IMG/VR virus record: IMGVR_UViG_3300030104_002421 | Location: 82,189-146,188 of that record | Strand: one strand, 5' to 3' | Source of the DNA: a virus | Length of the DNA stretch: 64,000 nucleotides | Part shown: positions 1 through 64,000 of the stretch, piece by piece | Layout of the letters: the number at the start of each line of letters is the position of its first letter | How positions within the stretch are numbered: the first letter of the stretch is position 1 | Notes under the pieces: model-generated | The model's database searches: none | Seen by the model: the letters and a program-made list of their open reading frames with translations, nothing else | What the model was told of the DNA's origin: nothing | Program-made: the position numbers and the translations under genes

Positions 1-6
1 GAATAA

Positions 7-1374
7 ATGACCAGATATAGTACAACCATGGCACAAATCCAAGAGCAGATGATGTTTGAGGAGTATATTGATGGCGTCCTTCAATTAGATGACGAGGCGT
101 TTAATGAATATTACGATAGTTTGGATAGTGACCAACAACAAGAATTAGAAGAAGTAATTGGTAAAATTGCAAAAGGAATAGGCAAGGTTGCTGTATCTCC
201 TATTACATTGCCATTTAAGGCAGTAAAAGGTATTGCAAAAGGTGTTAAGAAGGTGGCAACATCTTCTCCTGTAAAGAAAGCTGCAGGTGCAATCGCTAGA
301 GGTGCAGGTAAAGCAGCTGCCGCTGGTGCTAAAGGTGCAGTCGCAGGTGTAAAAAAAGGTATCAATAGATTATCTGTATCAGGTAGAGCAGACGCTGCTA
401 AAAAGAAGGCAGATAAAATCGCAAAGAGAAACCAAGAAAGAGAAAGACTGGCAAGAGAAAAAGATAGAGTAGACCAGGAACGCCAAAAAGCAAGAGACGC
501 TATGAAGAAAGACATAGAAAGAGAAAAAACTACCTCTGCTGAATATGATCCTAAAAAAGATAAAGAAAAAAAGGACATGAAAGAAGAAGACATAGAAGAA
601 AAATTTAAACCAACTGCTGGTGAGTTATATGTAGTAACTGCTGGCCCAGGTGATAATGCACAAAAAGTTATTGGCACAAATAAAGATTTGAAGAAAGCTC
701 AAAAGATGAGAGACGATTATAATAAAAAGAATAAACCAAGTAAACCGTCTCACAAAGCAAGAGTTTATGCACAGACTAGGGCATCACAACCTGCAAATAA
801 ATTTAAAACTGGTGATAAAATTATGTATTCTACATATGGCAACAAAGCACAGTTTACAAAAGTTAAAGAAAACTTTTTTAAAGAAGAAGTAGAAGACATA
901 GAAGAATTTTCTGATAGTCAAATCAAAAGGTTACAAAAAGAATATGAACCTTTGAGAGGTAAAGAAACTGGTGTGAATCCACAAAAGTTTGCTAAGCTTC
1001 GTAAGATGATGAAACGAATGAAGAAACCTCAATTAATGGCGCTAGTAAAAGCAAACATACCAATTCTAACATCAGCTGCGAAAGCAAGTTTGGTTATTAA
1101 TCATGGTATGAAATGGTCGTCATTACCAGAAGATTTTTTACCTTATATAGAGGTGTTCGCTGATGATACATTAGATGAACAAAAATCAAAATTTAAAAGT
1201 GTTGATACAAAAGTTTTACAAAGAGTAAGTAAAATGATGAGAGGCACAAAACAAGAGAAACAATCAATAGCAAATATGCTAAATTATTTCATGCCACCTG
1301 AAGTGGTTGATATGATTAGAGACAAGTTTGGCATTAAAATGCCAAGAGGTAAAATAAAATTTACTGATTTATAA
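7..1374 (+). CDS. Hypothetical phage protein, Lys/Glu-rich, possibly virion-internal
   Basis: 455-aa ORF, low-complexity charged segments, first of a run of late-type genes. Confidence 0.6.
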   Translation: MTRYSTTMAQIQEQMMFEEYIDGVLQLDDEAFNEYYDSLDSDQQQELEEVIGKIAKGIGKVAVSPITLPFKAVKGIAKGVKKVATSSPVKKAAGAIARGAGKAAAAGAKGAVAGVKKGINRLSVSGRADAAKKKADKIAKRNQERERLAREKDRVDQERQKARDAMKKDIEREKTTSAEYDPKKDKEKKDMKEEDIEEKFKPTAGELYVVTAGPGDNAQKVIGTNKDLKKAQKMRDDYNKKNKPSKPSHKARVYAQTRASQPANKFKTGDKIMYSTYGNKAQFTKVKENFFKEEVEDIEEFSDSQIKRLQKEYEPLRGKETGVNPQKFAKLRKMMKRMKKPQLMALVKANIPILTSAAKASLVINHGMKWSSLPEDFLPYIEVFADDTLDEQKSKFKSVDTKVLQRVSKMMRGTKQEKQSIANMLNYFMPPEVVDMIRDKFGIKMPRGKIKFTDL

Positions 1375-1386
1375 AGGGAGACTAAA

Positions 1387-2094
1387 ATGACTGACAAAAA
1401 AATAAAAGGCTGGAATAGTTCGTATTTTGGCGAAGCAAAACCAGGAAGTTTGAAAGATGTAATACAAAATATTACTAACAAACAAAATGCATTAGTAGGT
1501 GATAAACCTGTTGTTGCAGACCCAATTACACCTGAACAAGTAGCAAACAAAGAAAAGTTTAATACTGAAGCAAAATATACTGTTTCTATTGAAACAAATA
1601 AAAACGATAAATCTGATGACGGTGAAGGCTTAGACGCTGTACAACCTAAAGCAGTAAAGAAGAAGTTTAAAGATAGAAAAGACAAAGACATTGACAATGA
1701 TGGTGATGTAGATAGTTCAGATAAATTTCTTCACAAAAGACGAAAAGCAATCTCAAAGGCAGTAAAAAAAGATGAAGGCGCTATGAAGCGTGGTGACCAT
1801 TTAGATACTTTTAAACCTAAACCTAAAAAAGAAAAACATAAACCAGGACATGATGAAGATGAAAAAGGTAAAGATAAGAATGGTGTAAAGGTTCATGGTG
1901 AACAAGCTGACAAATGGGAAGCAGTAAGAGCATTTAAAGTATCATCTATGAAAGACGCTTTAGCAAAAGTATATGCTGAAAAATTAGAAGATGATGATAC
2001 ACCAGAGGTAAAAGATACTATCAAAGGTCTTAAAAAAGCAAGTCAATCACATGCTAAACAGGCTAAATCTTTAGAAAAACAAATTAAAGATTAA
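1387..2094 (+). CDS. Hypothetical T4-like protein with DxDxDG (EF-hand-like) motif
   Basis: DIDNDGDVDSSDKFLHKRRKAI motif; SD gggag upstream. Confidence 0.6.
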   Translation: MTDKKIKGWNSSYFGEAKPGSLKDVIQNITNKQNALVGDKPVVADPITPEQVANKEKFNTEAKYTVSIETNKNDKSDDGEGLDAVQPKAVKKKFKDRKDKDIDNDGDVDSSDKFLHKRRKAISKAVKKDEGAMKRGDHLDTFKPKPKKEKHKPGHDEDEKGKDKNGVKVHGEQADKWEAVRAFKVSSMKDALAKVYAEKLEDDDTPEVKDTIKGLKKASQSHAKQAKSLEKQIKD

Positions 2095-2095
2095 C

Positions 2096-2686
2096 ATGAA
2101 GTATTCCGCTCTGGCGGAGACGATTAAAGGCATCCATATTATACAGGAAGCAGATAGTCTCCCAACTATATACTGTGATATGGATGGCGTCTTGGTAGAT
2201 TTTGCCAAAGGCATTGATAAAATGTTTACGCTTAAATCTAAAGACCCAAGTATGCCGGGACCTATGCAAACGGCAGGTTATTCTGACGCCAAAGATTGGT
2301 TAAAAGCACCAATGACGGCGGCAAAATGGCAACCTATACATGATTACCCTATGTTTTGGCCTACACTACCGTGGATGAAAGACGGTTTAAAATTGTGGTC
2401 CTACATAAGGAAATTCAATCCACACATTCTATCTGCCTATACACCATTTGATAAGAATAGTATTAAAGGTAAACAATTGTGGATACAACGAAACTTAAAA
2501 CTAACGGACTCTAGTAGAATCCATTTAGTTAGAAGAAGTGAGAAGCGAGTATATGCTAATGGTAATGTATTAATTGATGATTATGGTAAGAATACTAAAG
2601 AATGGAAAAATTACAAAGGTATTCCTATCAAACATAAATCCGCTTCAAGTACAATTTCCTCGTTAAGAAAACTTGGATTTGTATAA
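2096..2686 (+). CDS. HAD-family 5'(3')-deoxyribonucleotidase-like protein
   Basis: IYCDMDGVLVDF (motif I) and LIDDY (motif IV). Confidence 0.8.
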   Translation: MKYSALAETIKGIHIIQEADSLPTIYCDMDGVLVDFAKGIDKMFTLKSKDPSMPGPMQTAGYSDAKDWLKAPMTAAKWQPIHDYPMFWPTLPWMKDGLKLWSYIRKFNPHILSAYTPFDKNSIKGKQLWIQRNLKLTDSSRIHLVRRSEKRVYANGNVLIDDYGKNTKEWKNYKGIPIKHKSASSTISSLRKLGFV

Positions 2687-2689
2687 ATA
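2682..2689 (+). promoter_or_regulatory. T4-type late promoter
   Basis: TATAAATA upstream of 2738 gene with AAGGAG SD. Confidence 0.75.
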
Positions 2690-2737
2690 GTAGTTAATAA
2701 CTAGTTATAAACAAAACTTAATTAAGGAGAATTAAAA

Positions 2738-3490
2738 ATGGGACTATGGGGAAAATCTACTTCCGCAGATAGTAGACCAAAGTTTCTGAAAGGTGACGGC
2801 GCTGAAGGTGCAGGGGGCAAATTAGAAGACGCTCTAGCAACAACTAGAGGCTGGGAACTTAAAGCAGGAACAGCGGCAAGCGGAAACGACAACGCTAGTG
2901 CTCAGAGTGAAATTTTAGTCGCAATAGGCGGACTATCTTCTACACTTGGCGCTGCTAACTTAATGTCTGTTGACTGGACTGATGGAACTTACGGACACGC
3001 AGGTTCAACTGACTTTGATATCGTATTTACATATGACGAAGCAGTTACAGTAACATCAGCAACGGCAACGGCAAACAACACAATTTCAAACAAAGTATTT
3101 ACATCAATGCAAATATTAGGTCCAACTGATATGGCTTCAGACGCTGATATGAAAATGCAATACTACTCTGGTAGTGGTACAAACAGAATTGTATTTAGAG
3201 GTAGAATACCTGCAGCTGGTGTTGCAGGCGGTTATATCGCAATTGCAGACGCTACAGCGGCAATGGCAACAGACGGATCTTCAGCAATGGTTGATGGTAA
3301 CGGAACAACCGTACCTTCAGCAGACGCCGACCACGCAGGTGGTTCAGCGGCAGCAGGTGCTGATGGTGGAAGTTCAATTTGGGGAACCGCTATTAAGCGT
3401 ACTGGTTCTTCATCAATGACTTTAGAAACTAAAACTGGTTCATCAAGTGGAACATCTTCACTTGTTTTAACTGGTGTTGTTTTAGGTTAA
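2738..3490 (+). CDS. Probable virion structural protein
   Basis: Gly/Ala/Ser/Thr-rich, MGLWG start, late promoter, strong SD. Confidence 0.55.
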   Translation: MGLWGKSTSADSRPKFLKGDGAEGAGGKLEDALATTRGWELKAGTAASGNDNASAQSEILVAIGGLSSTLGAANLMSVDWTDGTYGHAGSTDFDIVFTYDEAVTVTSATATANNTISNKVFTSMQILGPTDMASDADMKMQYYSGSGTNRIVFRGRIPAAGVAGGYIAIADATAAMATDGSSAMVDGNGTTVPSADADHAGGSAAAGADGGSSIWGTAIKRTGSSSMTLETKTGSSSGTSSLVLTGVVLG

Positions 3491-3503
3491 TAAATAGAAT
3501 TAA

Positions 3504-3585
3504 ATGGGGAGAAATAACTCCCCATATAATGATGAGAGTAAAGCGTATGCATACTCTCAGTAGCATTCCCCTAATACATACGGGG
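3504..3585 (+). ncRNA. Structured intergenic/leader RNA (three hairpins)
   Basis: ATGGGGAG/CTCCCCAT, TGAGAGTA/TACTCTCA, CCCC/GGGG stems. Confidence 0.5.
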
Positions 3586-3607
3586 TTTATATAAGGAGAA
3601 AAAAAAC

Positions 3608-4279
3608 ATGGCTGATAAAAAAATCACAGCTTTAACTGACCTAGGTTCTGGTAACATAGCGTCAGCTGACTTACTACATGTTATTGATGATCCATCTGGA
3701 ACACCAATTAACAAAAAAATATCTATAGCGAGTTTGTTCGCTTCAATTCCAACTGCTGTTGCAATCAATCCAGGTGCTTCTGCTAATGTAACAATTAACA
3801 GTTCAGCAACGGACTCTGACTTTATCGTTTCAAATGATGACGAAGAAGCATTTAGAGTAGATGGTGCAAATAGAGAGGTTGTTATTAACGAAGCTTCAGG
3901 ACAAACAGACCTTAGAGCGGAAACTAACAGTTACTCAACTGCTTTACTTGTTGACGCTTCTGCTGATAATGTACAAATCAACGCTACACCAGTTTTTGGG
4001 TTAACTCAATTACTAACAGGTGCAGGTGCGGTTGATGTTGTTTCTGCTATCACAGAGGTAGTATCAACAGGTGCTCAAGCAGGAACTTTTGCTGACGGAG
4101 TAGAAGGTCAAATTAAGTTTATTGTTATGAAAACTGACGGTGGAGATTATACAATTACACCAACAAACTTTAATAGTGGTTCAACAATCACTCTTAATGA
4201 CGCTGGTGACGCTGTATTATTACTATTCACAAATAGTGCATGGTACTTAATTTCTAACCAAGGTGCGACAATAGCATAA
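3608..4279 (+). CDS. Probable virion structural/decoration protein
   Basis: [12 protein letters not shown] start, beta-rich composition, AAGGAG SD. Confidence 0.55.
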
Positions 4280-4292
4280 TAATTAATTAGTG

Positions 4293-4315
4293 AGGGCGCT
4301 ACGGCGCCCTTTCTT
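4293..4315 (+). terminator. Intrinsic terminator-like hairpin
   Basis: AGGGCGC-TACG-GCGCCCT (UNCG loop) followed by TTCTT. Confidence 0.65.
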
Positions 4316-4329
4316 ACCATGGAGTAAAT

Positions 4330-4545
4330 ATGAATAAAGAAACACTTGAAGCGAAAAAGACACAGTTACTAGAAAATAAATCAATAGTAATGAACCAGAT
4401 AAATGACGGTACAAGACTATTAGAAAAGGCGAAAGCAGATTTGAATGCCCTTTTAGGTGCCATTCAGGTCGTTGACCAACTTTTGGAAGAAACTGGAGAC
4501 ATAGATAGGTCAAAGGAGGCGAATAAAGATGGTACAAAGAATTAG
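4330..4545 (+). CDS. Hypothetical coiled-coil protein
   Basis: ORF with GGAG SD. Confidence 0.6.
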   Translation: MNKETLEAKKTQLLENKSIVMNQINDGTRLLEKAKADLNALLGAIQVVDQLLEETGDIDRSKEANKDGTKN

Positions 4546-4750
4546 ATACGGTGCAGGGGGCGTTCCTTACTATGAACAAACAACTGACATTGAAAAAGAA
4601 AAGGCTGAATTAGAGGCAAGTTTAAAACAATCTAAAGCGGCAAAAAAAGAACGCCAAGATAAGGCGAAAAAGAAAAAGAAAAAAGTAATACAGGAAATCA
4701 TGGGAGATGACCTGAACGAAGAAAAGGAGTTATTAGATGAAATCATTTAA
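4529..4750 (+). CDS. Hypothetical protein
   Basis: ORF with AGGAGG SD, overlaps neighbours. Confidence 0.6.
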   Translation: MVQRIRYGAGGVPYYEQTTDIEKEKAELEASLKQSKAAKKERQDKAKKKKKKVIQEIMGDDLNEEKELLDEII

Positions 4751-5168
4751 AGAGTTTGACAACAAACAGATAGATGAAGTATTAGCTAAAACTACTCCGG
4801 TCAATGCACCTGCTGATAGTGATATGGCATTAAACGATATTACAAATGATGAAATCGTTAGTCGTATAAATCACTTTGTTGGTTCAATTGCAAGTATGGA
4901 ACATATTAATCCAATGGCTGCAGTTAATCATTTAAGAAGTAAGTTACATGGACTAGGTGTAGAGTTTGCTGGGGAAGTTTCTATGCCAGAAACAGTAAAA
5001 AACGGAACAGTTAGTATACCATTAAGTAAATTTGGTGGTGTGTATGGAAAAACAGGTGAAGAACCTGCAGGTGAGGTAAAAAATGATGATGGTGTGGTAA
5101 GAAATTTATCTCTTACATACGAAACATTAAAAAACGGAGCATGCAAGGTTTACGCTAAATTAGTTTAG
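4737..5168 (+). CDS. Hypothetical T4-like protein
   Basis: MKSFKEF N-terminus typical of T4-like head-internal proteins. Confidence 0.6.
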   Translation: MKSFKEFDNKQIDEVLAKTTPVNAPADSDMALNDITNDEIVSRINHFVGSIASMEHINPMAAVNHLRSKLHGLGVEFAGEVSMPETVKNGTVSIPLSKFGGVYGKTGEEPAGEVKNDDGVVRNLSLTYETLKNGACKVYAKLV

Positions 5169-5176
5169 GACCTAGA

Positions 5177-5542
5177 ATGAGATTTGATAAGCTAACGAAG
5201 GACAATGTCCTTATGTTCGCAATACAAAATTACGACAATCCTCAGGCAGAGGGTGAAAAAGAGTTTTATGATGACATGAAACGCTTTAAGTATCTTAAAC
5301 GATTGTTTAAGAAGTTCAGTAAGACTGGCATACTTAAAGAACGATTGATTATGAACCACATAATTGTATTAGCAAATGTGTTTGGTCCAGAAGCAGTCAA
5401 AGTTTTATTATTCTTTAAGATTGACCAAATGTTTTGGCCACAATTGAAAACTTTTTTAATATTTTTGAATTATATGACTATGGACGAATTGACACAAATC
5501 TCTTTAGATGATAAACTATTAGAAACCTTAAAGGGGATATAA
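5177..5542 (+). CDS. Conserved hypothetical protein of marine T4-like phages
   Basis: FAIQNYDNP...FYDDMKRFKYLKRL motif. Confidence 0.7.
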   Translation: MRFDKLTKDNVLMFAIQNYDNPQAEGEKEFYDDMKRFKYLKRLFKKFSKTGILKERLIMNHIIVLANVFGPEAVKVLLFFKIDQMFWPQLKTFLIFLNYMTMDELTQISLDDKLLETLKGI

Positions 5543-6148
5543 ATGGCAAGCAGAGCAATAGACGCTTTTATTACTTTTCGTTTTTTAAAATTGTTAGTAA
5601 CGCCATTTAATAAGACTGAGGCATTTAAGTTAGGTATTATTAATGATAGAGGTAAAGTTTTAAGAAGATATAAGACACTTGAGCGAATAGAAGAAAGGCA
5701 AGCATATACTATTTTACACAGGCTCGTTTTCAATATAAAGAAATTAATTGAAAAGATTCCTGGTGGTAAGTCCAGATTGGCGAGTTATGCTGCCGCTCTA
5801 TTTCTTATTAAAGAACATGTTGACCAAATGCATGATAGTGATGGAGAATTACTTGAAAAAGAGTTTTATAAATATTTAAAAGATAATGATTTAATTGAAG
5901 AAGATGATGGTATCATAAGAGAAGATATCTCATTTGCAGATAAATTATTAAAAGGTTCTTACAGATTAGTAAATGATGTAGGGACAGATGAGGATGATAA
6001 AGTGATTGGAAAAAGAGGCGACATAGTATCAGTATATGCTGATAGTCATGCCAAAGATAATGTTATGGGACAGGATGTATTTGAAGTTATACACGATAAA
6101 ACAAAAGATGTTTTATTAGTAACAGTAGAGGATATAGAAGAAGCATGA
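5543..6148 (+). CDS. Conserved T4-like hypothetical protein
   Basis: FRFLKLLVTPFNKTEAFKLGIIND...YAAALFLIKE motif, upstream of primase region. Confidence 0.65.
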   Translation: MASRAIDAFITFRFLKLLVTPFNKTEAFKLGIINDRGKVLRRYKTLERIEERQAYTILHRLVFNIKKLIEKIPGGKSRLASYAAALFLIKEHVDQMHDSDGELLEKEFYKYLKDNDLIEEDDGIIREDISFADKLLKGSYRLVNDVGTDEDDKVIGKRGDIVSVYADSHAKDNVMGQDVFEVIHDKTKDVLLVTVEDIEEA

Positions 6149-7221
6149 CCAGGAGTTTTTCAGATTTTTCAGCAGGTTTACTTGCATTGAAAGAGAGTTT
6201 AGAAAAGAAAGAAGACATAGCAAATGTCGCTGGTGATGGTGCGGTTTCTATGCCACCCACAGCAAGAAAACCTATCAAAAGAAAGAAGATGACATTTAAT
6301 GTCTCTCCAGAAGTTTTTGCCGCTTTTAAAAAAGGTAAATCAAAGTTTGAAAAATGGTCAAAATATTTAGACCTAACTGACGAAAGTCAAGCAGCGATAT
6401 ATTCCTGGGCAATCAAAAATCATACAGGTGTTATTATACTACAAAATTCTGTAACAGGAGAAATAAGAGCGATTAGACATAATAGAATGGGTGGTGGACA
6501 ATGGCACAAATTATCCAGAGGTTTAAAAACAGAAGCAAGTGAATTACCAAAAGAAGTTTTAGATGACGCTGAAGATATAGTAAAAGATTTAAAATCTAAA
6601 AAAGCAGACTTTGTAAAAAGATATGGCAAAGACGCTAAGAAAGTTATGTATGCTACAGCAATGAAACAAGCAAAAGCAAAACATGGCATAGAGGGTAAAG
6701 AATTTGGTTCTATTATCAAACAAATTAAAGATAGTATAGATAACATTGGTGTTAAAAAAGAAAGTATTAATACACAAGCAGAAAAACAATTGTATGAAAC
6801 ACCAGCAAAACCACACGAAAACAATATAACAGTTTTACGAAATATAGTAAAAGAAAATGTTACAAAGAAAGTAATTTTTGAAAAAGCAGGAACTATGAGG
6901 GTTGATCCTGAAACTGCTAAAACATTATTATCCGTATATGATGAATTAGATGAAGCATTAAAGAGTAAGTTTCAAAAGATGTTAAACTTTAATCAAATGG
7001 GTCTTAAATCATTAAGAAACATGGCATACGAAATCGCAACATACGGTGAACCTCAAGGTCTAGCAAGACCTATTGCGAGTATAGGTAATATGAAATCACC
7101 AAGAAGTCGTCCAGCATACGCTTTAAATGCAAAAAAGAAGAAAGAAATTAAATCTACGGCAAAAGGTCCTGGTCTAGGTACATCTATGCCTATGATGAAT
7201 ATAACAGCGAGGAAGAAATAA
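6145..7221 (+). CDS. Hypothetical protein
   Basis: 358-aa ORF, translationally coupled. Confidence 0.6.
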   Translation: MTRSFSDFSAGLLALKESLEKKEDIANVAGDGAVSMPPTARKPIKRKKMTFNVSPEVFAAFKKGKSKFEKWSKYLDLTDESQAAIYSWAIKNHTGVIILQNSVTGEIRAIRHNRMGGGQWHKLSRGLKTEASELPKEVLDDAEDIVKDLKSKKADFVKRYGKDAKKVMYATAMKQAKAKHGIEGKEFGSIIKQIKDSIDNIGVKKESINTQAEKQLYETPAKPHENNITVLRNIVKENVTKKVIFEKAGTMRVDPETAKTLLSVYDELDEALKSKFQKMLNFNQMGLKSLRNMAYEIATYGEPQGLARPIASIGNMKSPRSRPAYALNAKKKKEIKSTAKGPGLGTSMPMMNITARKK

Positions 7222-7970
7222 TGTTAGGACTACAACCAGAATTTTCGTGGAAGAACTCCACAATACTTGCCAAAGCGTCAGCAACGGCATACAATAATTT
7301 AAGTGCTTTTCAAAAGCAATTTGATCCAGAAGCAGTAATGTTTGATAAAGACGGTACACAGGTGTTTTGTTGGAAAGATGATAAACATGCTTGTGTTGCA
7401 TTTAGAGGTACAGAACCAAATCAATGGTCTGATATTAAAGCAGACTTAAAAATAAGACGAGTAAAATGTCCTACAGGATTTGTACATAGAGGATTTAGAG
7501 ACGCTTTAGACGAAGTATGGACAGATGTAGTGGCATGGATATCTAAACAAAAATGTCAACATGTATTCTTTACTGGTCATAGTTTAGGTGGTGCATTAGC
7601 AACACTAGCTGCAAGTAGATGGAACACAGTAACAACACATCTATACACATATGGATCACCAAGAGTAGGTGGTAAGAAGTTTATACAATCATTTCTTACA
7701 AGAAACAGATATAGATTTAGAAACAATAACGATATAGTAACAAGAGTACCATTTGAGATATTTGGATATAAACATGTATCAGGTGAAGGTGGTAACTTTA
7801 TCTATTTTGATATTGATGGTAATGTTGCAACAAAATTTAGTAGATGGTATATGTTTAAACAATGGTGGAAAGGTACATTTAGAGGTGTATCACATTTAAA
7901 AGTAGATGGTTTTAGCGACCATTCTATGACTAACTACTACGAATATTGTAAAAGAGAAATGGATAAGTAA
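7221..7970 (+). CDS. Lipase class 3 (alpha/beta hydrolase)
   Basis: VAFRGT, VHRGF, TGHSLGG nucleophile elbow, YGSPRVG, NNNDIVTRVP, terminal DH. Confidence 0.9.
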   Translation: MLGLQPEFSWKNSTILAKASATAYNNLSAFQKQFDPEAVMFDKDGTQVFCWKDDKHACVAFRGTEPNQWSDIKADLKIRRVKCPTGFVHRGFRDALDEVWTDVVAWISKQKCQHVFFTGHSLGGALATLAASRWNTVTTHLYTYGSPRVGGKKFIQSFLTRNRYRFRNNNDIVTRVPFEIFGYKHVSGEGGNFIYFDIDGNVATKFSRWYMFKQWWKGTFRGVSHLKVDGFSDHSMTNYYEYCKREMDK

Positions 7971-8257
7971 TGTGGGATATGATTGAAAGAATGGCAAGTG
8001 ATAGATTGTGGATTTATACTGCTATTTTTGGGTCATTGTTTGGCGCTGCTTTTTTATTTTGGTTTAAAGATACAAGAATGGCAACATGGGGTGTGGCAAA
8101 GTTTGACCGCACATTAGAATTTTTAGTAAAGCGTTGGGGTTGGACTTGGTTACAAAATGACCCAGAGGCATGGCGTAAGAAATATCCTAAAATTACATCA
8201 AAGATAGACGATTTAGAGGAGAGGATCAAAGATTTAGAAAAATTTGATAATCAATAA
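7970..8257 (+). CDS. Small membrane protein
   Basis: One N-terminal hydrophobic helix. Confidence 0.6.
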   Translation: MWDMIERMASDRLWIYTAIFGSLFGAAFLFWFKDTRMATWGVAKFDRTLEFLVKRWGWTWLQNDPEAWRKKYPKITSKIDDLEERIKDLEKFDNQ

Positions 8258-8273
8258 AGAAAGTGATTAAGAT

Positions 8274-8738
8274 ATGAAAATAAGCGATAATACATCCGTG
8301 GCAATGCCAATGAGGAATTTAATTTCCATTGTTGTAGCTGTAGGATTAGGTGTATGGGCCTACTTTGGGATAGTTGAAAGATTAAACCAAGCAGAAACAA
8401 ATATCATTTTAATTAAAGAAGATATTACTAACGAAACTAATAGACTTGATGGTACAATTTTAAGTTTAAAAGAAGGTGATATTGATGAAAACACAGAATT
8501 TAGGATTAAATGGCCGAGAGGAGAAATGGGTACTCTTCCAGCTGATAGTGAACAATATATGCTGATAGAATTTCTATCAGGACAAGTGGAAACTATGCAG
8601 GCACAAATGGAAGGTATGATGAATAATTCCGTGAACATTAAGAGGTTGCAAACTGATATTGAAAAGATGTTATCAGATATAGAAGAACTAAAGGATAGAG
8701 TTAGACAAAATGGTTCTAATATGACAATTGGGGAGTAA
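8274..8738 (+). CDS. Membrane-anchored coiled-coil protein
   Basis: TM segment LISIVVAVGLGVWAYFGIV then heptad-like region. Confidence 0.6.
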   Translation: MKISDNTSVAMPMRNLISIVVAVGLGVWAYFGIVERLNQAETNIILIKEDITNETNRLDGTILSLKEGDIDENTEFRIKWPRGEMGTLPADSEQYMLIEFLSGQVETMQAQMEGMMNNSVNIKRLQTDIEKMLSDIEELKDRVRQNGSNMTIGE

Positions 8739-8740
8739 AT

Positions 8741-8983
8741 ATGGAAAATGTATTAGTATGGGCTTTGCTAATGTTTTATAGTGAAGGCAGCAATATAAAT
8801 GATTTTAACACAGCTGATGAATTTACATTAACAGACGGATTAACTAAATGTTTATCAATGAAAAGAGAAGCAACAAGAAATTCAGATAATGTACAATGGA
8901 GATGTATGCAAGCGAAAGTAGATTTAGAAGTTGACGCTACTGGAACTTTACATATATTGAGGTTAAAAGAAGAAGTAAAATAA
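8741..8983 (+). CDS. Hypothetical exported protein
   Basis: Signal-like N-terminus, two Cys, GGGAG SD. Confidence 0.55.
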   Translation: MENVLVWALLMFYSEGSNINDFNTADEFTLTDGLTKCLSMKREATRNSDNVQWRCMQAKVDLEVDATGTLHILRLKEEVK

Positions 8984-8986
8984 ATA

Positions 8987-9439
8987 ATGTTTAGTAGTTT
9001 AAAAATAGGTTTGGTTTTGTTAATGATGGCAGGTGCCGGTGGAGGTTTTCTATATGTCAAAAAATTACAAAAAGATAACGAAATACTTAAAGTTAATCAA
9101 GCAAAACTTGAAACGGCAGTTGAGGAAAGTTCAGCTGTCATTGAACAACAAACGAAAGACTTGGGGCAAATACGAGAAACATTAAAAGAAGTTGAAGCTC
9201 AAAAGGCAAAACTACAAAAAGATAAAGACGCTTTAAGTAACAGACTAGGTAAGCATGATATTGGTAATCTTGCAGAAAACAAACCTGGTCTAGTAGAAAA
9301 AATAATTAACAAAGCAAGTGATAGTGCTACCAGATGTTTAGAAATTGCAAGTGGTAGTCCTTTGACGGAAGAGGAGATAAATGGAACGCCTAATAGGGAA
9401 TGTCCTGGTTTTTGGCCTGACGATACTGTTTCTGAATAG
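8987..9439 (+). CDS. Putative inner-membrane spanin (Rz-like)
   Basis: N-terminal TM, long coiled coil, C-terminal Cys pair; overlapped by a lipoprotein gene in another frame. Confidence 0.65.
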   Translation: MFSSLKIGLVLLMMAGAGGGFLYVKKLQKDNEILKVNQAKLETAVEESSAVIEQQTKDLGQIRETLKEVEAQKAKLQKDKDALSNRLGKHDIGNLAENKPGLVEKIINKASDSATRCLEIASGSPLTEEEINGTPNRECPGFWPDDTVSE

Positions 9440-9746
9440 TTGCGCTGGGTTAGCGGTAAAGGAGATATCTAATTATAAGATTGAAAAAAAGCGGGAACCG
9501 TTAGCGTTAGATGCTCCTACCCCTTTAGACTTACAGGATGTAGATTGGATTATAATAACTAAAGATAATGCTAACGAAGTTTTTGAAAAGATTAAAAATG
9601 ATAAGAATGGTGATTATGCTTTGTTTGCAGTTACAGATAAAGGTTATGAAAAACTTGCTCTGAACATGGCAGATATCAGAAACAAGTTGGCGGAACAAAG
9701 ACAAATAATTCTGTCATATAAGGAATACTACGAGGGTGGCGAATAA
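9381..9746 (+). CDS. Putative outer-membrane spanin lipoprotein (Rz1-like)
   Basis: Lipobox FLNSC, GAGGAG SD, starts inside the upstream gene. Confidence 0.65.
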   Translation: MERLIGNVLVFGLTILFLNSCAGLAVKEISNYKIEKKREPLALDAPTPLDLQDVDWIIITKDNANEVFEKIKNDKNGDYALFAVTDKGYEKLALNMADIRNKLAEQRQIILSYKEYYEGGE

Positions 9747-10200
9747 CATAGATGATTTGGTTAAAGATATTGCAACGCTAAAGGCTGATGTCAAACAATC
9801 AAGTCAAATACATTCAAGGTTAGATGACGCTATAGTTAGATTAACTGATATTTCTTCAAGTATCAAATCTATGTTAGCAGTACATGATGAGAAGATAAGA
9901 CGAGTTGATTCCTCACAGGAAGATATTCTATCTCTACTAGAAGATAGAAGACGAGAATGGGAAGTTGACTTAAAAGAATTACATAGTAGAATATCGACAC
10001 AAGGACGAGAATTACGAGAGGCAATCCAAGATACTACTTTACGAGGTGAAAGACAACACCGTGAACACGCTGAAGCTATTGAGAAAGTTGAAGACGCTTT
10101 ATCTAATAGAGTTGGCGTGTTAGAAAAATGGCGATGGTTAATTATTGGTGGTGCAATACTACTAGGTTTTATTATACAAAACATGGATATGTTTGGATGA
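9736..10200 (+). CDS. Coiled-coil protein with C-terminal TM (holin-like candidate)
   Basis: LEKWRWLIIGGAILLGFII C-terminal helix. Confidence 0.5.
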   Translation: MANNIDDLVKDIATLKADVKQSSQIHSRLDDAIVRLTDISSSIKSMLAVHDEKIRRVDSSQEDILSLLEDRRREWEVDLKELHSRISTQGRELREAIQDTTLRGERQHREHAEAIEKVEDALSNRVGVLEKWRWLIIGGAILLGFIIQNMDMFG

Positions 10201-10295
10201 GATTATTTGATTGGTTTATAATTATGATATTAGGTGGTTATCTAGGTTACATTTTTTTACTTGCATTAATCAACACATTTTGCGACTGTATTTAG
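10197..10295 (+). CDS. Small hydrophobic protein (32 aa)
   Basis: MRLFDWFIIMILGGYLGYIFLLALINTFCDCI; ATGA overlap with upstream stop. Confidence 0.45.
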   Translation: MRLFDWFIIMILGGYLGYIFLLALINTFCDCI

Positions 10296-10433
10296 AGTAG
10301 CACATTACTGGCACATTATTGGCACAGTCCTGCCATGTTCAAAATGCATAGAGACTATTCAAATATAATGCATTACAAACATGTTAAAATATGTTATAAT
10401 ATGATAAATATTTTTGAACATGAAAGGAAAAAA

Positions 10434-10607
10434 GTGGCAACATTTATACAAAACATCTTGGAAGCATTTAGGGTTCCATCTATCGCTTATGGCAATAATT
10501 ATGATAATGTGGATCCAAATTTGGTCCGTTATTTTAGGACTGAATATGGAAGGGACTGGCAGAGCGAACTTAATCATCACCTCTATAAAATCAACAAAAA
10601 TAAGTAA
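10434..10607 (+). CDS. Small hypothetical protein (GTG start)
   Basis: GAAAGGA SD before GTG; LVRYFRTEYGRDW motif. Confidence 0.55.
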   Translation: MATFIQNILEAFRVPSIAYGNNYDNVDPNLVRYFRTEYGRDWQSELNHHLYKINKNK

Positions 10608-10616
10608 AGACTAGGC

Positions 10617-10645
10617 TTGACTTTTTAGCGGTTTTGTGATATAAT
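10617..10645 (+). promoter_or_regulatory. Sigma70-type promoter
   Basis: TTGACT-N17-TATAAT preceded by AGGC. Confidence 0.8.
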
Positions 10646-10655
10646 ACATAGTATT

Positions 10656-11177
10656 ATGAAACTGACAAAGTTATTTCCACGAATTATAGGCGAGACTACC
10701 AACAAAGACTTTGATTTACTAGAGGATATCTACAAAATACGAGATAATCCCTCTGGTACTCCAAAGAGTTGGGTATCAAATAAAACTTACAGTACATTTG
10801 GAAGAGACTTATGGGACTACCCAGCATTTCATCCTTATATGAAGTGGCAAGATAGTCAAGTCTTACAATATACATATGATTTAGATTACGAGTTTGAAAA
10901 GTTTAAATGTCAAACTTGGTTTAACATATATAAAAAGAATGACTTTCAGGAATTGCACAATCACGGCAACGAAGATATAAGTACAATCTTTATGGTCAAA
11001 GGACCTACAGAAAGTGCATATACATATTTTAAAGACTTTGCTTTACAAGACCAATATCGCTTTGACTTTGAAGAAGGTAAACTGTTGATATTTCCATCAC
11101 ATATGTTGCATGGAGTATCTCAACACCAATTAGATGATGAAAGGATTACTATTGCTAGTAATTATAAATTAACTTGA
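10656..11177 (+). CDS. 2OG-Fe(II) oxygenase-like protein
   Basis: WFNIY...QELHNH, LLIFPSHMLHGV, RITIASN. Confidence 0.8.
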   Translation: MKLTKLFPRIIGETTNKDFDLLEDIYKIRDNPSGTPKSWVSNKTYSTFGRDLWDYPAFHPYMKWQDSQVLQYTYDLDYEFEKFKCQTWFNIYKKNDFQELHNHGNEDISTIFMVKGPTESAYTYFKDFALQDQYRFDFEEGKLLIFPSHMLHGVSQHQLDDERITIASNYKLT

Positions 11178-12157
11178 TAGACTTACAATATTTACACCAG
11201 ATTTCCCACAAACTAGATAGATTTAAAAAGAAAAATCAAAACTTATATAACTTTAGATGTCCCTATTGTGGCGATAGTCAAAAGAAACAATCTAAAGCAA
11301 GAGGTTTTGTTTATCGTAGTAAACAAGATTATTTCTACAAATGCCATAATTGTGGTAAAGGTACTACATTAGGTAAACTTATAGAACATATTGACCCAGA
11401 TTTATATAAGAAGTGGGTAGTAGAGAAGTTTAAAAAAGGTTCTAAACAACACAAAGAACCTGATTTTGATTTTAAACCAGTAAAGTTTCCTGATAGTAAC
11501 TTAAATAAACTTACTAACTTTTCAAAGTTATCATCTGACCATCCGGCACTAGACTTTATCACTAAAAGAAAACTACAAGATTATATTGATAAATTTTATT
11601 TTGCACCTAAATTTATGACATGGGTAAACAGTATGATACCTAACAAGTTTCCAGAAGTAAAGAATGACCATCCTAGAGTAGTAATACCATTCTTTGATAC
11701 AAGTGGTAAGATGTTTGCTTTTCAAGGTCGAGCATTTGGTAAAGAAGAACCAAAATATATAACAATTAAACTAGATGAGAACAAAAGAAGAATATACGGA
11801 CTTGATACTATAAACATAAACAAAGATATTAAAGTTGTAGAAGGTCCTATTGATAGTCTATTTTTGTATAATGCCGTAGCATGTGCTGGTGCAGATATGG
11901 TTTTACCTAGAACAAAAAATAATGCTGTGTATATCTTTGACAATGAACCAAGAAATACCGTAATTATTCAAAAATTAGAAAATTTAATTACTCAAGGTTA
12001 CCGTGTATGTATTTGGCCTAAAAGCATAAAAGAAAAGGATATCAATGATTTAATACTTGCAGGTTACTCAAAAGTAGAGATAGAGGATATTATAAGTAGT
12101 AACACATTTTCAAAATTATCAGCAATACAACAATTAAACAATTATAAGGAGGTATAA
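11174..12157 (+). CDS. gp61: DNA primase (T4 gp61)
   Basis: FRCPYCGDS...KARG...CHNCG zinc finger; VEGPIDSLF and FDNEPRN TOPRIM motifs. Confidence 0.95.
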   Translation: MIDLQYLHQISHKLDRFKKKNQNLYNFRCPYCGDSQKKQSKARGFVYRSKQDYFYKCHNCGKGTTLGKLIEHIDPDLYKKWVVEKFKKGSKQHKEPDFDFKPVKFPDSNLNKLTNFSKLSSDHPALDFITKRKLQDYIDKFYFAPKFMTWVNSMIPNKFPEVKNDHPRVVIPFFDTSGKMFAFQGRAFGKEEPKYITIKLDENKRRIYGLDTININKDIKVVEGPIDSLFLYNAVACAGADMVLPRTKNNAVYIFDNEPRNTVIIQKLENLITQGYRVCIWPKSIKEKDINDLILAGYSKVEIEDIISSNTFSKLSAIQQLNNYKEV

Positions 12158-12158
12158 A

Positions 12159-14480
12159 TTGTCCCCAGACGCTATACAAGTTAAGAAACGAAACGGTAGG
12201 GGGTTAGAACCTCTGGATATACAAAAGATACATTCCATGGTAGGATTTGCATGTGAAGGTTTGTCTAATGTATCTGAAAGTCAAGTAGAAATGTCAAGTG
12301 GATTACAATTCTATGATGGCATGACTACAGATGAGATACAACAGATATTAATAAAATCAGCGAATGACTTAATCACTTTAGAAAATCCTAACTATCAATA
12401 TGTAGCGGCAAGATTGTTACTCTTTAGTCTTCGAAAATCTCTCCATCACAAATTATGGGACCACCCAACAGTAAAAGAACATGTACAGAAATGTATTGAG
12501 TTAGGTGTCTATGACAAAGAAATTGTAAACTGGTATGATGAGGATGAATTAGACCAAATGAACGGTTTTATAAAGCATGATAGAGATTATTTATTTTCTT
12601 ATGCAGGTATTCGTCAAGTTATAGATAAGTACCTAGTACAAGACCGTTCAAATGGGTCTATATTTGAAACACCGCAATTCATGTATATGATGATAGCGGC
12701 AACATTATTCAGAAATTATGATAAAGAAAGGAGAATGAGTTATGTTAAAAAATATTATAATGCGATTTCAAATCATCTTATCAATATTCCCACACCTGTT
12801 ATGGCTGGTGTTCGTACTCCTCTTCGCCAGTTTGCTAGTTGTGTTTTGGTCGATAGTGATGACACTTTGCCTAGCATTTTCTCTAGCGACATGGCTATTG
12901 GGCGTTATGTTTCCCAAAGGGCAGGAATTGGTATCAACGCTGGGAGAATCCGTGGAATCAACAGTAAGATTAGGGGTGGAGAAGTCCAGCATACTGGCGT
13001 TGTCCCTTTTCTCAAAAAATTTGAAGCAACCGTTAAATGCTGTACACAAAACGGTGTACGAGGCGGGTCAGCGACTGTACACTTTCCTATCTGGCACCAA
13101 GAGATAGAAGATATTATTGTTTTAAAGAACAATAAAGGTACGGAAGATAATAGAGTTAGAAAACTAGACTACTCTATACAAATATCAAAAATATTTTACG
13201 AAAGATTTATACAAGGTGAAGATATAACTTTATTCTCACCACATGAAGCACCAGGTCTATATGACGCTTTTGGTACGGAAGAGTTTGATGAAATGTATAT
13301 GATGTATGAAAGAAAAACTAGTGTAAAGAAAAAGAAGGTATCTGCTCAAAAATTATTTGGTGATATCTTAAAAGAAAGAGCAGAAACAGGTCGTATTTAC
13401 ATAATGAATATTGACCATTGTAATACTCATTCTAGTTTTAAAGACATGGTAAGAATGTCAAATTTATGTCAGGAAATAACACTACCTACAGACCCATTAC
13501 AACACATTGATGGCGAAGGAGAGATTGCATTATGTATTCTATCTGCTATAAATATGGGTTCAATTTCAGATAAGGAAGAGTTAGAAGGACTATGTGATTT
13601 ATCTGTACGAGGACTAGAGGAGTTGATTGACCTCCAACAATATCCAGTTAAGGCAGCAGAGATATCAACAAAAGCAAGGCGTAGTTTAGGCGTTGGTTAT
13701 ATTGGTCTGGCACACTTCTTAGCAAAGAACAAAGTTAAGTATGAAAGTAAAGAGGCATGGAGATTAATTGATGAATATACTGAAGCATTCCAATATTATT
13801 TACTTAAATCAAGTAACGAAATAGCAAAAGAGAAAGGTGCTTGTGAATACTTTGATAAGACTAAATATTCAGATGGTATACTACCTATTGACACTTATAA
13901 GAAAGATGTTGATACACTAGTTAAAAGAAAGTTGAGTTATGATTGGACTGCTCTTGGAAAGAGTATCAAAGAAACCGGACTACGACATTCCACATTGTCA
14001 GCACAAATGCCTAGTGAAAGTTCGTCTGTGGTGTCAAATGAAACGAATGGTATTGAACCGCCCAGAGACTACTTGTCTATTAAGAAAAGTAAAAAAGGAC
14101 CACTTAAACAAATAGTACCTGGTTACCCTAATCTAAAAAATTATTACACTTTACTATGGGATATGCCTGGTAACGAAGGTTATATTAATATAGTTGCAGT
14201 TATGCAAAAGTATTTTGACCAAGCGATATCTGGTAACTGGTCATATAATCCTGAACAGTATGAGGGTAATGAAGTCCCTATTTCAGTTATGGCAAAAGAT
14301 TTGTTGACTACATATAAACTAGGTTGGAAAACATCTTATTATCAAAATACATATGATAGTAAAAGTGATAATGATGAACCTGCTCATAGTATAGGAGGTC
14401 CTGAACAAGAATTAAAAACTAGACAAGAATTTAATTCAAAGGAAGAATATGAGGAATATTGTGAGAGCTGTGCTATATGA
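12159..14480 (+). CDS. nrdA: Ribonucleotide reductase class Ia, alpha subunit
   Basis: ATP cone, PTPVMAG, FASCVL, SNLCQEI, C-terminal CESC. Confidence 0.98.
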   Translation: MSPDAIQVKKRNGRGLEPLDIQKIHSMVGFACEGLSNVSESQVEMSSGLQFYDGMTTDEIQQILIKSANDLITLENPNYQYVAARLLLFSLRKSLHHKLWDHPTVKEHVQKCIELGVYDKEIVNWYDEDELDQMNGFIKHDRDYLFSYAGIRQVIDKYLVQDRSNGSIFETPQFMYMMIAATLFRNYDKERRMSYVKKYYNAISNHLINIPTPVMAGVRTPLRQFASCVLVDSDDTLPSIFSSDMAIGRYVSQRAGIGINAGRIRGINSKIRGGEVQHTGVVPFLKKFEATVKCCTQNGVRGGSATVHFPIWHQEIEDIIVLKNNKGTEDNRVRKLDYSIQISKIFYERFIQGEDITLFSPHEAPGLYDAFGTEEFDEMYMMYERKTSVKKKKVSAQKLFGDILKERAETGRIYIMNIDHCNTHSSFKDMVRMSNLCQEITLPTDPLQHIDGEGEIALCILSAINMGSISDKEELEGLCDLSVRGLEELIDLQQYPVKAAEISTKARRSLGVGYIGLAHFLAKNKVKYESKEAWRLIDEYTEAFQYYLLKSSNEIAKEKGACEYFDKTKYSDGILPIDTYKKDVDTLVKRKLSYDWTALGKSIKETGLRHSTLSAQMPSESSSVVSNETNGIEPPRDYLSIKKSKKGPLKQIVPGYPNLKNYYTLLWDMPGNEGYINIVAVMQKYFDQAISGNWSYNPEQYEGNEVPISVMAKDLLTTYKLGWKTSYYQNTYDSKSDNDEPAHSIGGPEQELKTRQEFNSKEEYEEYCESCAI

Positions 14481-14971
14481 TAAAAGTTTTTGATAACAAA
14501 GTACCTTATCATGTACAATCTGATGTATATAATTTTATTATCAATTCAACATTTGAGTTAAAAGGTTGGCAAGATAGAAACGATATTGAAAAGTTTGATT
14601 TACATAGTAAGTGGAGTATTGACGATATAAGAAACTCTAAACTTTATCCTTACATAGATAACATACAATCATTTGATAACTTTGATTATTGTATGGTCAA
14701 TCTAACAAAACCTGGTGACCATTACTATACACATACACATGGCGAAGGTTCAAATATTGTATTATACTATGCTAATTTAGAATGGCAAGATGGTTGGGCA
14801 GGCGAAACATTATTTTATGATGACCAAAGAAACTGTAAAATGGCATATGATTATGTACCAGGAAGATTATTAATGTTTGATGGTACAGAACCACATAGTA
14901 TTCGTCCACAATCATTTAGTGGACCTCAATATAGATTTACAGTATCAGTATTTTTTAAGGACAAAGCATGA
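14477..14971 (+). CDS. 2OG-Fe(II) oxygenase (prolyl-hydroxylase-like)
   Basis: LYYANLEWQDGWAGET, PGRLLMFDG..PHSIRP, RFTV. Confidence 0.8.
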   Translation: MIKVFDNKVPYHVQSDVYNFIINSTFELKGWQDRNDIEKFDLHSKWSIDDIRNSKLYPYIDNIQSFDNFDYCMVNLTKPGDHYYTHTHGEGSNIVLYYANLEWQDGWAGETLFYDDQRNCKMAYDYVPGRLLMFDGTEPHSIRPQSFSGPQYRFTVSVFFKDKA

Positions 14972-15495
14972 TTACAGTTATTGAAAATAAATTTGAAAAA
15001 AGAGAAATGGAACATCTTATTAATATCTATGAAAAGAATATTAATTTAAGACAAATAGACAAATACGGTACGGAAGTTATAAGTTGGTTTGATTTACCAG
15101 AAGAAATAGACGATAATACTTTATTTGTATCCAGAATATTAACACAATATGCTCAGATAATTAATAACTATACTTACTTTACAGGTAAAAATGATTTGAA
15201 AGTAAGGTATATACATTTAGAAAAACACTACAATGGTAATGTTAAAGAATGGGATAATGAAAAAGCATGGAACAGATTAAACATACACATTCCATTAAAC
15301 AAAGTATCTGGTGGTGCCTATAAATTTGTAGGTAGTACGGTTTATCCTAAACCAGGTTATGTTATAATGTTTGATGGACTAGAAAATTGGTGGTCAATTG
15401 ATAGCGTGAACGAAGGAGAAAAACTATATAAACTAGTAATACAATATGAAAATGTTGACCCTAGTTTAGACTATGACGGTAAGGAGAATGAATGA
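14968..15495 (+). CDS. Divergent 2OG-Fe(II) oxygenase-like protein
   Basis: IPLN..SGG, PKPGYVIMFDG; metal ligands look degenerate. Confidence 0.5.
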   Translation: MITVIENKFEKREMEHLINIYEKNINLRQIDKYGTEVISWFDLPEEIDDNTLFVSRILTQYAQIINNYTYFTGKNDLKVRYIHLEKHYNGNVKEWDNEKAWNRLNIHIPLNKVSGGAYKFVGSTVYPKPGYVIMFDGLENWWSIDSVNEGEKLYKLVIQYENVDPSLDYDGKENE

Positions 15496-16598
15496 GTAAG
15501 AGTGTCTATAATAAAAATGCAAAAGTAGATTTCACTAAACAACCTATGTTTTTTGGTGAAGACAATGGAGTACAACGGTATGATACATTTAAGTATCCTG
15601 TTTTTGATAAACTAACAGACCATCAATTAGGTTTGTTTTGGCGACCACAAGAAGTATCTTTACAAAAAGATAGAAATGATTGGGCAGAATTACGACCAGA
15701 ACAAAAACATATATTTACAAGTAATTTAAGATATCAAACATTATTAGATAGTGTACAAGGGCGTGGTCCATGTTTAGCATTTTTACCTTTCTGTTCTTTA
15801 CCAGAAATAGAAGGATGTATATTGGTATGGGACTTTATGGAATCTATACATTCCAGGTCTTATACATACATAATAAAAAATGTTTACAGTAATCCTGGTG
15901 AAGTTTTTGATGAGATATTAAAAGATAAGTATATCACAGAAAGAGCAGAAGCAGTTACAAAAACTTATGATGAATTAATTAATGACGGTCAAAGATGGGT
16001 ACTTAATAGAGAAGGTGACCTAAAAGAAGTAAAAAGAAAACTTTGGCGTGCTTTAATTAATGTGAATATATTAGAAGGCATAAGATTTTATGTTTCATTT
16101 GCATGTACATTTTCTTTTGGTGAATTAAAACTCATGGAAGGAAGTGCAAAGATTATATCACTAATTGCAAGAGACGAAAGTCAACATCTTGCAGTAAGTC
16201 AACATATAATTAAAAACTATATGAAGAATGAAGGTGATAAGCAAATGTTACAAGTCATTAAAGAAGAAGAACAACATGTCATTCAAATGTATAAAGACGC
16301 TGTAGACCAAGAGAAAAGGTGGGCAGAATATCTATTTAAAGATGGTAGTATGATAGGTTTAAATACAAAATTATTATCTAACTATGTTGAATGGATTGCC
16401 AATAAACGAATGAGAGCAATAGGACTAAAACCATTATACGACCAACCTGCTAATCAAAATCCATTACCATGGACAGAGCATTGGTTAAATAGTAGAGGTC
16501 TTCAAAATGCTCCACAAGAAACGGAGATAGAAAGTTATGTTGTTGGTGGTATTAAACAAGATGTCGAAAAGGACAGTTTCAAAGGATTTGCATTATGA
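15492..16598 (+). CDS. nrdB: Ribonucleotide reductase class Ia, beta subunit
   Basis: FWRPQEV, ESIHSRSY, LEGIRFYVSF, ARDESQH, APQETEIESY. Confidence 0.98.
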   Translation: MSKSVYNKNAKVDFTKQPMFFGEDNGVQRYDTFKYPVFDKLTDHQLGLFWRPQEVSLQKDRNDWAELRPEQKHIFTSNLRYQTLLDSVQGRGPCLAFLPFCSLPEIEGCILVWDFMESIHSRSYTYIIKNVYSNPGEVFDEILKDKYITERAEAVTKTYDELINDGQRWVLNREGDLKEVKRKLWRALINVNILEGIRFYVSFACTFSFGELKLMEGSAKIISLIARDESQHLAVSQHIIKNYMKNEGDKQMLQVIKEEEQHVIQMYKDAVDQEKRWAEYLFKDGSMIGLNTKLLSNYVEWIANKRMRAIGLKPLYDQPANQNPLPWTEHWLNSRGLQNAPQETEIESYVVGGIKQDVEKDSFKGFAL

Positions 16599-16741
16599 TA
16601 ATTTGTGAGGAGTGTGAGGCAGAATTTAAGATAAAGGTACTAAATGAATTACCAGTAAAATTTTGTCCATGCTGTGGCGAAGCATTGCATAATGATGGTG
16701 AATGGGAAATAGATGATGAAGACACAATCAGCGAAAGCTAA
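16595..16741 (+). CDS. Small zinc-ribbon protein (48 aa, missing from ORF track)
   Basis: MIICEECEAEF...FCPCCGE, two CxxC; ATGA overlap with nrdB stop. Confidence 0.7.
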   Translation: MIICEECEAEFKIKVLNELPVKFCPCCGEALHNDGEWEIDDEDTISES

Positions 16742-17045
16742 AGGTAGACGATTACAACAATGGTTTAGAGACTTACTTATAGAAACTTTAGGTATTCATC
16801 CTGAAGATATTGAAAGTAGGTCTATGGGTGCAGGCGGCGAAGACTTAATAATGGCAAGAGCGGCAAGAGAAAAGATACCTGTAAGTATTGAATGTAAGAA
16901 CCAAGAGAAGATTAATATTTGGGAATCATATAAACAAGCAGAGCAAAATTCTGGTAAGTATGAACCTATAGTTGTATTCTCAAAAAATAATCACCCTAAA
17001 TTAGTTTGTGTAAGTGCAGAATATTTTGTGAAGTTACATAAATGA
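16713..17045 (+). CDS. PD-(D/E)XK endonuclease, Holliday-junction-resolvase-like
   Basis: AKAKGRRLQ, GEDLIM, SIECKNQE. Confidence 0.8.
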   Translation: MMKTQSAKAKGRRLQQWFRDLLIETLGIHPEDIESRSMGAGGEDLIMARAAREKIPVSIECKNQEKINIWESYKQAEQNSGKYEPIVVFSKNNHPKLVCVSAEYFVKLHK

Positions 17046-17692
17046 TACTAACAGGTGTAGATAGCAACCACGAGGATATACTTGACTGGTGGATAAAAAA
17101 TGCAAAGAAATTCGTAAAGAACGAAACAATAGGTGTTTGGGATTTTGGTATTACACCTATGACAAGAAGTATTATCGAAAATAATCATCCTGATATTTGG
17201 TTATCAAAACCATTAGAAAAACATAAAACATCAGGTTGGTTCTACAAATTACACGCTGTTATAGAAGCACCTGAAAAAAGAGTTGCATGGTTAGATGTAG
17301 ATTGCGAAATATTAACTGATATATCAGATGTATTTGATTTAGTAAAACCTGATACAATAGGTCTTACTAGAGATTGGGTAAGAGACGATTGGTGGGCAAC
17401 AGGTGTGATTGTAGTAAATGATAGACCATCTTTGTTAGAAACATGGAATAATAGATTAAACAAAGGTGATGGTATAAGAGGTGACCAAGAGGCATTGAAA
17501 GATTTAGTAGGAAGACACACCCACCCACAGATAACAGAATTACCACAAGAATATCAATGGTTGAGAATATCGCTAAATAAAGGCAGAAATAGTCCAGATA
17601 AAAAAGTTATACATTGGACAGGACCTAAAGGCAAAAAATTTATAAGAGAACATTTACAACATGGAAGAAAGTACACAGGACAACAAGTATGA
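17042..17692 (+). CDS. Nucleotide-diphospho-sugar transferase (GT-A, GT8-like)
   Basis: WLDVD DxD motif, GDQEAL, IHWTG. Confidence 0.75.
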   Translation: MILTGVDSNHEDILDWWIKNAKKFVKNETIGVWDFGITPMTRSIIENNHPDIWLSKPLEKHKTSGWFYKLHAVIEAPEKRVAWLDVDCEILTDISDVFDLVKPDTIGLTRDWVRDDWWATGVIVVNDRPSLLETWNNRLNKGDGIRGDQEALKDLVGRHTHPQITELPQEYQWLRISLNKGRNSPDKKVIHWTGPKGKKFIREHLQHGRKYTGQQV

Positions 17693-18777
17693 TAAAAGAT
17701 AATACGATATCTATTTTGACACCAACAAGAAACAGACCAAACAATTGTGAAAGATTTATAAAATCAATTTACAACACAGCAAAAAATCCAGGCAATATTG
17801 AATTACATTTTTATGTTGATAATGATGACCCAAGTTTAGAGGCATATAAGTCTTTAGCAAAACATTGTTATGAAGAATATAATAAATTTTATAAATGTGA
17901 GTTTGAGTTTGGTGAGCCAATGTCAGTTTCACAATCATGGAATATTATTGCAACCAAGTCAACAAGTTATCTTTTGATTATGGGTAATGATGATTTAATT
18001 TATAGAACACCTGAATGGGATACAAGACTTATACAAAACTTAGCAATAAAATATAAACAAGACCCATTATGGGTATCATGGTTTAATGATGGCATAAATG
18101 CTGATAGACATTGTGCCTTTCCTATTATTAGTAGAGAATGGTATGATACAGTAGGATATTTTGCACCAGGTTGTTTTAACTTTGGTTACAATGATACATG
18201 GGTTTTTGATATTGCAAAAAGATTAGATAGAACACATTATATACCTGATATATTAGTTGAACATATGCATTTCTCAAAAGGTAAAAGTGATATGGACGAT
18301 ACATATGCTCGTAATAGAACACAATCAAAAGGCAATCTATATGCAATTGATAAAGGTATATTCTTCCGTGCTGACATGGTAAAAAGACGAGAAGAAGAAG
18401 CCGCAAATGTACAAAAATTAATTGATAAACTTGAAGGTCCTAATTTAATTGCAAAAGAGATAGAAGAAATAAATGAATATGAATTAGAATGGGTATATAA
18501 ATTAAATAAAGAATGGTCAGGTGCAAGTCATAAGTTAAAAGAAGACCCATTACCAGAACAAACAAAACAATTTAAGGAGTTATGTGAAAGTATTAAAATG
18601 CATGGCATGAAATATCCTATATTGATTGATAGTCAAAATAGAGTATTACGAGGCAATCAACGAGTATGGTATGCTATTGATAATGGTTTAAAATGTATAA
18701 GTTGTTATAGAATTAGAGATAGTGAGATTGATAAGTGGATACAAAAGACATACATAAATAGAGAAGAATATCCATGA
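17689..18777 (+). CDS. GT2 glycosyltransferase fused to C-terminal ParB-like domain
   Basis: ISILTPTRNRP, MGNDD; C-terminal SIKMHGMKYPILID...GNQRV. Confidence 0.7.
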   Translation: MIKDNTISILTPTRNRPNNCERFIKSIYNTAKNPGNIELHFYVDNDDPSLEAYKSLAKHCYEEYNKFYKCEFEFGEPMSVSQSWNIIATKSTSYLLIMGNDDLIYRTPEWDTRLIQNLAIKYKQDPLWVSWFNDGINADRHCAFPIISREWYDTVGYFAPGCFNFGYNDTWVFDIAKRLDRTHYIPDILVEHMHFSKGKSDMDDTYARNRTQSKGNLYAIDKGIFFRADMVKRREEEAANVQKLIDKLEGPNLIAKEIEEINEYELEWVYKLNKEWSGASHKLKEDPLPEQTKQFKELCESIKMHGMKYPILIDSQNRVLRGNQRVWYAIDNGLKCISCYRIRDSEIDKWIQKTYINREEYP

Positions 18778-19484
18778 AATATGCTATCTATAGAATACAC
18801 TACGGACTAGACCACCTAGGTAAATCATTAGATAGTATTGTTAATCATGTTGACAAAATATTCGTCTTTTGGTCTAAACAACCTTGGTATAAAGAATGTA
18901 AAAATCTACCACCTATGAATGAGAATGTTGGAGAATTTTGTAAGAAGTATAGTAAAGTTACAGTATTTGAAAGAGAGTATGACCAACCAGACAATCAATT
19001 TAAAAAAATGTATGATGAGATATGTGCATATTATCCTAGACCTCATCAAGTCTTAATGATGGAACCTGATATGGTTTGGGGTGATGAGATAAAAGAAATT
19101 TGGAATATAAAAGAAAAAGAAATGTCTTTTTATCAAATAGAGTTTTGGAAAACAGACGAATGGTATATCAAAAGAAATAGACAAGGTCCTACCTTGTGGA
19201 ATGGAGCGCCTGATAGAACACAAAAAGGGTGTTGGAATACAAGAGATTTAGCACACTCAACAATCAGGTGTTATAACTATGGTTTCTGTTTATCAAAAGA
19301 AGTCATGTTATACAAACATGAAGTGGCAATACAATCATCTAAATATTATAGAGATAGTCAACCAAGTGTTGAATGGTATGAAAAGAAATGGCTAAATTGG
19401 ACACCAGAGACGGAAGATTTAGAAATATCAGAAAACTATAAACATTATATAAAGAGAGCAGAACCATGGCATTACCCAAAATAA
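18774..19484 (+). CDS. Glycosyltransferase-like protein
   Basis: SLDSIVNHVDKIFV, MEPD as DxD-like; cluster context. Confidence 0.5.
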   Translation: MKYAIYRIHYGLDHLGKSLDSIVNHVDKIFVFWSKQPWYKECKNLPPMNENVGEFCKKYSKVTVFEREYDQPDNQFKKMYDEICAYYPRPHQVLMMEPDMVWGDEIKEIWNIKEKEMSFYQIEFWKTDEWYIKRNRQGPTLWNGAPDRTQKGCWNTRDLAHSTIRCYNYGFCLSKEVMLYKHEVAIQSSKYYRDSQPSVEWYEKKWLNWTPETEDLEISENYKHYIKRAEPWHYPK

Positions 19485-20827
19485 GAGATTACGAACCAGT
19501 TAGAGTTTTTTATGGTAAAGGTTATGAAATAGGTCTTTACAAAAATGATAAAGAATATATCATGTACAGACATGCTGCTCGTGGTAAAGTAAAAAACTTT
19601 GTAAAGAATTATGAATACATTGATAATAATGATGTATCACACCTACGACCAATAACACCAGAAATTGGCGAACAGATATTACAAAGAGTAGAAAAAGGTA
19701 TGAAGTATAGTAATATCTATATCTTCTATGATGAGACACCTAGAGAAACAGAATTAGAACACGAACCAAGCGAAGAAGAACACAAATTTACCTCTACAGG
19801 TATTAAGTGGTGGCGTCACCAAGAAGCAATGATGAATTACAAAAATGGTGACCCTAACACAGTTATTTCTACACACATAAGTCCAGAAGGTGCATGTAAT
19901 CTTAAATGCCCTTATTGTAGTGTAACCTATAGAGATACACATAGTCGTATAGACATGGACACAATTAAAGACTATGTAACAAAATTGAAAACGAGAGGAT
20001 TGAAAGCAGTAATATTAACCGGTGGTGGTGAACCTACTGCTTACAAACATTTTAATGATTTAGTAAGATGGTTATATGGAGAAGGATTACAAGTTGCATT
20101 GATTAGTAATGGTAGTAAAGCATATTGGAGAAAAATTGATGAAGATGTTTGTAAAATGTTCACATGGGTTAGAATATCTATTAATGTGTTTTTTGATTGG
20201 GAAAACAGAATAGGACTACCACTAGAAAAATTTGATATGTCTAAAACTATGATAGGTAATTCTATGGTCTATACAGTTGAACATGAAGCGTCAGACGAAG
20301 TAATGGCAGATAGAGTTGGTCTATTAAATAAAGTATCAAAAGTAGCAGACGCTTGTGGCAGTAAATATATTAGACTATTACCTAATTGTTTATTACAACA
20401 AGAAAATTTAATTAGACAACATAGAAGTTTAGATAATGTATTGAAACAAGTAAAAGATAAAAGATTTTTTCATCAATACAAAATACATGGCGCTCCTTCA
20501 CAAAGCACATGCCATCAAAGTTATTTTAGACCGTATCTTTCTGAGGAGATACATAAAGAAACAGGTAAACCTGGTACAGTTTATCCTTGTGATAGTGTAG
20601 TTTTAAATGATAACTATGAACATTTCCATGAAAGATATCAATTATGTCATGCCTCAGATGTACTAGACTATATGGATAAAAAAGTAAAACATAAATTTGA
20701 CGCTCACAAAGATTGTGCAGGTTGTGTCTTTACAAACAATGTTAATCAATTAGATGATTTTATTAATGGCAAATTGGATAGATTTGCAGAATTTGGAGAA
20801 CCACTTGAACATGAAAACTTTATTTAA
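19466..20827 (+). CDS. Radical SAM enzyme with C-terminal SPASM/twitch-like Cys domain
   Basis: CNLKCPYC, LTGGGEP, C...GTVYPC...CAGC. Confidence 0.9.
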   Translation: MALPKIRDYEPVRVFYGKGYEIGLYKNDKEYIMYRHAARGKVKNFVKNYEYIDNNDVSHLRPITPEIGEQILQRVEKGMKYSNIYIFYDETPRETELEHEPSEEEHKFTSTGIKWWRHQEAMMNYKNGDPNTVISTHISPEGACNLKCPYCSVTYRDTHSRIDMDTIKDYVTKLKTRGLKAVILTGGGEPTAYKHFNDLVRWLYGEGLQVALISNGSKAYWRKIDEDVCKMFTWVRISINVFFDWENRIGLPLEKFDMSKTMIGNSMVYTVEHEASDEVMADRVGLLNKVSKVADACGSKYIRLLPNCLLQQENLIRQHRSLDNVLKQVKDKRFFHQYKIHGAPSQSTCHQSYFRPYLSEEIHKETGKPGTVYPCDSVVLNDNYEHFHERYQLCHASDVLDYMDKKVKHKFDAHKDCAGCVFTNNVNQLDDFINGKLDRFAEFGEPLEHENFI

Positions 20828-21470
20828 CGAGAACGAATACTTTAACGAAGACTACTACGAAAGAGGCGCAGAAACAGGTAAGTCTTTATACTCACATTAT
20901 AGATGGATGCCAGAATTGACCATACCTATGGCACATCATATTGTATTATATACAAAACTATTACCCAAAGAAAAAATATTAGACTTTGGTTGTGCTAAAG
21001 GTTTTACTGTAAAAGCATTAAGACTATTAGGTTACAAGGCATTTGGTGTTGATGTATCTGAATATGCAGTAAATCAAATAGAAGAAAAGACAAGAAAATG
21101 GTGTGGTGTTATAGAACCACAAGACGCTTTAGTTTGTGCTGAAGGTGGGTATGACTGGATACTATGTAAAGATATATTAGAACATATACCTTATGATAAG
21201 ATTGATAAACAATTAAAGGTTTTATATAATGGTGGTAAAAAATTAATGGCAATGATACCACTAGGTGATGGTGAGAAGTATGTTATTGATAGTTATGAAT
21301 TAGATAAATCACATTTTATAAGAGAGAATATAGAATGGTGGGGTAAAAAGTTTGAAGACGCCGGTTGGCGAATAGATATGGCAACACATGATATGGGACC
21401 ATTTAAGAAAAACTGGCAATTTGCACCAGAAGGCAATGCCTTAATTATAGCAAGCAGACTTGGAGATTAA
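20811..21470 (+). CDS. Class I SAM-dependent methyltransferase
   Basis: ILDFGCAKG, GVDVSEYA, DILEHI; GGAG SD before ATG 20811. Confidence 0.88.
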   Translation: MKTLFNENEYFNEDYYERGAETGKSLYSHYRWMPELTIPMAHHIVLYTKLLPKEKILDFGCAKGFTVKALRLLGYKAFGVDVSEYAVNQIEEKTRKWCGVIEPQDALVCAEGGYDWILCKDILEHIPYDKIDKQLKVLYNGGKKLMAMIPLGDGEKYVIDSYELDKSHFIRENIEWWGKKFEDAGWRIDMATHDMGPFKKNWQFAPEGNALIIASRLGD

Positions 21471-21471
21471 T

Positions 21472-22218
21472 ATGAACGAAATACAAACTATATCTAACTG
21501 GATAAAAGACTACGCCACTAAAGCCAAAAAAACAACATTAGTTGTAGGTGTATCAGGTGGTATAGATAGTGCCGTGGTATCAACCTTATGTGCAAAAACA
21601 GGACTTAAAACTATACCTATGGTCATGTCAATTGGCAACAAAGACATATTAGGTTTAGAACATGCCTGGTGGTTAGATGAAAACTTTCCTAACATTAGTA
21701 GAAGAATTATCAACATGGAAAAAATATTCCATGAATTTGAAAAAGCAAGTATGTATATTAATGCTGCCAATAAATTGGCATTTGCCAATACAAAAGCAAG
21801 ATTACGAATGACTATGTTATATCAAATGGCACAATCTGAAAATGGTCTTGTGGTGGGTACAGGAAATAAAGTAGAAGATTTTGGTGTAGGTTTCTATACA
21901 AAATATGGTGATGGTGGTGTAGATATATCACCTATTGCAGATTTCTATAAGAGTGAAGTCAGACAAATGGGTGTAGAGTTAGGTGTATTAGAAAAGATTA
22001 TAGAAGCAAAACCTACAGATGGTTTATGGGAAGATGGTAGAACAGACGAAGACCAATTAGGTATGAGTTATGAAGAAATAGAAAAGGCAATGAAACAAGA
22101 TGAAACCCATACAATCGTTACAATAAAAAAAGATATTAATAAGTTGAATACATATAGAGAAATAAGAAAAGCGAATTTACATAAAATGGTACCAATACCG
22201 GTATACAGGAGGAAATAA
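21472..22218 (+). CDS. nadE: NH3-dependent NAD+ synthetase
   Basis: VGVSGGIDS PP-loop, NTKARLRM, GTGNKVE, FYTKYGDG, PTDGLW...TDEDQLG. Confidence 0.92.
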   Translation: MNEIQTISNWIKDYATKAKKTTLVVGVSGGIDSAVVSTLCAKTGLKTIPMVMSIGNKDILGLEHAWWLDENFPNISRRIINMEKIFHEFEKASMYINAANKLAFANTKARLRMTMLYQMAQSENGLVVGTGNKVEDFGVGFYTKYGDGGVDISPIADFYKSEVRQMGVELGVLEKIIEAKPTDGLWEDGRTDEDQLGMSYEEIEKAMKQDETHTIVTIKKDINKLNTYREIRKANLHKMVPIPVYRRK

Positions 22219-23381
22219 TGAAAGTAGGATTTATAGGTTTAGGTAAACTTGGCAGAGACGCTGCTGAAGTGTTAGCTGAAAAACATGATGTTGTAGGATA
22301 TGATTTAGATATTTTAAATATAGATACAACAGTTACCAAAGCAACACAATTAAAATATGCTTGTGAAAATAGAGACATAGTTTTAGTTGCAGTACAAACG
22401 CCACATCATCCTGATTATGATGGTAAAGAACCTACAAGTCATTTGCCACCTAAAGATTTTGATTATTCACATATTACTAAAGCAGTAAAAGATGTAGATG
22501 ATTGTATAGATGAAGGTACATTGATTGCAGTTATATCAACAATGTTACCTGGTACAGTAAGACGAGAAATAGAACCATTAGTTAAAAGAGGAAAGTTTAT
22601 ATACAATCCTTATTTGATTGCTCAAGGTACTGTAAAGTGGGACATGAAAAATCCTGAAATGATTATGATAGGTACAGAAAATGGTTATAAGAGTAGAGAA
22701 GTAAAAGCATTAAGAGACTTATACGACCCTATACTAGAAAAAGAAAATACAAGATATGAAATAGGTACATGGGAAGAAATAGAAGCATTGAAAGTTTTTT
22801 ATAATACTTTTATTTCTACTAAACTTGCATTGGTTAATATGATACAAGATGTGGCAGAAAATATAGGTCATATGAATGTAGATGTGGTAACAAATGCATT
22901 AAAAGATAGTACACAAAGAATTATGGGACCTAGTTATATGAAAGCAGGTTTTGGTGATGGTGGTGGTTGCCATCCTAGAGATAATATTGCTTTACGAGTA
23001 TTGAACGAAAGATATAAATTAGGTTATGATTTGTTTGATAGTATTATGAAAGCAAGAGAAGAACAAGCGGCAAACATGGCAAGATATTGTTTGAAGTATC
23101 AAATGCCTGTAGTAATTTTAGGTAAAGCATTTAAACCTGGTATTGACCAAACAGCAGGAAGTCCTTCTATGTTAGTTGGTTGGTATATTGAAAAACTAGG
23201 TAGTCAAAAAGTTTACTATGATAAAATACCAGACGGCAAAGCATATACTATTCTTATACACGATAAAGGTTTAATACCTGAAACATGGGATAATCCTGGT
23301 AGTTGTATTATAGACCCTTATAGAGAATTAGGACCTGTAAAAAATCATACGGTGAAACACTATGGTAACACAAACAGATAG
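22218..23381 (+). CDS. UDP-glucose/GDP-mannose dehydrogenase family protein
   Basis: GLGKLG Rossmann motif, VQTP, KVFYN, GGGCHPRD, LGKAFKP. Confidence 0.9.
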   Translation: MKVGFIGLGKLGRDAAEVLAEKHDVVGYDLDILNIDTTVTKATQLKYACENRDIVLVAVQTPHHPDYDGKEPTSHLPPKDFDYSHITKAVKDVDDCIDEGTLIAVISTMLPGTVRREIEPLVKRGKFIYNPYLIAQGTVKWDMKNPEMIMIGTENGYKSREVKALRDLYDPILEKENTRYEIGTWEEIEALKVFYNTFISTKLALVNMIQDVAENIGHMNVDVVTNALKDSTQRIMGPSYMKAGFGDGGGCHPRDNIALRVLNERYKLGYDLFDSIMKAREEQAANMARYCLKYQMPVVILGKAFKPGIDQTAGSPSMLVGWYIEKLGSQKVYYDKIPDGKAYTILIHDKGLIPETWDNPGSCIIDPYRELGPVKNHTVKHYGNTNR

Positions 23382-23850
23382 AAGACTTGGTACAAATGTA
23401 CTAGTGCAAGTAGTTAATCTGTGGCAAACAATACCACAAGACATTGTAAATTCACAAAGAGGTATACAAGAAGCATATAATGCCTATATTGAATATCTAA
23501 ATGTACGATTGAATATGGTACGAGATAGAGAGTGGAAGGTAAATCTTTCTATAGAACAACATGGCGAGACGGAAGATAGATGGTTAAATCAACCATTCTT
23601 TCAAATTAAACCAGGTGATACACAAAGAAAATTTATACCAGCAGATGAATTAAAGTCATATGATAGAATTGTTATCTGTGGGTTGTGGTTAAAAGAACAA
23701 GTATTAGACGAGTTCTTAAAGATAAAAAAAGTCAATGTTAATACTTTCATTGCACCAACACTATGTTTTCCACAAAAGTGGGGATATGATAAACATGTTG
23801 AGAAACATTTTCATCAACGAGTGTTGGCAAACGATTACATGTACCTATGA
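23362..23850 (+). CDS. Hypothetical protein
   Basis: ORF coupled to neighbours. Confidence 0.55.
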   Translation: MVTQTDRRLGTNVLVQVVNLWQTIPQDIVNSQRGIQEAYNAYIEYLNVRLNMVRDREWKVNLSIEQHGETEDRWLNQPFFQIKPGDTQRKFIPADELKSYDRIVICGLWLKEQVLDEFLKIKKVNVNTFIAPTLCFPQKWGYDKHVEKHFHQRVLANDYMYL

Positions 23851-24479
23851 TATTTGGCGTACCATACTGGAAATATAAGATTGACCCAAAACAATTTTCA
23901 GCTGACATATTGAAGGATATAGAGTATAATTATTCTGTTGATAAAGATAGAAATAAATGGGATAAAAAATCTTATGTCAATAGTAACTTACATCATAGTA
24001 ATAGAGATAGAGGCAATAGTAAGTTTAGAGAAATACAATACAAATCAGTTGTTCCTCTTTACAATAATATATTCAATAGATTTGTTAAAGAGTTGGAACT
24101 TACAGGTAGTTTTGATTACACATTTCAGATAACTAACTATACTGCTATGACAAGTGGTCAATATATGAGAGCACATAATCATATTGGCGATAGTGATTTT
24201 ACTTGTATTCATTATTTAAAGTTTAATAAAGACAAACACCAATCAACAGTATTTCACAATTCACATCATTGGGCAAGAGACTATCAATATTTACGACCAG
24301 AGTTTTATAAAAGACTAGACATAAGAAACGAAAAACATAGTTATCTATTACAATACTTTCAAGTTCCTACTGAACAAGGAGATTTTATTATAACGCCATC
24401 AAGTGTGGTACACGAAGTTCCTACCTTCAATTCTGATGAATTAAGGGTTACCCTTGTCGTAAATCTTCAAATTAAGTAG
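23847..24479 (+). CDS. 2OG-Fe(II) oxygenase-like protein
   Basis: MRAHNH, FTCIHYL, GDFIITPSSVVHEV, RVTLVVN. Confidence 0.75.
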   Translation: MIFGVPYWKYKIDPKQFSADILKDIEYNYSVDKDRNKWDKKSYVNSNLHHSNRDRGNSKFREIQYKSVVPLYNNIFNRFVKELELTGSFDYTFQITNYTAMTSGQYMRAHNHIGDSDFTCIHYLKFNKDKHQSTVFHNSHHWARDYQYLRPEFYKRLDIRNEKHSYLLQYFQVPTEQGDFIITPSSVVHEVPTFNSDELRVTLVVNLQIK

Positions 24480-24505
24480 AACAAAAAGAGAACAAAAGTG
24501 TGCAG

Positions 24506-24601
24506 AATGTCGCACCTACGCTAAACCATTGAAAAATAACACTTTTAATTTCACTTTTTTAACCTTTTTTTGTTGACTTTTGCTTCATTTTAGTCTATAA
24601 C
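24506..24601 (+). promoter_or_regulatory. Putative early promoter module, copy 1
   Basis: AATGTCGCACCT 67 bp before TTGACT-N17-TATAAC; repeated at 30047. Confidence 0.75.
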
Positions 24602-24608
24602 TATAGAT

Positions 24609-24707
24609 ATGATAAAAAAAATTATATTAACTTACATTGCTTTAGCAGTTCTAACTCTGCTATTTTTCTACCAGTTAGACCAACAATTAATGATGAGTGC
24701 TGTCTAA
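24609..24707 (+). CDS. Small membrane peptide (32 aa)
   Basis: MIKKIILTYIALAVLTLLFFYQLDQQLMMSAV directly after promoter; TAATG coupling. Confidence 0.5.
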   Translation: MIKKIILTYIALAVLTLLFFYQLDQQLMMSAV

Positions 24708-25096
24708 TGTTTCATATTGTATATACTAGACACCTACATGACCGTGAAGACTATGGGTCTTTTGACAATACCTGGACAGTTTTACGAAATGTACCTTACA
24801 GTAGAATTAGTGAGTTTACTAAAGATAAACTTATTGAAATGGCGTCAGATTGTGATATCAAATATAAAGCATATATTGATAATACTTATTCTCAATTAGA
24901 ACAATCTAATTGGGACAAAGACCAATGTTACGCTACAGAATGTTGTATTATAGATGACGCTGAATATTTCTTTACTTATAAAGACGCTTATCCTGATACT
25001 TATATTCCAACAGCGATTGACGAAAAAGAAGACTATTTATATAACTATGGACAAATGAGTAAGTTCATGGTACAACATGATTATGGGAGAGAATAA
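24707..25096 (+). CDS. Hypothetical early protein
   Basis: ORF, coupled. Confidence 0.6.
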   Translation: MFHIVYTRHLHDREDYGSFDNTWTVLRNVPYSRISEFTKDKLIEMASDCDIKYKAYIDNTYSQLEQSNWDKDQCYATECCIIDDAEYFFTYKDAYPDTYIPTAIDEKEDYLYNYGQMSKFMVQHDYGRE

Positions 25097-25323
25097 TGAT
25101 TGACGATATTAAATTGATTGAAAGAATGGACAAACTTATAGAGTTAGGTGAAGATCCAAACTATACTGCTGAACAAAACTTAATGTATGTTATGGGTGCT
25201 TGTCGTGGCATACAAAGAAATGCTGAGAGAAGAATTGAAGAACATGAAAAAGCATATGCACCAAAACCATTAAAAAGAGGCACAGGTTTAAGTGGTGTAA
25301 GAGGGCGAGGTTTAAATGCCTAA
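25096..25323 (+). CDS. Hypothetical protein
   Basis: ORF, GGGAG SD. Confidence 0.6.
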   Translation: MIDDIKLIERMDKLIELGEDPNYTAEQNLMYVMGACRGIQRNAERRIEEHEKAYAPKPLKRGTGLSGVRGRGLNA

Positions 25324-25537
25324 TTTTGATTACGACCAATTTATGAAAACAGATATAGTAAACTATGACGACCTAGATAGCGCTGTTAGACAAGTAATCA
25401 CAGACGCTTTTACGAAAATGGAGAATGCTATTGACCATTTTAATGAGAAAAACCAAGATGATATAGAAGTAGATACTGTTGATTTATCTAGTAAATTTGA
25501 CAGTATATATGACTATGTTGACGATTATATAGATTAG
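25316..25537 (+). CDS. Hypothetical acidic protein
   Basis: Asp-rich 73-aa ORF, GAGG SD. Confidence 0.6.
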   Translation: MPNFDYDQFMKTDIVNYDDLDSAVRQVITDAFTKMENAIDHFNEKNQDDIEVDTVDLSSKFDSIYDYVDDYID

Positions 25538-25539
25538 GC

Positions 25540-25568
25540 TTGACATTTATATCAAAATATGATAGGAT
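25540..25568 (+). promoter_or_regulatory. Sigma70-type promoter giving a probably leaderless mRNA
   Basis: AGGC-TTGACA-N17-TAGGAT, ATG 7 nt downstream. Confidence 0.7.
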
Positions 25569-25575
25569 ACAGACA

Positions 25576-25938
25576 ATGGCATTAATTTATACACATAACA
25601 GTTCACCAAGACGCTTCAAGCGTGTTGTAAAGAACAAGAAATATTATGAAGCGCTTGCTGAGAGAGACAAGTTATTGAGACGATTAGGTATTGACCCCAA
25701 CAGAAAGATACCAAAATACAGACCAGAGAAAATGAAAATACATACTGCCCCTGTGGCTCAATTGGTAGAGCAGACGATTTGTAATCGTCAGGTTGCAAGT
25801 TCAAGTCCTGCCGGGGGCACCAAACCTGTTTCTAATTGGCGATTAGAAGAAAGCAAAAAGTTTACTGTAGCACCTGCTTATAATAAAGGTGCATATCAAG
25901 TAATAACAAAAGAAAACATAAAGGATATAGGCAAATGA
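25576..25938 (+). CDS. Conserved hypothetical phage protein containing an in-frame tRNA
   Basis: MALIYTH start; C-terminal TVAPAYNKGAYQVI...DIGK motif; stop overlaps next ATG. Confidence 0.7.
   Translation: MALIYTHNSSPRRFKRVVKNKKYYEALAERDKLLRRLGIDPNRKIPKYRPEKMKIHTAPVAQLVEQTICNRQVASSSPAGGTKPVSNWRLEESKKFTVAPAYNKGAYQVITKENIKDIGK
25747..25822 (+). tRNA. tRNA-Thr(UGU)
   Basis: GCCCCTG/CGGGGGC acceptor + ACCA, GCTC/GAGC D arm, GACGA-TTTGTAA-TCGTC anticodon arm, TTCAAGT T loop (one A.C mismatch in T stem), 76 nt. Confidence 0.88.
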
Positions 25939-26249
25939 TTAGAATATTAACAATAGTATCTCTTATTGCATGGGGTGTATTTTTTTATACGAGTGCAAAA
26001 GCAAATGAATATACAGAAGCAGTTGTTGGTCATGTTATACAAAACCATGATAAGATTGACCATAGTGCTTTGTTACAAGCAGAGTTAACAAGACTAGCAC
26101 ATAGAAATAGTATTGACTTAATAAACATTTTACAAGATTATCTCCCTGCTATACTTGATGGTATAGCGGCGGATTTAAGACAAAAATCAGACTTGGAGTA
26201 TAAGTGCTCACTTCAACCTGATAATTATAAAAACAACGAGTGCAAATAG
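25935..26249 (+). CDS. Hypothetical exported protein
   Basis: Signal peptide ending AKA. Confidence 0.6.
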   Translation: MIRILTIVSLIAWGVFFYTSAKANEYTEAVVGHVIQNHDKIDHSALLQAELTRLAHRNSIDLINILQDYLPAILDGIAADLRQKSDLEYKCSLQPDNYKNNECK

Positions 26250-26259
26250 AGGATAGATT

Positions 26260-26565
26260 ATGGCGAAAATGAATAAACAAGCAATGATGGAAAATATGTT
26301 AACCATGCCGGATATTATGAAAGAGTTTCATACTTATAAAACTGGCAAACAAAAGGCAAAATATTTAAGAGAAATGGGTACATTAAATTTACCACATGCT
26401 GTTAATTGGGAAAATTTAGCACAATGTTGGGAAGGCACGAAAAAGTGGCCAGCAAAGAAAACTATGGATGAAGATGATACTATACTAAAAGATTATCTGG
26501 ATCCTGTAGGTGAAACAAATGCAGAAAAATCATTAACCATGCAGGAATTGGATGCGCTACTTTAG
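26260..26565 (+). CDS. Hypothetical protein
   Basis: GAGGA SD, ORF. Confidence 0.6.
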   Translation: MAKMNKQAMMENMLTMPDIMKEFHTYKTGKQKAKYLREMGTLNLPHAVNWENLAQCWEGTKKWPAKKTMDEDDTILKDYLDPVGETNAEKSLTMQELDALL

Positions 26566-26896
26566 TATACCATTATTATTTCTGACAATTGGGTGTGGTT
26601 CTATGAGTGATAGAACAATACATGCTACTGCTTTTGTTGACCATTTGAACAATATGCCATCAGGTAAATCTAGTTATTTACTATGGCATAATCCAAATAC
26701 AGGTAACAAAGGCGATATCAAAGTTACGAGAAGTTATCTAGTAAAAGGTATCAAATGTGCCGACTATACAAGTACAGTTGATATACAAGATAGCTGGCCT
26801 TTGAATGGTATAGGTTCTTTAGATAGAAGTACGGAACATGGTACAGCATGTCAATTACCAGACGGTAGATGGAAGATTATAGAGAGGGTATTATGA
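26552..26896 (+). CDS. 17-kDa surface-antigen-like lipoprotein
   Basis: Lipobox LTIGC; WHNPNTGNKG...C..Y...GTACQLPDGRW. Confidence 0.75.
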   Translation: MRYFSIPLLFLTIGCGSMSDRTIHATAFVDHLNNMPSGKSSYLLWHNPNTGNKGDIKVTRSYLVKGIKCADYTSTVDIQDSWPLNGIGSLDRSTEHGTACQLPDGRWKIIERVL

Positions 26897-27225
26897 AACA
26901 ACCAGGTCCAGGTGTAGCATTGTTATTAACTATAACATTGATACTTGCAATTCTTATGTTTAGTTATAAAGCAGAAGGTAAAGAAAATCTACATTGTGTT
27001 ATAGAAGTTATCTATGATGAAAGTTTAGAAAACGAAGTAAGTAGAAGAATGATATGTAGAGACGGAGAAATTCCAGGTCAACCTGGGTATTGGCAGTTAT
27101 TTGCTGCCTTTTATTATAATGGTGTTAGTGTGCCTGAATACTGCCGTTATGTTAAAGGAGATAATCTTTTTAGAATACCTAACAAGATATGTCTAAACGA
27201 AGATGGCACATGGAGGGACGGATGA
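26893..27225 (+). CDS. Hypothetical exported Cys-containing protein
   Basis: Signal peptide, four Cys, C-terminal CLNEDGTW resembling neighbour. Confidence 0.55.
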   Translation: MKQPGPGVALLLTITLILAILMFSYKAEGKENLHCVIEVIYDESLENEVSRRMICRDGEIPGQPGYWQLFAAFYYNGVSVPEYCRYVKGDNLFRIPNKICLNEDGTWRDG

Positions 27226-27338
27226 TTAAAATAATTTTTGGTATGATAATAGGTGGGTTTATCGTTTATCATAATCCAGACATAGGGATTGATATAGTCA
27301 ATTTCTTTATTAACTTTTTAAAGGAGGTATTACAATGA
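27222..27338 (+). CDS. Small membrane protein (38 aa)
   Basis: GGAGG SD; MIKIIFGMIIGGFIVYHNP...; ATGA overlaps at both ends. Confidence 0.55.
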   Translation: MIKIIFGMIIGGFIVYHNPDIGIDIVNFFINFLKEVLQ

Positions 27339-27931
27339 AAAATATAATGCTTATAATACTAATCTCCTTCTTAACGATTAGCTGTGCTAAGACAGTTAAA
27401 ATTGAACACGAAGGAGAAACCAAATCAGGTATGCTTGAAGAAGTACCAAAATGGTTTGTTGAGAAAGAAGGCAATAAAGGTCTTCTAAACAAAAAGGATA
27501 AGTTCTACCTATACGGTGTAGGTGTTGCAACAAGTCCTGATTTACAGTTAGCAATGGACAAAGCAACCATGATTGCAAAAGCAGATTTAGCTGATGTATT
27601 GCATGGCGAAATGAACAAGAATGCTAATGTGTTTATACAAGAAATAGGACAGGACGGTAATACTGTTGTTTCATCAGAAGCACAATCTACGATTGTTAAC
27701 ATGATTAAACAGACCAAAGTTCAAGGTTGGGAACAATGGAAGATAGCAATATCTATTACATCTAACAATCACTATAGAGTGTATATGGGACTTCAATTAC
27801 CACTTGGCGAATACAACAAGTTAGAAGAATTAATCCGTGCTGAAGCAAAGAAACAAATTATAAATAGTGATATAGCAAAGAACAATGCTAAAACCGCTAT
27901 AGATGAATTGACGGCGGTAGCAACGGAGTAA
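27335..27931 (+). CDS. LPP20-like lipoprotein
   Basis: Lipobox LTISC, VPKWF, YGVGVATSPDLQLAMDKA. Confidence 0.7.
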   Translation: MKNIMLIILISFLTISCAKTVKIEHEGETKSGMLEEVPKWFVEKEGNKGLLNKKDKFYLYGVGVATSPDLQLAMDKATMIAKADLADVLHGEMNKNANVFIQEIGQDGNTVVSSEAQSTIVNMIKQTKVQGWEQWKIAISITSNNHYRVYMGLQLPLGEYNKLEELIRAEAKKQIINSDIAKNNAKTAIDELTAVATE

Positions 27932-27934
27932 ACA

Positions 27935-28234
27935 ATGTATAAAGTATTCACTAAACCTAATTGTGTATTTTGTGATAGAGCAAAAGCATTATTAGATAAA
28001 CTAGATATCTCATATGAGACCTACGGTTTAGGTGAACATTATGAAGGTGGTGACGGTAAATATTCTGTCACCATAGACCAAATGTTTGAAATGATAGGTA
28101 AACAAGTTAGGTCAATGCCACAAATAATGATAGATGATAAACTGATAGGTGGTTATACAGATTTAAGAGAATATCTAATAAATCAAGGAAAGATTAACTT
28201 TTCTGGAGAAATCGTTGAAACCAAAGAAAAATAG
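27935..28234 (+). CDS. nrdC: Glutaredoxin
   Basis: CVFC, SMPQI, IGGYTDL. Confidence 0.9.
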   Translation: MYKVFTKPNCVFCDRAKALLDKLDISYETYGLGEHYEGGDGKYSVTIDQMFEMIGKQVRSMPQIMIDDKLIGGYTDLREYLINQGKINFSGEIVETKEK

Positions 28235-28282
28235 ATTGGTGTACCAACCCAGGACGGACAAAACCAAAGCGAGTGTAGTGTT

Positions 28283-28741
28283 ATGACAGCGAAAATATAC
28301 GCTTTTCCAAGCGGAAAACAGATACCAGCTCTGACTAAAGAGCAAAGAGAACCTGTTAAAAAAAGAATAGCAGACCAGCAGACTAAAAAATATGCTGACG
28401 CTGTAGCAGACGATATTATGATACAAATGATTGGCACATTACAACATGAAGGTATGAATATAGGTAAAATTGATAAAGATGGACAAAAAACATTTTTAGA
28501 TGTAGGTATATTCATGGAAGCATTTAGAGGTTTAATCTATAGAGAATTAGATTTAAAGCACCCTTTTCATTATGTTACTGATAAGATGATGTATGTAGAA
28601 CAACAAAAAGATAAAAAGTATTCTGTAATAGACTATTCAGGTAAAGAGATAGTTGAAAAACAAGAAGACATGGAAATTCAATTTGAAGGTGAGGAAATAG
28701 ATAATGATATTGATAGATTACAGCCAGATAGCGATAAGTAA
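28283..28741 (+). CDS. Hypothetical protein
   Basis: ORF upstream of rnh. Confidence 0.6.
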   Translation: MTAKIYAFPSGKQIPALTKEQREPVKKRIADQQTKKYADAVADDIMIQMIGTLQHEGMNIGKIDKDGQKTFLDVGIFMEAFRGLIYRELDLKHPFHYVTDKMMYVEQQKDKKYSVIDYSGKEIVEKQEDMEIQFEGEEIDNDIDRLQPDSDK

Positions 28742-29570
28742 TATCGCTGTACAATTGGCAATGAGTAAGGACAAAAATGTCCTATCTCCGTCAATGGTAC
28801 GCCATATGGTACTTAACTCTATAAGAGGATTTGTACATAGGTTTAAAAACGATTATCCAGGCGAAGTAGTATTATGTATTGATGGTCCTGCACCATGGCG
28901 TAGAGATATCTTTGAACACTACAAAGCAAAGCGTAGAGAAGGTAGAGACGAAAGCGCCACAGATTGGGAAACTGTATTTGGTCTTATTCATACAATCAAA
29001 GAAGAAATAAAAGATAATTTTCCATACAAAGTAGTTCAATTAGATAATGTTGAAGCAGACGATATTATTGCTGTGGTATGTAAGAAAGAACATAAACAAA
29101 AAATTCTTATCATATCAGGTGATAAAGACTTTCAACAATTACAAAAATATCCTAACATTACCCAATATGCACCTATTCAGAAAAAATTTATTGAAACTGA
29201 AAATCCACAAGAGTATATTTGGGAACATATTTTACGAGGTGATACATCTGATGGTATTCCTAATTTCTTATCACCAGACGATACTTTTGTTAACAAGATA
29301 AAACAAAAACCCATTATGAAAAAGAAGTTACAATACTGGATTGAAACATTGATGAAAGGTGGTGACGCTAAAGATTTTTGTAACGAATATCATTTAAGAA
29401 ATTTCCAAAGAAACCAAAGACTAATAGATTTTGATTTCATACCAGACGAAAAGGAAGATGATATATATAATACATTTAAGAATACTACTGTTGCAAGTCG
29501 TGGCAGTATTTTAACATATCTAATTAACAATGATTTAAAAGAGTTAATTGGAAAAATAGAGGAGTTTTAA
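28704..29570 (+). CDS. rnh: T4 RNase H (5'-3' exonuclease, FEN family)
   Basis: ILID, WRRDIFEHYKAKR, EADDII, SGDKDFQQL, GDTSDGIPN. Confidence 0.95.
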   Translation: MILIDYSQIAISNIAVQLAMSKDKNVLSPSMVRHMVLNSIRGFVHRFKNDYPGEVVLCIDGPAPWRRDIFEHYKAKRREGRDESATDWETVFGLIHTIKEEIKDNFPYKVVQLDNVEADDIIAVVCKKEHKQKILIISGDKDFQQLQKYPNITQYAPIQKKFIETENPQEYIWEHILRGDTSDGIPNFLSPDDTFVNKIKQKPIMKKKLQYWIETLMKGGDAKDFCNEYHLRNFQRNQRLIDFDFIPDEKEDDIYNTFKNTTVASRGSILTYLINNDLKELIGKIEEF

Positions 29571-29571
29571 A

Positions 29572-30036
29572 ATGGCAGTAAATGACGCTACCTATAATTT
29601 ATCTTACCATGAGATATTAATGAAAGTTAATAATAAGAAAGATAAAGCAGGTAAACTAGAAGTATTAAGAAAATACGATACTGAACAATTAAGAATGTTT
29701 TTAAAGGGTAGTTTTGACCCTAACTGTGAGTGGTTATTACCAGAAGGCGCACCACCATATAAAGTGAACGAAGCGCCACTTGGCACAGAGCATAACTGGT
29801 TAAAGATGGAAGTTAAAAGGATGTTTCACTTACTTAAAGGTGGCAATCCACAGTTAAATCAAATAAAAAGAGATAACATGTTTATTCAAATGTTAGAAGG
29901 TTTAAGCGCTGAAGAAGCACAATTACTAATTGACGCTAAAGACGGTCTCCTGAACAAGAAATACAAGGGATTAACAGCAAATTTAATCAAGGAAGCATTT
30001 GGTTGGGACGATAATTTCATGCGGAAGAACAATTAA
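29572..30036 (+). CDS. Conserved T4-like hypothetical protein
   Basis: WLLPEGAPPY, KRDNMFIQMLEGL motifs. Confidence 0.7.
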   Translation: MAVNDATYNLSYHEILMKVNNKKDKAGKLEVLRKYDTEQLRMFLKGSFDPNCEWLLPEGAPPYKVNEAPLGTEHNWLKMEVKRMFHLLKGGNPQLNQIKRDNMFIQMLEGLSAEEAQLLIDAKDGLLNKKYKGLTANLIKEAFGWDDNFMRKNN

Positions 30037-30046
30037 TTGTTGACAA

Positions 30047-30142
30047 AATGTCGCACCTCCACTAAAGTGTTGAAATATAACGCTTTTTTCTTTGATATTT
30101 ATGGTCTTTTTTGTTGACAAATCGCTGTTTTTAGTCTATAGT
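30047..30142 (+). promoter_or_regulatory. Putative early promoter module, copy 2
   Basis: AATGTCGCACCT 67 bp before TTGACA-N17-TATAGT. Confidence 0.75.
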
Positions 30143-30171
30143 ATACCTATAATTAACAAAAAGGATACATT

Positions 30172-30429
30172 ATGAAACAAAAAACAGTTAGAAACGAATT
30201 ACTTAAATTCAAAGACGAACCACTTGACGGTCAGGATTATGAAACTGCCGCTCATTTGATTGCTGGCAGACAGTTTATTGCTGCTGCTAATTTCATTGAT
30301 AGATTAGATAGTTTTCCTAGAGACGAAATGAAAATCATTATCGCTAGAACTTGTAAAACTGTCTTCATTGAAATGTTTGACGCTAACCCAGACCTTTACG
30401 GTCAAAGATACCTTTATGGAGGACTATAA
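30172..30429 (+). CDS. Hypothetical early protein
   Basis: AAGGA SD after promoter. Confidence 0.65.
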   Translation: MKQKTVRNELLKFKDEPLDGQDYETAAHLIAGRQFIAAANFIDRLDSFPRDEMKIIIARTCKTVFIEMFDANPDLYGQRYLYGGL

Positions 30430-30430
30430 T

Positions 30431-30640
30431 ATGAGTAAAATTAAAAATTTTATGTTTGATGAAGCTGAAAAAGCTTTAGATGTTTGTTTAGAAAAACTTA
30501 AAACAGACACAGTTGATAATGTCTTAACATACGCTAAGACTTTAAATGTTGATTGGTCTTTTGCAGGATTTACTCCTGACTATGAGAACCACCAAGATTG
30601 TTGGGACGAATTTGAAGACTTTTTATGGGCAAATAAATAG
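30431..30640 (+). CDS. Hypothetical protein
   Basis: GGAGG SD before ATG 30431. Confidence 0.6.
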   Translation: MSKIKNFMFDEAEKALDVCLEKLKTDTVDNVLTYAKTLNVDWSFAGFTPDYENHQDCWDEFEDFLWANK

Positions 30641-30641
30641 T

Positions 30642-30776
30642 ATGGATAATAAAAATATAATTGAAACAATTAACTATGCCATTAACGATATTAATAATGG
30701 CATGGAAGAAAGTGCCATACAAGAACTAAAAGACCTTGTAAAAAAACTTGAAGAACAAAACGAGGAAAACATATGA
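30642..30776 (+). CDS. Small hypothetical protein
   Basis: MDNKNIIETINYA...; fills gap between neighbours. Confidence 0.5.
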   Translation: MDNKNIIETINYAINDINNGMEESAIQELKDLVKKLEEQNEENI

Positions 30777-31432
30777 AATACTTAACCACGATATTAACAA
30801 TATTTGGTCTATATCTAATTGTATTAGGTTGTAGTCCAAAAGAAATAGAATGTACAGATGATGGTTGTCCAGAATTTGATGTTGATGAAATTACTATACC
30901 ACCAGTATTAGATGACCAAGAGATAAGAGGTGAACTAGATATACAAAAACTAGTGGTACCTGTTATCAGTACAGAAACAAAAGATGATTTTGTTTATTCA
31001 TTAAACAAATGTATTGACCATATATACTCAACATTACCTAGTGAACAACATATACCAAGAGAACTAGTGATTGCTCAAGCAGCAATTGAAACTGGTTGGG
31101 GTAAAAGTAGATTTGCTAATGAAGGTAATAATTTATTTGGCATTCGTACATTTAACAAAGATGATGAATGGTTATTACCAATCACTTGGGACCAAAACAA
31201 ATGGATTGGTTGGGGTGTAAAAGTTTATGCGGACAGATGTGAAAGTGTAAAAGATTATGTACGAATACTTAACGAAGTATGGGCATATGAAGAATTTAGA
31301 GAAGTAAGAGAAAACGGCGGTACTGTTTTTGAATTGGCAGACACATTAACAAAGTATGCTTCTAAACCTACATATACTATTTTAGTTAAAAATATTATAA
31401 GACATAATATATTAGGTGTATATGAACTCTAA
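30773..31432 (+). CDS. Glucosaminidase (GH73/Bax-like) with lipoprotein-like N-terminus
   Basis: IAQAAIETGWGKSRFA, NNLFGIR, YAS..Y; N-terminal VLGC. Confidence 0.85.
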   Translation: MKYLTTILTIFGLYLIVLGCSPKEIECTDDGCPEFDVDEITIPPVLDDQEIRGELDIQKLVVPVISTETKDDFVYSLNKCIDHIYSTLPSEQHIPRELVIAQAAIETGWGKSRFANEGNNLFGIRTFNKDDEWLLPITWDQNKWIGWGVKVYADRCESVKDYVRILNEVWAYEEFREVRENGGTVFELADTLTKYASKPTYTILVKNIIRHNILGVYEL

Positions 31433-31565
31433 AGAAAAACTATTTTGGCGTAGAGTTGACGCTCTCAAGGCATATCTTAAAAAAACTGAATGTGTTTTAC
31501 CAGATATGCATGCCATGTTTAAAATTAAATTGATTTTATTAATGCAAAATGTGAAGGAGTTATAA
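31422..31565 (+). CDS. Small hypothetical protein (47 aa)
   Basis: MNSKEKLFWRRVDALK...; TAATG coupling to next gene. Confidence 0.5.
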   Translation: MNSKEKLFWRRVDALKAYLKKTECVLPDMHAMFKIKLILLMQNVKEL

Positions 31566-32119
31566 TGAATATTTTTTATCTACATAAGGATCCTCAAATT
31601 TGTGCAGAGCAACACCTAGATAAACATTGTAGTAAGATGTTGGTAGAGTATGCTCAGTTGATGTCAACAGCACATAGAATAATTGATGGTACAGAATACG
31701 AAGGTAGAACAAAAACAAATCGTAGAATTAAAAGATGGAAACATCCTACTAAAGACAATATATTATATATTGCTTGTCATGTAAATCACCCAAGTGCCGT
31801 ATGGTGCCGTGATAATGCATATAATTATAACTGGTTATACAGAATGTGGTCTCACTTACACGACCAATTTCAATTACGATATGGTAAAAAACATTTATCA
31901 TATACCTTATTACATGAAGCATTGAGAAACCCACCTAAAAATATACCATTAAATAAACCATTTACACAACCTACACAGGCAATGCCTGATGATGTGAAAC
32001 ACGAAGACAGTATTACTGCTTATAGAAACTACTATATACATTATAAACATAGTTTTGCTAAATGGAAAAACGGCATGATACCTGAATGGTTTAGTAAAGG
32101 AGTTGCAAATGCTAACTAA
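31565..32119 (+). CDS. Pyrimidine-dimer DNA glycosylase-like protein
   Basis: MNIFYL, DKHCSKMLVEYAQLMSTAH, HVNHPSAVW, AYRNYY. Confidence 0.8.
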   Translation: MNIFYLHKDPQICAEQHLDKHCSKMLVEYAQLMSTAHRIIDGTEYEGRTKTNRRIKRWKHPTKDNILYIACHVNHPSAVWCRDNAYNYNWLYRMWSHLHDQFQLRYGKKHLSYTLLHEALRNPPKNIPLNKPFTQPTQAMPDDVKHEDSITAYRNYYIHYKHSFAKWKNGMIPEWFSKGVANAN

Positions 32120-32193
32120 TATATTATTGGGATTAATTTTACTAACACTATTAGGGATAAGTGTTATGATATATGCAATAGGGGAGAAAATAA

Positions 32194-32496
32194 GTGAAAA
32201 AACAAAGTAAACAATTTAAAAAAGATGAACCACCAATACCATTTCATTTTAAATTTTATCTTATCTATTGGGAAGATATACAAAGTGATAGTGGGTGGCG
32301 AGAACTTAAAGATATACAAGCGTCTAAACCGGCAATATGTGTATCTACAGGTTGGTTAGTTAAGAAAGACAAAAAGGTACATATCTTAATGTCAGATTAT
32401 AATTATGATGATAAAGGTGATTTAGCAGATGGTGGCAATACTACAGTTATACCTACCAAAAATGTAATTAAGAAATATGAGATAGAGGGATTATGA
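32194..32496 (+). CDS. Hypothetical protein
   Basis: WEDIQSDSGW...CVSTGWL. Confidence 0.6.
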   Translation: MKKQSKQFKKDEPPIPFHFKFYLIYWEDIQSDSGWRELKDIQASKPAICVSTGWLVKKDKKVHILMSDYNYDDKGDLADGGNTTVIPTKNVIKKYEIEGL

Positions 32497-32861
32497 GGGA
32501 ATTTGTAGTTAATTGTTGGGACGGTGTGATGAATTTTAATCACAACCCATTAAAAAATATACCAGACTTACAAGTAAGACATTTAATATTACAGATACTA
32601 GCATGGATGTGGTGTATAACTTTTTCACTATTCTTTTCATCATGGTATATCTTTGGCATCTCCGTGGTTGCTCACTTTGTTTTAATATTGGCAATAGTGG
32701 TAACTGTGGCAACATTTGTATCTACAGAAAGAATGTATAGATTTAAGTCAGGTTATCATTCTTCTAATAGAAGCAGAGGTACTGTATATTATAGAGATAT
32801 ACATGGTAATGCTTATAAAGTACCATTACCAAAGAATGACCCTGGAGGAGAGCACGATTAA
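32493..32861 (+). CDS. Membrane protein
   Basis: NPLKNIPDLQVRHLILQILAWMW, two TM helices. Confidence 0.65.
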   Translation: MREFVVNCWDGVMNFNHNPLKNIPDLQVRHLILQILAWMWCITFSLFFSSWYIFGISVVAHFVLILAIVVTVATFVSTERMYRFKSGYHSSNRSRGTVYYRDIHGNAYKVPLPKNDPGGEHD

Positions 32862-33163
32862 TGCCAACATATAGATTTTATAATACAAAGACAAAAGAAG
32901 AATATGAGGAGTTGATGTCTATTGCAGAAATGGAAACATTAATAAAAAAGAAACATATTACTTTAATGCCACCTACACAGATGAATATTGTAGGAAGTGT
33001 AGGACAGTTAGATAGTAAAACAGATAGTGGTTGGAAAGAAATGTTAAGTAGAGTTGCAGAAGCACATCCAGAAAGTAATTTAGCTGACAGATATGGTAAG
33101 AAAACCAACGCTCAAATCAAAACTAAACAATTATTGAATAAGTATAGGAAGAAAAAGAAATAA
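32861..33163 (+). CDS. FmdB-like regulatory protein
   Basis: MPTYRF N-terminus, GWKEMLSRVAEAHP; position before phoH. Confidence 0.6.
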   Translation: MPTYRFYNTKTKEEYEELMSIAEMETLIKKKHITLMPPTQMNIVGSVGQLDSKTDSGWKEMLSRVAEAHPESNLADRYGKKTNAQIKTKQLLNKYRKKKK

Positions 33164-33168
33164 ATAGA

Positions 33169-33246
33169 ATTGAGATATTAAACAGCACTAACTTTGTAGG
33201 GATATCATATGTAGCCTGAAGATTGTAAGCTGAGTTTAATCTTAAT
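33169..33246 (+). ncRNA. Structured 5' leader of phoH
   Basis: ATTGAG..ATTAAAC-AGC pairs with GCT-GA-GTTTAAT-CTTAAT; follows AATAAATA late-promoter-like site. Confidence 0.5.
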
Positions 33247-33262
33247 CCGTGAAGGACATATA

Positions 33263-33976
33263 ATGGTAAGTAAAAAGAAAACATTGGCAATATCATCAAG
33301 TGAATTGAATGAAATTAAACCAATAACAGAAACACAAAAAGAAGTCTTTGCTCAATATAAAGCAGGACAAAATCTATTCTTATACGGTGTAGCAGGAACA
33401 GGTAAAACATTTATTGCATTATATAATGCTTTAAAAGATGTGTTGGATCCTAAATCACCAAGAGAACGAGTATATATTGTCCGTTCATTGCTTCCAACAA
33501 GAGATATAGGTTTTTTACCTGGTGATGAGGAAGACAAATCATATTTGTATCAAGTGCCTTATCAAAACATGGTACGATTTATGTTTAAACAACCTGATGA
33601 CAGGTCGTTTGACCAGTTGTATATGAATTTAAGAAATCAAGGTACAATTGATTTTCTATCAACAAGTTTTTTAAGAGGTATCACAATAGACAATGGCGTA
33701 ATCATTGTTGACGAATGCCAGAACTTAAATTTCCACGAATTAGACACCATTATGACTAGAGTAGGACAAGATACTAGAGTTATATTTGCAGGTGATATTC
33801 AACAAACAGATTTAACAAAGACAAATGACCGTAATGGTATATTAGACTTTGTAAATATAATGAACCAGATGAATGAGGTAGAATGTATAGAGTTTGGTAT
33901 ACCAGACATTGTAAGAAGTGGTCTGATAAAATCATATCTCATTCAAAAAATAAAGTTAGGACTCCACTATGAGTAA
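33263..33976 (+). CDS. phoH: PhoH-family ATPase
   Basis: GVAGTGKT, IGFLPG, FLRGIT, IVDECQN, GDIQQTD, IVRSG. Confidence 0.95.
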   Translation: MVSKKKTLAISSSELNEIKPITETQKEVFAQYKAGQNLFLYGVAGTGKTFIALYNALKDVLDPKSPRERVYIVRSLLPTRDIGFLPGDEEDKSYLYQVPYQNMVRFMFKQPDDRSFDQLYMNLRNQGTIDFLSTSFLRGITIDNGVIIVDECQNLNFHELDTIMTRVGQDTRVIFAGDIQQTDLTKTNDRNGILDFVNIMNQMNEVECIEFGIPDIVRSGLIKSYLIQKIKLGLHYE

Positions 33977-34475
33977 TTTTTCAAAAGCATTAGAAATAAT
34001 ATTACACCACGAAGGTGGTTATGTAAACCACCCAAAAGATCCAGGTGGTGAAACAAATTTAGGTGTTACCAAAAGAGTATATGAAGACTTTGGTGGTACT
34101 AAAGATATGAAAGAGTTAACACAAGCAGATGTTGAACCAATATATAAAAAAAATTATTGGGACAAATGTAAATGTGATGATATGCCAGAGGCATTAGCAT
34201 TATGTGTATTTGATTTTGGCGTAAATGCAGGACCAGGTCGTGCAGCCAAGTATTTACAAACAATGATTGGTACTGTGGCAGATGGCGGCATAGGACCAAA
34301 TACTTTAAAAGCATTAGATAGTTACCTTGAAAGTGAAAGCGTAAAATCTGCTGTAGCTACTTACCAAGCAGAGAGACAAAAATACTATGAAAGTCTATCC
34401 ACATTTGATACATTTGGTAGAGGTTGGACTAGACGAGTAGATGAAACTACGGACAAAGCATTAACACTAATTTAG
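33969..34475 (+). CDS. GH108 lysozyme (endolysin) with peptidoglycan-binding domain
   Basis: HEGGYVNHPKDPGGETNLG, FDFGVNAG, DGGIGPNT, FGRGWTRRV. Confidence 0.92.
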   Translation: MSNFSKALEIILHHEGGYVNHPKDPGGETNLGVTKRVYEDFGGTKDMKELTQADVEPIYKKNYWDKCKCDDMPEALALCVFDFGVNAGPGRAAKYLQTMIGTVADGGIGPNTLKALDSYLESESVKSAVATYQAERQKYYESLSTFDTFGRGWTRRVDETTDKALTLI

Positions 34476-34477
34476 GC

Positions 34478-34506
34478 TTGACTTTTTCACTATATTGTGA
34501 TATAAT
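34478..34506 (+). promoter_or_regulatory. Sigma70-type promoter
   Basis: AGGC-TTGACT-N17-TATAAT. Confidence 0.8.
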
Positions 34507-34536
34507 ACAGTATAGATTAAAGAAAAGGATTATATA

Positions 34537-35226
34537 ATGTTTAATCACATTACCCCAACAGGTGATATGCCACCTTTAAAAGCAAAAAATGTATCAGGTA
34601 AAAGATTTTATGAACACCTGGAAACCAAAGAAGTATATCCTTCTATCACAAGCGTTTTATCTATTAGACAAAAACAAGGTCTTATAGAGTGGCGTAAAAA
34701 AGTTGGTGATGAAGTTGCCAACCATGTTATGATAACTGCTGCCAATAGAGGTACAGCAGTACACAATATGGTAGAGGATTATCTAAACAATCTTAACATA
34801 GATGAAAACGAGAAGTATAAAAAACAATTTCTACCTAGAATGATGTTTCAGGTTCTAAAACCTGAATTACAAAATATAAATAATATTAGGCTACAAGAAG
34901 CCCAAATGTACTCAACAGATTACACCGTGGCAGGTCGTTGCGATTGTATTGGTGAGTATGAAGGCGTACTATCAATTATAGATTTTAAAACATCTAAAGG
35001 AGATAAAAAGGAAGACTGGATAGAAAACTATTTTATTCAAGGTAGTGCTTATGCAGAAATGTACGAAGAACACTTTGGCGAACCTGTAGAACAGGTAGTA
35101 ATATTAGTTGTAACGGAAGAAGGAACAACACAGGTATTTAAGAAAAGTAAAAAAGACTATCTACCTCAATTAAAAGACGCTATAACAGACTTTTACAAAT
35201 GGGTAGAAAAAAATGAAAAAAATTAA
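34537..35226 (+). CDS. PD-(D/E)XK exonuclease of T4-like phages
   Basis: YPSITSVL, RGTAVH, AGRCDCI, IIDFKTS, YFIQGSAY. Confidence 0.88.
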   Translation: MFNHITPTGDMPPLKAKNVSGKRFYEHLETKEVYPSITSVLSIRQKQGLIEWRKKVGDEVANHVMITAANRGTAVHNMVEDYLNNLNIDENEKYKKQFLPRMMFQVLKPELQNINNIRLQEAQMYSTDYTVAGRCDCIGEYEGVLSIIDFKTSKGDKKEDWIENYFIQGSAYAEMYEEHFGEPVEQVVILVVTEEGTTQVFKKSKKDYLPQLKDAITDFYKWVEKNEKN

Positions 35227-35611
35227 AGAACTATCATTGTTAGTATTTTTACTAACATTTATTATAATTGTTTCAGTATGGACAACATCAGCAGCTGCTG
35301 AAGGACCAAAGTATGATTTATCAAAAATGAAGCAGAGACAAGTACCTGCTTATTGTGGAGATACTGGGTTTATGTTTGAAACATCATTAGAATTATTTAA
35401 TGAATTACCAATTGCAGGTGCTGAAGTTAGAACGGCAGGAATGCCAGATGCTCCAATCATAGGTATCATTACTCTAACTTATAACGAAGATAGAGGTTCA
35501 GGTACTGTAATGATGACTATACCAGCAATAGGCGAGACATGTGTTCTAGCATATGGTATGAATTGGCAATTTTATAACGAAATTCATGTTGAAGGTAATG
35601 AGAGTAAATAG
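35213..35611 (+). CDS. Hypothetical exported protein
   Basis: Signal peptide, VPAYCG...CVLAYG. Confidence 0.6.
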   Translation: MKKIKELSLLVFLLTFIIIVSVWTTSAAAEGPKYDLSKMKQRQVPAYCGDTGFMFETSLELFNELPIAGAEVRTAGMPDAPIIGIITLTYNEDRGSGTVMMTIPAIGETCVLAYGMNWQFYNEIHVEGNESK

Positions 35612-35808
35612 TATGGACGGCGGGGCAGTACCGCCCACCTCCACCACAGACACGGGGGTGAAATAGGTTCGACAGCTATTAGAAATCGTGCTGGAGTGGA
35701 TAGTCCAAAGACTTAAAACTAAAATAAAAGCAAACTTTAATGAGTATGCATTAGCAGCGTAGGCTGTTAGGGGTTTGCCTTGTACCTTGCAACAGAAACA
35801 AGGCACCA
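35605..35808 (+). ncRNA. ssrA: Circularly permuted (two-piece) tmRNA, tag (A)ANFNEYALAA
   Basis: Acceptor piece GGCGG-GGCAGTA-CCGCC-CACCTCC-ACCA ends 35646; 7-nt spacer; coding piece starts GGGGGTG at 35654 (G3.U70); tag ORF 35730-35762. Outer ends approximate. Confidence 0.92.
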
Positions 35809-35824
35809 AACAAAGGAGATTGTT

Positions 35825-35959
35825 ATGATTGAAGTATTAGAAATTTTATTACCAGTTGGTATCATAGTTGCATGTGCTTATGGCATTGGGTATCTATCTG
35901 GAAGTGAGGCAACAAGAGAAATTTATAACCCAACATTGAGAAAGAATGATTTAAAATGA
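35825..35959 (+). CDS. Small membrane protein (44 aa)
   Basis: AAGGAG SD; MIEVLEILLPVGIIVACAYGIGYL; ATGA overlap. Confidence 0.6.
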   Translation: MIEVLEILLPVGIIVACAYGIGYLSGSEATREIYNPTLRKNDLK

Positions 35960-36312
35960 AACAAAGTGATGAGTTTTATCGTCTATTAGATGAAATGAAA
36001 AGAGTCCATAATCTTAAAAGGCATGATTATGCAAGTAAAGAGGACATCTTTCAAAATTTTAGAACAAGTGAACTAGGTGGTATTCCTGCCTGGAAAAGTG
36101 TAGCAATTAGAATTGGTGATAAGTTTAGTCGTTTAATGTCCTTTGTAAAACAAGGTGAATTGCATGTAGAAGATGAAACAATTGGTGATACTCTTATTGA
36201 CATGGCTAACTATGCTTTAATTTGTCATATATTATTTTATGAACAAAAACTTAAAAACCTAAGCGCTGACGCTGATGAACTGACGGAGCGTTTACTGGAG
36301 AAACATAGATGA
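35956..36312 (+). CDS. Nucleotide-modification-associated domain protein (DUF1599-like)
   Basis: KRHDYA...NF, RIGDKFSRL, DTLIDMANYA. Confidence 0.75.
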   Translation: MKQSDEFYRLLDEMKRVHNLKRHDYASKEDIFQNFRTSELGGIPAWKSVAIRIGDKFSRLMSFVKQGELHVEDETIGDTLIDMANYALICHILFYEQKLKNLSADADELTERLLEKHR

Positions 36313-36521
36313 CACCTAAACAATTCGCTCTTGTAATTGAAAAGAGGGCAAGTACAAAGAAGATAACACACATGGATGCTATACTAAACTATTGTGAAGA
36401 AAAACAAATAGAACCAGACCAGATTACACATTTAATAAATAGAAACCTGAAAGAAAAGATTAAGGCTAATGCACAGGACTTAAATTTTCTTCCAAAAACG
36501 GCAGCATTGCCAGGAGTATAA
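36309..36521 (+). CDS. gp33: Late transcription coactivator (T4 gp33)
   Basis: FALVIE, MDAILNYCEE, LKEKIKANAQDLNFL; adjacent to gp59. Confidence 0.9.
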   Translation: MTPKQFALVIEKRASTKKITHMDAILNYCEEKQIEPDQITHLINRNLKEKIKANAQDLNFLPKTAALPGV

Positions 36522-36594
36522 AAATGGAACCAGCAACAATATCATTAGTTATATTTGGTACCCTATGGATTGTAGGCGTATTAAGTAACTAATT

Positions 36595-37176
36595 ATGAAA
36601 GAAGGATATGAGGCATACAAGAAATACCTTGCTATTAAATTACATTTTACTAAAGATGAATTTGATTTTTTCAAATATGGTGGAACGACTAAGGCAAAAT
36701 ATGAAACCTTCACACAAAGAAATGATAGATACTTTTTTGTCAAGGCAGCCAGAAAATACGGTGACGAAATTGTTGATTATTTTGTCAGTAACTATATAGC
36801 AAACAAAACGCCATATATAAAAGATATGAATGAGGATTCATATTTAGATTGGCGTAAGAGAATAGATGGTTTAACATATTATTTTAAGATTGATATGGAA
36901 AAACTATTGAAGAAAACTGATGGAGATTTTGATAAGTTATTTAAGTGTTATAGAAGACAACACCCACCTATACTAAAGATGTATATGGCAAAAAAGATAA
37001 CACTTGAAACTATGTGTATATTAGAAACTATATTGAACTATAGTAAATCACTAGACAAAAATATAGATGAAACATACATATGGCCGACAGTTAAACAAAA
37101 GATTATGAAGTACAGACCTTTTGTTAAATTTAATATGGAAAGAATGAAACTTGAATTGAGGAAAATGTTAACATGA
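36595..37176 (+). CDS. gp59: Helicase loader (T4 gp59)
   Basis: YLAIKLHF..DFFKYGG, RNDRYFF, ITLETMCIL. Confidence 0.9.
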   Translation: MKEGYEAYKKYLAIKLHFTKDEFDFFKYGGTTKAKYETFTQRNDRYFFVKAARKYGDEIVDYFVSNYIANKTPYIKDMNEDSYLDWRKRIDGLTYYFKIDMEKLLKKTDGDFDKLFKCYRRQHPPILKMYMAKKITLETMCILETILNYSKSLDKNIDETYIWPTVKQKIMKYRPFVKFNMERMKLELRKMLT

Positions 37177-37694
37177 GAATACCATTTACATTAAAAGAGA
37201 GAGATTATATAATGAGTGAGGACTTTCCTTGGTATCTAGGAATACACACAAGCGACCCTAAGCATACAACAACAATACAATTACCAAACACTAAAGAAGT
37301 GCCTATGCTAACACACCAAATATATAATCGTGGTAAAGAGCATAGCAATTTGGCGCCAAGTATATTAGAACAAATCAAAGAAGTAACAAACTACAAAAAA
37401 ATTTTAAGAGTAAAATTTAACTTACTCTTACAACAAGAACGAAAAACAATTCATCCGCCACATGTAGATTGGGATATACCACATAAAGTATTTCTACACT
37501 ATATTTGTGGTGATGGTTGCACAATATTATATAAACAAAAGTGGCAAGGTTTTCCAACAACAGATTTAACAAAAGACATGGAGATACACCCTATAGAAAA
37601 TACTGGTGTCTTCTTTGATGGTGAGACTTTTCATACAAGTACAAGTCCAGTAAAAGAACCAAGACGAATAGTAATGAATGTAGATTATGAATAA
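37173..37694 (+). CDS. 2OG-Fe(II) oxygenase-like protein
   Basis: FPWY, ILRVKFNL, PHVD, FFDGETFHTS, RIVMN. Confidence 0.75.
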   Translation: MRIPFTLKERDYIMSEDFPWYLGIHTSDPKHTTTIQLPNTKEVPMLTHQIYNRGKEHSNLAPSILEQIKEVTNYKKILRVKFNLLLQQERKTIHPPHVDWDIPHKVFLHYICGDGCTILYKQKWQGFPTTDLTKDMEIHPIENTGVFFDGETFHTSTSPVKEPRRIVMNVDYE

Positions 37695-38256
37695 CCATCA
37701 TGTTTTTGGTAATGGCACAAGCAGATTATCTATTGACATTGATAAACTTGAAGGTACGAAATATGGTTGCAATGCAATTTATAGAGATTATTATACAGAC
37801 TATCTTATTGGTAAAGATAAAAATATATGTTCAGAAATATTGGCGTCAGAATGTTGGCAAGACAGAAAAGTTGTAATGCAAACACAATGGCGTAATGACA
37901 GTTTAGTACGAGAGGCATATGAACATATTACATGGTGGAAAGATATAGTGGGTACAAATGATTATACAGATTGTGGTAGTGTTGCATTGACAATCGCTTC
38001 ACAAAATGCAAGTGATAATAATGACAAATATATATACATGTATGGTATGGACTTTGATGACCCCAATAGCAATAAGATTAATAACATATATCACGGTACA
38101 AGAAATTATATTGGTAGAATGGGTCAACGAAAAGGTGTAACAAAAGAGTTTATGAGAGTGTTTGATATATACAAAGATTTAAGATATGTACATGTAAACA
38201 CTAGAATGCCAGAACAATTGGCAGATAAGGATAATGTATTATGGCAGATGATATAA
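37687..38256 (+). CDS. Rossmann-like protein (Maf/MptE/sialyltransferase-like), paralog of 38897
   Basis: VFGNGTSR, YGCNAIYRD, YMYGMD. Confidence 0.55.
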   Translation: MNNHHVFGNGTSRLSIDIDKLEGTKYGCNAIYRDYYTDYLIGKDKNICSEILASECWQDRKVVMQTQWRNDSLVREAYEHITWWKDIVGTNDYTDCGSVALTIASQNASDNNDKYIYMYGMDFDDPNSNKINNIYHGTRNYIGRMGQRKGVTKEFMRVFDIYKDLRYVHVNTRMPEQLADKDNVLWQMI

Positions 38257-38900
38257 GAGTTGAATTTAGTAACACGGAAGTTATTAACTTTACAGCGTGT
38301 CCTATATTTCACACAAGCACAGACTTTAGATTAACTGATGATGAAATGCAAATACTCACGGAAGAGACTGGTGGCACACGGTTAGGCGATGGTATATATA
38401 GAGGAAAAGCACAAATAAGTAATAATCACAATGTATTAGACACACCCGGACTTGAAAGAGTACAACGATTTATGTTGCAGACAGGACAACACTTTGTAAA
38501 GAATACACTAGAAATAGAGAATGAGTTTTATCTAACACAAACATGGTTTACAAGAAACGATAAAGAAAGTGCTCATCATACACATACACACCCAAACAGT
38601 ATTTTAGCGATGGTCTATTATCCTCAATGTGAAAGTGGTGACATGGTAGTATCAGTAGAAAAAAATAATATGTTTCCACATTTTGATTTCAATTGGAAAT
38701 TATCCAAATATAATAATTTCAATGCTAAGTCATGGTCAATACAAGTACGAACTGGTGATGTAGTAATTTTTCCAGGTTATGTTGCACACAAAACAACACC
38801 AAATGAAAGTGATACAGTACGATATGCTTTGGGTGCTAATTTCTTTACAAGAGGCACATTTGGTACATATGAGAACACAGATTTATTGGAGTTGAAATGA
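38241..38900 (+). CDS. 2OG-Fe(II) oxygenase-like protein
   Basis: HHTHTHPNS, GDVVIFPGYVAH, RYALGAN. Confidence 0.8.
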   Translation: MADDIRVEFSNTEVINFTACPIFHTSTDFRLTDDEMQILTEETGGTRLGDGIYRGKAQISNNHNVLDTPGLERVQRFMLQTGQHFVKNTLEIENEFYLTQTWFTRNDKESAHHTHTHPNSILAMVYYPQCESGDMVVSVEKNNMFPHFDFNWKLSKYNNFNAKSWSIQVRTGDVVIFPGYVAHKTTPNESDTVRYALGANFFTRGTFGTYENTDLLELK

Positions 38901-39751
38901 GTAATTTATTTGTATTAGGTAATGGCGAAAGCAGAAAAAACATACCAGTTGATATGTTAAAGTATTCTGGTAAAGTATGGGGTTGTAATGCCATTTATAG
39001 AGAACATAAACTAGATGGTTTGATTGCAGTTGACCCTATGTTAGAACATGAAATATATCGTAGTGGTTATGCACACGAAAATTCTGTTTACTTTAGAAGT
39101 TGGGATACTATGCCTGCTGAACATTATGATATGATGATAGAGGCACAAACAAGTAACATGAAAAATCCAGAGATAAGAGAGTGGCGATATAATCCAGAAG
39201 GACATTATTTAAGTTTTGTTATACATGGTCAATCTACTGTTGATACAAATAGAGACAGTACAAGATGGAAAGGTGATGGTTTTGAAAATGTTTATGTGAG
39301 TTGGTTATATGGTAAAGATAAAATTACAATGTTAAAAGATATAATGGCAGATTATTATGGCGCTGCTTGGGAAGGTGATGTTATAGGACCAGAAGACCCA
39401 GGCTGGTCATCAGGTGCTACTGCCATGTATGTTTCTTGTAAAGTAGAGAAACCTAAAAAGTGTTATCTACTAGGCATGGACATGTATAGTACAACAGATT
39501 TTATAAATAACTTATATAAAAATTCTTACGGTTACCTAGAAAGCAAGGAAAATGCAGTAACACCACAGAATTGGGTAATCCAGATGGGGCGTGTTATGGT
39601 AAGATTTAAGGATATAGAGTTTATTAAGGTTAATCCTAGTGGAAATAGTGAGATTTCTCAAAGAATGCCACAATGGGATAGTCTTCCAAACATTACATAT
39701 ATGCATATGGAAGAATTTGAAAAAAACTTTAATTTAAGGCTTGACATTTAG
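38897..39751 (+). CDS. Rossmann-like protein (Maf/MptE/sialyltransferase-like)
   Basis: VLGNGESR, WGCNAIYRE, WSSGATA, YLLGMD. Confidence 0.55.
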   Translation: MSNLFVLGNGESRKNIPVDMLKYSGKVWGCNAIYREHKLDGLIAVDPMLEHEIYRSGYAHENSVYFRSWDTMPAEHYDMMIEAQTSNMKNPEIREWRYNPEGHYLSFVIHGQSTVDTNRDSTRWKGDGFENVYVSWLYGKDKITMLKDIMADYYGAAWEGDVIGPEDPGWSSGATAMYVSCKVEKPKKCYLLGMDMYSTTDFINNLYKNSYGYLESKENAVTPQNWVIQMGRVMVRFKDIEFIKVNPSGNSEISQRMPQWDSLPNITYMHMEEFEKNFNLRLDI

Positions 39752-39769
39752 CACAATTCGTGTTATAAT
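39741..39769 (+). promoter_or_regulatory. Consensus sigma70 promoter
   Basis: AGGC-TTGACA-N17-TATAAT. Confidence 0.85.
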
Positions 39770-39775
39770 GTTAAT

Positions 39776-39990
39776 AATAATAGCAAAAAGAACTAATTAC
39801 TCTTTTTGAATAGTGCAAGGAAGAGGGTTTCACCAGAGGCTCGAACTTGACTTCTCAGGGGTGGTACCCAGGTCAGTTGTGGAAAACACAAAGGGCAATA
39901 TCTCAAATACCAAGAGGGAGAAGGTTAAACTGATTTTAGGACTGGAATCCGGTTCAGTTTTTGTGGGTAATTCCATAGTCCCACCTATTT
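39776..39990 (+). ncRNA. Unidentified structured non-coding RNA (about 210 nt)
   Basis: GC-richer intergenic tract after a perfect promoter, six or more stems, two loop-loop complementarities. Confidence 0.65.
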
Positions 39991-39995
39991 TCTAT

Positions 39996-40003
39996 TATAA
40001 ATA
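39996..40003 (+). promoter_or_regulatory. T4-type late promoter
   Basis: TATAAATA upstream of gp32. Confidence 0.7.
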
Positions 40004-40068
40004 GATGTGTACGATTATATAGTACAAGAAAGAAGAATACAAATACAACGAATACAAGGAGATAAAAT

Positions 40069-40980
40069 ATGTCATTCGCAAATCTAAAACGAAGTCGAGG
40101 TAATTTCGACAAACTAACTAAAGAGTTAGAAAAAGTACAAACCCCCACAAACAATCAAAATTCTTCCTCAGATGATAGGTTCTGGAAACCAGAACTAGAT
40201 AAATCAGGTAATGGTTATGCTGTTATCAGATTTCTACCTGCTGTAGAAGGAGAAGAACTGCCTTGGGCAAGAGTATGGTCACATGCTTTTCAAGGACCAG
40301 GTGGTTGGTACATTGAAAATTCTTTAACTACACTAGGTCAAAAAGATCCAGTTAGTGAAGAAAATACTAAATTATGGAATACAGGCTCAGACGCCGACAA
40401 AGAAATTGCTCGTAAGAGAAAAAGAAAGTTATCTTACTTTACAAATATTCTTGTAGTGAATGACCCTAAGCATCCTGAAAATGAAGGTAAGGTGTTTCTA
40501 TACAAATTTGGTAAGAAAATTTTTGATAAACTTACTGAAGCAATGAAACCTGAATTTGAAGATGAAAAGGCAATCAACCCATTTGACTTTTGGGAAGGTG
40601 CTAACTTCAAATTAAAAATTAGAAAAGTTGATGGTTACTGGAACTATGACAAATCTGAATTTGAAACTACATCTAAATTGAAAGAGGCAGATGAAGAAAT
40701 AGAAGCGATTTGGAAAATGCAGAAACCATTAGTAGAATTTTCAGCACCAAGTAATTTCAAATCTTATGATGATTTAAAAGCGAAATTTGAAAAAACTGTA
40801 TATGGTACTGGAAAATCTGAAACAGCAGACCAAATTGATATCCCACCTGTAAGTGCTGCTGTTGAAGAGGTAAGTGAACAAGTAAAAGAAACTGTAGCGT
40901 CAGCGCCAATTGATACTCCCCCTAGTAATGATGACGAAGACGATACTATGAATTACTTTAGCAAATTAGTTAACGATTAA
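40069..40980 (+). CDS. gp32: Single-stranded DNA-binding protein (T4 gp32)
   Basis: DDRFWKP, GNGYAVIRFLP, WYIENSLTT, YKFGKKIFDK, NYDKSEF, acidic tail. Confidence 0.97.
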   Translation: MSFANLKRSRGNFDKLTKELEKVQTPTNNQNSSSDDRFWKPELDKSGNGYAVIRFLPAVEGEELPWARVWSHAFQGPGGWYIENSLTTLGQKDPVSEENTKLWNTGSDADKEIARKRKRKLSYFTNILVVNDPKHPENEGKVFLYKFGKKIFDKLTEAMKPEFEDEKAINPFDFWEGANFKLKIRKVDGYWNYDKSEFETTSKLKEADEEIEAIWKMQKPLVEFSAPSNFKSYDDLKAKFEKTVYGTGKSETADQIDIPPVSAAVEEVSEQVKETVASAPIDTPPSNDDEDDTMNYFSKLVND

Positions 40981-41011
40981 ACTAATCTCTCCTGCTATAA
41001 ACACTTACATT

Positions 41012-41036
41012 AAGGGGGACTTTGTCCCCCTTTTTT
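41012..41036 (+). terminator. Intrinsic terminator
   Basis: AAGGGGGAC-TTT-GTCCCCCTT + T run. Confidence 0.85.
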
Positions 41037-41049
41037 AATATATATTGAT

Positions 41050-41667
41050 ATGATAAAAGACTATATAGCACACGATTTATTTCCAACACCTGTATATCAG
41101 AATAATATTCCTGTAACTACACTTGACGAAATAAGACAGGAAGAATATAGAGAAATACTACCTGATAGAAATGGTTACTATACAAAGAATACTAGAATAT
41201 TAGATAAGTACACAGACTTAAAAAAAGTTATACAAGAACACATTGATTGCTTTGTCTTTGAACATTTACTCATAAAAAGAATATATGAGTTTCCTATATT
41301 GAACAGTTGGGTCAATAGACATATACGAAGTGATTTCTCACATAAACATTTTCATTGTCATTCATTAATAAGTGGCATATACTACCTCAAGGCACCACAA
41401 GATGGTGGCATGCCAATGTTTTGGAAACCTGATGGTTTCTCAAATCTACTAGGTACAATGTTTAACTTTGAGTTAAGTGGTGATAATGGTATCAATAAAT
41501 TAGTATATAAAGTTAATGTAAAAGATGGTGATTTATTACTGTTTCCATCACATTTATATCATTCAGTAGAAGAAAGTAAAACAGACGAGGAACGATACTC
41601 TTTGGCATTTAATGTATGGGTCAAGGGTGAGTTTGAGGCCAGCGATATAAGCGAATTATCATTATAA
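41050..41667 (+). CDS. 2OG-Fe(II) oxygenase-like protein
   Basis: LFPTPVY, SWVN, HFH..SLISGIYY, LLLFPSHLYHSV, RYSLAFN. Confidence 0.85.
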   Translation: MIKDYIAHDLFPTPVYQNNIPVTTLDEIRQEEYREILPDRNGYYTKNTRILDKYTDLKKVIQEHIDCFVFEHLLIKRIYEFPILNSWVNRHIRSDFSHKHFHCHSLISGIYYLKAPQDGGMPMFWKPDGFSNLLGTMFNFELSGDNGINKLVYKVNVKDGDLLLFPSHLYHSVEESKTDEERYSLAFNVWVKGEFEASDISELSL

Positions 41668-41670
41668 ATA
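41663..41670 (+). promoter_or_regulatory. T4-type late promoter
   Basis: TATAAATA 10 nt before ATG 41681. Confidence 0.7.
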
Positions 41671-41680
41671 GTCCATTACT

Positions 41681-41962
41681 ATGGATTTATTTTTTACAAT
41701 TTTAGTTGATTTTGGATTGCCAGTTGCAGCTGCAATGGTAATGGGGGTATTCATATACATTATTTTAAAGTATATACTATCCGGTGTTGTAGGTCAAGTA
41801 CAAACAATCACTATGTTAATCTCCGCTTTAGACAACAGAATTAAAACTATGAACCACGATATGGTAAAACTTGATATATTAATAAGTAGCGCTTTGAACT
41901 TACGACCTGACCTTGATAGAATATCCAGAGCAGATGGTAAAGAAGACGCCAGAAAAGACTAA
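41681..41962 (+). CDS. Single-TM membrane protein
   Basis: FGLPVAAAMVMGVFIYIIL; ALDNRIKTMNHD. Confidence 0.7.
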   Translation: MDLFFTILVDFGLPVAAAMVMGVFIYIILKYILSGVVGQVQTITMLISALDNRIKTMNHDMVKLDILISSALNLRPDLDRISRADGKEDARKD

Positions 41963-42255
41963 TGGATATTGTAGAGATATTAAACCAGTATGGTTTTGCC
42001 ACAGTAGCAGCAATTGCTATGGGGTATTTCATCTATTTTATTTACAATTATATCACCGGTAATATCATAGAAAAATTAGACAAAGCACAAATCACTACCA
42101 TAGCATTAATTGATAGAATTAGAATGCTAGATAATGACTTAATAAGATTACGGTCAAAACTGAATACCGTACTAGAAATGAGGGAAAATGAACAAAGAGA
42201 CGGCACAAAAAAGTCTGGAAATGCAGAAAAACTACTTGAAGGTGATGAAAAGTAA
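41962..42255 (+). CDS. Single-TM membrane protein, paralog-like to 41681
   Basis: YGFATVAAIAMGYFIYFIY; ALIDRIRMLDND. Confidence 0.7.
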   Translation: MDIVEILNQYGFATVAAIAMGYFIYFIYNYITGNIIEKLDKAQITTIALIDRIRMLDNDLIRLRSKLNTVLEMRENEQRDGTKKSGNAEKLLEGDEK

Positions 42256-42323
42256 CGGTATAATAGTTGGCGCAGTAATACTATTAACTTTTACTACCGT
42301 TGCAATATTAGACTACCTCCTAT

Positions 42324-42331
42324 TATAAATA
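42324..42331 (+). promoter_or_regulatory. T4-type late promoter
   Basis: TATAAATA 5 nt before csgF ATG. Confidence 0.65.
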
Positions 42332-42336
42332 TAAGC

Positions 42337-42813
42337 ATGAACAAGGCACTTTTAAAAGTGCTAGGGGGCAGTCTTATATTATGTACTTTGAGTTTACCTA
42401 GTACATCAAGCGAATTAGTATATCAATTTGGCAATCCCGCATTTAGTGGTGTTGGTTACTCAAGCCATGTGTTGTCAATTGAACAATTAAATTATAATAG
42501 AGAAAAGCAGGTTACAGATGACGCTAAGTCAGCGGCAGCTGCTCAGGCACGATTAGAAAACAATACTACAATTAACAAGTTTATTAAGAATGTAGAAAGT
42601 CGTATCTATGCTAATTTGTCCAAACAGTTAGTTGATAACATGTTTGGTACTGAATGTTCTGGTACTTGTCCTACAAGTGGCACAGCAACAGTAGAAGGTT
42701 CACAAATTGCTTGGATAAAAGATACCTCTACAGAAATTATTACATTAACAATTACTGACCCTAATGGCAATGTTACTACAATGTCCGTGCCACTAGGTGA
42801 CTTTAAATTTTAG
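42337..42813 (+). CDS. csgF: Curli assembly protein CsgF-like
   Basis: Signal peptide then SELVYQFGNPAFSG (cf. CsgF xxFxFxNPxFGG); ITITDP.G..T.MSVP tail. Confidence 0.8.
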   Translation: MNKALLKVLGGSLILCTLSLPSTSSELVYQFGNPAFSGVGYSSHVLSIEQLNYNREKQVTDDAKSAAAAQARLENNTTINKFIKNVESRIYANLSKQLVDNMFGTECSGTCPTSGTATVEGSQIAWIKDTSTEIITLTITDPNGNVTTMSVPLGDFKF

Positions 42814-42819
42814 AAGATT

Positions 42820-43638
42820 ATGGGTATATACGAAGTTATAAAAGTGTTAGGTTTGATGTGTCTATTGACAGGTTGTGCCTCTAATAGTCAAAACATAAAA
42901 AAAGGTGCAGAACCTTTTATTGAAGGTTCAACAACAATAGAACTATTAAGAGAGATACCTGATTTAGATAATCAACCTGTAATTACAATTGCTGTTTATG
43001 AATTTACTGACCAAACAGGACAAAGAAAACCTAACCCTAACTTTTCTCAATTGTCAACGGCAGTTACACAAGGTCCTGATGTTTGGGTGATATCTGCTTT
43101 AAAAGCAGTTAGTGAAGGTGATTGGTTTAAAGTAGTAGAAAGAAAAGGTTTAAACAACCTAATTAAAGAGAGACAATTAATTAGGTCAACAAGAGAATTA
43201 TATGATGGAGAGAGTGAGGCAAAAAATCAATTGAAACCTATGTTATTTGCAGGTCTCATAATAGAGGGTGGCATAGTAGGTTATGATAGCAATGTTGTAA
43301 GTGGTGGTGTTGGTGCAAGATATTTTGGTATAGGCATGAGTGAAATGTACCGTACAGACCAAGTAACAGTTTCATTAAGAGTTGTTGCTGTTCAGACTGG
43401 AGAAATATTACTTACAGTCCATGCAACAAAGACAATCGCAAGTTATAATAAGGGCGGTGATGTATTTAGATTTTTAGATATGAGTACAAAGGCGTTAGAA
43501 TTAGAAACTGGTGCAGCTACAAACGAACCAGTTAGTTATGCGATAAGAACAGCGATAGAGTATGCAGTATTACAGATGGTTTATGAAGGCGTTAACAAAG
43601 ACCTTTGGAAAATGAAAGGCGTAGAAGGAGTAAGATGA
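42820..43638 (+). CDS. csgG: Curli secretion channel lipoprotein CsgG
   Basis: Lipobox LLTGC, AVYEFTDQTGQRKP, STAVTQG, VVERKGLNNLIKERQLIR, EGGIVGYD, GGVGARYFGIG. Confidence 0.93.
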   Translation: MGIYEVIKVLGLMCLLTGCASNSQNIKKGAEPFIEGSTTIELLREIPDLDNQPVITIAVYEFTDQTGQRKPNPNFSQLSTAVTQGPDVWVISALKAVSEGDWFKVVERKGLNNLIKERQLIRSTRELYDGESEAKNQLKPMLFAGLIIEGGIVGYDSNVVSGGVGARYFGIGMSEMYRTDQVTVSLRVVAVQTGEILLTVHATKTIASYNKGGDVFRFLDMSTKALELETGAATNEPVSYAIRTAIEYAVLQMVYEGVNKDLWKMKGVEGVR

Positions 43639-44321
43639 GAAATGTAACAAAAATAGTTATGTTTTTGATGATGTTTACATTGCCAGTAATGGCGAATGAT
43701 ATTTATGTAACACAATCCGGTGCTACATTAACTTTAGATGTATTACAAGACGGACAAAACAACACAATAGGTAACAGTACCACAGCTTCAACAGTAACAG
43801 GTGCTACATCTAACTTTAACATTGACCAAATTGGTAATTCAAATGTGTTGACATTTGATATTAATGGTGCAAATTACACAGGTGTTTTTAGTACGACTGG
43901 TAATAGTAACAATATAGATTTCAATTGTGATAGCGGAGGAACAGTTAGTTCATGTGCCACAGTTACAGCGTCAATTATTTGGGTAGGTTCTTCAAATGAT
44001 TTAGATATTGATGTTGGTGAAACAGCAGACGCTACGGGTGCTAATATTACGATAGCAGGTGCTTCTGGTAGTGATAGTAATGTTATTGCTGGTACAGTAG
44101 ATGGTACAAGTGTTATCTTTACTTTATCAGTAAATGGTGATACAAATAATTTCTTGGTCGACATAGACGGAGATGGGGATAGTGCAGGACATACCTACAT
44201 ACACACACATACAGGTTCAATTGCTGATGTTGACATAACACAATCAGGTATATATGACAACATGATTACTTTAACAACAAGTGGCGACAACCACAATATT
44301 GATATTATACAAAGAGACTAA
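43635..44321 (+). CDS. Curlin-like beta-solenoid secreted protein
   Basis: Signal peptide; repeats such as IYVTQSG, LQDGQNN, IDQIGNSN, ITQSGIYDN. Confidence 0.7.
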   Translation: MRNVTKIVMFLMMFTLPVMANDIYVTQSGATLTLDVLQDGQNNTIGNSTTASTVTGATSNFNIDQIGNSNVLTFDINGANYTGVFSTTGNSNNIDFNCDSGGTVSSCATVTASIIWVGSSNDLDIDVGETADATGANITIAGASGSDSNVIAGTVDGTSVIFTLSVNGDTNNFLVDIDGDGDSAGHTYIHTHTGSIADVDITQSGIYDNMITLTTSGDNHNIDIIQRD

Positions 44322-44365
44322 TATGGATTGGATTTTAATTTTATTATATACAGGAGTGATTACAT

Positions 44366-45490
44366 ATGCGGCTTACAAATTTTATAATTGGGTGCATAGT
44401 CTTAACCCTTACGATTTTACTCCCAAAAAGTAGTTTTGCTAATATTGGCAATGTTACTCAATTAGAGGGTAACGGTGTCATTGATAGACAAGACGGTGAT
44501 GAGGGTATTGTAATTGAAAAAGAATTAGATATATTTTCATACGATACTGTAAAGACAGGTAATGGTAAAGTTGGGATAGAGTTTATAGACAATACAAGAG
44601 TTGACATCACCCAACATTCAAAACTTATCATAGATGAGTTTGTTTATGACCCAAACAGTAAGACCGGTAAACTATCATTGAAAGCAAGTCTTGGCACAGT
44701 AAGATATGCCTCAGGACAAATTGCAAAAAATTCAGCAACAAATGTACAGATAACGACACCAACGGCAACGATTGGTGTTCGTGGTACAGATTTTACTATG
44801 ACAATAGATGAAGTAGGTTCATCTACAATTATATTGTTACCAAGTTGCGATACAAATGGTAATTGTTTTGTAGGTGAGATAAGTGTTGAAAGCGACGCTG
44901 GTCAAGTTATACTTAATCAGGCATTTCAAGCTACAGTAGTTGATACAGTTGCAAGTAGACCATTGACGCCTGTAATTTTAAATTTAGATGAAGATATGAT
45001 TAATAACTTAATGATTGTATCTAAACCTGCTGAAATAGAAAGTATGCAAAATGAAGAAGGACTTAATGAAGTTGCAGACGCTTTAGATATTGACTTTTTA
45101 CAATTTGATGATTTAGAAGTTGATTATTTGGCAGAGGATGAAAGTCAATTTAAAACAGGACTTGATATTGATTTTTTAGAACAAAATTTTTTGGCTGATA
45201 TCTTGGCACAGATTAACAAAGAGTTAGCAAAAGCAATGAGGTCAGAATTTGATAAACAAAAATCAGCAGATGGTATATTACTAGGTAAGAATCCTGAAAC
45301 TGGTGTCATAATATTAGATGAAGACCCAGAGTGGGTATGGATAAGAGAAGACGCTAGTGGTAGTTATATAGAACTACGATTAGATAAAGAGTATGGATAT
45401 ATTTTAAATATTGTGCAAAGTGAATTTGAACAATATGATTTTCAGTTAGGAGGGCAAGACAATGCTATTACGATACAGCAAATTAATTAG
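44366..45490 (+). CDS. FecR-domain periplasmic protein
   Basis: Signal peptide, DTVKTGNG, IEFIDNT, ITTPTATIGVRGTDF. Confidence 0.85.
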   Translation: MRLTNFIIGCIVLTLTILLPKSSFANIGNVTQLEGNGVIDRQDGDEGIVIEKELDIFSYDTVKTGNGKVGIEFIDNTRVDITQHSKLIIDEFVYDPNSKTGKLSLKASLGTVRYASGQIAKNSATNVQITTPTATIGVRGTDFTMTIDEVGSSTIILLPSCDTNGNCFVGEISVESDAGQVILNQAFQATVVDTVASRPLTPVILNLDEDMINNLMIVSKPAEIESMQNEEGLNEVADALDIDFLQFDDLEVDYLAEDESQFKTGLDIDFLEQNFLADILAQINKELAKAMRSEFDKQKSADGILLGKNPETGVIILDEDPEWVWIREDASGSYIELRLDKEYGYILNIVQSEFEQYDFQLGGQDNAITIQQIN

Positions 45491-46910
45491 TTTCTTATTT
45501 GTATTGTTTTGTTGCACATCAGCATTTGCTGAGACGGCACATATAAACTATACTGATACTAATATGTACAATAAGATTAAAGGTGAACTAGAAACATTAG
45601 GGTTTACAGTTACAGGTACAAATAGTGGGTCAGTAAGTTTAAGTGATTTTACTGGTAAAGATTTACATATCAATGTTGCAGGTAATAATAACTGTGGCAG
45701 TACATGTAAGACGGCATATGAAACTTATATAGGTGCAGGTGGTAATGTTATTATTGCAGGTAATGGTGACCGTGATGGCAATAGAACACTTAGCATTGAA
45801 AGTCTTGTAGAAAGTAAATTAAGTGTAGGTACTATTACAATATATAATGGTGAAGCGAACTATCTATCACATCCTCATGGTACTCAATATTCAAGTACAA
45901 ATACTTATTGGGTTACAAGAAATGTTTTTAGAATGGACTCTGGTGGTACGGCATTAGCAGATAATTCAGGAGCAAACCTCAGTACATGGAAAAACTGGGC
46001 AGTATATGGTTATGGTAGTAATGGTGGTAAATTAATTATTACACTTGACCAAGCACAATTTAATCATAGTGGTAATAATAATAGTGCCACTTGGAATACA
46101 AGATTGTATACCTTTTTAGAAGAAACACTTGAAGAAGAAGGTATATTATCAACCACAGTAAATATAACAGCAACAACAAGTCAATCATCTACAATAACAA
46201 GTGATAAAGCACAAACAGGTAATGGTCTTAAAATGACTATTACAGGTGACGGTAATACTTTAAATGTAGAACAAGAAGGTGAGAATAATTTTATAGTAGG
46301 TACAGATTGGTCTAGTAATAGTGCAATCACAGGTGATAATAACACAATCAATATTGACCAAGGTAATGTAACGACAAGTGGTAGTAGTGGCAACAATGGT
46401 CTTGCATTAGATATAACAGGCAGTACAAATACACTTAATATATCACAAGGAGATTATGCTACAGACACAGGCGACCATAGAATATTTTTAGACATTGATG
46501 GTTCTACAAATACACTAACTTTACAACAAAGAAATAATGGTACAACATCAAGTGAGCATTATATGAATTTAGATTTGGATTCAGGTTCAAATGTCATTAC
46601 AATGCAACAATTAGATAATGGTGATAAGATATTGTTTTTAGATATCAACAATAGTAATAATGCAGTAGATGTAAACCAATCAGGTACAGGCGAACACTTT
46701 TTAGACTTAAAGTTAGACACAGGTTCTTATGCACATGATGTTGATATCTCACAGACAGGTTCAGGTGACCATGCGGCTAGAGTGGAATTAGATGGATATT
46801 CCACAGACTTTGATTTAGTACAACAAGGTTCTACAGACCAGGACTACAATGTAAATATGACTTGTGGTACATCAAGTGGTTGTACCCTATCAACAACACA
46901 AGGTAACTAA
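45462..46910 (+). CDS. Large curlin-repeat protein with N-terminal globular domain
   Basis: Signal peptide; C-terminal repeats GDGNTLNVEQEG, GDNNTINIDQG, GSTNTLNISQG, NAVDVNQSG. Confidence 0.7.
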   Translation: MLLRYSKLISFLFVLFCCTSAFAETAHINYTDTNMYNKIKGELETLGFTVTGTNSGSVSLSDFTGKDLHINVAGNNNCGSTCKTAYETYIGAGGNVIIAGNGDRDGNRTLSIESLVESKLSVGTITIYNGEANYLSHPHGTQYSSTNTYWVTRNVFRMDSGGTALADNSGANLSTWKNWAVYGYGSNGGKLIITLDQAQFNHSGNNNSATWNTRLYTFLEETLEEEGILSTTVNITATTSQSSTITSDKAQTGNGLKMTITGDGNTLNVEQEGENNFIVGTDWSSNSAITGDNNTINIDQGNVTTSGSSGNNGLALDITGSTNTLNISQGDYATDTGDHRIFLDIDGSTNTLTLQQRNNGTTSSEHYMNLDLDSGSNVITMQQLDNGDKILFLDINNSNNAVDVNQSGTGEHFLDLKLDTGSYAHDVDISQTGSGDHAARVELDGYSTDFDLVQQGSTDQDYNVNMTCGTSSGCTLSTTQGN

Positions 46911-46918
46911 ATAGTAAT

Positions 46919-48760
46919 ATGAAGTATGTTACCCATTGGGCAACGGCATTTATTACTGTCATGTTTTTGACTTACATAGGTTTACAAGACCCATGGTTTA
47001 AAGAGTTGTTGCGATTAAAGAGTTTTGACTATGTACTCCAGAATGAGGAGAAGACACCCTCACAAGACATTACCATAATCACTATAGACGAAGAAGCGAT
47101 TGAGAAATACGGTCAATGGCCGTGGAAGCGTGATGTATTGGCACAAATAATCTATGATTTAAGAAACGCACAAACAGGTATTATTGTTATGCCTATTTTG
47201 TTTAGTGAACAAGATAGATTAGGTGGTGATGAGGAGTTTTGTAATGCATTAGGTTATGGTACAGTTATTGCTCAAGTAGGTACGACACAAAAGAATACAA
47301 GTAACGCCGTGCCAAGAGGTGTTGCAAAGATAGGTGACCCTCTAAACTTTTTATATGAGTGGCCGGGCATGGTTGGTCCTGAATTGTTTTTAAGTCAATG
47401 TGCAAATGGTGTAGGTGTTATTAATACAGCACCAGAGATAGATGGTGTTGTAAGACGAGTACCACTATTGATGAAGATTGGTGAGAATGTTTACCCTAAC
47501 ATGGCAATAGAAACAATACGAGTTGCAGTTGGCGATCCTAGTTATCAAGTTAAAGCAGATGATTTTGGTGTGGTTGCAATGAGAGTACCGGCATATGCTA
47601 CAATCAATACAGACGCTAACGCTAGAATATGGGTAAGATGGAATAAAGAGTTTAAAACAATATCAGCAGCGAGTGATGACTTTTCATCAGCCGCAGGTAC
47701 CACAGTAATTATTGCCATGACGGCAGAGGGACTAGGAGGTGTGATTGCAACACCACTAGGCGAACAATATGATTATGTGATAAGTGCCAATACATTACAG
47801 ACTATACTAGATGGTGAGACAATAAGTCGCTATGATAGTTTAATAGAATTAGCTGTTGCATTTTTCCTAGGATGTGTTATAGTATTAGTATGTAGATTTG
47901 CACCATACTGGATAATTGCTCTGGCATTGATAGGTTTATTCATTGGCGTGGGTAATTATTTCACTATGCTCTACAGTAGCAGCCTGATTTTACTAGATAT
48001 TACTTGGATTTTGCTGACTGCTCTACTAGTAGCATTTCATAGCACATTCCTAAGATTTATACTAGAGTTTAGATTAAAGCAACGCATAAGAAAACAATTT
48101 GAGAAATACCTAGACCCAAGGCAAGTGGCAATATTAGTGAAGCATCCAGAGAAGTTAAAACTAGGCGGCGACAGAAAGGAGATGTCTTTTCTATTCATGG
48201 ATATTGTAGGGTTTACACCTATAAGTGAATACTATAAAAACAATGATGACCCAGAGGGTCTTGTAAATGTAATCAATGACTATCTAAACAGAATGAGTAA
48301 TATAGTATTAAAGAATGGTGGTACAATTGATAAGTACATGGGAGATTGTATCATGGCATTTTGGAATGCACCACTTGATTGTCCTAACCATGCAGAAATG
48401 GCAGTAAAGACAAGTATAGAATGTGCTGAAGAAACAGATAAGATTAAAGCAGAGTTTAAAGAAAAAGGTTTACCAGATATTAACATAGGTTCAGGTGTTA
48501 ATACTGGAACATGTATAGTTGGTAACATGGGTAGTGAAGCAAGATTAGACTATTCAGTTATTGGTGACGCTGTGAACTTGGCTGCACGATTAGAAGCAAC
48601 CACAAGAAACTATAAAGATGAAAATGGAAAAGTTACCCCGACATTGTATTCTAGTTATACTATGGAACAATTAGAGACCATCAAGTCAGTTGAAGTAGAT
48701 AAGATTAAAGTAAAAGGTAAAGACGAATTAATTACCATTTACAAACCAGTTTCTGAATAA
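46919..48760 (+). CDS. CHASE2-domain class III adenylate cyclase
   Basis: IDEEAIEKYGQWPWKR and DGVVRRVPL (CHASE2), three TM helices, FMDIVGFT, IDKYMGDCIM, GDAVNLAARLE. Confidence 0.92.
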   Translation: MKYVTHWATAFITVMFLTYIGLQDPWFKELLRLKSFDYVLQNEEKTPSQDITIITIDEEAIEKYGQWPWKRDVLAQIIYDLRNAQTGIIVMPILFSEQDRLGGDEEFCNALGYGTVIAQVGTTQKNTSNAVPRGVAKIGDPLNFLYEWPGMVGPELFLSQCANGVGVINTAPEIDGVVRRVPLLMKIGENVYPNMAIETIRVAVGDPSYQVKADDFGVVAMRVPAYATINTDANARIWVRWNKEFKTISAASDDFSSAAGTTVIIAMTAEGLGGVIATPLGEQYDYVISANTLQTILDGETISRYDSLIELAVAFFLGCVIVLVCRFAPYWIIALALIGLFIGVGNYFTMLYSSSLILLDITWILLTALLVAFHSTFLRFILEFRLKQRIRKQFEKYLDPRQVAILVKHPEKLKLGGDRKEMSFLFMDIVGFTPISEYYKNNDDPEGLVNVINDYLNRMSNIVLKNGGTIDKYMGDCIMAFWNAPLDCPNHAEMAVKTSIECAEETDKIKAEFKEKGLPDINIGSGVNTGTCIVGNMGSEARLDYSVIGDAVNLAARLEATTRNYKDENGKVTPTLYSSYTMEQLETIKSVEVDKIKVKGKDELITIYKPVSE

Positions 48761-48795
48761 GTCAGGAAGACTAAACAATTAGAAACGGAGATTGC

Positions 48796-48942
48796 ATGAC
48801 GCTATCTAGGTCAGCTTTAATGATATTAAAGCCATTAAAAAGGGAAACTAAAATGAAAAATTTAAAAAAAAGAATAAAAGAACAGACGAGAAAAAACTTA
48901 TCAAACCTTATGAGAACACCTAGACTAAAAGTCGTAGGCTAA
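48796..48942 (+). CDS. Small basic protein (48 aa)
   Basis: GGAG SD; MTLSRSALMILKPLKRETKMKNLKKRIKEQ... Confidence 0.4.
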   Translation: MTLSRSALMILKPLKRETKMKNLKKRIKEQTRKNLSNLMRTPRLKVVG

Positions 48943-51090
48943 ATTGTCCATAGTTAAATCAGGAGCAGTAGTGCTTTTTTGAACAGAAAAGGAACTACTG
49001 CTGTTGTTCACTACAGCATTACTAACTGAACTATCACTTACTACTACAGGCGCTTTATTTTGACTTTCAGCATTTAATGTAGTTTGTTCAACCATTGCTT
49101 GACCTAATGCTTGTCTTAATTCCATTATTCTTTGAGTAGCACTTTCAAAATCAATTTCAGGACTTGCAAGACCTAAATACTTTGTATTACCTGTTGGGAA
49201 CCAAGATAAGTCAACAGACCCACCCATAATTGCAGCCTCAATAAGAGGTACACTTTCACCTAAATCTTTAGCAAATTCTTTCATTTTGATTTTACTACCA
49301 TCAAATTTAAGACCAGATATACTGTTTAATGATATAGCAAGTTGGTCTAATGCATTAGCAGCAGTAGTTAATTCAGTAGCATTATCTGCTAAGTCTAACA
49401 TCTCCTGTACTGGACTTTCATTACCAGAGAAGAAGTTAAGTATAGAAGCACCTACACCTGCAAGAGCGTCAACAAATTTAGCACCAGAGAACTTTAACAG
49501 ACCCGCTGATATAGTGCCTAACACACTAGATAATTCTATTGCTTTCTCTTTATTGATGTTTTCATCAGCAGTAATACTTAATAAATCTTTTACATTGTCT
49601 TTGATTGTTTGTGCGAAGTTATCTGTGCCAGAGAATTGTGTTATTGCTTCTGCTAAACCGGCAGCACCCTTACCAACACTAAATGCAAGTAAGCCAGCAC
49701 CAATCCCAGTCATTGTAGCAACAAAAGCTGCAGTATCAACCAGTACGCCTGGCAATGAGGCTATCGTTAATAGTGTTTCAACATTATCTACGATAGATTG
49801 TGCCCATTCTTTATTTGCAAAATTACCACCAGCGTCAACTAATGCAGCTACGGCAGTACCGGCAGAAAATACTGTTAGACCGGCAGCGATAGCTGACATT
49901 GCAATAAAGAATGTACCTCCTTCTATTAGAACATCTCCAAAACCTTCAAATAAATCATTAATACCTAATAGTGTTGAAACATTTTTAACTATTGATGTTG
50001 CCCAATCAGGATTTGCAAAGAGACCACCAGTATCTACAAGTGTTGCAACGGCACTACCTACACCAAATACGGCAAGACCAGCACCTATTGCTGTCATTGC
50101 AACAAAGAATCCTCCACCTTTTGATAAGAACTCCATAGACCCACCGTGGTCATCATTAATACTTAATAATTCTTTTACATTTTTTCTTATGTTAACAGCA
50201 AATTGATTATCACCTTGACTGAACATATCAAATGCTTTTGATACGGCAACACCAGCACTTACAGCGGCAAGACCAAAACCAATTGCTGTCATAGCAATAC
50301 CAAAAGTACCACCTTTTGCTAAGAAGTCCATAGTCCCGCCATGGTCGTCTTCTATTGATAATAATTCTTTTACATTTTTTCTTATGTTGACAGCAAATTC
50401 ACTTTCTTTAGAGAAATGGTCTACAGCAGCTGCGACACCAGCACCAATACTAAATGCGGCTAAACCAAGACCAATACCAGTCATTGCGGCTAAGAATGTT
50501 CCTCCTTCTAAAAAGAACTCTGCTTTACCTCCCATATCGTCAGATATGCCCATTAATTCTTTTACATTGGCACGGATTGCCTTACCGTCCATATCATTTA
50601 ATTCTTTGAGTAAGAATCCTGCACCACCGGCAAGTATACCTGCACCAGCAAGTAATGCACCACCACCTAACATAGCGGCACCGGCACCCATACCTAATTT
50701 ACCAAGTATGCCTGCTAGACCTTTTTTAGTCTCTTTACCAACACCAGCTGCTTCGCCGCCATCACCACCTTTACCACCACCTTTTGCAAGTAGTGATTTT
50801 CTTTCTGCTTCATCAGCAAGTGTTTGTTGTCTATCAGCAGCGGCATTTGCCTGCTCTTCAGCAGACATTATCATCTCCTGGAAGTTATTAGTAAATGAAT
50901 CCCTTATGCCAGATAGACCTTCGTTATTTCTTTTGAATTGTAATGCCAAAGACTGACCAAAAGACCTATTTTGTGTCTTTGCGGTTTCAACAACAGTAGA
51001 AGACAGGTCTTTAGTTTGTGTTTCAATAACCTCACGGTTATCTGCCTTATTTTCCTGTAGTCTAATTATTAAATCTTTAAAATCAGCCAT
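48925..51090 (-). CDS. Tape-measure-like / baseplate hub protein (gp29-like)
   Basis: 721 aa, quasi-repeated Gly/Ala helices, downstream of gp26/gp51. Confidence 0.6.
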   Translation of the reverse strand: MADFKDLIIRLQENKADNREVIETQTKDLSSTVVETAKTQNRSFGQSLALQFKRNNEGLSGIRDSFTNNFQEMIMSAEEQANAAADRQQTLADEAERKSLLAKGGGKGGDGGEAAGVGKETKKGLAGILGKLGMGAGAAMLGGGALLAGAGILAGGAGFLLKELNDMDGKAIRANVKELMGISDDMGGKAEFFLEGGTFLAAMTGIGLGLAAFSIGAGVAAAVDHFSKESEFAVNIRKNVKELLSIEDDHGGTMDFLAKGGTFGIAMTAIGFGLAAVSAGVAVSKAFDMFSQGDNQFAVNIRKNVKELLSINDDHGGSMEFLSKGGGFFVAMTAIGAGLAVFGVGSAVATLVDTGGLFANPDWATSIVKNVSTLLGINDLFEGFGDVLIEGGTFFIAMSAIAAGLTVFSAGTAVAALVDAGGNFANKEWAQSIVDNVETLLTIASLPGVLVDTAAFVATMTGIGAGLLAFSVGKGAAGLAEAITQFSGTDNFAQTIKDNVKDLLSITADENINKEKAIELSSVLGTISAGLLKFSGAKFVDALAGVGASILNFFSGNESPVQEMLDLADNATELTTAANALDQLAISLNSISGLKFDGSKIKMKEFAKDLGESVPLIEAAIMGGSVDLSWFPTGNTKYLGLASPEIDFESATQRIMELRQALGQAMVEQTTLNAESQNKAPVVVSDSSVSNAVVNNSSSSFSVQKSTTAPDLTMDNLAYDF

Positions 51091-51096
51091 AACTTA

Positions 51097-51426
51097 TTAT
51101 TTCTTTTTACCTAATGCTTGAGCACCAAAGAAGGCAGCAACGATACCTGCAACAGCGATAAAATATACACCTGCCATATCACCTAGTATTTTTGCGCCTT
51201 GTTCTAATCCAGCAAGATTTGCTAAAATTACTGCTACAGGGTACATCAACATTCCATATAATGAATACCATGCCATTGTTCTTTGTGCGTCTCTCATTGC
51301 GTCAGCGTCTTCTAACTCTTTTCGCTTGAACTCTAAATACATTTTGTGCTCTTCTGGACTTACCACACCATCAGCATTTGTATCTGCTGGGTGTGTTGTC
51401 TTTTGTGTAACTGTTTCTTCAGCCAT
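51097..51426 (-). CDS. Two-TM membrane protein with EF-hand-like loop
   Basis: DTNADGVVSPEE, then two hydrophobic helices and KKK tail. Confidence 0.65.
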   Translation of the reverse strand: MAEETVTQKTTHPADTNADGVVSPEEHKMYLEFKRKELEDADAMRDAQRTMAWYSLYGMLMYPVAVILANLAGLEQGAKILGDMAGVYFIAVAGIVAAFFGAQALGKKK

Positions 51427-51430
51427 GTTG

Positions 51431-51622
51431 TTATCTCTTCCTTTGTGCCTCTCTATATTTGTTGTTTTCTTCCTTTATATGTTCATTCAATAAAGCAAGG
51501 TAAACTTCACGCTCATATGGTAACATATTTTCAATTTCAGTTAACGACCAATGGTGTAACTGTATCATTTTAAAATTCAATTCATAAAATTGTTCTAAAT
51601 TAATATGAGAGAGGCATATTAA
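51431..51622 (-). CDS. gp51: Baseplate hub assembly protein gp51-like (missing from ORF track; probably reached by frameshift)
   Basis: LSHINLEQFYELNFKMIQLHHWSLTEIENMLPYEREVYLALL; first ATG only at 51568. Confidence 0.8.
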   Translation of the reverse strand, partial: LICLSHINLEQFYELNFKMIQLHHWSLTEIENMLPYEREVYLALLNEHIKEENNKYREAQRKR

Positions 51623-52320
51623 AAAAAACTTTGCATACCTTCTAATGTTACTTTACCCTTCTTTTTAGTTTTAGGGTTAGTTACATTTACGACATGCTTT
51701 AATCTAGGCATTGTTGCAAAGAAGCCTTGTATTTTAGCAAACTGTGTTTGTGTTAAGTTTTCTAAAAAATCAGATATCTCTTTTTCTGACAAGTCATTTG
51801 CTTCATATGTTTCAACGCCATCAATAATTTGATGAATACATTGTCCAGTCATAGCAATAGTATCAACAGGTGATAGTTTCTTTAAATCTCTTCCAGCAAA
51901 TGTTTTTACTGTTGGATATCTCATAACTACACTAACATTATCTGTTAATTCTATTTTGTTTGTGTGTCCGTCTTCAACCTCAACCTCAACCTTTGATAAG
52001 TCTACCGTACTTTTTACTTTAGTTTCATTATCATCAGGACATGTTAAGTTTAACGATACTTTTTCACCTACTGCTTTACTTCTTATTTTTAGAAATATGT
52101 ACTCCATATCAAATGATGGATGTTGTTCTGGATTTATTTTCCCAAATGTACAGTTACTAATAATAGTCATTAAAGCGTCAATCATCTCCGTATCAGTACC
52201 TTCTTGTGCTTGTAGAAGAATTTTTTCCTCCTTCACAAGAAAGGGTCTGAATTTTATTTTTTCATCTGTGCTTGGTATGTTAAGCTCAAATGTTTGTGTG
52301 TTTAGTAGTGGCAAAGCCAT
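51619..52320 (-). CDS. gp26: Baseplate hub assembly chaperone (gp26)
   Basis: MALP, FRPFLVKEEKILL, FDMEYIFLKIRSKAVGE, FFATMPRL, LEGMQSFF. Confidence 0.9.
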   Translation of the reverse strand: MALPLLNTQTFELNIPSTDEKIKFRPFLVKEEKILLQAQEGTDTEMIDALMTIISNCTFGKINPEQHPSFDMEYIFLKIRSKAVGEKVSLNLTCPDDNETKVKSTVDLSKVEVEVEDGHTNKIELTDNVSVVMRYPTVKTFAGRDLKKLSPVDTIAMTGQCIHQIIDGVETYEANDLSEKEISDFLENLTQTQFAKIQGFFATMPRLKHVVNVTNPKTKKKGKVTLEGMQSFF

Positions 52321-52340
52321 AATCTAATCTCCTTTATAAT

Positions 52341-53249
52341 TTAAAATGTAAGTGGTGGGAATATTTTACCACCAAATACTTTACCAATTGGAATAGACCG
52401 TTTCAATCCATTCAATACATCACGGCCTGTTCGTCTTAATTCAGGTGGTAATCCAGATAAGAATCCACCACCAGGTTTAATTTCACCAGATGATAGACCA
52501 CCTACCTTACCGGTACTGTCTATATCTAGGTCAAAATTTAACCAATCTCTATATGAGAAGGTTACTGTTATTGCAACATAACTATTTTGTGTACCACTAT
52601 CGTATTGCACCTCACCTATTACTGATGGGAATGCTTCTCTCATTCTGATACCATATGTTGCTCTGTCTCTATCCTCTGCTGTTTGAAATGACCCTAATTG
52701 AAATACATCTACTGGTGCTGTGTACTCTTTATAAAAGTTAAACATACCAGTTTGATTATCATATACCAATGATTGCCAATTTTCAAAGAAGCTTCGTAAT
52801 CTTAAAAATTTATCACCTATAAATGTTGCAGTTATATCACTATATTGAACACTTGTAGGGTATTTATAACTTGCACCAGCAATACGATATGGACTTGTAT
52901 TAAATGTTCTTGCTGGCATAGTGATATTAGTACACATCAAGGCGACTTGCTGTGCCATATCTACATTGTTATTGTTAGCAGTTTGTGAGTTAGCAGCTTC
53001 TAAATTACCACCAAATCTACTATCAGCGACTAGTTTAGATGGTAATGTAATGTTGACAAGAAAACGAGTACCACGAGCAACACCCTCACCAGTTGATAAT
53101 GCGCCTCTAAAACGATTTACTGTTGTTTCAGGGTTTGCCTTTTGTTTTACTCTAGGATCACCAGGAATATTATCATATTCTCTACCTCTTGGAAGTCCTA
53201 ACCTTATATCAAAAGGTCCTACTCTTTTACCTTGTCTAAAAATTGCCAT
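52341..53249 (-). CDS. Baseplate-tail tube junction protein (gp54/gp19-like)
   Basis: ARGTRFLV, C..ITMP, FFENWQ, EAFPSVIG, VTFSYRDW. Confidence 0.7.
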   Translation of the reverse strand: MAIFRQGKRVGPFDIRLGLPRGREYDNIPGDPRVKQKANPETTVNRFRGALSTGEGVARGTRFLVNITLPSKLVADSRFGGNLEAANSQTANNNNVDMAQQVALMCTNITMPARTFNTSPYRIAGASYKYPTSVQYSDITATFIGDKFLRLRSFFENWQSLVYDNQTGMFNFYKEYTAPVDVFQLGSFQTAEDRDRATYGIRMREAFPSVIGEVQYDSGTQNSYVAITVTFSYRDWLNFDLDIDSTGKVGGLSSGEIKPGGGFLSGLPPELRRTGRDVLNGLKRSIPIGKVFGGKIFPPLTF

Positions 53250-53773
53250 TAAATCATTCTCCTACTATCTGACCATACCTTACCTACACTTGCTTTCTTA
53301 AATGATTGAACTGGCATGAATATTGCAGGTGCAAAATCATCCTCATCTAAACGAAGAAATCCAGATTTTAATTGTGAACGCAAATAATGTTTTATAGTTG
53401 GTTTAATTTCTTTTATATTTTTTAATGCCTTATAACTACCTGTAAAATTTTTCTTGTCAAGTGTCTCAAATAATTTCATGCGTAAAGGTACAGGTAAATA
53501 ATGAAAATTCACACCAAGAAACCCTCCTGGTGCAGATTGTATAGGCAAGACCAATGGGAATATATCATAGTATGGTAACACACCTTTTAACTTTGGGTCA
53601 TAACGAAAGAAATTTAAAGCACCAGTTTTAGGTGTATTGTATAAACGACCTGAACGCATAAGTCTAGCTGCTGTTATCTTGTTAGATAATTCAGCGACCT
53701 TCTTCTTATACCAATTGATAGATAAGTCTCTATCGCCTGCTGCCTGTCTAATTGTATCAAAAACACTTGCCAT
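53249..53773 (-). CDS. gp2: DNA end protector protein (gp2)
   Basis: YDPKLK..LPYYDIFPLV, GVNFHYLP, IKHYL. Confidence 0.9.
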   Translation of the reverse strand: MASVFDTIRQAAGDRDLSINWYKKKVAELSNKITAARLMRSGRLYNTPKTGALNFFRYDPKLKGVLPYYDIFPLVLPIQSAPGGFLGVNFHYLPVPLRMKLFETLDKKNFTGSYKALKNIKEIKPTIKHYLRSQLKSGFLRLDEDDFAPAIFMPVQSFKKASVGKVWSDSRRMI

Positions 53774-53799
53774 GTTACTATTTATGCCTAAATAATGGA

Positions 53800-54291
53800 A
53801 TGGCTAAGAAGAAAATAGGCAAGTACCAACATAAGATGGCAGTATCTAATAAGTACAGACCAATCAATAAAAGTAAGTATAAAGGTGACCCTACAAACAT
53901 TATATTTAGAAGTAGTTGGGAAAAGATAGTGTTCAAATATTGCGACCTTTCGCCTGCTGTTATACAATGGTCAAGTGAGGAGTTTTTTGTACCATACCGT
54001 AGTCCGTTTGATAATAAGATACACAGATATTTCCCAGACATATGGTTGAAATATAAGAACAAAGAAGGTATTATAACACAATCCGTGCTAGAAATCAAGC
54101 CTAAAAAGTACACGAAGTTACCACCTACGCCAAAGAGAAAGACAAAAGACTGGAGATATACTACTGAACAGTATATCATAAATCAAGCAAAATGGCAAGC
54201 CTGTGAACAATATTGTAAGAAAAGAGACTATAAATTTCAAATCATAACTGAGGATGTTTTAAAACATTGGTCAACAATACCACCGTTATAA
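53800..54291 (+). CDS. gp4: Head completion nuclease (gp4)
   Basis: KYKGDPTNIIFRSSWE, WSSEE, HRYFPD, EIKP, NQAKW. Confidence 0.92.
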   Translation: MAKKKIGKYQHKMAVSNKYRPINKSKYKGDPTNIIFRSSWEKIVFKYCDLSPAVIQWSSEEFFVPYRSPFDNKIHRYFPDIWLKYKNKEGIITQSVLEIKPKKYTKLPPTPKRKTKDWRYTTEQYIINQAKWQACEQYCKKRDYKFQIITEDVLKHWSTIPPL

Positions 54292-54306
54292 CACATAAAT
54301 AGTCAT

Positions 54307-55476
54307 ATGGCAAGCATTGCACAAAGATTAAGAAGTCAATTATTTGGCGGTATATTAGGTGGTTCAAGTCAAGCATCAGCAGCTGCAGGTGTAGACCTAT
54401 CCAGAAAGACACGAAGTAATACATCAACAGCACATCTAAATACTGAACGAAACAAATACTCACTAGGTACAATACAATATCCTGATGACCTAGGTACAAA
54501 CGAATTTGGTCACTATCTAATGTTTTATATTTACGAAGTATCTAACAGTAGATATTCAGGACCACAACAAACAAAGACAGTATCAAATGTAAGTCAGGCT
54601 GCTGGTCAAAGAGGTCAACAAAAAACAGTTATTAAAAATCATAAGAAAGCTGAGGGTATATCATCATCAGCTTCTACTGCTTATCCTTACAAAGGTAATG
54701 AGAAGTTGGCAAAACGAGGTGATGAAAAGAGTTTAAGTGGCGCATTAAAAAGAAGTGGTAGACTAAAGCGTACAAGTGATGTTATATCTCTATACATGCC
54801 ACCAAACATCAAACAAAAGTATGGCGCAAATTATAAGAACAGCGAGACAGGTCTTGCAGGTGTATTAGGTGCTCAGTTAGCAGATAGTACAAGTATTGAT
54901 AGTATGTTACAAAACTTTTCTGATACAGGTACATTTAACACAATCAAAGACGCATTTATAGACACAATGGGTTTAAAAATAGGGGCAAGTATTACAAGTC
55001 TTGTAGGTGCAGGAGATTTAGAAGGCGTATTGAGAAAAGGTATGCAAAAGGCATTGAACCCAGCAGTTGAGGCAATATTTCAATCTGTTGACCTGCGTGA
55101 ATATAGTTTTAGTTTTAGATTTACACCAAGAAGTGAAAGCGAAGTGCGTACAGTAGATAATATTATTAAGTTATTTAAGTTTCATATGTTACCTGAACGA
55201 GTACAGAACCAAGAAGTAGGTCGTCATCTAATATTCCCTAGTGAATTTGAAGTCCATTACATGTTTCAAGGCGTAGAGAACACATGGTACCCATTTGCGG
55301 CTGGTAGTGTATTGACAGGTATGGATGTAGATTACGGTCCTGGTGGTGAAACTCAACACTTTAGACCAATTCAAACAGACATGGGGTCATTACCTGCGCC
55401 TACAGAAATTAATATGACATTGAATTTCCAAGAAACAGAAATAATGACTAAAGAGAAGATAGTAGAAGGATTCTAA
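54307..55476 (+). CDS. gp48: Baseplate tail-tube cap (gp48)
   Basis: QYPDDL, ISLYMP, NP..E..F..VDLREYSFSFRFTPRS, EITKE-like end; CATAAATA upstream. Confidence 0.85.
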   Translation: MASIAQRLRSQLFGGILGGSSQASAAAGVDLSRKTRSNTSTAHLNTERNKYSLGTIQYPDDLGTNEFGHYLMFYIYEVSNSRYSGPQQTKTVSNVSQAAGQRGQQKTVIKNHKKAEGISSSASTAYPYKGNEKLAKRGDEKSLSGALKRSGRLKRTSDVISLYMPPNIKQKYGANYKNSETGLAGVLGAQLADSTSIDSMLQNFSDTGTFNTIKDAFIDTMGLKIGASITSLVGAGDLEGVLRKGMQKALNPAVEAIFQSVDLREYSFSFRFTPRSESEVRTVDNIIKLFKFHMLPERVQNQEVGRHLIFPSEFEVHYMFQGVENTWYPFAAGSVLTGMDVDYGPGGETQHFRPIQTDMGSLPAPTEINMTLNFQETEIMTKEKIVEGF

Positions 55477-55671
55477 ATGGAACAAACAATTGAAAATTTT
55501 GAGGGTACAAAGATAGTGAATGTAGAGGGAAATAGTAGTATGGGTGATGTACAAGCAGGTATAGAATTTATTTACCACATGCGTGAACATTTAGTAGATG
55601 TAGGCGTGGCAACAATCTATTTGTTTGCCTGTTACGCATTATATCTATGGTTAAAGAAAGTGATTAAGTAA
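55477..55671 (+). CDS. Small membrane protein
   Basis: C-terminal hydrophobic helix. Confidence 0.55.
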   Translation: MEQTIENFEGTKIVNVEGNSSMGDVQAGIEFIYHMREHLVDVGVATIYLFACYALYLWLKKVIK

Positions 55672-56177
55672 TGTACTTTGATAAATTTCCACTATACGAA
55701 TATGATATCACGGCAAATCAGAATAGAACACTTATAACAGATATTTTACGCCGTGTCAACCTAAAAGCGAATGTAAGAGCGAATACTTTGGTATTTGATG
55801 AATACAATGTGCAAGATGGTGATACGCCAGATATCGTAGCGACAAAATATTATGAGAATCCAGAGTATCATTGGATCATAGTAACAATAAACAATATACG
55901 AAACAGACACGATTGGCCTATGGATCAAGTTGCATTAAGTAATTATGTAGAAGATAAGTACACAAATCCAGACGCTGCTCACCATTATGAACTGGCACAG
56001 ACAAGTGGTGATACAACAATTCTATTGACGGTCGCAAGTGATACCGTGGGTGCGACTGCCGTAACCAATTACGAGTATGAACAGACACTTAACGATAAGA
56101 AAAGAAGAATACGCCTACTTGATAGAGGTTATGTGGCGCAATTTAGAAACGAGTTTGAGAAATTAATCCAGAGGTAG
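55671..56177 (+). CDS. gp53: Baseplate wedge subunit (gp53)
   Basis: MYFDKFP, GDTPDIVATKYY, HWII, DWPM, HHYE, NYEYE..LNDKKRRI. Confidence 0.9.
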   Translation: MYFDKFPLYEYDITANQNRTLITDILRRVNLKANVRANTLVFDEYNVQDGDTPDIVATKYYENPEYHWIIVTINNIRNRHDWPMDQVALSNYVEDKYTNPDAAHHYELAQTSGDTTILLTVASDTVGATAVTNYEYEQTLNDKKRRIRLLDRGYVAQFRNEFEKLIQR

Positions 56178-56180
56178 ACC

Positions 56181-57545
56181 ATGCAATTTGCAGGTGATTA
56201 TAAATTAGACAATGTAATTGTTCATAGTGCGTCAGGTTCTATTGACATCAAAGACTTATTACTAGAGTTGAATGTATATGAGAGTATTCATTCATCAAAT
56301 CTCTATGGTAATATTACCATGATGGATAGTGCCAATCATGTACAAAACATGCCTATCATTGGACAAGAAGATATAGAGTTTACTGTACAGACAGACGAAG
56401 ACACAGGCACCTTAGATTTTACAACATTTAGAGGTCGTATATACAAAGTCAATAACATGGTGCGTACGGAAGAACGACAACAAGTCTATACTATGCATTT
56501 TTGCAGTAAAGAGACAATGACCAATCAGCGTGCCAGAGTAAAGAGTGCTTATGAAGGTAGTGGTGATGAGATAGTATCAAAAATTTTTAGAGATGTACTG
56601 AAAACAAACAAATTTTTCAATGTAGAACCATCTGACCTCAAGGTAAAAGTTGTAGGCAATAACATGAAACCATTTGATTTTATCAACATGGTGCGTGATA
56701 GATGTAGAAGTACGATATTTGACGGCTCAGGGTATCTATTCTTTGAGAATAATGCAGGGTTTCATTTTAGAAGTTACGAGAGTTTATCAAATAATGCGAG
56801 TGGTCCATTAGAACCTGTAGAGAGATTTTTTGTACAACCACAAAGCCGTGATGTAACACTTGAAAAAGATATGCAATCCGTAATAGAATACCGTATTACA
56901 AAGAACCAAGATGTATTGGCTGCGTCAGTATCAGGTCTCCTTGCGAGTACACATTTTGTCTATGATTTACATACAAAATCCTATGTAAAGATAGAGAATG
57001 ACTATAACAACATGTTTGAAAATGGCGAACATACAGACGAATTTCCATTGTTTACGAATATGCCAGAAGAAGAAGGCGAGGCTAAGTCTATGTTTGATTT
57101 CCGTGAGCAACGAATAGATGTCTCTACCAGAGATACCGCATTACATACACAAAGCGCTACAGACGAAAGAAACTATAATAACCACAGTAATCAGAAACAA
57201 TTACGAAACATGATAAAACTATCCCATGACCAGTTAGTGGCAAAAGTTACCGTACCTGGTAATAGTAATCTAGCTGCAGGAGATGTTATAGAACTCCATG
57301 TGCCGAGTTATGAACCTATCAATCCAGGTGATACGAGAGTCCATGACGCTTTCCTTTCTGGTCGATGGATTATCACAAATCTTGTACATGAAATCAACAG
57401 TACACGATACACTTGCACCTTTGATTGTGTAAAAGATGGTGTTTCCGCCGAGTATGAGACTAGCGACAGTACAATCGCAAGTGAAACAAACTACGAAGAA
57501 CCACGAGGTGGCGAAGTTATCGTTGGCGATGAGGACCTAGCATAA
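56181..57545 (+). CDS. Baseplate hub protein (gp27-like)
   Basis: NVYESI, PIIGQE, YLFFEN, VPGNSNLAAGDVI, SGRWIITNLVH; lies between gp53 and gp5. Confidence 0.75.
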   Translation: MQFAGDYKLDNVIVHSASGSIDIKDLLLELNVYESIHSSNLYGNITMMDSANHVQNMPIIGQEDIEFTVQTDEDTGTLDFTTFRGRIYKVNNMVRTEERQQVYTMHFCSKETMTNQRARVKSAYEGSGDEIVSKIFRDVLKTNKFFNVEPSDLKVKVVGNNMKPFDFINMVRDRCRSTIFDGSGYLFFENNAGFHFRSYESLSNNASGPLEPVERFFVQPQSRDVTLEKDMQSVIEYRITKNQDVLAASVSGLLASTHFVYDLHTKSYVKIENDYNNMFENGEHTDEFPLFTNMPEEEGEAKSMFDFREQRIDVSTRDTALHTQSATDERNYNNHSNQKQLRNMIKLSHDQLVAKVTVPGNSNLAAGDVIELHVPSYEPINPGDTRVHDAFLSGRWIITNLVHEINSTRYTCTFDCVKDGVSAEYETSDSTIASETNYEEPRGGEVIVGDEDLA

Positions 57546-57832
57546 TGAGAGACCTTCCGTTCCGACATACAAACATCCAAGGCGTGGACAGGTATGAGAA
57601 TACTCTCCGCCTACATAGAGACGCCTCTATAGAATTAACGAGTGGAAACATCCGCCTATACACCTATGAGGCGAATGAGAGAGAACACAATATAGACATA
57701 AAGGACACCGTGATAATAAGAAATAAATCACCACGAATACACTATATAATATTAGAGAATAATATGGTGAGTCCTGTAGAGAAAACAGGTCCAAAAGAGT
57801 ATATTTTGACGAGTGAGAGACCATCATGCTAG
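57545..57832 (+). CDS. Hypothetical protein
   Basis: ORF, TAATG coupling. Confidence 0.5.
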   Translation: MRDLPFRHTNIQGVDRYENTLRLHRDASIELTSGNIRLYTYEANEREHNIDIKDTVIIRNKSPRIHYIILENNMVSPVEKTGPKEYILTSERPSC

Positions 57833-58023
57833 ACTGGATGCAGAATAGGATGAGAGTGTTGCGTGATGAAAAAGTGTATGATTTATATGAGGTTTTACAG
57901 AATAAATCTTTACAAAATTTACAAATGCCTAGTAAAGTTGTAAAGGTCGCAAAGGTGAAAAAGAATAACAAGTCTAGTCCAATAAAACTGGCAAGTTTAC
58001 GGACAAAAAAGGAAGATAAATGA
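57826..58023 (+). CDS. Hypothetical basic protein
   Basis: ORF overlapping gp5 start. Confidence 0.4.
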   Translation: MLDWMQNRMRVLRDEKVYDLYEVLQNKSLQNLQMPSKVVKVAKVKKNNKSSPIKLASLRTKKEDK

Positions 58024-59057
58024 ATTTTTTTATAGGAGTAATTGAAGACCGCAATGACCCAGAACAGCTAGGGCGTTTTCGTTGCCGTGTATTAGGGTTG
58101 CATACTGAGGATAAAGTGTTATTGCCTACAAGCGACCTGCCGTGGGCGACTGTGTTAATGCCTTCTGGTGGTAACTCTGGTCTAGGACAGACACCCCCTT
58201 TCTATGTACATGGTACTTGGGTCTATCTTACTTATAGAGATAAGGATAAACAGGAACCTATCATCCATGGAGCGCTAGCGGGCAAGCCAAGCCGTGTGGC
58301 AAACAAAGAGTTAGGATTCAATGACCCGGATGGCGTGTACCCTAAGCTGGCCAATGAGCCAGACACAAACGAGTTAGCCAGAGGGTCTCTCACAGCAGTC
58401 AACCCAGTCAATAGGAACAGTATTCGTATTACCGGTGTGGCAACGGCGGACTTTGATGGCATTGACGCTGAGAACAGCGCCTCAGGCAGTACCGTAGACC
58501 AATCAGCGGGGGGCAGTTGGGACATGCCTACCGTAGTGAGTGGCACCTACAAGCCGGAGTACCCATTCAACAAGGTCTTTGCGAGTGAGACCGGCCATGT
58601 CCTAGAGTTTGATGACACGGCAGACCAGAAGCGTCTCCACCTCAGTCATAGTGCAGGCTCCTACCTAGAGTACAGTAACGATGGCACCCTTGTGAGCCAT
58701 GTTATATCAGATAAGTATGATGTTGTCAACAGCAATCTCTATGTATCTGTAGGAGGCAATGAGGTTCACAGTACAGACGGCTCACTTAAAGTATTTGCCA
58801 ATAAGAGCTTGACAAGTGGCAACAATTATGATATAGAGGTTGGCGCAGGGGCGAACATCAACATCATGGTACGAAGCGGCGATATGAACATGCACATACT
58901 AGGCAATGTCAATCAAAGTATAGACGGCGATTTCAATGTGAGCTGCGATAACTTTACCATAGACGCTAGTAGAACGGCAAAGATAACAAGTAGAGATATG
59001 AAACTTGTTGGTAGTGATACCGTAGATGTAGATGGTGGGACTATAGACTTGAACTAG
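58020..59057 (+). CDS. gp5: Baseplate hub spike protein (gp5, no lysozyme domain)
   Basis: GVIEDRNDPEQLGRFRCRVLGLH, LPWA, YPFNKV..ETGHVLEFDDT, IDLN end. Confidence 0.9.
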   Translation: MNFFIGVIEDRNDPEQLGRFRCRVLGLHTEDKVLLPTSDLPWATVLMPSGGNSGLGQTPPFYVHGTWVYLTYRDKDKQEPIIHGALAGKPSRVANKELGFNDPDGVYPKLANEPDTNELARGSLTAVNPVNRNSIRITGVATADFDGIDAENSASGSTVDQSAGGSWDMPTVVSGTYKPEYPFNKVFASETGHVLEFDDTADQKRLHLSHSAGSYLEYSNDGTLVSHVISDKYDVVNSNLYVSVGGNEVHSTDGSLKVFANKSLTSGNNYDIEVGAGANINIMVRSGDMNMHILGNVNQSIDGDFNVSCDNFTIDASRTAKITSRDMKLVGSDTVDVDGGTIDLN

Positions 59058-59144
59058 TCGTATCAAAAACTGGAGCGTAATGCTTAATCTATAAATGCAA
59101 TAGACATTTTTGGTATACAGCCCACACACTAAAACTGGAGCAAT

Positions 59145-59642
59145 GTGAAAGACTTAAAGACTATTATAGAATCCAATCTGTATAAAATTTCATCTCAACC
59201 CAAATGGGATAACGCCTACTTTCTACCTATTAAACAAGCGAGTACAAGTGATAAAGGTCGCTTTGGTCAATCTGTCTTTGTAGATATACTGACAGAAATA
59301 GGATACAATGCGGTCATAGAGAATAATGGCATAGGTGATTATGATGTAAAGATACGACAATTACCTACAAATATAAGAGTGGAAGTCAAAACAGCGACTA
59401 TAGATGTAGGAGGTTCTTTTCAGTTTAATTCTATTAAGAAAGGTAATTACATGTATGATTATGTATTTTGTTTAGGCATATCGTATAATGAGTTATATTA
59501 TGATTTTATATCAAAAGATTTTGTGGAGAAAACATTGACAACCAATATGACCACGGAAGGTGGTGGTTTCAAATATACGAGACGACTGGATAGACAATTG
59601 ACATTTGAGAATTTAGAAAACACATTAAATACATTCATATAA
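59145..59642 (+). CDS. Restriction-endonuclease-like PD-(D/E)XK protein
   Basis: KGRFGQ, GDYDV, RVEVKTAT, FQFNSI, YDYVFCLGI; GGAG SD + GTG. Confidence 0.6.
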   Translation: MKDLKTIIESNLYKISSQPKWDNAYFLPIKQASTSDKGRFGQSVFVDILTEIGYNAVIENNGIGDYDVKIRQLPTNIRVEVKTATIDVGGSFQFNSIKKGNYMYDYVFCLGISYNELYYDFISKDFVEKTLTTNMTTEGGGFKYTRRLDRQLTFENLENTLNTFI

Positions 59643-59645
59643 ATA
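59638..59645 (+). promoter_or_regulatory. T4-type late promoter
   Basis: TATAAATA 5 nt before tRNA-like gene. Confidence 0.7.
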
Positions 59646-59650
59646 GAATT

Positions 59651-59744
59651 GCGGTCTTGGTGGAAAAAGGTAGACACGCCTTCTACTACGAATTGAAGGT
59701 GACTGAATAAGTTATTGTAGGATCATACCCTACAGACCGTACCA
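59651..59744 (+). tRNA. Non-canonical tRNA-like RNA (Leu-type body, ACG in extended anticodon arm)
   Basis: GCGGTCT/AGACCGT + ACCA, GGTGGAAAAAGGTAGACAC D arm, CCTTC/GAAGG, long variable arm, GTAGG-ATCATAC-CCTAC. Confidence 0.75.
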
Positions 59745-59746
59745 TA

Positions 59747-59793
59747 GAGAGGTGTGTAGTAAGACAGGAGGGACTTACTTCCCTCCGCCTCTC
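59747..59793 (+). ncRNA. Compact three-way RNA element with complementary loops
   Basis: GAGAGGTG/CGCCTCTC encloses TGT-AGTAAG-ACA and GGAGGGA-CTTACT-TCCCTCC. Confidence 0.5.
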
Positions 59794-59809
59794 ACACATA
59801 AATAGTGGC

Positions 59810-60118
59810 ATGATTACTCTTACAGATAACGCTTACGAACATCTACGAGACCTGAGGGACCATCATGGTATGAAGTATGTACGACTAGAGGTAACCTCTG
59901 GTGGTTGTGCTGGGTTTGAATATAAGTGGTCGTTTACGGATGATGAGGCAAGAGACGATAAAGTCTATGATGATGTTCTCATTGTGCATAAAATGTTTGA
60001 GTTATATTTAATGAATACAGAAATAGATTATACAAAAGATGATTTTAATGCTAATCTAACATTTAGTAATCCGGCTGCAAAGAGTAGTTGTGGATGTGGC
60101 ACATCTTTTTCAATATAG
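59810..60118 (+). CDS. A-type Fe-S cluster carrier (IscA/HesB family)
   Basis: ITLTDNA, GGCAGFEY, NPAAKSSCGCGTSF. Confidence 0.92.
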   Translation: MITLTDNAYEHLRDLRDHHGMKYVRLEVTSGGCAGFEYKWSFTDDEARDDKVYDDVLIVHKMFELYLMNTEIDYTKDDFNANLTFSNPAAKSSCGCGTSFSI

Positions 60119-60127
60119 GAGAATAAT

Positions 60128-60211
60128 ATGAGTTCAATGAGTGAAATAATTGCAAGAATAGAAGCATTAGAAAAACAAGTCAAAGAATTACAAGAACAAT
60201 TAGCGAAGTAA
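60128..60211 (+). CDS. Small coiled-coil peptide (27 aa)
   Basis: AGGAG SD; MSSMSEIIARIEALEKQVKELQEQLAK. Confidence 0.5.
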   Translation: MSSMSEIIARIEALEKQVKELQEQLAK

Positions 60212-60212
60212 C

Positions 60213-61637
60213 ATGAAACTACTAGGTTTACGCCTATGTGACCATGATAGTAACATTTCATATTGGGATGGTACGAAGGTACACTATATCAAATCTGAAC
60301 GAATACATGGTATTAAACATCATGGTTATAACAGTAATGTGGACGAATGGGTTACGGATATTGAGAAACATATCTCAATTGACTGGCGTAACCTAGACGG
60401 TATTGGTTTATGTGGCGATAGTGAACGCTTTGGCGTCTCTGGTGATTGTAACTGGAAAAAAATCGACCCTCTCTATAAGGATATCGAAACGGTCTTCGTT
60501 GACCATCACTTTGCCCATGCGAAATCGTATTGGATGTTAGAGGATAAAAAAATAGATGTAGTGATAGATGGTTATGGTGATTTTGGGCGTAGTTATAGTG
60601 TTTACGAAGGCAATAAACGAATAGACCAAGGTAACAGTAGAACATTAGGTAGATGTTTAGATGAATTAGGGTTTAAGTTAGGGTTTAAAGGTCATATGTT
60701 AGATATGGCAGGTAAAGTTATGGCGTATGCCAAGACAGGTGTACCAAGTGAGGTACCCAATGTCGCCTTTGATGATATACAAAAACTCTTTGAAGACCAG
60801 ACTTTTCGTGGTGTGAATGATGTAGCGACAGCTCATGTTGCAAGTGAGAACGCCTTTTTATCTTATCTTACACAATTTGGTAAAGATATTTCATATTCAG
60901 GTGGTTGTGGTCAAAATTGTGTTATCAATGGCAAACTCAAATCAAAAATTCCTGGTTTACAAATAGGACCACATTGTCCTGATGACGGTCTTTCTCTTGG
61001 TGCTTTAAAAGTTATATCAGACCACATGAATAATAAAAATAAAGGATTCCCTGATGAAGAAATGAGTATAGAAAATTTTCCATTTATACAGGCAGATGAG
61101 GCACCTAAAACTACACCATCTATATCAACAATTCGTAAAGTATGTAATCTGTTAAAGAATGACAAAGTGGTTGCATGGTATCAAGGTCATGGTGAAATAG
61201 GACCAAGAGCGTTAGGTAATCGTAGTATATTGTATAGTGCAAGAGGGAGTAAAGAAAGAATAAACGAAATCAAACAAAGAGAAAACTTTAGACCTTTTGG
61301 TGCAAGTATATTAAATGGTTTTCAGGAAAAATATTTTCATTGTGATTTTGAAAGTCCATATATGTTGTATGTGGTACAAAACAAGACAAGAAATTTTCCT
61401 GCAATTACACATAACGATAACTCTACACGAATACATACTGTTAAGTCAAGTCAAAATGCCGTCTTTCATACCTTGTTAACAGAATATGTTATTACAACAG
61501 GTGTACCTATGTTATTAAATACAAGTTTAAATATAAATGGCAAACCTATTGCCTCAACAATCGCTGAGGCGGAACGCCTATATAATACAACAAGCATTGA
61601 CGCTTTGTGTGTTGGAGATAGATTATGGATAAAATAA
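60213..61637 (+). CDS. Carbamoyltransferase (NodU/CmcH family)
   Basis: HDS, ER, DHHFAHA, DGYGD, AGKVMA, GPRALGNRSIL, KQRENFRPF, LLNTSLN..GKPI. Confidence 0.92.
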   Translation: MKLLGLRLCDHDSNISYWDGTKVHYIKSERIHGIKHHGYNSNVDEWVTDIEKHISIDWRNLDGIGLCGDSERFGVSGDCNWKKIDPLYKDIETVFVDHHFAHAKSYWMLEDKKIDVVIDGYGDFGRSYSVYEGNKRIDQGNSRTLGRCLDELGFKLGFKGHMLDMAGKVMAYAKTGVPSEVPNVAFDDIQKLFEDQTFRGVNDVATAHVASENAFLSYLTQFGKDISYSGGCGQNCVINGKLKSKIPGLQIGPHCPDDGLSLGALKVISDHMNNKNKGFPDEEMSIENFPFIQADEAPKTTPSISTIRKVCNLLKNDKVVAWYQGHGEIGPRALGNRSILYSARGSKERINEIKQRENFRPFGASILNGFQEKYFHCDFESPYMLYVVQNKTRNFPAITHNDNSTRIHTVKSSQNAVFHTLLTEYVITTGVPMLLNTSLNINGKPIASTIAEAERLYNTTSIDALCVGDRLWIK

Positions 61638-61825
61638 AAAATTTTAAAATATTTACAAATGCAAATAAATTATTTGATGGACTTAAAGTTGCCATTAATG
61701 TAAGTGAAGTAGATTGTATATATGAAGATGTACTTGATGGACCAAATACAAGACTTTGGTCACCAAATAATGAATGGTCAGTAAAAGAAGACTTTGATAC
61801 TGTTATGAAAATTATAAACGAATGA
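61625..61825 (+). CDS. Hypothetical protein
   Basis: ORF, coupled. Confidence 0.55.
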   Translation: MDKIKNFKIFTNANKLFDGLKVAINVSEVDCIYEDVLDGPNTRLWSPNNEWSVKEDFDTVMKIINE

Positions 61826-62493
61826 ATTATTTTCCTACAACGATAATAGATAATTTTTTACCAGACCCAAAATGGGTAAGAGACTTTGCCCTATCTGATA
61901 AAATAGAATGGCATACTGATGAGAAAGGTATGTGGCCGGGCGAAAGGTCTCAAATGTTATTTGAAGTAGATAACAATTTGTTTCAGTTTATTATGCAACG
62001 ATACTTTACACATTTTTATTCACCTGATGATTTAGATAAAGTTTCGTTTACGGCACGGATGCAGTTTCAAAAAATAAATGCAAGTTATGATAAGGGTTGG
62101 GTACATAATGACCATCCTTTTATTTCTACATTTATTTTATATCTTACACCTAACGCCAATCCAAAAAGTGGTACAGGTTTATATTCGCCAAAAAATTTAC
62201 AAAGTGGTGTTAAACACATAACAAAAAAGATAGACGCTTATATAGCAGGAGAGAGCGCAGAGCAATATAGAGTTGACCACAATGCACAATTCATTCAAAA
62301 TACTTTTGTGTCAAATGTTTATAACAGACTAGTAAGTTTTGATAGTTCATTGTGGCATGGTGTCGAAGATTTTAAAAATGATGAAGACAGATTAACATTG
62401 GTTATGTTTTTACAAGACTTAGCAGGACCGGCAACAACAATACAACGAGCAAGAGCGTTGCCGTTTATGAGAGATGTTTCAGGTAATAAATGA
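61822..62493 (+). CDS. 2OG-Fe(II) oxygenase-like protein
   Basis: IIDNFLPDP, WPGERS, GWVHND, LYLTP, NVYNRLVSFD..WHG, RLTLVMF. Confidence 0.8.
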   Translation: MNYFPTTIIDNFLPDPKWVRDFALSDKIEWHTDEKGMWPGERSQMLFEVDNNLFQFIMQRYFTHFYSPDDLDKVSFTARMQFQKINASYDKGWVHNDHPFISTFILYLTPNANPKSGTGLYSPKNLQSGVKHITKKIDAYIAGESAEQYRVDHNAQFIQNTFVSNVYNRLVSFDSSLWHGVEDFKNDEDRLTLVMFLQDLAGPATTIQRARALPFMRDVSGNK

Positions 62494-63083
62494 GAGACGC
62501 TTGGTTAAGAAACCATTTTAGTATTCCTGTTGTTGAAACTTTTTTGAATGTTAATACAGAGCAAATGGCAAATGACATATACGAACACAGTAAAAATAAT
62601 AAAGGTATGTCAAAGAGTAATGAAGGTGGTTATCAATCAGATAATATTAAACATGCTGATACTACGGAGTTTAAATCTTTTTATTCACAATTACAAGAAG
62701 AAGTAAATCGTTATGTGGAACATGTAAAGTGTCCACAACCAGATGATATATTCTCATGGTATAATATCAATGCATACAAAGATTATAACCAAGAACATTT
62801 ACACCCTGGTGCAATTGTTTCAGGTGTATTTTATGTTAAAGTGCCTGAAGATAGTGGCACATTTTCTTTTATACACCCAGCGGAAGATTATATAGATATG
62901 TTTTGGAATAATGCAAAACGGTCAGACGGTTTATTAAGAAAAAATAATTACAAAGGCACTAGATGGGAACTAGAACCTAAAGAAAAATTACTGATACTAT
63001 TTCCTAGTTGGTTAAAACATTATGTCAAACCTAACAACAATAAAACGGAAAAAAGAATTAGTATATCTTTTAACTACTACTAG
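62490..63083 (+). CDS. 2OG-Fe(II) oxygenase-like protein
   Basis: SNEGGYQS, WYNIN, HLHPG..SGVFY, LFPSWLKHYV, RISISFN. Confidence 0.85.
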   Translation: MRDAWLRNHFSIPVVETFLNVNTEQMANDIYEHSKNNKGMSKSNEGGYQSDNIKHADTTEFKSFYSQLQEEVNRYVEHVKCPQPDDIFSWYNINAYKDYNQEHLHPGAIVSGVFYVKVPEDSGTFSFIHPAEDYIDMFWNNAKRSDGLLRKNNYKGTRWELEPKEKLLILFPSWLKHYVKPNNNKTEKRISISFNYY

Positions 63084-63171
63084 ATATTGTGTCTAAAATT
63101 TATTTACACATATTTGTAAAATCCTCGTTTTTGGAGTATATATAGTATGCTGCCTTTTCAGACCTAAACCT

Positions 63172-63540
63172 ATGAAGATACTGAATGCTAAACACATAGA
63201 GTTTCCAGAATACCATAAGGTCTATCATCTAAACATGCTCGGCAATTTCATAGACTATAGAGATAACAAACGACATAGTTCTTCTAGTCAAAAGTTCAGA
63301 CTTGAATCCTTAATCAAAGATATAGATATACACGGCATGTTACATCCTATTATTGTTTCATGGAATGCTTTTAATGTATCTGTCGGCCATCAACGAGTAT
63401 GGTACGCCAAAGAAAAAGGATATACTCACATAGATTGTTACCATGTAGAAAATCAGGAACAATGGGAGAAAGTTTTTCAATACACACAATCAGATGAATA
63501 CTGGCAAAAGAACCAGAACAGTAAATATGCAGAAATCTGA
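63172..63540 (+). CDS. ParB/sulfiredoxin-like domain protein
   Basis: DIDIHGMLHPIIV...GHQRVW. Confidence 0.65.
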   Translation: MKILNAKHIEFPEYHKVYHLNMLGNFIDYRDNKRHSSSSQKFRLESLIKDIDIHGMLHPIIVSWNAFNVSVGHQRVWYAKEKGYTHIDCYHVENQEQWEKVFQYTQSDEYWQKNQNSKYAEI

Positions 63541-64000
63541 TATTGAAATTGTAGATATACCAAACGGTACACAAAGAGTATTACGATTTGGTGATAAACT
63601 TGTACAAGGTCGTATGAATAAAGATGGGTCTTTATCGTTAGACTATTTCAAACAGTTAATGCATGCCTTTGAACATATAGACAATGTAAAAAAGGTTTGT
63701 ATTCTCGGACTAGGTGCAGGTTGTTTACACAGATACATACATAAAAATTATCCTGATGTACAGATAGATACTGTAGAAATTTTACCAGAGTTGGTAGAGA
63801 TTGCCAGAGAAAAATTTTATTTACCTGATAGTGACCGTATTCGTATTTTTATCGAAGATGCTCGGACTTGGGTAAAGAAACATAGTGGTTATGATATTGT
63901 TATCGTAGATTTGTATGACGAATGGGAACAAGTATATATAGATGATAGAGATTTAAAAAAACTAGGCAAATTAATCGCCTATAATTCTCTTATAAATAAA
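63527..64000 (+). CDS. Spermidine-synthase-like SAM-dependent transferase (partial, runs off window)
   Basis: VCILGLGAG, IDTVEILPELVEIA, IEDA, YDIVIVD; open to window end. Confidence 0.8.
   Translation, partial: MQKSDIEIVDIPNGTQRVLRFGDKLVQGRMNKDGSLSLDYFKQLMHAFEHIDNVKKVCILGLGAGCLHRYIHKNYPDVQIDTVEILPELVEIAREKFYLPDSDRIRIFIEDARTWVKKHSGYDIVIVDLYDEWEQVYIDDRDLKKLGKLIAYNSLINK

Follow-up and report, generated by a model that had tools for sequence, protein, structure and literature searches.

In genome annotation a stretch of DNA is taken to be either a tRNA gene or a protein gene, and pipelines and curators routinely delete open reading frames (ORFs) that overlap a tRNA. The locus described here raises the question of what is made from a piece of phage DNA in which a complete tRNA lies, on the same strand and in frame, inside an apparently intact protein-coding gene: a tRNA, a protein, or both. 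It is found in a stretch of 64,000 nucleotides (hereafter the window) that covers positions 82,189 to 146,188 of the IMG/VR record IMGVR_UViG_3300030104_002421, a virus of 146,188 bp that is rated 99% complete. The nearest cultured relative of the window is the Pelagibacter phage HTVC008M, a T4-like myovirus of SAR11, and the window is marine SAR11-type phage DNA. The answer argued for below is that this is probably a true dual-coding locus, in which the tRNA-coded residues serve as a floppy linker and any one transcript would give either the tRNA or the full-length protein. The features of the locus are collected in Table 1.

Table 1. Features of the locus and its surroundings; positions are those of the window.
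Feature	Position	Strand	Basis and remarks
Promoter-like site, sigma-70-type	25540..25568	+	TTGACA, 17 nt, TAGGAT with TG extension; consensus scan, 10/12 matches
Host ORF P0002, 120 codons + stop	25576..25938	+	ATG 25576, TGA 25936-25938; homolog of HTVC008M gp171
N-terminal conserved part, residues 1-46	25576..25713	+	Invariant I-Y-T near start, basic stretch, helix 21-36
Variable linker spacer upstream of the tRNA, residues 47-57	25714..25746	+	Poor conservation, length varies (98 alleles)
tRNA-Thr(UGU), 76 nt, CCA encoded	25747..25822	+	ARAGORN (anticodon TGT); Rfam RF00005, 68.2 bits (cut-off 29)
Bases with a double duty	25813..25824	+	3' acceptor strand + ACCA read as Gly-Gly-Thr-Lys of the GGTKP motif (read from sequence)
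C-terminal conserved part, residues 82-120	25819..25935	+	GGTKP and APAYNKG motifs
Downstream ORF, 104 aa, hydrophobic N-terminus	25935..26249	+	ATG overlaps the host ORF stop (ATGA 25935-25938)
Permuted (alpha-type) tmRNA	35543-35853 (also given as about 35551-35853)		Rfam tmRNA_permuted, 98.4 bits; alpha_tmRNA, 74.7 bits; ARAGORN

The complete tRNA-Thr(UGU) with an encoded CCA end that the initial annotation had reported was recovered by both ARAGORN and Rfam at the same position, and it is the sole Rfam-supported tRNA in the 146-kb phage genome. It decodes ACA, a codon that accounts for 60% of the Thr codons in the long ORFs of the window. The first base of the tRNA is codon position 1 of codon 58 in the host ORF, and the tRNA supplies codons 58-82 together with the first base of the Lys83 codon; this frame is open, as claimed, and residues 58-82 are exactly the peptide quoted at that time. 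According to the alignments, the GGTKP motif, of which the tRNA-borne bases form the larger part here (Table 1), is nearly invariant in alleles that lack a tRNA too, and in other tRNA-bearing alleles a short spacer lies between the tRNA and a separate copy of GGTKP.

A 94-nt tRNA-Arg(ACG) called by ARAGORN at 59651-59744 was considered as a second nested RNA gene, and it is probably a false call: the site is intergenic, between the ORFs 59145-59642 and 59810-60118, Rfam gave no match there even at E ≤ 1, and a genome-wide tRNA search returned only the nested Thr tRNA. As a separate observation, the Rfam tRNA model matches positions 91140-91210 of HTVC008M (NC_020484.1) with 49.5 bits, above the cut-off; under the loci inspected no tRNA is annotated in this phage, and the pelagimyophage paper gives it 0 tRNAs.

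The promoter-like site ahead of the ORF and the overlap of its stop with the next ATG, both noted in the initial annotation, are present (Table 1). Since the promoter-like site ends 7 nt upstream of the ATG, the mRNA that would be transcribed from it is probably leaderless or nearly so. The same layout, with a TTGAC box, a TATAAT-like box, 6-7 nt and the ATG, is common to many related alleles with and without a tRNA, which suggests that the gene is a leaderless early message; near-consensus boxes at this distance lie, for example, upstream of the loci L003, L012, L017, L070 and L103. Other arrangements were observed as well. The ATG of the gene overlaps the stop of the upstream gene (TAATG) in other alleles, and in a Thr-bearing clade (L016, L039, L040, L066, L076 and L078) the promoter is placed about 40 nt further upstream, the gap being filled by a hydrophobic, Trp-rich mini open frame of about 10 codons that runs through TAATG onto the gene start. 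On the other side, the downstream ORF is probably translationally coupled to the host ORF because its ATG overlaps the host stop, and the scan of the window found no terminator-like site between the host ORF and 27092-27108.

The initial annotation had taken the sequences on both sides of the tRNA to be one protein, and this is borne out by homologs in which no tRNA is present. HTVC008M gp171 (YP_007518037.1, 125 aa) aligns to both flanks of the window ORF with 51% identity, carries about 30 unrelated residues and no tRNA in its middle, and differs from the window in the C-terminal part at third codon positions. A total of 1,491 database relatives of 120-135 aa were found at E ≤ 0.001, more than 1,400 of which span both flanks, and the window ORF, with I-Y-T near its N-terminus and both GGTKP and APAYNKG in a single protein of about 120 aa, fits this gp171-like family. 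The C-terminal motif had been described as conserved in T4-like phages; its conservation holds in pelagimyophages, but it is not general to T4-like phages, the only cultured phages with the gene being HTVC008M and Mosig (Mosig_00174), both of them tRNA-less. Residues 82-120 contain no Met codon and no conserved start of their own and always share the frame of the N-terminal part, and reading through the tRNA is thus the simplest way to reach the C-terminal part.

The function of the protein is not indicated by its matches. PHROG family phrog_4593 matches the C-terminus of P0002 (E = 5e-6), and no Pfam, PDB profile or ESM Atlas match was obtained for P0002, nor any Pfam domain among the 1,491 relatives; the HTVC008M homolog gave only a sub-threshold PASTA match in Pfam. 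It was also observed that phrog_23857 matches residues 52-90 (window 25729-25845; E = 7e-4), over the tRNA-coded segment, and this family may be partly built from translated tRNA sequences. The AF2 model of P0002 is weak overall (pTM 0.28), with a confident helix at residues 21-36 (pLDDT of about 95 for residues 21-40) and the lowest confidence on the tRNA-coded residues (block means of 47-49).

How the family behaves across many genomes was followed in 56 loci from viral contigs and 80 from metagenomes, plus the window, compared as raw DNA and not as gene calls. The viral-contig set comprises every confirmed match, and the metagenome set the best 80 of 519 matches, a selection that favours intact genes. 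With that composition, 78 loci including the window carry a nested tRNA by ARAGORN, namely Thr(TGT) in 64, Asp(GTC) in 12 and Pro(TGG) in 2; deduplication left 98 unique complete genes, of which 47 have Thr, 10 Asp, 2 Pro and 39 none, so that the tRNA-less alleles whose existence had been raised as a possibility are indeed found. The N- and C-terminal parts lie in a single open frame through the tRNA in 59/59 unique tRNA-bearing genes (metagenome share again the best 80 of 519), and homologs thus keep the frame across the tRNA; these 59 genes span a deep divergence, with 40-66% amino-acid identity. Two samples that are not skewed towards intact genes gave the same picture: in the viral-contig set all 22 complete tRNA-bearing loci are open, two of them having been found via the C-terminal part alone, and in a protein-blind search of viral contigs with an anticodon-arm pattern 8 of the 119 sites fell in the gene family, all eight open and with both parts in the same frame. 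Length differences among alleles are multiples of three. The median gene length is 124 aa both with and without a tRNA, and the linker has a median of 42 residues with it and 45 without; the tRNA replaces linker rather than adding length.

How such a gene would be expressed can be outlined from this layout. An early, probably leaderless transcript would start at or beside the ATG at 25576, and ribosomes on it would read straight through the tRNA sequence and yield the full-length protein. In bacterial tRNA maturation, RNase P cuts the 5' end and nucleases trim the 3' end to the encoded CCA. Where no ribosomes cover a transcript or a part of it, the cloverleaf would be expected to fold and the host RNase P and 3' processing enzymes to cut it. 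Such a cut would cost the transcript its C-terminal coding part and leave a 171-nt 5' piece that lacks a stop codon; under ribosome cover, the cloverleaf could not fold and the transcript would be translated through. Each RNA molecule would thus become either tRNA or full-length protein, depending on whether folding and processing or ribosome cover prevails. It may be speculated that ribosome loading on the leaderless message sets the ratio of the two products.

The initial annotation went further and proposed a regulated protein-versus-tRNA switch, with the phage tmRNA clearing the non-stop 5' fragment. This is a possible, if unlikely, reading of the locus. A cut at the tRNA would indeed leave the 171-nt coding fragment described above, with a leaderless layout the decision could fall at ribosome loading, the same either/or logic was proposed for selB-selC (Mukai, 2021; PMC8124441), and the genome does encode a tmRNA (Table 1). 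However, the tmRNA also occurs where the nested tRNA does not: HTVC008M, whose gene has no nested tRNA, encodes the same alpha-type tmRNA at positions 145103-145414 of its record (83.8 bits). The suggested link is weakened by this, and the tmRNA is rejected as a specific partner of the nested tRNA. In addition, tRNA-less alleles share the promoter layout, and the interchange of Thr, Asp and Pro speaks against a feedback loop tuned to a single amino acid. For the phage tmRNA itself, ARAGORN gives the tag peptide ANFNEYALAA; the ORF 35213-35611 shares its last ~60 nt with the 5' part of this RNA.

The interchange of tRNAs at this site can be followed in detail. A tree of the flanks requires at least 14 changes among four states (Thr, Asp, Pro and none). 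The flanks of L005 and L010 are 95% identical, and one of the two loci has a tRNA and the other does not; L010 retains a remnant in which the two halves of the acceptor stem and some of the D arm have survived a 24-nt in-frame deletion, and this remnant stands out in a shuffle test (z = 4.0, p ~0.002). Weaker remnant signals were obtained by the same test in L103, L104 and L117 (p 0.02-0.05) and no remnant in HTVC008M, L008, L074, L115 and L118, and an nhmmer search of the tRNA-less alleles with Thr, Asp and Pro profiles gave nothing significant. Flanks and tRNAs also tell conflicting histories in a set of four taxa: by flanks the window groups with L058 (84%) and L003 with L005 (87%), and by tRNAs the window groups with L003 (100%) and L058 with L005 (92%). 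The conflict is clean, and it implies that tRNA cassettes were passed from one lineage of the gene to another without loss of the frame; Thr, Asp and Pro tRNAs, decayed remnants and unrelated linkers evidently replace one another among close alleles. One further locus, L124, contains at 305-380 a chimeric tRNA-Thr, the 5' half and N-terminal flank of which are of the L099 type and the 3' half and C-terminal flank of the L023/L097 type. The junction leaves its acceptor stem with mismatches, and either a crossover that took place naturally within the tRNA or a chimeric assembly of the 1.2-kb contig has produced it.

These exchanges invite a broader reading, in which the gene would be a dedicated carrier of exchangeable tRNA cassettes, the coding flanks would serve as homology arms for in-frame swaps between co-infecting phages, and ribosome loading on the leaderless message would decide for each molecule whether the tRNA folds and is released. 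We regard this as quite unlikely; were it true, the locus would have a built-in coupling of translational load to tRNA supply.

That the cloverleaf might be a pseudo-tRNA or tRNA-like element in the mRNA, for instance one for stability or recombination, with the protein as the only functional product, could be argued from the one T-stem mismatch of the window tRNA (A52-C62) and from the viability of tRNA-less and decayed linker versions; a U28-U42 mismatch is likewise seen in many of the related nested tRNAs. Against it stand features that are expected of working tRNAs. Among the 27 distinct nested tRNAs, the anticodon loop, the T loop and the CCA are invariant in 27/27: the alignment has T33, A37, G53-T54-T55-C56 and A58 without exception and an encoded CCA in all, with an anticodon loop of seven bases, U33, a purine at 37 and a T loop of the GTTCRA type. 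The stems of 18 distinct related Thr tRNAs are paired in 95% of cells, with changes on both sides in 10/21 pairs, as compared with 32-54% paired in slid controls of the alignment; the stem covariation is 0.392 against 0.110 in shuffles, and 0/500 shuffles were as high. The Rfam score of 68 bits, the presence of three different standard tRNA identities at one site, and the fact that this is the sole tRNA of the genome and matches its dominant Thr codon point in the same direction, and they make an idle cloverleaf very improbable.

The converse, in which only the tRNA would be functional and the ORF a dead relic or a chance open frame, can be weighed against chance baselines and against selection on the flanks. 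Frame 0 of tRNA-Thr(UGU) is intrinsically stop-free, and open frames over free-standing tRNAs do occur: 14/48 frames are open in the 16 free-standing tRNAs of one unrelated phage, and 7/83 (8%) of the free-standing tRNA-Thr(UGU) genes in other viral contigs lie under an open frame of at least 100 codons. None of these seven looks nested, since in five the tRNA is at the head and the frame is the upstream run of the downstream gene, and the remaining two are a frame of 100-103 codons in AT-rich DNA and one of 112 codons in DNA of 52% GC. By comparison, the window tRNA has one stop-free frame out of three and it is the one used, as is the single stop-free frame in 23/27 distinct nested tRNAs; in one tRNA-Asp type two frames are open, of which one lineage uses phase 0 and another phase 1. 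Because nested tRNAs are 76 or 77 nt long, never a multiple of three, the frame closes only through flanking bases. The nested open frame is more than chance.

Selection on the two layers was compared through nucleotide diversity and through dN/dS by Nei-Gojobori counts. With dS partly saturated, the C-terminal part gives a dN/dS of 0.15 in alleles that carry a tRNA and of 0.19 in those that do not, and the N-terminal part one of about 0.5 in both groups, which reflects only moderate selection. Diversity at codon positions 1/2/3 is 0.21/0.15/0.40 in the C-terminal part and 0.35/0.30/0.51 in the N-terminal part, with an excess at third positions in the flanks, whereas in the tRNA segment it is flat (0.17/0.15/0.18), without codon periodicity. 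The tRNA segment evolves as RNA, not as codons, and as protein it seems to be a passive linker, constrained only in having no stop and in its frame and length. A relic ORF is hard to reconcile with downstream coding sequence that is constrained as strongly as in the tRNA-less alleles, with length differences that are all multiples of three, and with a gene that is intact in 59 of 59 unique tRNA-bearing alleles despite their divergence (metagenome share the best 80 of 519); that reading appears already contradicted by the comparative data and is extremely improbable.

Equally little weight falls on two separate products, either with the N-terminal part ending at the processing site and the C-terminal part made by internal initiation, for which the in-frame GTG and TTG codons within the window tRNA might serve, or with the tRNA excised and the mRNA halves re-joined, because the two parts share a frame in every allele although separate translation needs no such match, the internal GTG and TTG codons are not kept from one nested tRNA to the next, the C-terminal part has no Met, and removal of a 76- or 77-nt tRNA would put the C-terminal part out of frame, an arithmetic that rules out excision with re-ligation of the message. 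An in-frame selfish repeat insert that is read through as a loop, of the type of the Rickettsia and Wolbachia palindromic elements, would be expected in many copies per genome, and the 146-kb genome holds only this one tRNA.

What is left is the dual-coding locus suggested at the outset, in which the flanks are under purifying selection, the tRNA stems covary and the frame is open in every tRNA-bearing relative examined. As judged from these sequence comparisons, both the tRNA and the protein code are kept by selection over the same DNA stretch.

Dual use of this kind has few precedents. Mukai predicted that selC, the gene for tRNA-Sec, is nested in the selB ORF of Alphaproteobacteria, presented it as the first nested tRNA in a bacterial ORF, and derived from sequence alone an either/or model in which processing yields a non-stop mRNA (Mukai, 2021; Int J Mol Sci 22:4605). 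The phage locus resembles it in three respects: a protein ORF encloses a whole tRNA of the same orientation, which adds residues of its own when translated; the start codon of the following ORF overlaps the host stop; and remnant tRNAs are found in some relatives. However, selC lies at the C-terminal end, as an extension that no conserved domain follows, whereas the phage tRNA is internal, with a strongly conserved C-terminal part downstream, and its acceptor stem and CCA encode part of the conserved GGTK motif. Moreover, the tRNA made from selC is the ligand of SelB itself, in a bacterial host; in the phage, Thr, Asp and Pro tRNAs are interchangeable and swapped between alleles, and there is no functional tie between tRNA and host protein. 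The phage locus works like the selB case and is not a member of that gene pair.

Other systems share single aspects with it. Mitochondrial tRNA genes inside protein genes, such as the tRNA-Lys within cox1 of Armadillidium vulgare that is cited in Mukai (2021; PMC8124441), are similar: in a compact genome, a coding region contains a tRNA in direct orientation, with tRNA and full-length mRNA as alternative products. That case differs in belonging to an animal organelle with reduced tRNAs of 60 nt and extreme compaction, and it is not known to have a family of alleles with exchangeable tRNAs. Within the phages, HTVC008M gp171 and Mosig_00174 have the same conserved N- and C-terminal parts, gene length and neighbourhood, and HTVC008M the promoter layout too, but their linkers hold no tRNA and no detectable remnant. 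The thrU-tyrU-glyT-thrT-tufB operon of Escherichia coli is transcribed from a single promoter into tRNAs and mRNA that are separated by RNase P and other nucleases. Co-transcription of tRNA and mRNA is common to both systems; in the operon, unlike the phage gene, the tRNAs lie upstream and do not overlap the coding region, and processing spares the message. A search of the literature, including the papers that cite Mukai (2021), found no published phage case of a tRNA nested in an ORF.

The single bacterial precedent, selB-selC, thereby gains a viral counterpart, in which the tRNAs are ordinary elongators and sit in the interior of the protein-coding sequence. Across about 100 alleles both readings of the DNA appear to be under selection, to the point that the acceptor stem and CCA of the tRNA themselves spell out a conserved protein motif, and the locus illustrates how far a constraint on two levels of one sequence can go. 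It also illustrates how phages acquire and exchange tRNAs, and it would offer a clean natural system in which translation competes with RNA folding and processing on a single transcript.

Follow-up and report, generated by a model that had tools for sequence, protein, structure and literature searches.

A divergent manA-family RNA between a consensus early promoter and gp32 in a Pelagibacter myophage

Introduction

Weinberg et al. (2010, PMC2864571) described the manA motif, located in 5' UTRs, as a candidate riboswitch, and it has been an orphan RNA since then. Its occurrences in cyanophages have been listed (PMC9964418). A 2020 survey of pelagimyophages found no regulatory RNAs (PMC7029224), and a literature search of limited coverage yielded no report of manA in pelagiphages. 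In July 2026, cryo-EM structures of several manA RNAs appeared as a preprint (bioRxiv 10.64898/2026.07.01.735769). It reports pentamers in which the kissing loops L5-L7' and L8-L9' join different molecules, and another manA variant with the contacts L5-L7', L3-L8' and GNRA L6-P6'. Decamers and an icosahedral cage of 60 subunits are assembled from these pentamers, the cage being reported as the first natural RNA-only one of this kind, and the peripheral helices are reported to vary among manA RNAs.

Two further RNA elements of T4-type phages invite comparison. The translational operator of T4 gene 32 is a pseudoknot leader of the small H-type, and the gp32 protein represses its own translation. 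The PeSL (promoter-early stem-loop) cassettes of T4-type phages, said to have been described by Arbiol et al. in 2010, reportedly consist of an early promoter followed immediately by a hairpin, at positions that vary between close relatives.

Here, we describe a structured RNA encoded directly upstream of gp32 in a window of 64,000 nucleotides, which is the whole stretch of DNA that was analysed. The source record is that of a Pelagibacter myophage of the HTVC008M/Mosig type.

Results

Locus, promoter and expression

At this locus, a gene of 284 codons (38897-39751) that matches nothing in Pfam is followed by a promoter and then by the gene for the single-stranded-DNA-binding protein gp32 (40069-40980, plus strand; Pfam gp32, E 3.7e-44), the ribosome-binding site of which, AAGGAG, is found in the sequence at 40056-61 (+). 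Two genes of the 2OG-Fe(II) oxygenase family, at 38241-38900 and 41050-41667 (both +), bracket this group of 284-aa gene, manA RNA and gp32. The 317-nt gap between the 284-codon gene and gp32 has a GC content of 42.5%, compared with 27-39% in its flanks. The sigma-70-type early promoter (39741-39769, +) is composed of TTGACA at 39741-39746, a 17-nt spacer and TATAAT at 39764-39769, with a TG extension, and matches the consensus at 12 of 12 positions. The original prediction of a perfect promoter firing into a non-coding, GC-richer tract was therefore correct. From the position of the promoter, the transcription start is predicted at about 39776-39777. A TTGACA-N17-TATAAT or TATATT promoter was present at a fixed distance before every copy of the subfamily to which the window RNA belongs, and canonical cyanophage manA also has a promoter, 6-8 nt before its helix P1.

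A marine RNA library contains a contig of 240 nt that begins at 39777 and follows the window sequence as far as 39995, with two differences; its start agrees with the predicted one, although a contig cannot prove the start of a transcript. In four runs, short RNA contigs (163-240 nt) lay over the manA RNA and none over the upstream gene (38900-39751). We draw no conclusion from the uncovered gene because contig cover can neither rank expression nor prove ends.

Family identity

Counted from the first to the last base of its terminal helix P0, the whole RNA comprises about 222 nt (39777-39998, +). The Rfam manA model (RF01745) aligned to 39786-39994 (+) over its full length, model positions 1-192, with 53.0 bits and an E-value of 7.4e-13. 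The gathering cut-off for RF01745 is 55.2 bits, and the window RNA thus lies 2.2 bits below a threshold which is operational and reflects no biological feature. When Rfam gathering thresholds were applied to the window, no match was obtained at the manA site, and the sole matches were a permuted tmRNA and a tRNA elsewhere. The former, a circularly permuted tmRNA at 35543-35807 (+), is located about 4 kb upstream of manA (RF04321, 98.4 bits; alpha_tmRNA RF01849, 74.7 bits), and the tRNA gene is found at 25747-25819 (+; RF00005, 68.2 bits). The manA RNA itself is present as a single copy in the 146-kb virus record.

Sister sequences scored above the cut-off, namely the homologous element of phage Mosig with 64.0 bits and an IMG/VR relative (L084) with 55.9 bits. 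Detection was also obtained in the reverse direction, using a covariance model (R1) that was built from five window-type sequences only and gave 218 bits with the window RNA. R1 recovered the canonical manA RNAs of P-HM2, P-SSM2 and an uncultured relative (L063) over their full length and at exactly the Rfam coordinates, with 39.9 bits and an E-value of 3e-10 for P-HM2; against the Rfam model these three RNAs score 160-186 bits. Based on the full-length Rfam match, the sisters above the cut-off and the reciprocal detection, we assign the RNA to manA as a divergent member. The original prediction had been unable to assign it and had named an Infernal search against Rfam as the check on its novelty; this search found a known family over the full length of the model (E 7e-13), which by that criterion refutes the claim of an unassigned RNA. 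In terms of sequence comparison, the family is one already known and the window RNA is a slightly sub-threshold member, or a subfamily, of manA.

Secondary structure

Alignment to the Rfam model places every helix of the nine-helix manA architecture in the window RNA, all on the plus strand. Helix P1 is a hairpin of 8 bp with a 9-nt loop (39784-39808; CAAAAAGA/TCTTTTTG) and shows compensatory changes in 5 of its 6 modelled pairs. P2 closes the core, its 5' strand AAUAG (39809-39813) pairing with CUAUU at 39985-39989. In the P3 domain (39817-39848), 39817-18 pairs with 39847-48 and 39825-30 with 39837-42, the latter around loop L3 (CACCAG, 39831-36); the G-U pairs of P3 settle the strand, which is plus. 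P4 (39851-39923), formed by CTTCTC at 39851-56 and GAGAAG at 39918-23 and with compensatory changes in 6 of 6 pairs, encloses the three hairpins P5, P6 and P7. P5 (39858-39869; GGG/CCC) carries L5, GUGGUA, at 39861-66, P6 (39872-39896; TTGTG/CACAA), placed by alignment to the Rfam manA model, carries L6, GAAAA, at 39882-86, and P7 (39902-39916; CTC/GAG) carries L7, AAAUACCAA, at 39905-13. The second domain comprises P8 (39927-39960; AAACTGA/TCAGTTT), in which 39927-33 pairs with 39954-60 and 39939-41 with 39948-50, and P9 (39963-39984; GTGGG/CCCAC) with its loop L9 at 39968-79.

A further helix, P0, is absent from the Rfam model. It is formed by the first bases behind the predicted start (AUAAUAG, 39777-39783) and the 3' tail (CUAUUAU, 39992-39998), and it is present in the minimum-energy fold of 39776-40000. 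In the subfamily P0 covaries, as seen in UAUAUGC/GCAUAUA, AUAAUGC/GCAUUAU and AUAAGCAA/UUGCUUAU. The stems proposed at the outset, which correspond to P1 and P4 to P9, are all present and each is a helix of Rfam manA; P2 (39809-13/39985-89), P3 (39825-30/39837-42) and P0 (39777-83/39992-98) had been overlooked.

Comparative support

Single-sequence folding energy was unremarkable on either strand (z -1.08 and -0.27). Since a z of -1.08 is unexceptional, it is the comparative evidence and not the folding energy that carries the case for structure. Using a short conserved pattern, at least 118 IMG/VR contigs with the same subfamily were detected. A search with Rfam manA over 50 gp32-locus records gave 4 matches, as the fast prefilter missed most copies; these were recovered by direct search with the model. 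The alignment to R1 contained 82 copies, 66 of them distinct. Among the 66 distinct relatives, standard pairing was found in 93.3% of cells, compared with 40-52% when the partners were slid by 1-3 columns, and changes on both sides occurred in 41 of the 54 nested pairs. Covariation, which had been named beforehand as a check, is thus present, both in these 41 pairs and in the two loop pairs discussed below.

The same comparison bears on whether the structure could be fortuitous, or the RNA a small protein-coding gene. An open frame does exist (39813-40004, 63 codons, GTG start), and the unexceptional folding energy would suit a chance structure. However, all three forward frames contained stops in 49 of 54 distinct relatives, which indicates that the RNA is not coding; the substitutions in helices were compensatory, and insertions and deletions among the relatives were located in loops. 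We consider a coding gene or a chance structure extremely improbable and, given the stops in three frames, rejected the protein-coding reading. The non-coding, highly structured RNA with a strong promoter of its own that had originally been proposed is borne out.

Loop-loop complementarity

Two pairs of loops are exactly complementary in the window RNA. TGGTA in L5 (39862-66) matches TACCA in L7 (39908-12; UGGUA with UACCA in the RNA), and TGGAAT in L8 (39943-48) matches ATTCCA in L9 (39970-75) over 6 bp (UGGAAU with AUUCCA). The calculated duplex energies are -4.9 kcal/mol for L5-L7 and -5.8 kcal/mol for L8-L9. At the same places canonical cyanophage manA has UGGU/ACCA and CUGU/ACAG. In the subfamily, L5-L7 covaries from the UGGUA/UACCA of the window to UUGU/ACAG, UUGC/GCAG, UUAU/AUAG and UAGU/ACUA.

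Because the loops vary in length, complementarity was assessed for each sequence against shuffled partners rather than by column-wise counting. For L5-L7, the mean run was 4.54 bp with the native partner and 3.55 bp with shuffled ones, and 0 of 2000 shuffles came as high. For L8-L9, the corresponding values were 4.05 and 3.76, and again none of 2000 shuffles reached the native value (3 of 2000 did when each distinct loop combination was counted once); in many relatives this pairing has just 3-4 bp, and its support is weaker than that of L5-L7. The control pairs L3-L8, L5-L9 and L7-L8 were flat. As relatedness among the sequences inflates such tests, we take them as supportive and not as proof. 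L3-L8, the pairing seen in one cryo-EM variant, gave no partner-specific signal in this test, 631 of 2000 shuffles reaching the observed value, but this says little because L3 is nearly invariant.

The two kissing-loop pairings of the original prediction are therefore exact in the window, conserved and partner-specific (0 of 2000 shuffles each). Its view of them as the tertiary fold of one molecule retains the complementarity but is itself doubtful, since the cryo-EM structures of the family show contacts between molecules. We mapped L5, L7, L8 and L9 of the preprint to the loops of the window by helix order and by L6 as the GNRA loop. On that mapping, both loop pairs of the window would be the assembly interfaces of the manA family.

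If the loops instead formed pseudoknots within one molecule, the RNA would fold compactly and act as a monomer. The 2010 consensus drawing of manA indeed carries the mark "pseudoknot?" (PMC2864571), L5 and L7 are situated on the same junction, L8 and L9 belong to neighbouring hairpins, and the covariation is as compatible with pairing inside one molecule as with pairing between molecules. Against this, cryo-EM of several manA RNAs reports L5-L7' and L8-L9' as intermolecular contacts in pentamers (bioRxiv 10.64898/2026.07.01.735769), the oligomers having been obtained in vitro at high RNA concentration and with other members of the family. On balance, the monomeric fold appears unlikely to us, and pairing between RNA copies is the reading that we prefer.

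The sequence of L8 further divides the copies. With L8 of the GGAA type (9 copies, including the window), the mean match was 5.4 bp to L9 and 3.1 bp to L3, whereas with L8 of the GGUA type (44 copies) it was 4.6 bp to L3 and 3.8 bp to L9. The two types, which stem from few independent events, may fit two modes of assembly, echoing the two sets of interfaces seen by cryo-EM.

Downstream context and genomic neighbours

Immediately behind the RNA, and overlapping the 3' strand of P0, is a late-promoter motif of the T4 type, TATAAATA (39996-40003, +). The motif is not enriched in the whole window, with 13 occurrences found against 13.8 expected, and its relevance rests on its conserved position alone. 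It followed the RNA in 26 of 58 distinct downstream contexts. In the gp32 group it is 0-5 nt away, which is the arrangement of the window, and gp32 starts 64-101 nt after the RNA; it is farther off in L114 (30 nt) and in two terminator-type copies (36 and 49 nt). The late promoter separately serving gp32 that had been proposed earlier thus has a counterpart at a conserved position.

In 27 of the 58 contexts (L144, L129, L102, L092 and others) a strong intrinsic terminator was found 6-11 nt after the RNA. In one example the stem is AAAGAC...GUCUUU, the loop is UUCG and there is a U tract; UUCG loops are frequent, with A and U tracts flanking. In the remaining distinct contexts the RNA runs into nearby genes. 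With a terminator in about half of the distinct copies, those copies are stand-alone genes made up of promoter, RNA and terminator. Between the RNA and gp32 in the window, neither a terminator nor an alternative pairing was found, so that early transcription would run on into gp32. As no terminator or processing site sets the 3' end here, it may be that the RNA is present solely as the leader of an mRNA. The suggestion that the RNA might be a stand-alone ncRNA is strengthened by the relatives that have a terminator of their own.

The first ORFs past the RNA, beyond the terminator where there is one, encode gp32, a cold-shock protein, rubrerythrin, redoxin, mannose-6-phosphate isomerase/cytidylyltransferase, a radical SAM protein and families that match nothing in Pfam. 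Mosig-type copies have only 16-25 nt between the RNA and the next start codon. Among cyanophages, manA precedes purL and hsp20 in P-SSM2, follows pstS in P-SSM4 and, with a terminator, gp23 in P-HM1, and is found directly before gp32 in P-HM2. The mannose-6-phosphate isomerase/cytidylyltransferase gene, the type of gene behind the motif's name, lies beyond the terminator of a window-type manA in L092 (10770-11576, -). In one other record (L042) a tRNA gene (739-809, +; 62.5 bits) takes the place of the manA RNA upstream of gp32.

In GenBank, small hypothetical proteins overlap the manA or manA-like RNA of P-SSM4 (L089 1556-1729), P-HM1 (L090 1466-1642), P-HM2 (L091 1579-1753) and HTVC008M (L002 2234-2404). 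These four ORF calls are probably spurious.

A constant promoter and RNA next to variable neighbours indicate a self-contained RNA gene, and they argue against a dedicated riboswitch or gp32 operator. As a riboswitch or leader, the RNA would control early gp32 in cis, a ligand or other signal shifting its fold and hence the translation or stability of the message. This agrees with the Cis-reg entry of manA in Rfam and with the 2010 description as a 5' UTR riboswitch candidate (PMC2864571); moreover, the early transcript carries the RNA as a leader for want of a terminator before gp32, gp32 is also the gene directly behind canonical manA in P-HM2 and L063, and the start codon is close by in Mosig-type copies. 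However, the downstream genes are unrelated and make up no coherent regulated set, and the strong terminators in 27 of 58 contexts begin 6-11 nt past the fold without overlapping it. The P-HM1 copy, after gp23 and with its terminator, also speaks against such control. In the window no alternative pairing was seen with the ribosome-binding site, which is about 60 nt away beyond the late promoter, and in our literature search of limited coverage no manA ligand has been reported since 2010. We judge cis-acting control of this kind to be improbable.

An autoregulatory operator resembling the T4 gene 32 pseudoknot leader, to which gp32 would bind and repress its own translation, would account for the position directly upstream of gp32 and for the A/U-rich, unstructured spacer after the RNA. 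But the same RNA also stands alone with a terminator or before unrelated genes and is not exclusive to gene 32, late gp32 transcripts starting from the motif at 39996-40003 would lack it, and its nine-helix manA core is no small H-type pseudoknot. Given the heterogeneous downstream genes and the terminators in 27 of 58 contexts, this reading was rejected and strikes us as very improbable.

Discussion

We consider it probable that the window RNA is a divergent member of manA carried by a Pelagibacter myophage as a cassette of promoter and RNA, with L5-L7 and L8-L9 most likely pairing between molecules. In the sequence of events that we propose, host RNA polymerase would start at the consensus sigma-70 promoter, at about 39776-77, and the transcript would at once form the terminal helix P0, the 5' hairpin P1 and, from P2-P9, a core with two domains of several helices each. 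By analogy with the cryo-EM structures of other manA RNAs, L5-L7 and L8-L9 would then most likely pair between RNA copies, and such intermolecular pairing would build pentamer-based rings or cages rather than a one-molecule pseudoknot. Promoter and RNA would together act as a self-contained cassette, which in about half of the distinct relatives is completed by a terminator of its own. In the window, early transcription would read through the RNA into gp32, there being no terminator, while late transcription of gp32 may start at TATAAATA just behind the RNA and so bypass it.

As to its role, we would guess at an early, abundant transcript that acts as a scaffold or decoy and does not sense a metabolite. 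Taken further, manA of SAR11 myophages might be very abundant early in infection and form rings or cages in the cell through L5-L7' and L8-L9', possibly in two modes, and copies without a terminator might bundle gp32 messages as tails; in this full form the proposal is speculative and, we think, rather unlikely to hold.

With these results the manA family includes RNAs from SAR11 phages, whose hosts are the most abundant bacteria in the sea. A cassette of promoter and RNA, in many cases completed by a terminator, speaks against calling the RNA a riboswitch. The covariation of L5-L7 and L8-L9 fits intra- and intermolecular pairing alike, and it suggests that natural selection acts on the loop contacts through which assembly proceeds in vitro. 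Cultured systems for testing this are available, with HTVC008M or Mosig as the phage and Pelagibacter HTCC1062 as the host.

Comparison with known systems

The window shares with the T4 gene 32 operator a structured RNA upstream of gp32 and, behind this RNA, an A/U-rich spacer. Unlike that operator, the window RNA is a large multi-helix structure, and it also occurs at sites without gp32 and as a gene on its own. The PeSL cassettes reportedly share the order of early promoter and hairpin, but promoter and hairpin of the window are the front of a conserved RNA of 220 nt, which makes the link to PeSL only a lead.

Closer at hand, a manA-like RNA occupies the same slot in HTVC008M (L002 2278-2464) and in the closest gp32 relatives (L004-L008, about 1170-1500), whose gp32 proteins are 82-87% identical in amino-acid sequence. 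The slot, between the homologue of the 284-aa gene and gp32, is shared with the HTVC008M type, and so are the conserved promoter and late-promoter spacer. The HTVC008M-type RNAs gave weak full-length matches to Rfam manA (25.9-31.6 bits). Their body could not be aligned with the window type over most of its length, and their P7 region appears shorter; judging by its sequence, this RNA seems to be the product of a cassette swap and not of divergence.

Several features set the window RNA apart from canonical manA. In the P3 region, the window has GCAAGGAAGAGG...ACCAG...CGAACUUGA where canonical manA has CUGAAUAA...UAAGG. L6 is a GAAAA pentaloop and not a GNRA tetraloop, whereas canonical manA carries GAAA, GCGA or GCAA; some members of the subfamily do have GAAA at L6, and the P6 tetraloop is a peripheral feature. 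L8-L9 is UGGAAU/AUUCCA in the window compared with CUGU/ACAG in canonical manA. Unlike Rfam manA, the subfamily has a leader of roughly 10 nt that forms the extra helix P0 with the 3' tail. Finally, its hosts are SAR11 phages, in contrast to the cyanophages of canonical manA.

Common to both are the order of the helices P1-P9 and a series of landmarks of RF01745: AGUG after P2, an L5 of the GGUGGUA type and an L7 of the ACCA type, UUG-GGGUA in P9 and the closing strand CCU. The complementarity of L5 with L7 (consensus GGUGGU with ACCA) and of L8 with L9 is likewise found in both. Both also occur in T4-like marine myoviruses and have a sigma-70 promoter immediately ahead of the RNA, and the range of neighbouring genes, which includes gp32 (P-HM2) and mannose-6-phosphate isomerase, is the same.

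What the first reader, a model, noticed from the sequence alone, without database searches (positions are those of the whole stretch)
42337..48760. CsgF-CsgG-curlin-FecR-curlin-CHASE2 adenylate cyclase: candidate phage trans-envelope signalling system
Seen: contiguous co-oriented genes under TATAAATA late promoters encoding an outer-membrane pore (CsgG/CsgF), two secreted curlin-like solenoids, a periplasmic FecR-domain protein and an inner-membrane CHASE2 cyclase with intact catalytic residues (two Asp, substrate Lys, NxxxR). Established: csg genes are known from SAR11 myophages, and FecR/CHASE2-cyclase partnerships occur in alphaproteobacteria. Inference: not a biofilm operon but a surface antenna -> FecR -> CHASE2 -> cAMP relay built late in infection. 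It might sense superinfecting phage or cell contact and tune lysis timing, analogous in purpose to T4 lysis inhibition.
Basis: partly seen in the sequence, partly recalled or inferred. Interest (0 to 1): 0.85.

Follow-up and report, generated by a model that had tools for sequence, protein, structure and literature searches.

The report
Phage curli pore with cyclase sensor
A marine SAR11-type phage carries a late-expressed gene block that joins a curli-type outer-membrane secretion pore and fibre proteins to a periplasmic FecR-like protein and a membrane adenylate cyclase; the block is real and already published, how it works is still unknown, and neither phage nor host has a recognisable cAMP receptor.

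Summary
The cluster is not new. It is annotated in Pelagibacter phage HTVC008M and Methylophilales phage Melnitz, and Wittmers et al. 2022 (PMC9599517) described it explicitly.

- The module starts two genes earlier, with two TM/coiled-coil paralogs that are not histidine kinases.
- A TATAAATA late promoter 5 nt before csgF is conserved in 55 of 70 diverged relatives.
- FecR plus CHASE2 cyclase is a cellular pair: 18 of 60 closest alphaproteobacterial homologs have it. CsgG, CsgF or curlin-like neighbours occur in 0 of 60.
- The phage FecR domain is homologous to the periplasmic retention module of RTX adhesins. In some bacteria a CHASE2 cyclase sits inside a T1SS/RTX-adhesin operon whose adhesin starts with that domain.
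- No cNMP-binding or GAF domain is in the phage. In the presumed host family, cNMP-binding domains occur in 2 of 61 genomes, and the only class III cyclases are on phage-derived contigs.

A trans-envelope sensor is therefore plausible. The cAMP relay has no known receiver, and the lysis-timing role is unsupported. Other notes from this scan on the same genome flagged this locus too.

The parts
41663..41670 (+). TATAAATA late-promoter-type motif, 10 nt before the u1 start
   Evidence: An exact motif precedes the first u-type gene in 26 of 59 distinct relatives, and NATAAATA in 35 of 59.
41681..41962 (+). u1: 93-aa protein with an N-terminal TM helix, a coiled coil and a charged tail (phrog_18771)
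   Evidence: Syntenic upstream of csgF in 87 of 89 viral loci and in MAG-binned contigs.
41962..42255 (+). u2: 97-aa paralog of u1 (phrog_18771)
   Evidence: A homolog sits directly before csgF in the GC-rich contig L166 (L166:423-773).
42324..42331 (+). TATAAATA late-promoter-type motif, 5 nt before the csgF ATG
   Evidence: Exact and at -13 to -16 in 55 of 70 distinct upstream sequences of relatives, and NATAAATA in 64 of 70, while the flanks diverge. gp55-like late sigma in the genome.
42337..42813 (+). CsgF homolog with signal peptide
   Evidence: Pfam CsgF 7.5e-15, full-length profile match; phrog_35372.
42820..43638 (+). CsgG outer-membrane lipoprotein pore
   Evidence: Pfam CsgG 8.3e-53; E. 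coli CsgG structures 5e-51 over residues 13-266; lipobox LLTGC.
43635..44321 (+). rep1: secreted curlin-like repeat protein (228 aa from the ATG)
   Evidence: Signal peptide; conserved Q-x-G-x-x-N motifs; family profile top PDB hit 8C50 curlin-repeat protein, E 0.015; no Pfam hit.
44366..45490 (+). Secreted FecR-domain protein: signal peptide, FecR/retention-module-like beta domain (26-205), acidic disordered linker (223-300), small C-terminal beta domain (314-372)
   Evidence: Pfam FecR 5.8e-10; AF2 model pLDDT 78.8; PupR CCSSD Z 15.5, 4M0H Z 14.2, 5IX9 Z 11.0; Foldseek; family profile against 5IX9 E 6.5e-4.
45462..46910 (+). rep2: secreted protein with a non-repeat N-terminal domain (about 24-235) and C-terminal curlin-like repeats; variable or absent in relatives
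   Evidence: Curlin_rpt 21.0 bits on the C-terminal half; repeated strand-turn-strand units in a low-confidence model; FecR-to-cyclase gap of 316-2983 nt in relatives; N-terminal domain present in 41 of 81 loci.
46919..48760 (+). Inner-membrane CHASE2 class III adenylate cyclase (TM, periplasmic CHASE2, 3 TM, cytoplasmic cyclase)
   Evidence: Pfam; hydrophobic segments 307-382; alignments to 6FHT, 3R5G and 2W01; D428, K472, D476, S546, N553, R557.

Best explanation
This is one horizontally mobile phage envelope module of eight genes, transcribed late. It joins a minimal type VIII (curli) secretion system to a FecR-domain/CHASE2 adenylate-cyclase sensor pair that exists on its own in bacteria. 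SHOWN: the domain identities; export signals on five proteins; the TM-CHASE2-3TM-cyclase layout with intact catalytic residues; tight gene packing; a conserved late-promoter motif; conserved synteny across hundreds of viral contigs. INFERRED mechanism: CsgG and CsgF form the outer-membrane pore and export the curlin-like subunits. The N-terminal domain of the FecR protein is homologous to the periplasmic retention module of RTX adhesins and to the PupR/FecR cell-surface-signalling domain. It stays in the periplasm at the pore or fibre base, possibly tethered through its roughly 75-residue flexible linker and small C-terminal domain. There it contacts the periplasmic CHASE2 domain, so the state of the surface structure sets cyclase activity. 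The product is most likely cAMP (Lys472 and Ser546 at the specificity positions). Its target is unknown, because no canonical receptor is visible in the phage or the presumed host family. The biological purpose (aggregation, surface masking, lysis timing or something else) is not resolved.
For: Domains and residues. Same order in HTVC008M and Melnitz. Linkage: 58 of 60 and 65 of 65 viral loci. The whole cluster is also on nine MAG-binned contigs, including a contig of 50-56% GC with an integrase. Late promoter conserved and gp55-like sigma present. FecR/CHASE2 pairing in cells: Sulfurimonas, Zetaproteobacteria and Acidobacteria. Among the closest alphaproteobacterial CHASE2 cyclases, 18 of 60 have a FecR-family gene, all within 2.6 kb although about 9 kb per side was fetched. 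Literature: PMC5192318 and PMC9239204. The FecR domain matches PupR CCSSD and the MpIBP retention module. The retention-module role as a periplasmic plug followed by a flexible linker comes from bioRxiv 10.1101/198937. Cellular parallel in L206: ABC, HlyD, CHASE2 cyclase, TolC-like OEP, then a 2086-aa RTX adhesin starting with a FecR domain. Precedent for outer-membrane protein to CHASE2 cyclase to cAMP in S. meliloti: PMC13001267.
Against: No direct evidence of any protein contact; no multimer prediction was possible. In S. meliloti the FecR-domain neighbour of CyaD1 is a downstream target and is not needed for signal perception. No cNMP-binding or GAF domain in the phage, and cNMP-binding domains in only 2 of 61 presumed host-family genomes, so a signalling output has no known receiver. 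42 of 60 cellular CHASE2 cyclases have no FecR gene nearby. Wittmers et al. report podophage clusters with FecR but without the cyclase, so FecR has a role that does not need CHASE2. My idea that the FecR C-terminus is a curlin repeat failed (hhalign probability 2.3%). The curlin identity of rep1 and rep2 rests on marginal scores.
Confidence: 0.5

Rival explanations
1. A curli fibre system whose main purpose is the fibres themselves: host aggregation ('sibling capture'), surface masking or superinfection shielding. FecR and the cyclase would be accessory regulators of the T8SS, as Zaragoza-Solas 2020 and Wittmers 2022 proposed. This overlaps with the best explanation; it differs in treating the sensor as secondary.
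For: A complete minimal T8SS is present: CsgG, CsgF and curlin-like subunits. rep1 is nearly always present. Expression in metatranscriptomes and global distribution are reported.
Against: No clumping was seen in Melnitz infections (PMC9004378). Regulation by cAMP needs a receptor or transcription factor, and none is visible. Late-phase phage transcription uses gp55-type promoters, so control of the operon by its own product is not obvious.
Confidence: 0.25
2. A lysis-timing device. CsgG acts as an outer-membrane pinholin- or secretin-like channel (Buchholz 2022), gated by the FecR plug. The cyclase and the u1/u2 membrane proteins couple an envelope signal such as superinfection to lysis, analogous to T4 lysis inhibition.
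For: Late-promoter control. No CsgE gate in the phage. The FecR domain resembles a pore-plugging retention module. u1 and u2 are small single-TM paralogs of holin/antiholin-like size.
Against: No homology to any holin, antiholin or spanin was found. The module also travels in unrelated phage types, including a temperate GC-rich contig and podophages, which suits an accessory module better than core lysis genes. An outer-membrane pore alone does not depolarise the inner membrane.
Confidence: 0.1
3. Two functionally independent cargoes that merely travel together: a T8SS, and a FecR/CHASE2 cyclase that manipulates host physiology through cAMP or by consuming ATP, with no cross-talk.
For: FecR/CHASE2 exists without a T8SS in cells (0 of 60 with Csg genes). 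Bacterial curli operons lack FecR and a cyclase.
Against: FecR is interleaved between the two curlin-like genes with overlapping reading frames. That order is kept from 30% to 100% protein identity and across phage types. Two independent modules would be expected to separate at least sometimes.
Confidence: 0.1

Closest known systems
Pelagiphage T8SS/curli module (HTVC008M KC465899 7562-13807; Melnitz MZ577095 49479-55624; Wittmers et al. 2022, PMC9599517)
   Same: Same genes in the same order: CsgF, CsgG, curlin-like, FecR, curlin-like, cyclase. About 80% nucleotide identity to HTVC008M.
   Different: This is another member of the same module. The published accounts do not mention the CHASE2 domain, and they call the small upstream genes histidine kinases. 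Here those genes are 93-97 aa TM/coiled-coil proteins with no kinase domain.
E. coli curli system CsgBAC-CsgDEFG
   Same: CsgG lipoprotein pore (5e-51 to solved CsgG), CsgF, and secreted Q/N/G-rich repeat subunits.
   Different: No CsgE. No CsgC or CsgD has been reported. The subunits are only marginally curlin-like by profile. FecR, the CHASE2 cyclase and two inner-membrane proteins are added.
Cellular FecR-domain + CHASE2 sensor pairs (Burkholderia LysM-FecR/CHASE2 kinase, PMC5192318; Campylobacterota CHASE2 cyclase/FecR/TPR/PDE, PMC9239204; S. meliloti CyaD1-SMc02177, PMC5498481)
   Same: A secreted FecR-domain protein is encoded beside a TM-CHASE2-3TM sensor. 18 of 60 alphaproteobacterial homologs show this.
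   Different: None is linked to CsgG or CsgF. Their cAMP has Crp-type receivers such as Clr. In S. meliloti the FecR protein is not needed for signal perception.
LapA/MpIBP-type RTX adhesins retained in a T1SS pore by an N-terminal retention module
   Same: The first part of the phage FecR domain matches the MpIBP retention module 5IX9 (Z 11.0, 74 of 76 residues aligned, 28% identity; profile E 6.5e-4). A flexible linker follows it, as in LapA.
   Different: The pore here is CsgG, not TolC-like. The protein has a Sec signal peptide and is only 374 aa. No LapG/LapD partners were looked for.
FecA-FecR-FecI / PupB-PupR cell-surface signalling
   Same: The periplasmic FecR/PupR C-terminal signalling-domain fold (6OVM Z 15.5).
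   Different: There is no N-terminal anti-sigma domain or TM anchor, only a signal peptide. There is no STN domain. The only sigma-like gene is the gp55-type late factor. The output is a cyclase, not a sigma factor.

Membership tests
Type VIII (curli) secretion system | CsgG outer-membrane lipoprotein pore | tested here: met
   Pfam 8.3e-53; 5e-51 to solved E. coli CsgG over residues 13-266; lipobox Cys.
Type VIII (curli) secretion system | CsgF accessory protein | tested here: met
   Pfam CsgF 7.5e-15 covering profile 7-132 of 132. No sequence-level hit to solved CsgF chains.
Type VIII (curli) secretion system | Secreted curlin-repeat subunits (CsgA/CsgB) | tested here: inconclusive
   rep2 C-terminal half: Curlin_rpt 21.0 bits against cut-off 20.7. 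rep1: no Pfam hit. rep1 family profile top PDB hit is 8C50 at E 0.015. Q-x-G-x-x-N motifs and signal peptides are present.
Type VIII (curli) secretion system | CsgE periplasmic gate (gammaproteobacterial type) | tested here: not met
   No PF10627 match in the 99%-complete phage genome at E<=1. Alphaproteobacterial curli loci are also reported to lack it.
Type VIII (curli) secretion system | Amyloid fibre formation on the cell surface | not testable with these tools
   Needs Congo red, ThT or EM on infected or expressing cells.
Class III adenylate cyclase | Two metal-binding Asp, substrate Lys plus Ser/Thr or Asp, transition-state Asn and Arg | tested here: met
   D428, D476, K472, S546, N553, R557 align with CyaB 3R5G and 2W01/6FHT.
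Class III adenylate cyclase | cAMP synthesis activity | not testable with these tools
   Needs cya complementation or an enzyme assay.
CHASE2 sensor proteins | TM helix, periplasmic CHASE2 domain, three TM helices, cytoplasmic output | tested here: met
   CHASE2 6.5e-39 at residues 16-318; hydrophobic segments at 307-382.
FecR/PupR cell-surface signalling anti-sigma regulators | Periplasmic FecR/CCSSD fold | tested here: met
   Pfam FecR 5.8e-10; 6OVK Foldseek E 3e-4; 6OVM Z 15.5.
FecR/PupR cell-surface signalling anti-sigma regulators | N-terminal cytoplasmic anti-sigma domain and TM anchor; partner ECF sigma; STN-bearing TonB-dependent transducer | tested here: not met
   The protein starts with a cleavable-type signal peptide directly followed by the FecR domain. 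No STN domain in the phage. The only sigma region-2 match is the gp55-like late factor.
LapA/MpIBP retention-module adhesins | N-terminal retention-module fold followed by a flexible linker | tested here: met
   5IX9 Z 11.0, rmsd 2.3, 74 of 76 aligned; profile E 6.5e-4; disordered residues 223-300 in the model.
LapA/MpIBP retention-module adhesins | T1SS secretion with C-terminal RTX repeats; LapG/LapD control | tested here: not met
   No RTX repeats in the 374-aa protein, and it has a Sec-type signal peptide. LapG and LapD were not searched for.
T4 lysis inhibition (holin T / antiholin RI) | Homologs of T, RI or RIII | not tested
   u1 and u2 gave no Pfam family and only an unknown-function PHROG. 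Specific T and RI profiles were not run.

The most novel reading that the evidence does not exclude
CHASE2 domains, whose ligands have never been identified, may be receptors for FecR-like retention modules at the periplasmic end of surface filaments. This would be a general outside-in pathway reporting occupancy of, or tension on, a filament held in its secretion pore. It would be shared by bacterial T1SS/RTX-adhesin operons (such as L206) and by this phage module, where the filament is curli held in CsgG. The phage would use it late in infection to sense contact at the cell surface and would make cAMP for a non-canonical receiver in a host that otherwise lacks cAMP signalling.
Probability: 0.2. 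Interest if true: 0.85.

Novelty: new member of a known kind. Interest (0 to 1): 0.55.

Why it matters
The module is abundant in the ocean: the literature reports it at all 65 GOV2.0 stations, and hundreds of viral contigs carried it here. It gives SAR11 and OM43 cells an outer-membrane secretion system and a second-messenger enzyme that they otherwise lack. If the FecR-like protein really couples a surface structure to the CHASE2 cyclase, that would give the first concrete input for CHASE2 sensors. It would also give a defined set of genes for testing envelope-to-cytoplasm signalling in E. coli. The missing cAMP receiver is itself a sharp open question: either there is an unrecognised receptor, or the enzyme is not used for signalling.

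Tried and rejected
- The idea that the FecR protein ends in a single curlin repeat (from the motif ...N-x-I-x-I-x-Q) was rejected. hhalign of the C-terminal alignment A2 against the rep1 family A3 gave probability 2.3% over 7 columns. The model shows a separate six-strand beta domain with no convincing structural relative (best Z about 4).
- Window-wide enrichment of TATAAATA: none (13 found, 13.8 expected). Sigma-70-type promoter and terminator scans were at chance level.
- Whether any cellular genome carries the whole cluster. The nine genome-collection hits are short MAG contigs whose flanks match other genes of this phage, or which carry an integrase. They are best read as phage contigs placed in the wrong bins.
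- A 'histidine kinase' reading of u1 and u2: no kinase domain at E<=1.
- Protein atlas searches for the rep2 N-terminal domain and for u1 gave chance-level or virus-only neighbours.
- The single-sequence fold of rep2 was poor (pLDDT 48) and was not used for searches.
- The search for homologous proteins was saturated by near-identical viral proteins.
Precomputed neighbourhoods and read-level expression or transcript-start evidence could therefore not be obtained.
Full report
**What is there.** The window belongs to a 146,188-base viral record that is 99% complete. It is a T4-like pelagimyophage related to Pelagibacter phage HTVC008M. Across the finding it shares 79.7% nucleotide identity over 77% of the query with HTVC008M, and 68.6% identity over 24% with Methylophilales phage Melnitz.

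The six + strand ORFs at 42337-48760 exist as described. Their Pfam assignments are as follows:

| ORF | Assignment | E-value |
|---|---|---|
| 42337-42813 | CsgF | 7.5e-15 |
| 42820-43638 | CsgG | 8.3e-53 |
| 43605-44321 | none (rep1) | - |
| 44366-45490 | FecR | 5.8e-10 |
| 45462-46910 | none for the whole protein (rep2) | - |
| 46919-48760 | CHASE2 / Guanylate_cyc | 6.5e-39 / 2.4e-19 |

CsgG aligns with solved E. coli CsgG at 5e-51 over residues 13-266. Reading the N-termini shows Sec-type signal peptides on CsgF, rep1 (from the ATG at 43635), FecR and rep2. CsgG has a lipobox. The cyclase has one N-terminal hydrophobic helix and a cluster of hydrophobic segments at 307-382, between CHASE2 and the catalytic domain.

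Alignment to solved class III cyclases places D428 and D476 at the metal sites, K472 and S546 at the substrate positions, and N553 and R557 at the transition-state positions. A Lys with Ser/Thr at the specificity positions points to ATP as substrate. That last step rests on established knowledge of class IIIb cyclases, not on a test here.

The genes are packed with gaps of 6, 44 and 8 nt and overlaps of 4 and 29 nt. The next gene is convergent.

**Curlin likeness is real but weak.** rep1 has no Pfam match. The C-terminal half of rep2, tested alone, reaches Curlin_rpt at 21.0 bits against a cut-off of 20.7. A profile of the rep1 family has the solved curlin-repeat protein 8C50 as its top PDB hit, at only E 0.015. 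Conserved Q-x-G-x-x-N motifs are visible in both proteins. A low-confidence model of rep2 shows stacked strand-turn-strand units in its C-terminal half.

rep2 is the variable element of the module. The FecR-to-cyclase gap in relatives ranges from 316 to 2983 nt. Its non-repeat N-terminal domain is present in 41 of 81 loci with a rep2 match.

**Promoters.** Exact TATAAATA is not enriched in the window (13 found, 13.8 expected). Only two copies bear on the module: 42324-42331, 5 nt before the csgF ATG, and 41663-41670, 10 nt before the upstream gene. There is no internal copy.

The csgF copy is nevertheless conserved. Of 70 distinct upstream sequences from relatives, 55 have the exact motif at -13 to -16 and 64 have NATAAATA, while the flanking sequence diverges freely. 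The genome encodes a gp55-type late sigma factor (phrog_234, 1.4e-65). Late expression is therefore well supported by inference.

**The module is larger than the finding.** Two paralogous genes directly upstream belong to it: 41681-41962 and 41962-42255, of 93 and 97 aa, both phrog_18771. Each has an N-terminal TM helix, then a coiled coil and a charged tail. At least one such gene precedes csgF in 87 of 89 viral loci with room upstream, and two do in 81. One also precedes csgF in a contig of 50-56% GC.

By position, these are the 'histidine kinase, sometimes two' of Wittmers et al.. They have no kinase domain at E<=1 and are too short to be one.

**It is already published.** GenBank annotates the same six genes in HTVC008M and Melnitz.
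- Zaragoza-Solas et al. 2020 (PMC7029224) described the 'curli operon' and proposed 'sibling capture'.
- Buchholz et al. 2022 (PMC9004378) proposed CsgG as a pinholin or secretin for lysis timing. That paper does not mention FecR or the cyclase.
- Wittmers et al. 2022 (PMC9599517) described HK-CsgF-CsgG-CsgA/B-FecR-CsgA/B-AC in podo- and myophages. They derived an alphaproteobacterial origin for CsgG, CsgF, FecR and AC, reported expression in metatranscriptomes, and noted that FecR, AC and HK are not in bacterial curli operons.

None of these papers mentions CHASE2. No paper in the held library links CHASE2 with a phage cyclase.

**Linkage test.** FecR relatives were confirmed on 335 viral-contig stretches, and cyclase relatives on at least 596. 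Among the fetched loci, 58 of 60 with at least 5.5 kb upstream of the cyclase carry CsgF, CsgG, rep1 and FecR in order. All 65 with FecR and at least 4 kb downstream carry the cyclase. These loci are the closest relatives, so the sample leans towards myophages.

Nine contigs in the genome collection carry the full cluster. They were binned as Flavobacteriaceae, Pelagibacter, Saprospirales, Sphingobacteriales, Planctomycetaceae and Nisaea. Their flanks match other genes of this phage. The exception is the Nisaea-binned contig L166, which has 50-56% GC and a tyrosine integrase and a phage-type AAA_24 ATPase after the cyclase. I read all nine as phage DNA, and L166 as a temperate phage of a different host.

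**Where the two halves come from.** Distant cellular FecR relatives sit next to CHASE2 proteins in Sulfurimonas, a Zetaproteobacterium and four Acidobacteria. None of these loci has Csg genes.

CHASE2 cyclases related to the phage enzyme (36-41% identity) occur in 200 of 401 sampled genomes of the class that holds the L166 genome. I fetched the 60 closest neighbourhoods. A FecR-family gene (profile E<=1e-21) is present in 18 of them. Every one lies within 2.6 kb of the cyclase, although about 9 kb per side was fetched. CsgG, CsgF or rep1-like genes occur in 0 of 60.

This agrees with published FecR/CHASE2 pairs in Burkholderia and Campylobacterota. The phage module is therefore a fusion of a T8SS with a pre-existing FecR/CHASE2-cyclase pair. 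In what I sampled, that fusion is seen only in phages.

**What the FecR protein looks like.** With a 21-sequence alignment, AlphaFold2 gives mean pLDDT 78.8. The model has four parts:
- a beta domain at residues 26-205, with pLDDT above 90;
- a disordered acidic stretch at 223-273, followed by a helix at 275-297;
- a separate six-strand domain at 314-372, with pLDDT 82-87.

Three structural matches stand far above the background, where the next Z is 5.1 (Foldseek agrees):

| Match | Z | Notes |
|---|---|---|
| PupR C-terminal cell-surface signalling domain (6OVM) | 15.5 | 138 residues aligned |
| Putative anti-sigma factor (4M0H) | 14.2 | 138 residues aligned |
| 'Cell surface anchoring domain' of the Marinomonas ice-binding RTX adhesin (5IX9) | 11.0 | 74 of 76 residues aligned, 28% identity |

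Sequence agrees with structure. The family profile hits 5IX9 at E 6.5e-4. 5IX9 is the retention module used to model LapA. That module is a periplasmic plug that stops the adhesin from leaving its TolC-like pore, and it is followed by a flexible linker threaded through the pore (bioRxiv 10.1101/198937).

**A cellular parallel.** In 6 of the 18 alphaproteobacterial loci, the FecR-family ORF is a large protein of 847 to 2098 residues with RTX repeats. L206 reads as one co-oriented operon: T1SS ABC transporter, HlyD, CHASE2 cyclase, TolC-like OEP, then a 2086-aa protein with an N-terminal FecR domain, 15 RTX stretches and a Calx-beta domain. The N-terminus of that protein hits 5IX9 at E 1.3e-4.

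So the combination of pore, surface filament, FecR-like periplasmic domain and CHASE2 cyclase exists in bacteria with a T1SS and in the phage with a T8SS. It rests on gene-neighbourhood and fold evidence and shows no contact.

**Against the relay.** The phage genome has no cNMP-binding domain and no GAF domain at E<=1. I also searched 61 genomes of the family of the MAG titled Candidatus Pelagibacter sp. TMED203. They are 0.9-1.6 Mb in size; the tool does not show the family name.
- cNMP-binding domains occur in 2 of the 61.
- Class III cyclases occur in 2 of the 61. Both are the phage-cluster contigs themselves, with 583- and 596-aa frames that match L164 and L161.

The module thus brings a second-messenger enzyme into cells that seem to have no canonical sender or receiver.

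In S. meliloti, the only experimentally studied case, the FecR-domain gene next to CyaD1 is a Clr target and is not required for signal perception (PMC5498481). Signal input there goes through the outer-membrane protein NsrA (PMC13001267). Wittmers et al. also report podophage clusters with FecR but without the cyclase, so FecR must have a role within the T8SS itself. Pore gating or anchoring is an attractive candidate, because no CsgE is present.

**Verdict.** One conserved, late, trans-envelope module that pairs a secretion pore and fibre with a FecR/CHASE2 cyclase sensor is well supported. The direction of signalling, the cAMP output pathway and any link to superinfection or lysis timing are not.

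The gene cluster is a further member of a published kind. The new points are the CHASE2 and retention-module reading, the T1SS/RTX parallel, the correction of the 'HK' genes, the conserved late promoter and the missing receiver.

Other first-reader notes of this scan on the same genome flagged the locus, the two upstream paralogs and the rep2 N-terminal domain. None had been followed up.

Noticed in passing
window 41681-42255: Two paralogous 93/97-aa proteins with a TM helix and a coiled coil (phrog_18771) always lead the module. They appear to be the genes published as 'histidine kinases', but they have no kinase domain. Their function is unknown; an inner-membrane partner of the module or a holin/antiholin-like pair are both possible.
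   Followed up: partly
L166:1-11283 (MAG contig binned as Nisaea, 50-56% GC): The whole module (u-type gene, CsgF, CsgG, rep1, FecR, CHASE2 cyclase; no rep2) sits next to a tyrosine integrase (6120-7451) and an AAA_24 ATPase, preceded by a DUF7936 gene. The module therefore also travels in a temperate-looking phage of a much higher-GC host.
   Followed up: partly
L206:5382-18944 (alphaproteobacterial genome G409): A CHASE2 adenylate cyclase is embedded in a type I secretion operon between HlyD and a TolC-like gene. A 2086-aa RTX/Calx-beta adhesin follows, whose N-terminus is a FecR/retention-module domain. L201, L210, L218, L222, L235 and L245 look similar.
   Followed up: partly
L159-L165, L167 (genome contigs): Phage contigs carrying this module are binned into MAGs labelled Flavobacteriaceae, Saprospirales, Sphingobacteriales, Planctomycetaceae and Pelagibacter. 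One is a 142-kb contig of whole-phage size. This is likely mis-binning and could mislead host or taxonomy inference.
   Followed up: partly
window 45462-46160 (rep2 residues about 24-235): A non-repeat N-terminal domain is fused to the curlin-like repeats. It is present in only about half of the relatives with a rep2 match. It has no family, no confident fold and no useful atlas neighbour.
   Followed up: partly
window 42820-43638 (CsgG residues about 68-84): In the alignment to E. coli CsgG, the loop corresponding to the channel constriction (the Tyr/Asn/Phe region, numbering recalled from memory) has a one-residue insertion and different residues (KPNPNFSQLSTAV). The pore lining may therefore differ from E. 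coli's.
   Followed up: no
presumed host family (G001-G061): In 61 small genomes of the family of a Ca. Pelagibacter MAG, cNMP-binding domains occur in 2. Class III cyclases occur only on the two phage-derived contigs. The group therefore seems to lack canonical cAMP signalling.
   Followed up: partly
window 40069-41667: Directly upstream of the module lie a gp32-type single-strand DNA-binding protein (3.7e-44) and a 2OG-Fe(II) oxygenase (3.8e-20), as in HTVC008M.
   Followed up: no

What the first reader, a model, noticed from the sequence alone, without database searches (positions are those of the whole stretch)
59651..59744. Chimeric tRNA-like RNA: Leu-type body, Arg(ACG) loop, elongated anticodon arm
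Seen: intact acceptor stem with A73 and CCA, Leu-like D arm (GGTGGAA..GGTAGACAC) and long variable arm. The anticodon arm is CCTTC-TA-CTACGAA-TT-GAAGG, a canonical Arg CU-ACG-AA loop on a stem two positions too long, and the T loop is ATCATAC rather than TTCRANY. It has its own late promoter, and all stems remain paired, arguing against simple decay. Established: bacterial LeuRS ignores the anticodon. Inference: a decoy for anticodon nucleases or tRNA-sensing defences, a non-ribosomal aminoacyl donor, or a mis-decoding tRNA.
Basis: partly seen in the sequence, partly recalled or inferred. Interest (0 to 1): 0.75.

Follow-up and report, generated by a model that had tools for sequence, protein, structure and literature searches.

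The report
Non-decoding tRNA look-alike in phage
This marine phage gene makes a small RNA built on a leucine-tRNA frame, with a codon-reading arm two pairs too long that is capped by an exact copy of the arginine-tRNA anticodon loop; related phages conserve it, but it almost certainly reads no codons, so it is a tRNA mimic of unknown job.

Summary
Window 59651-59744 folds as a class II (Leu-type) cloverleaf with A73-CCA. Its anticodon helix has 7 layers with a U.U mismatch, the loop is CUACGAA, and the T loop is aberrant. It is not a decaying pseudogene. A relative whose flanks are only 79-84% identical carries the RNA unchanged, 94 of 94 bases.

I found 24 distinct family sequences in marine T4-like (pelagimyophage-type) contigs, one per phage record searched. 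All share the acceptor stem, CCA and a 3' pseudoknot. T, D and V stems covary, but the anticodon arm is swapped:
- 2 are canonical tRNA-Leu.
- 10 are short, mostly tetraloop-capped stubs.
- 8 carry the over-long helix capped by the invariant CUACGAA loop.
- 4 are other forms.

CGH codons (CGT, CGC, CGA) in this phage align with Arg, never Leu. In one syntenic context the RNA sits 3-26 nt after a two-piece tmRNA. In the window it has its own TATAAATA box 5 nt upstream.

Best reading: a selected, non-decoding tRNA-Leu frame that host tRNA-maturation enzymes could process and stabilise, with a display arm that here mimics the tRNA-Arg(ACG) anticodon loop. The partner is unknown. The nearest known relatives are phage tRNA-like stable RNAs such as T5 RNA1.

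The scan had already noted this same RNA type on another genome (e1-5871313).

The parts
59638..59645 (+). T4-late-type promoter box TATAAATA. It ends 5 nt before G1, so the predicted transcription start is at or next to the first base of the RNA.
   Evidence: Sequence. The motif is not enriched on its own. Relatives keep a TATA-type octamer at the same 5-nt spacing although the surrounding sequence differs. No transcript mapping is available.
59651..59744 (+). 94-nt tRNA-Leu-frame RNA with a 7-bp acceptor stem, a 3-bp D stem, a long variable arm, a 5-bp T stem and an encoded ACCA.
   Evidence: ARAGORN. The family model R1 scores it at 82 bits. It is identical in L082 despite 79-84% identical flanks. 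T-stem covariation is shown.
59679..59699 (+). Over-long 'anticodon' arm: 5 Watson-Crick pairs, a U.U mismatch, an A-U closing pair and the loop CUACGAA (59686-92).
   Evidence: Six lineages were aligned (A2). The stems differ and stay paired, 5 of 8 pairs change on both sides, and 0 of 500 shuffles reach the score. The 9 nt A-loop-U are invariant in that alignment. The 7-nt loop is also kept in L095.
59722..59728 (+). Aberrant T loop ATCATAC. Positions 54, 58, 59 and 60 differ from the family's TTCAAGT or TTCAAAT, while U55, C56 and A57 are kept.
   Evidence: It is unique to this lineage among 24 family sequences and is conserved in L082.
59747..59793 (+). 3' pseudoknot. A closing stem (59747-52 with 59788-93) encloses a hexamer (59758-63) that is complementary to the loop (59774-79) of an inner hairpin (59767-73 with 59780-86).
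   Evidence: It is present after nearly all family members, and the hexamer/loop pair takes 7 different complementary sequences. No Rfam family matches it.
59145..59642 (+). ORF165, upstream neighbour of the RNA. With the RNA and the pseudoknot it forms a ~650-bp block that is absent from the closest IscA-bearing relatives.
   Evidence: A D...ExK-like motif is seen by eye only. There is no Pfam or PDB match.
59797..60118 (+). A second late-type box (59797-59804) and the IscA-like Fe-S gene (59810-60118), the downstream neighbour of the RNA.
   Evidence: Pfam PF01521. In six relatives the RNA lies just after this gene instead of before it.

Best explanation
The locus encodes a functional small RNA that does not decode.

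It descends from a phage tRNA-Leu and keeps the parts that tRNA-maturation enzymes recognise: the acceptor stem, A73-CCA, the T arm and the D stem. Inference: these let it be trimmed and stabilised like a tRNA. In the window it would be transcribed from its own TATAAATA box, starting at or next to G1. It is followed by a conserved pseudoknot.

The former anticodon arm has become a swappable display arm. Related phages carry a normal Leu arm, a tetraloop-capped stub, or, as here, a helix two layers too long that presents an invariant copy of the tRNA-Arg(ACG) anticodon loop.

Inference: the extra length keeps the loop out of the ribosomal decoding site, so the loop works off the ribosome as a binding site or bait for a factor that reads that loop. 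Candidates are TadA or an Arg-tRNA-directed anticodon nuclease.

My odds:
- Selected and non-decoding: about 0.85.
- Frame acts as a processing and stability scaffold: about 0.6.
- Loop acts as a bait for an anticodon-loop reader: about 0.3.
For: Shown:
- The RNA is 94/94 identical in L082. There the flanking genes are 79-84% identical, and the promoter region and 3' pseudoknot are rewritten.
- There are 24 distinct family sequences. The T stem is 100% paired with double changes in 4 of 5 pairs. The D stem also changes on both sides (GTG/CAC to GCG/CGC).
- The over-long arm covaries in 6 aligned lineages around an invariant A-CUACGAA-U. The loop is kept in 8 distinct sequences.
- At orthologous loci the arm is replaced by GNRA- or UUCG-capped stubs or by a canonical Leu arm.
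- Each of the six phage records searched holds one family member.
- CGH codons align with Arg 187 of 252 times and with Leu 0 times.
- The Rfam tRNA model fails on the window RNA. Among family members it passes only the canonical forms, L094 and one of the long-arm forms.
- In six loci the RNA follows a two-piece tmRNA by 3-26 nt on the same strand.
- T5 RNA1, annotated as a tRNA-like stable RNA, matches the family model with a 63-nt insert at the same place.

From established knowledge: TadA accepts an isolated Arg(ACG) anticodon stem-loop, and RNase P does not contact the anticodon arm.
Against: - No binding partner is identified.
- The ten stub-type members have no loop to offer, so the family-level role cannot be the bait.
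- A stoichiometric decoy needs high expression, which is unmeasured.
- The phage itself uses about 8 CGH codons per 1000, so titrating TadA would hurt it.
- With a start at G1, RNase P processing is not obviously needed in the window.
- The invariant acceptor-stem sequence across the family is not explained by a generic scaffold role.
- Part of the family was collected with patterns that fixed the 5' or 3' end.
Confidence: 0.5

Rival explanations
1. The RNA is a pure processing element (tRNA punctuation, like plant-mitochondrial t-elements). Its tRNA shape only directs RNase P and a 3' endonuclease, which cut the transcript. That would set the 3' end of an upstream RNA such as tmRNA and leave the pseudoknot as a protective 5' cap on the downstream mRNA. 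Under this view the arm has no function.
For: - In six loci the RNA lies 3-26 nt after a tmRNA and is followed by the pseudoknot, then a Shine-Dalgarno sequence and ATG.
- The window's tmRNA has the same 3' end but runs straight into SD-ATG without the module, so the module is a discrete insert.
- Tetraloop stubs are the commonest arm.
- t-elements are an established precedent (PMC1920247).
Against: - The CUACGAA loop is invariant in 8 distinct sequences whose stems have all changed, and a spacer would not be kept like that.
- In the window a promoter box places the start at G1, so there is nothing upstream to cut off.
- A second promoter box separates the pseudoknot from IscA.
- The variable arm and D stem are also conserved by compensation, although RNase P needs little of them.
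Confidence: 0.2
2. The RNA is a non-ribosomal leucine carrier or LeuRS ligand. LeuRS ignores the anticodon and charges the frame with Leu. The Leu-RNA then feeds an aminoacyl-tRNA-dependent transferase, or the RNA modulates LeuRS. The altered arm keeps it off the ribosome.
For: - The body is Leu-type: A73, encoded CCA, a 3-bp D stem with GG in the loop, and a long variable arm.
- Canonical tRNA-Leu orthologues exist.
- From established knowledge, E. coli tRNA-Leu lacking its anticodon arm is still leucylated.
Against: - The phage has no Leu/Phe-transferase, ATE/Bpt or FemAB family gene.
- Three long-arm lineages have lost the GG of the D loop, and the window has an extra D-loop base and an altered T loop. 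In E. coli such changes affect LeuRS recognition.
- The idea does not explain the conserved Arg-type loop.
Confidence: 0.1
3. The RNA is a decoding tRNA. It reads CGU/CGC/CGA (after A34-to-I editing) and inserts Leu or Arg, or it shifts the reading frame through an enlarged 11-nt loop.
For: - The 7-nt loop has every canonical anticodon-loop feature: C32, U33, ACG, A37, A38.
- ARAGORN calls it tRNA-Arg.
- One long-arm relative passes the Rfam tRNA threshold (L030, 41.9 bits).
Against: - The helix is two layers longer than in canonical members of the same family, with no compensating shortening elsewhere.
- CGH codons are Arg by alignment, never Leu.
- The body is class II, unlike any tRNA-Arg.
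- Orthologous loci carry anticodon-less stubs.
- The T loop is aberrant, and the window RNA gets no Rfam tRNA hit.
Confidence: 0.05
4. The RNA is a decaying tRNA-Leu pseudogene or a passenger of a mobile cassette, with no function.
For: - The closest IscA-bearing relatives (L002, L003) lack the RNA.
- It lies in a ~650-bp insert in a hypervariable region.
- Its arm and T loop are aberrant.
Against: - It is 94/94 identical where the flanks are 79-84% identical.
- The T, D, V and arm stems show compensatory changes.
- Stable tetraloop caps replace the arm instead of random decay.
Confidence: 0.02

Closest known systems
Phage T5 RNA1 (NC_005859 30501-30644, annotated 'tRNA-like stable RNA with unknown functions'). 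More loosely, T4 species 1 and 2 RNAs (rnaC, rnaD), which I recall from memory and did not test.
   Same: It has a Leu-type acceptor, D and T frame with the decoding arm replaced. It is phage-encoded and its function is unknown. The family model R1 matches RNA1 at 28 bits, E 8e-7, across the acceptor, D and T arms.
   Different: T5 RNA1 carries a ~63-nt insert, lies inside a tRNA cluster, and shows no CCA at the aligned 3' end. The window RNA has a short hairpin with an anticodon-like loop, an encoded CCA, a 3' pseudoknot and its own promoter box.
Bacterial and phage class II tRNA-Leu, including canonical family members L062 (CAA) and L058 (UAA)
   Same: The acceptor stem, discriminator and CCA are identical, the D arm is the same type, and it has a long variable arm and a 5-bp T stem.
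   Different: The arm has 7 layers instead of 5, the loop carries ACG rather than a Leu anticodon, the T loop is altered, and the Rfam tRNA model fails.
tRNA-Arg(ACG), the TadA substrate
   Same: The 7-nt loop CUACGAA is identical, including C32, U33, A37 and A38.
   Different: tRNA-Arg is class I with a short variable loop and a 5-bp anticodon stem. Here only the loop is Arg-like.
t-elements of plant mitochondria and tRNA punctuation (PMC1920247); MHV68 tRNA-like/pre-miRNA units (recalled from memory)
   Same: A tRNA-shaped, non-decoding element is placed between other RNAs, where RNase P and 3' nucleases could cut. Six family members sit directly after a tmRNA.
   Different: Processing is not shown here. 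The window copy has its own promoter box at G1, and its loop sequence is conserved.
YrlA (bacterial Y RNA) tRNA-like domain
   Same: It is a non-decoding tRNA mimic, found in bacteria and some phages.
   Different: No Rfam YrlA hit was found. No Rsr/Ro partner was looked for. YrlA has no CCA end.
Allo-tRNAs and other natural chimeric tRNAs (Ser or Leu body with a foreign anticodon)
   Same: A class II body carries a non-cognate anticodon-like loop.
   Different: Allo-tRNAs have 8/4 or 9/3 acceptor/T helices and a normal-length anticodon stem, and they decode. Here the split is 7/5 with an over-long arm.

Membership tests
Decoding tRNA (Rfam RF00005) | Score at or above the curated threshold of the tRNA covariance model | tested here: not met
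   No RF00005 hit at gathering or at E<=10 on 59500-59900. Canonical family members score 54-57 bits.
Decoding tRNA (Rfam RF00005) | 5-bp anticodon stem with a 7-nt loop at the standard distance from the D stem | tested here: not met
   The loop is 7 nt, but the helix has 7 layers, two more than in canonical members L062 and L058 of the same family.
Decoding tRNA (Rfam RF00005) | T loop of the T-Psi-C-R-A-N-Y type | tested here: not met
   The window has ATCATAC. All other 23 family sequences have TTCAAGT or TTCAAAT.
Decoding tRNA (Rfam RF00005) | Codons matching the anticodon are translated as the amino acid of the tRNA's identity | tested here: not met
   The body is Leu-type, but CGT/CGC/CGA codons align with Arg 187 of 252 times and with Leu 0 times.
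Bacterial class II tRNA-Leu | A73, 3-bp D stem with GG in the loop, long variable arm | tested here: met
   The acceptor and D arm are the same as in tRNA-Leu(CAA or UAA) of related phages.
Bacterial class II tRNA-Leu | Leu anticodon (NAG or YAA) | tested here: not met
   The loop carries ACG.
Bacterial class II tRNA-Leu | Leucylation by LeuRS | not testable with these tools
   This needs an in vitro charging assay or acylation-sensitive sequencing.
tRNA-Arg(ACG) | Class I body with a short variable loop | tested here: not met
   The variable arm is 15 nt with a 5-bp stem, and the D arm is Leu-type.
Phage tRNA-Leu-frame stable RNAs (T5 RNA1 type) | Leu-type acceptor, D and T frame with the anticodon arm replaced by non-decoding sequence that differs between relatives | tested here: met
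   The 24 family sequences carry 4 kinds of arm on one frame. T5 RNA1 matches the family model.
Phage tRNA-Leu-frame stable RNAs (T5 RNA1 type) | Accumulates as a discrete stable RNA in infected cells | tested here: inconclusive
   Only one low-depth contig from one RNA library, covering 59705-59911, was found. Contigs show neither ends nor transcription.
t-element / tRNA punctuation | RNase P and 3'-nuclease cleavage at the element defines the ends of neighbouring RNAs | not testable with these tools
   Only the placement is suggestive: 3-26 nt after a tmRNA in six loci. In the window a promoter box abuts G1.
Allo-tRNA | 8/4 or 9/3 acceptor/T-stem split | tested here: not met
   The split is 7/5.
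YrlA / Y RNA | Match to the Rfam model, and an Rsr partner gene | tested here: not met
   No Rfam hit in the window. The Rsr gene was not searched for.

The most novel reading that the evidence does not exclude
Marine T4-like phages use a tRNA-Leu frame as a natural RNA scaffold. It displays a translation-inert copy of the tRNA-Arg(ACG) anticodon loop on a deliberately over-long stem. The displayed loop neutralises or hijacks a host factor that reads it, for example an Arg-tRNA-directed anticodon nuclease used in defence, or TadA. This would be a naturally occurring tRNA-scaffolded decoy, exchanged between phages as a cassette.
Probability: 0.22. Interest if true: 0.85.

Novelty: new variant of a known kind. 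Interest (0 to 1): 0.68.

Why it matters
Phage tRNA genes are usually read as codon-usage helpers or as replacements for tRNAs cut by host defences. This family shows a third outcome. The frame of a tRNA is conserved by selection, while the decoding arm is exchanged, capped off, or turned into an exact mimic of another tRNA's anticodon loop that cannot reach the ribosome.

It gives a defined and testable object: about 94 nt, an invariant 9-nt motif, and natural stub variants that serve as built-in controls. That bears on two long-open questions. One is what phage tRNA-like stable RNAs (T5 RNA1, T4 species 1 and 2) do. The other is whether phages deploy RNA decoys against tRNA-directed host factors.

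Its position next to two-piece tmRNA genes also bears on how those RNAs are matured.

There is a practical point as well. ARAGORN annotates these genes as tRNA-Arg, which would mislead codon-usage and host-prediction analyses of marine phages.

Tried and rejected
- **GenBank phages.** blastn of the locus (901 nt and 161 nt) found no match. A canonical member used as query found only generic tRNA-Leu.
- **First pattern scan.** A pattern combining the D arm and the window's own T loop gave only chance hits in coding DNA.
- **ORF165 relatives in viral contigs.** None were found. In the protein database, 50%-identical homologues sit beside a ~330-aa ORF whose FIEPSA-like stretch suggested a methyltransferase to me, but it has no Pfam match. 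ORF165 itself has no Pfam or PDB match. The nuclease reading therefore remains an eye-level guess.
- **Antisense idea.** The complement of the loop is not enriched in the genome: 5+7 sites against about 7 expected per strand.
- **Partner enzymes in the phage.** No Leu/Phe-transferase, ATE/Bpt, FemAB or Rnl1 family was found. This says nothing about host enzymes.
- **Expression.** Twenty runs hold the stretch and only one is an RNA library. Its single 207-nt contig (depth 3.9) covers 59705-59911, which spans the 3' half of the RNA, the pseudoknot and the IscA start. Contigs show neither ends nor transcription, and DNA carry-over is possible. I draw no conclusion from it.
- **Host genomes.** The 5'-half pattern hit only one unrelated MAG tRNA-Leu. 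Relatives cannot be drawn for a virus record, so I could not compare the loop and stem with the host tRNA-Arg.
- **Recoding of Arg to Leu.** Rejected by codon alignment.
- **Literature.** Papers on pelagimyophages and on phage Melnitz mention tRNAs and two-piece tmRNA but not these RNAs. The Lak megaphage 'tRNA introns' are a different, larger kind of insert.

Full report
**The object.** The window is the last 64 kb of a 146-kb, 33% G+C viral record that CheckV rates 99% complete. It has T4-type baseplate genes (gp53, gp5), a two-piece tmRNA and auxiliary genes, including IscA-like, carbamoyltransferase and 2OG oxygenases. This matches the pelagimyophage/Melnitz kind of marine phage described in PMC7029224 and PMC9004378.

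- a 7-bp acceptor stem with a G1.U72 wobble, followed by A73-CCA;
- a 3-bp D stem with a Leu-type loop;
- a 15-nt variable arm;
- a 5-bp T stem;
- an 'anticodon' helix of 7 layers (5 pairs, then U.U, then A-U) under the loop CUACGAA;
- the T loop ATCATAC.

ARAGORN calls it tRNA-Arg(acg). The Rfam tRNA model does not report it even at E<=10. The cloverleaf lies 2.6 kcal/mol above the MFE.

**Local setting.** The closest IscA-bearing relatives (L002, L003, 90% protein identity) go from gp5 through a short repeat-bearing spacer straight to IscA. The window has about 650 extra bases holding ORF165, the RNA and a structured 3' element. Near-identical phages (L025, L026, L072, L084) carry the same RNA, which is uninformative.

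L082 is informative. Its flanking genes are 79-84% identical, it has an extra ORF between the ORF165 homologue and the RNA, and its promoter region and 3' element are rewritten. Yet all 94 bases of the RNA are identical, including the odd arm and the odd T loop. At the flank's level of divergence, 94 unchanged bases are not expected by chance. The alternatives are purifying selection or a very recent transfer of exactly this segment.

**The family.** Three pattern scans, plus a covariance model (R1) built from the first 13 members, gave 24 distinct sequences in marine viral and metagenome contigs. The scans were:
- D arm plus loop;
- 5' half only;
- 3' end only.

All 24 share the acceptor stem, the discriminator and the encoded CCA. 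Nearly all are followed within 0-3 nt by a pseudoknot. In that pseudoknot, a hexamer and the loop of a G+C-rich hairpin are complementary in seven different sequence versions.

The T stem is paired in every member, with changes on both sides in 4 of 5 pairs. The D stem also switches on both sides, GTG/CAC to GCG/CGC. Variable-arm stems change with compensation as well.

The acceptor sequence was fixed by two of the scans. It was not fixed by the first scan or by the model search of the IscA loci, and there it is also unchanged.

Each of the six phage records I could search whole has one family member.

**The arm is what varies.**
- Two sequences are canonical tRNA-Leu(CAA) and tRNA-Leu(UAA). 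ARAGORN places the anticodon at the normal position, and RF00005 scores them at 54-57 bits.
- Ten have a 2-6-bp stub, mostly capped by a tetraloop. The caps include GAGA, GUAA and UUCG, the classic stable caps.
- Four are other irregular forms.
- Eight carry the over-long helix with the CUACGAA loop, among them the window.

In six aligned lineages of this last kind, every stem position has changed while staying paired. Five of 8 pairs change on both sides, 0 of 500 shuffles reach the covariation score, and slid controls collapse. The 9 nt A-CUACGAA-U do not change. The layer beneath them is U.U, G.A or G.U. A seventh stem version (L095) keeps the 7-nt loop with the mismatch moved by one layer.

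Because the 5'-half, 3'-end and model searches did not specify the loop, its invariance is a real observation.

Stub forms and long-arm forms occur at the same syntenic positions in related phages. The arm is therefore exchanged on a constant frame.

**Two genomic contexts.** In the first, the RNA lies in the variable region after gp5 and next to IscA. This is the window's own case, and there a TATA-type octamer sits 5 nt before G1 (TATAAATA in the window). In the second, the RNA lies 3-26 nt downstream of a permuted two-piece tmRNA gene on the same strand and is followed by the pseudoknot, a Shine-Dalgarno sequence and a gene.

The window's own tmRNA (35543-35853) ends with the same hairpin and tail but runs directly into SD-ATG. 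The tRNA-like-plus-pseudoknot unit is therefore a discrete module that is present at one place or the other.

**What it is not.** It is not a recoding or mis-decoding tRNA. The helix is two layers longer than in canonical members of the same family, with nothing shortened in compensation. CGT/CGC/CGA codons, about 8 per 1000, align with Arg in relatives 187 of 252 times and with Leu never. Orthologues without any anticodon loop are maintained.

It is not a pseudogene, as the conservation and compensation above show.

It does not look like an antisense RNA, because the loop complement is not enriched in the genome.

**What it most likely is.** It is a selected, non-decoding tRNA-Leu frame. The conserved parts are those recognised by RNase P, CCA-related enzymes and possibly LeuRS.

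The placement after tmRNA and before a pseudoknot-led mRNA fits a punctuation or scaffold role. The tetraloop caps look like selection for a compact, stable fold.

That role alone does not explain an invariant loop identical to the tRNA-Arg(ACG) anticodon loop across lineages whose stems have turned over completely. I therefore infer that, in this sub-family, the arm is a display arm offering that loop to a protein off the ribosome. TadA, which accepts an isolated stem-loop, and Arg-tRNA-directed nucleases are the obvious candidates from established knowledge. Nothing here identifies the partner.

Some features argue against use by the ribosome and weaken the leucine-carrier rival. The window lineage has an altered T loop and an extra D-loop base. 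Three other long-arm lineages have lost the D-loop GG.

The phage has no Leu/Phe-transferase, ATE or FemAB gene.

**Comparison with known things.** The nearest described objects are phage tRNA-like stable RNAs of unknown function. T5 RNA1 is annotated as such, and it matches the family model over the acceptor, D and T arms with a 63-nt insert where the arm should be.

Earlier notes of this scan describe many phage 'tRNA-Leu frames' with swappable inserts, and one note (e1-5871313) covers this same long-arm, Arg-loop RNA type on another genome. I reached the same family picture independently before reading them. They gave me the T5 lead, which I checked.

I found no paper describing the marine family, the invariant Arg-type loop on an over-long stem, or the tmRNA adjacency.

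**Verdict.** The RNA is a new variant of a known but unexplained kind.

Noticed in passing
window 59747-59793; also after the RNA in L030, L056, L058, L061, L076, L082, L095 and others: A conserved pseudoknot lies directly after the CCA. A 6-bp closing stem encloses a hexamer that pairs with the loop of a G+C-rich hairpin. The hexamer/loop pair occurs in seven different complementary versions. No Rfam family matches it. In several loci it is followed directly by a Shine-Dalgarno sequence and ATG.
   Followed up: partly
L030 1503-1814, L045 3279-3554, L096 2202-2477, L103 2938-3254, L104 5261-5533, L076 6666-6962: Two-piece (permuted) tmRNA genes lie 3-26 nt upstream of the tRNA-like RNA on the same strand. 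The window's tmRNA (35543-35853) has the same 3' end but lacks the module and runs straight into SD-ATG.
   Followed up: partly
window 59145-59642: ORF165 has a D...ExK-like motif (seen by eye) but no Pfam or PDB match. Homologues at 50% identity overlap a ~330-aa ORF of no known family (L028, L029). Its last ~60 nt (59581-59636) are a hot spot of strain differences in otherwise >99% identical phages and in metagenome contigs.
   Followed up: partly
window 59057-59144 and L002/L003 upstream of IscA: Short intergenic repeats ending in ...AAAACTGGAGC flank the point where the ORF165-RNA block is inserted, relative to L002/L003. They recall the mobile promoter/stem-loop cassettes described for T4-type hyperplastic regions (recalled from memory, not tested).
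   Followed up: no
window 39742-39990: A strong sigma-70-like promoter (TTGACA, 17 nt, TATAAT) is followed by about 200 nt of G+C-richer, apparently structured non-coding sequence that ends at a TATAAATA box. This may be an unannotated small RNA. It has no Rfam hit at gathering.
   Followed up: no
L058 4389-5380 (328-kb viral record with terminal repeats): A 290-aa class II aminoacyl-tRNA-synthetase-like gene (PF00152) lies immediately upstream of the canonical tRNA-Leu(UAA) family member. Three more tRNAs lie nearby.
   Followed up: no
L104 7575-7781: A manA RNA motif (RF01745, 61 bits) lies about 2 kb downstream of the tRNA-like RNA in a related phage contig.
   Followed up: no
L061/L069 (RNA at L061 2917-3006): This is a second kind of over-long arm: 8 layers with a G.G mismatch. 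Its loop contains UAG, a Leu anticodon, but has C instead of U at position 33. ARAGORN calls it tRNA-Leu(tag). Its status is unclear.
   Followed up: no
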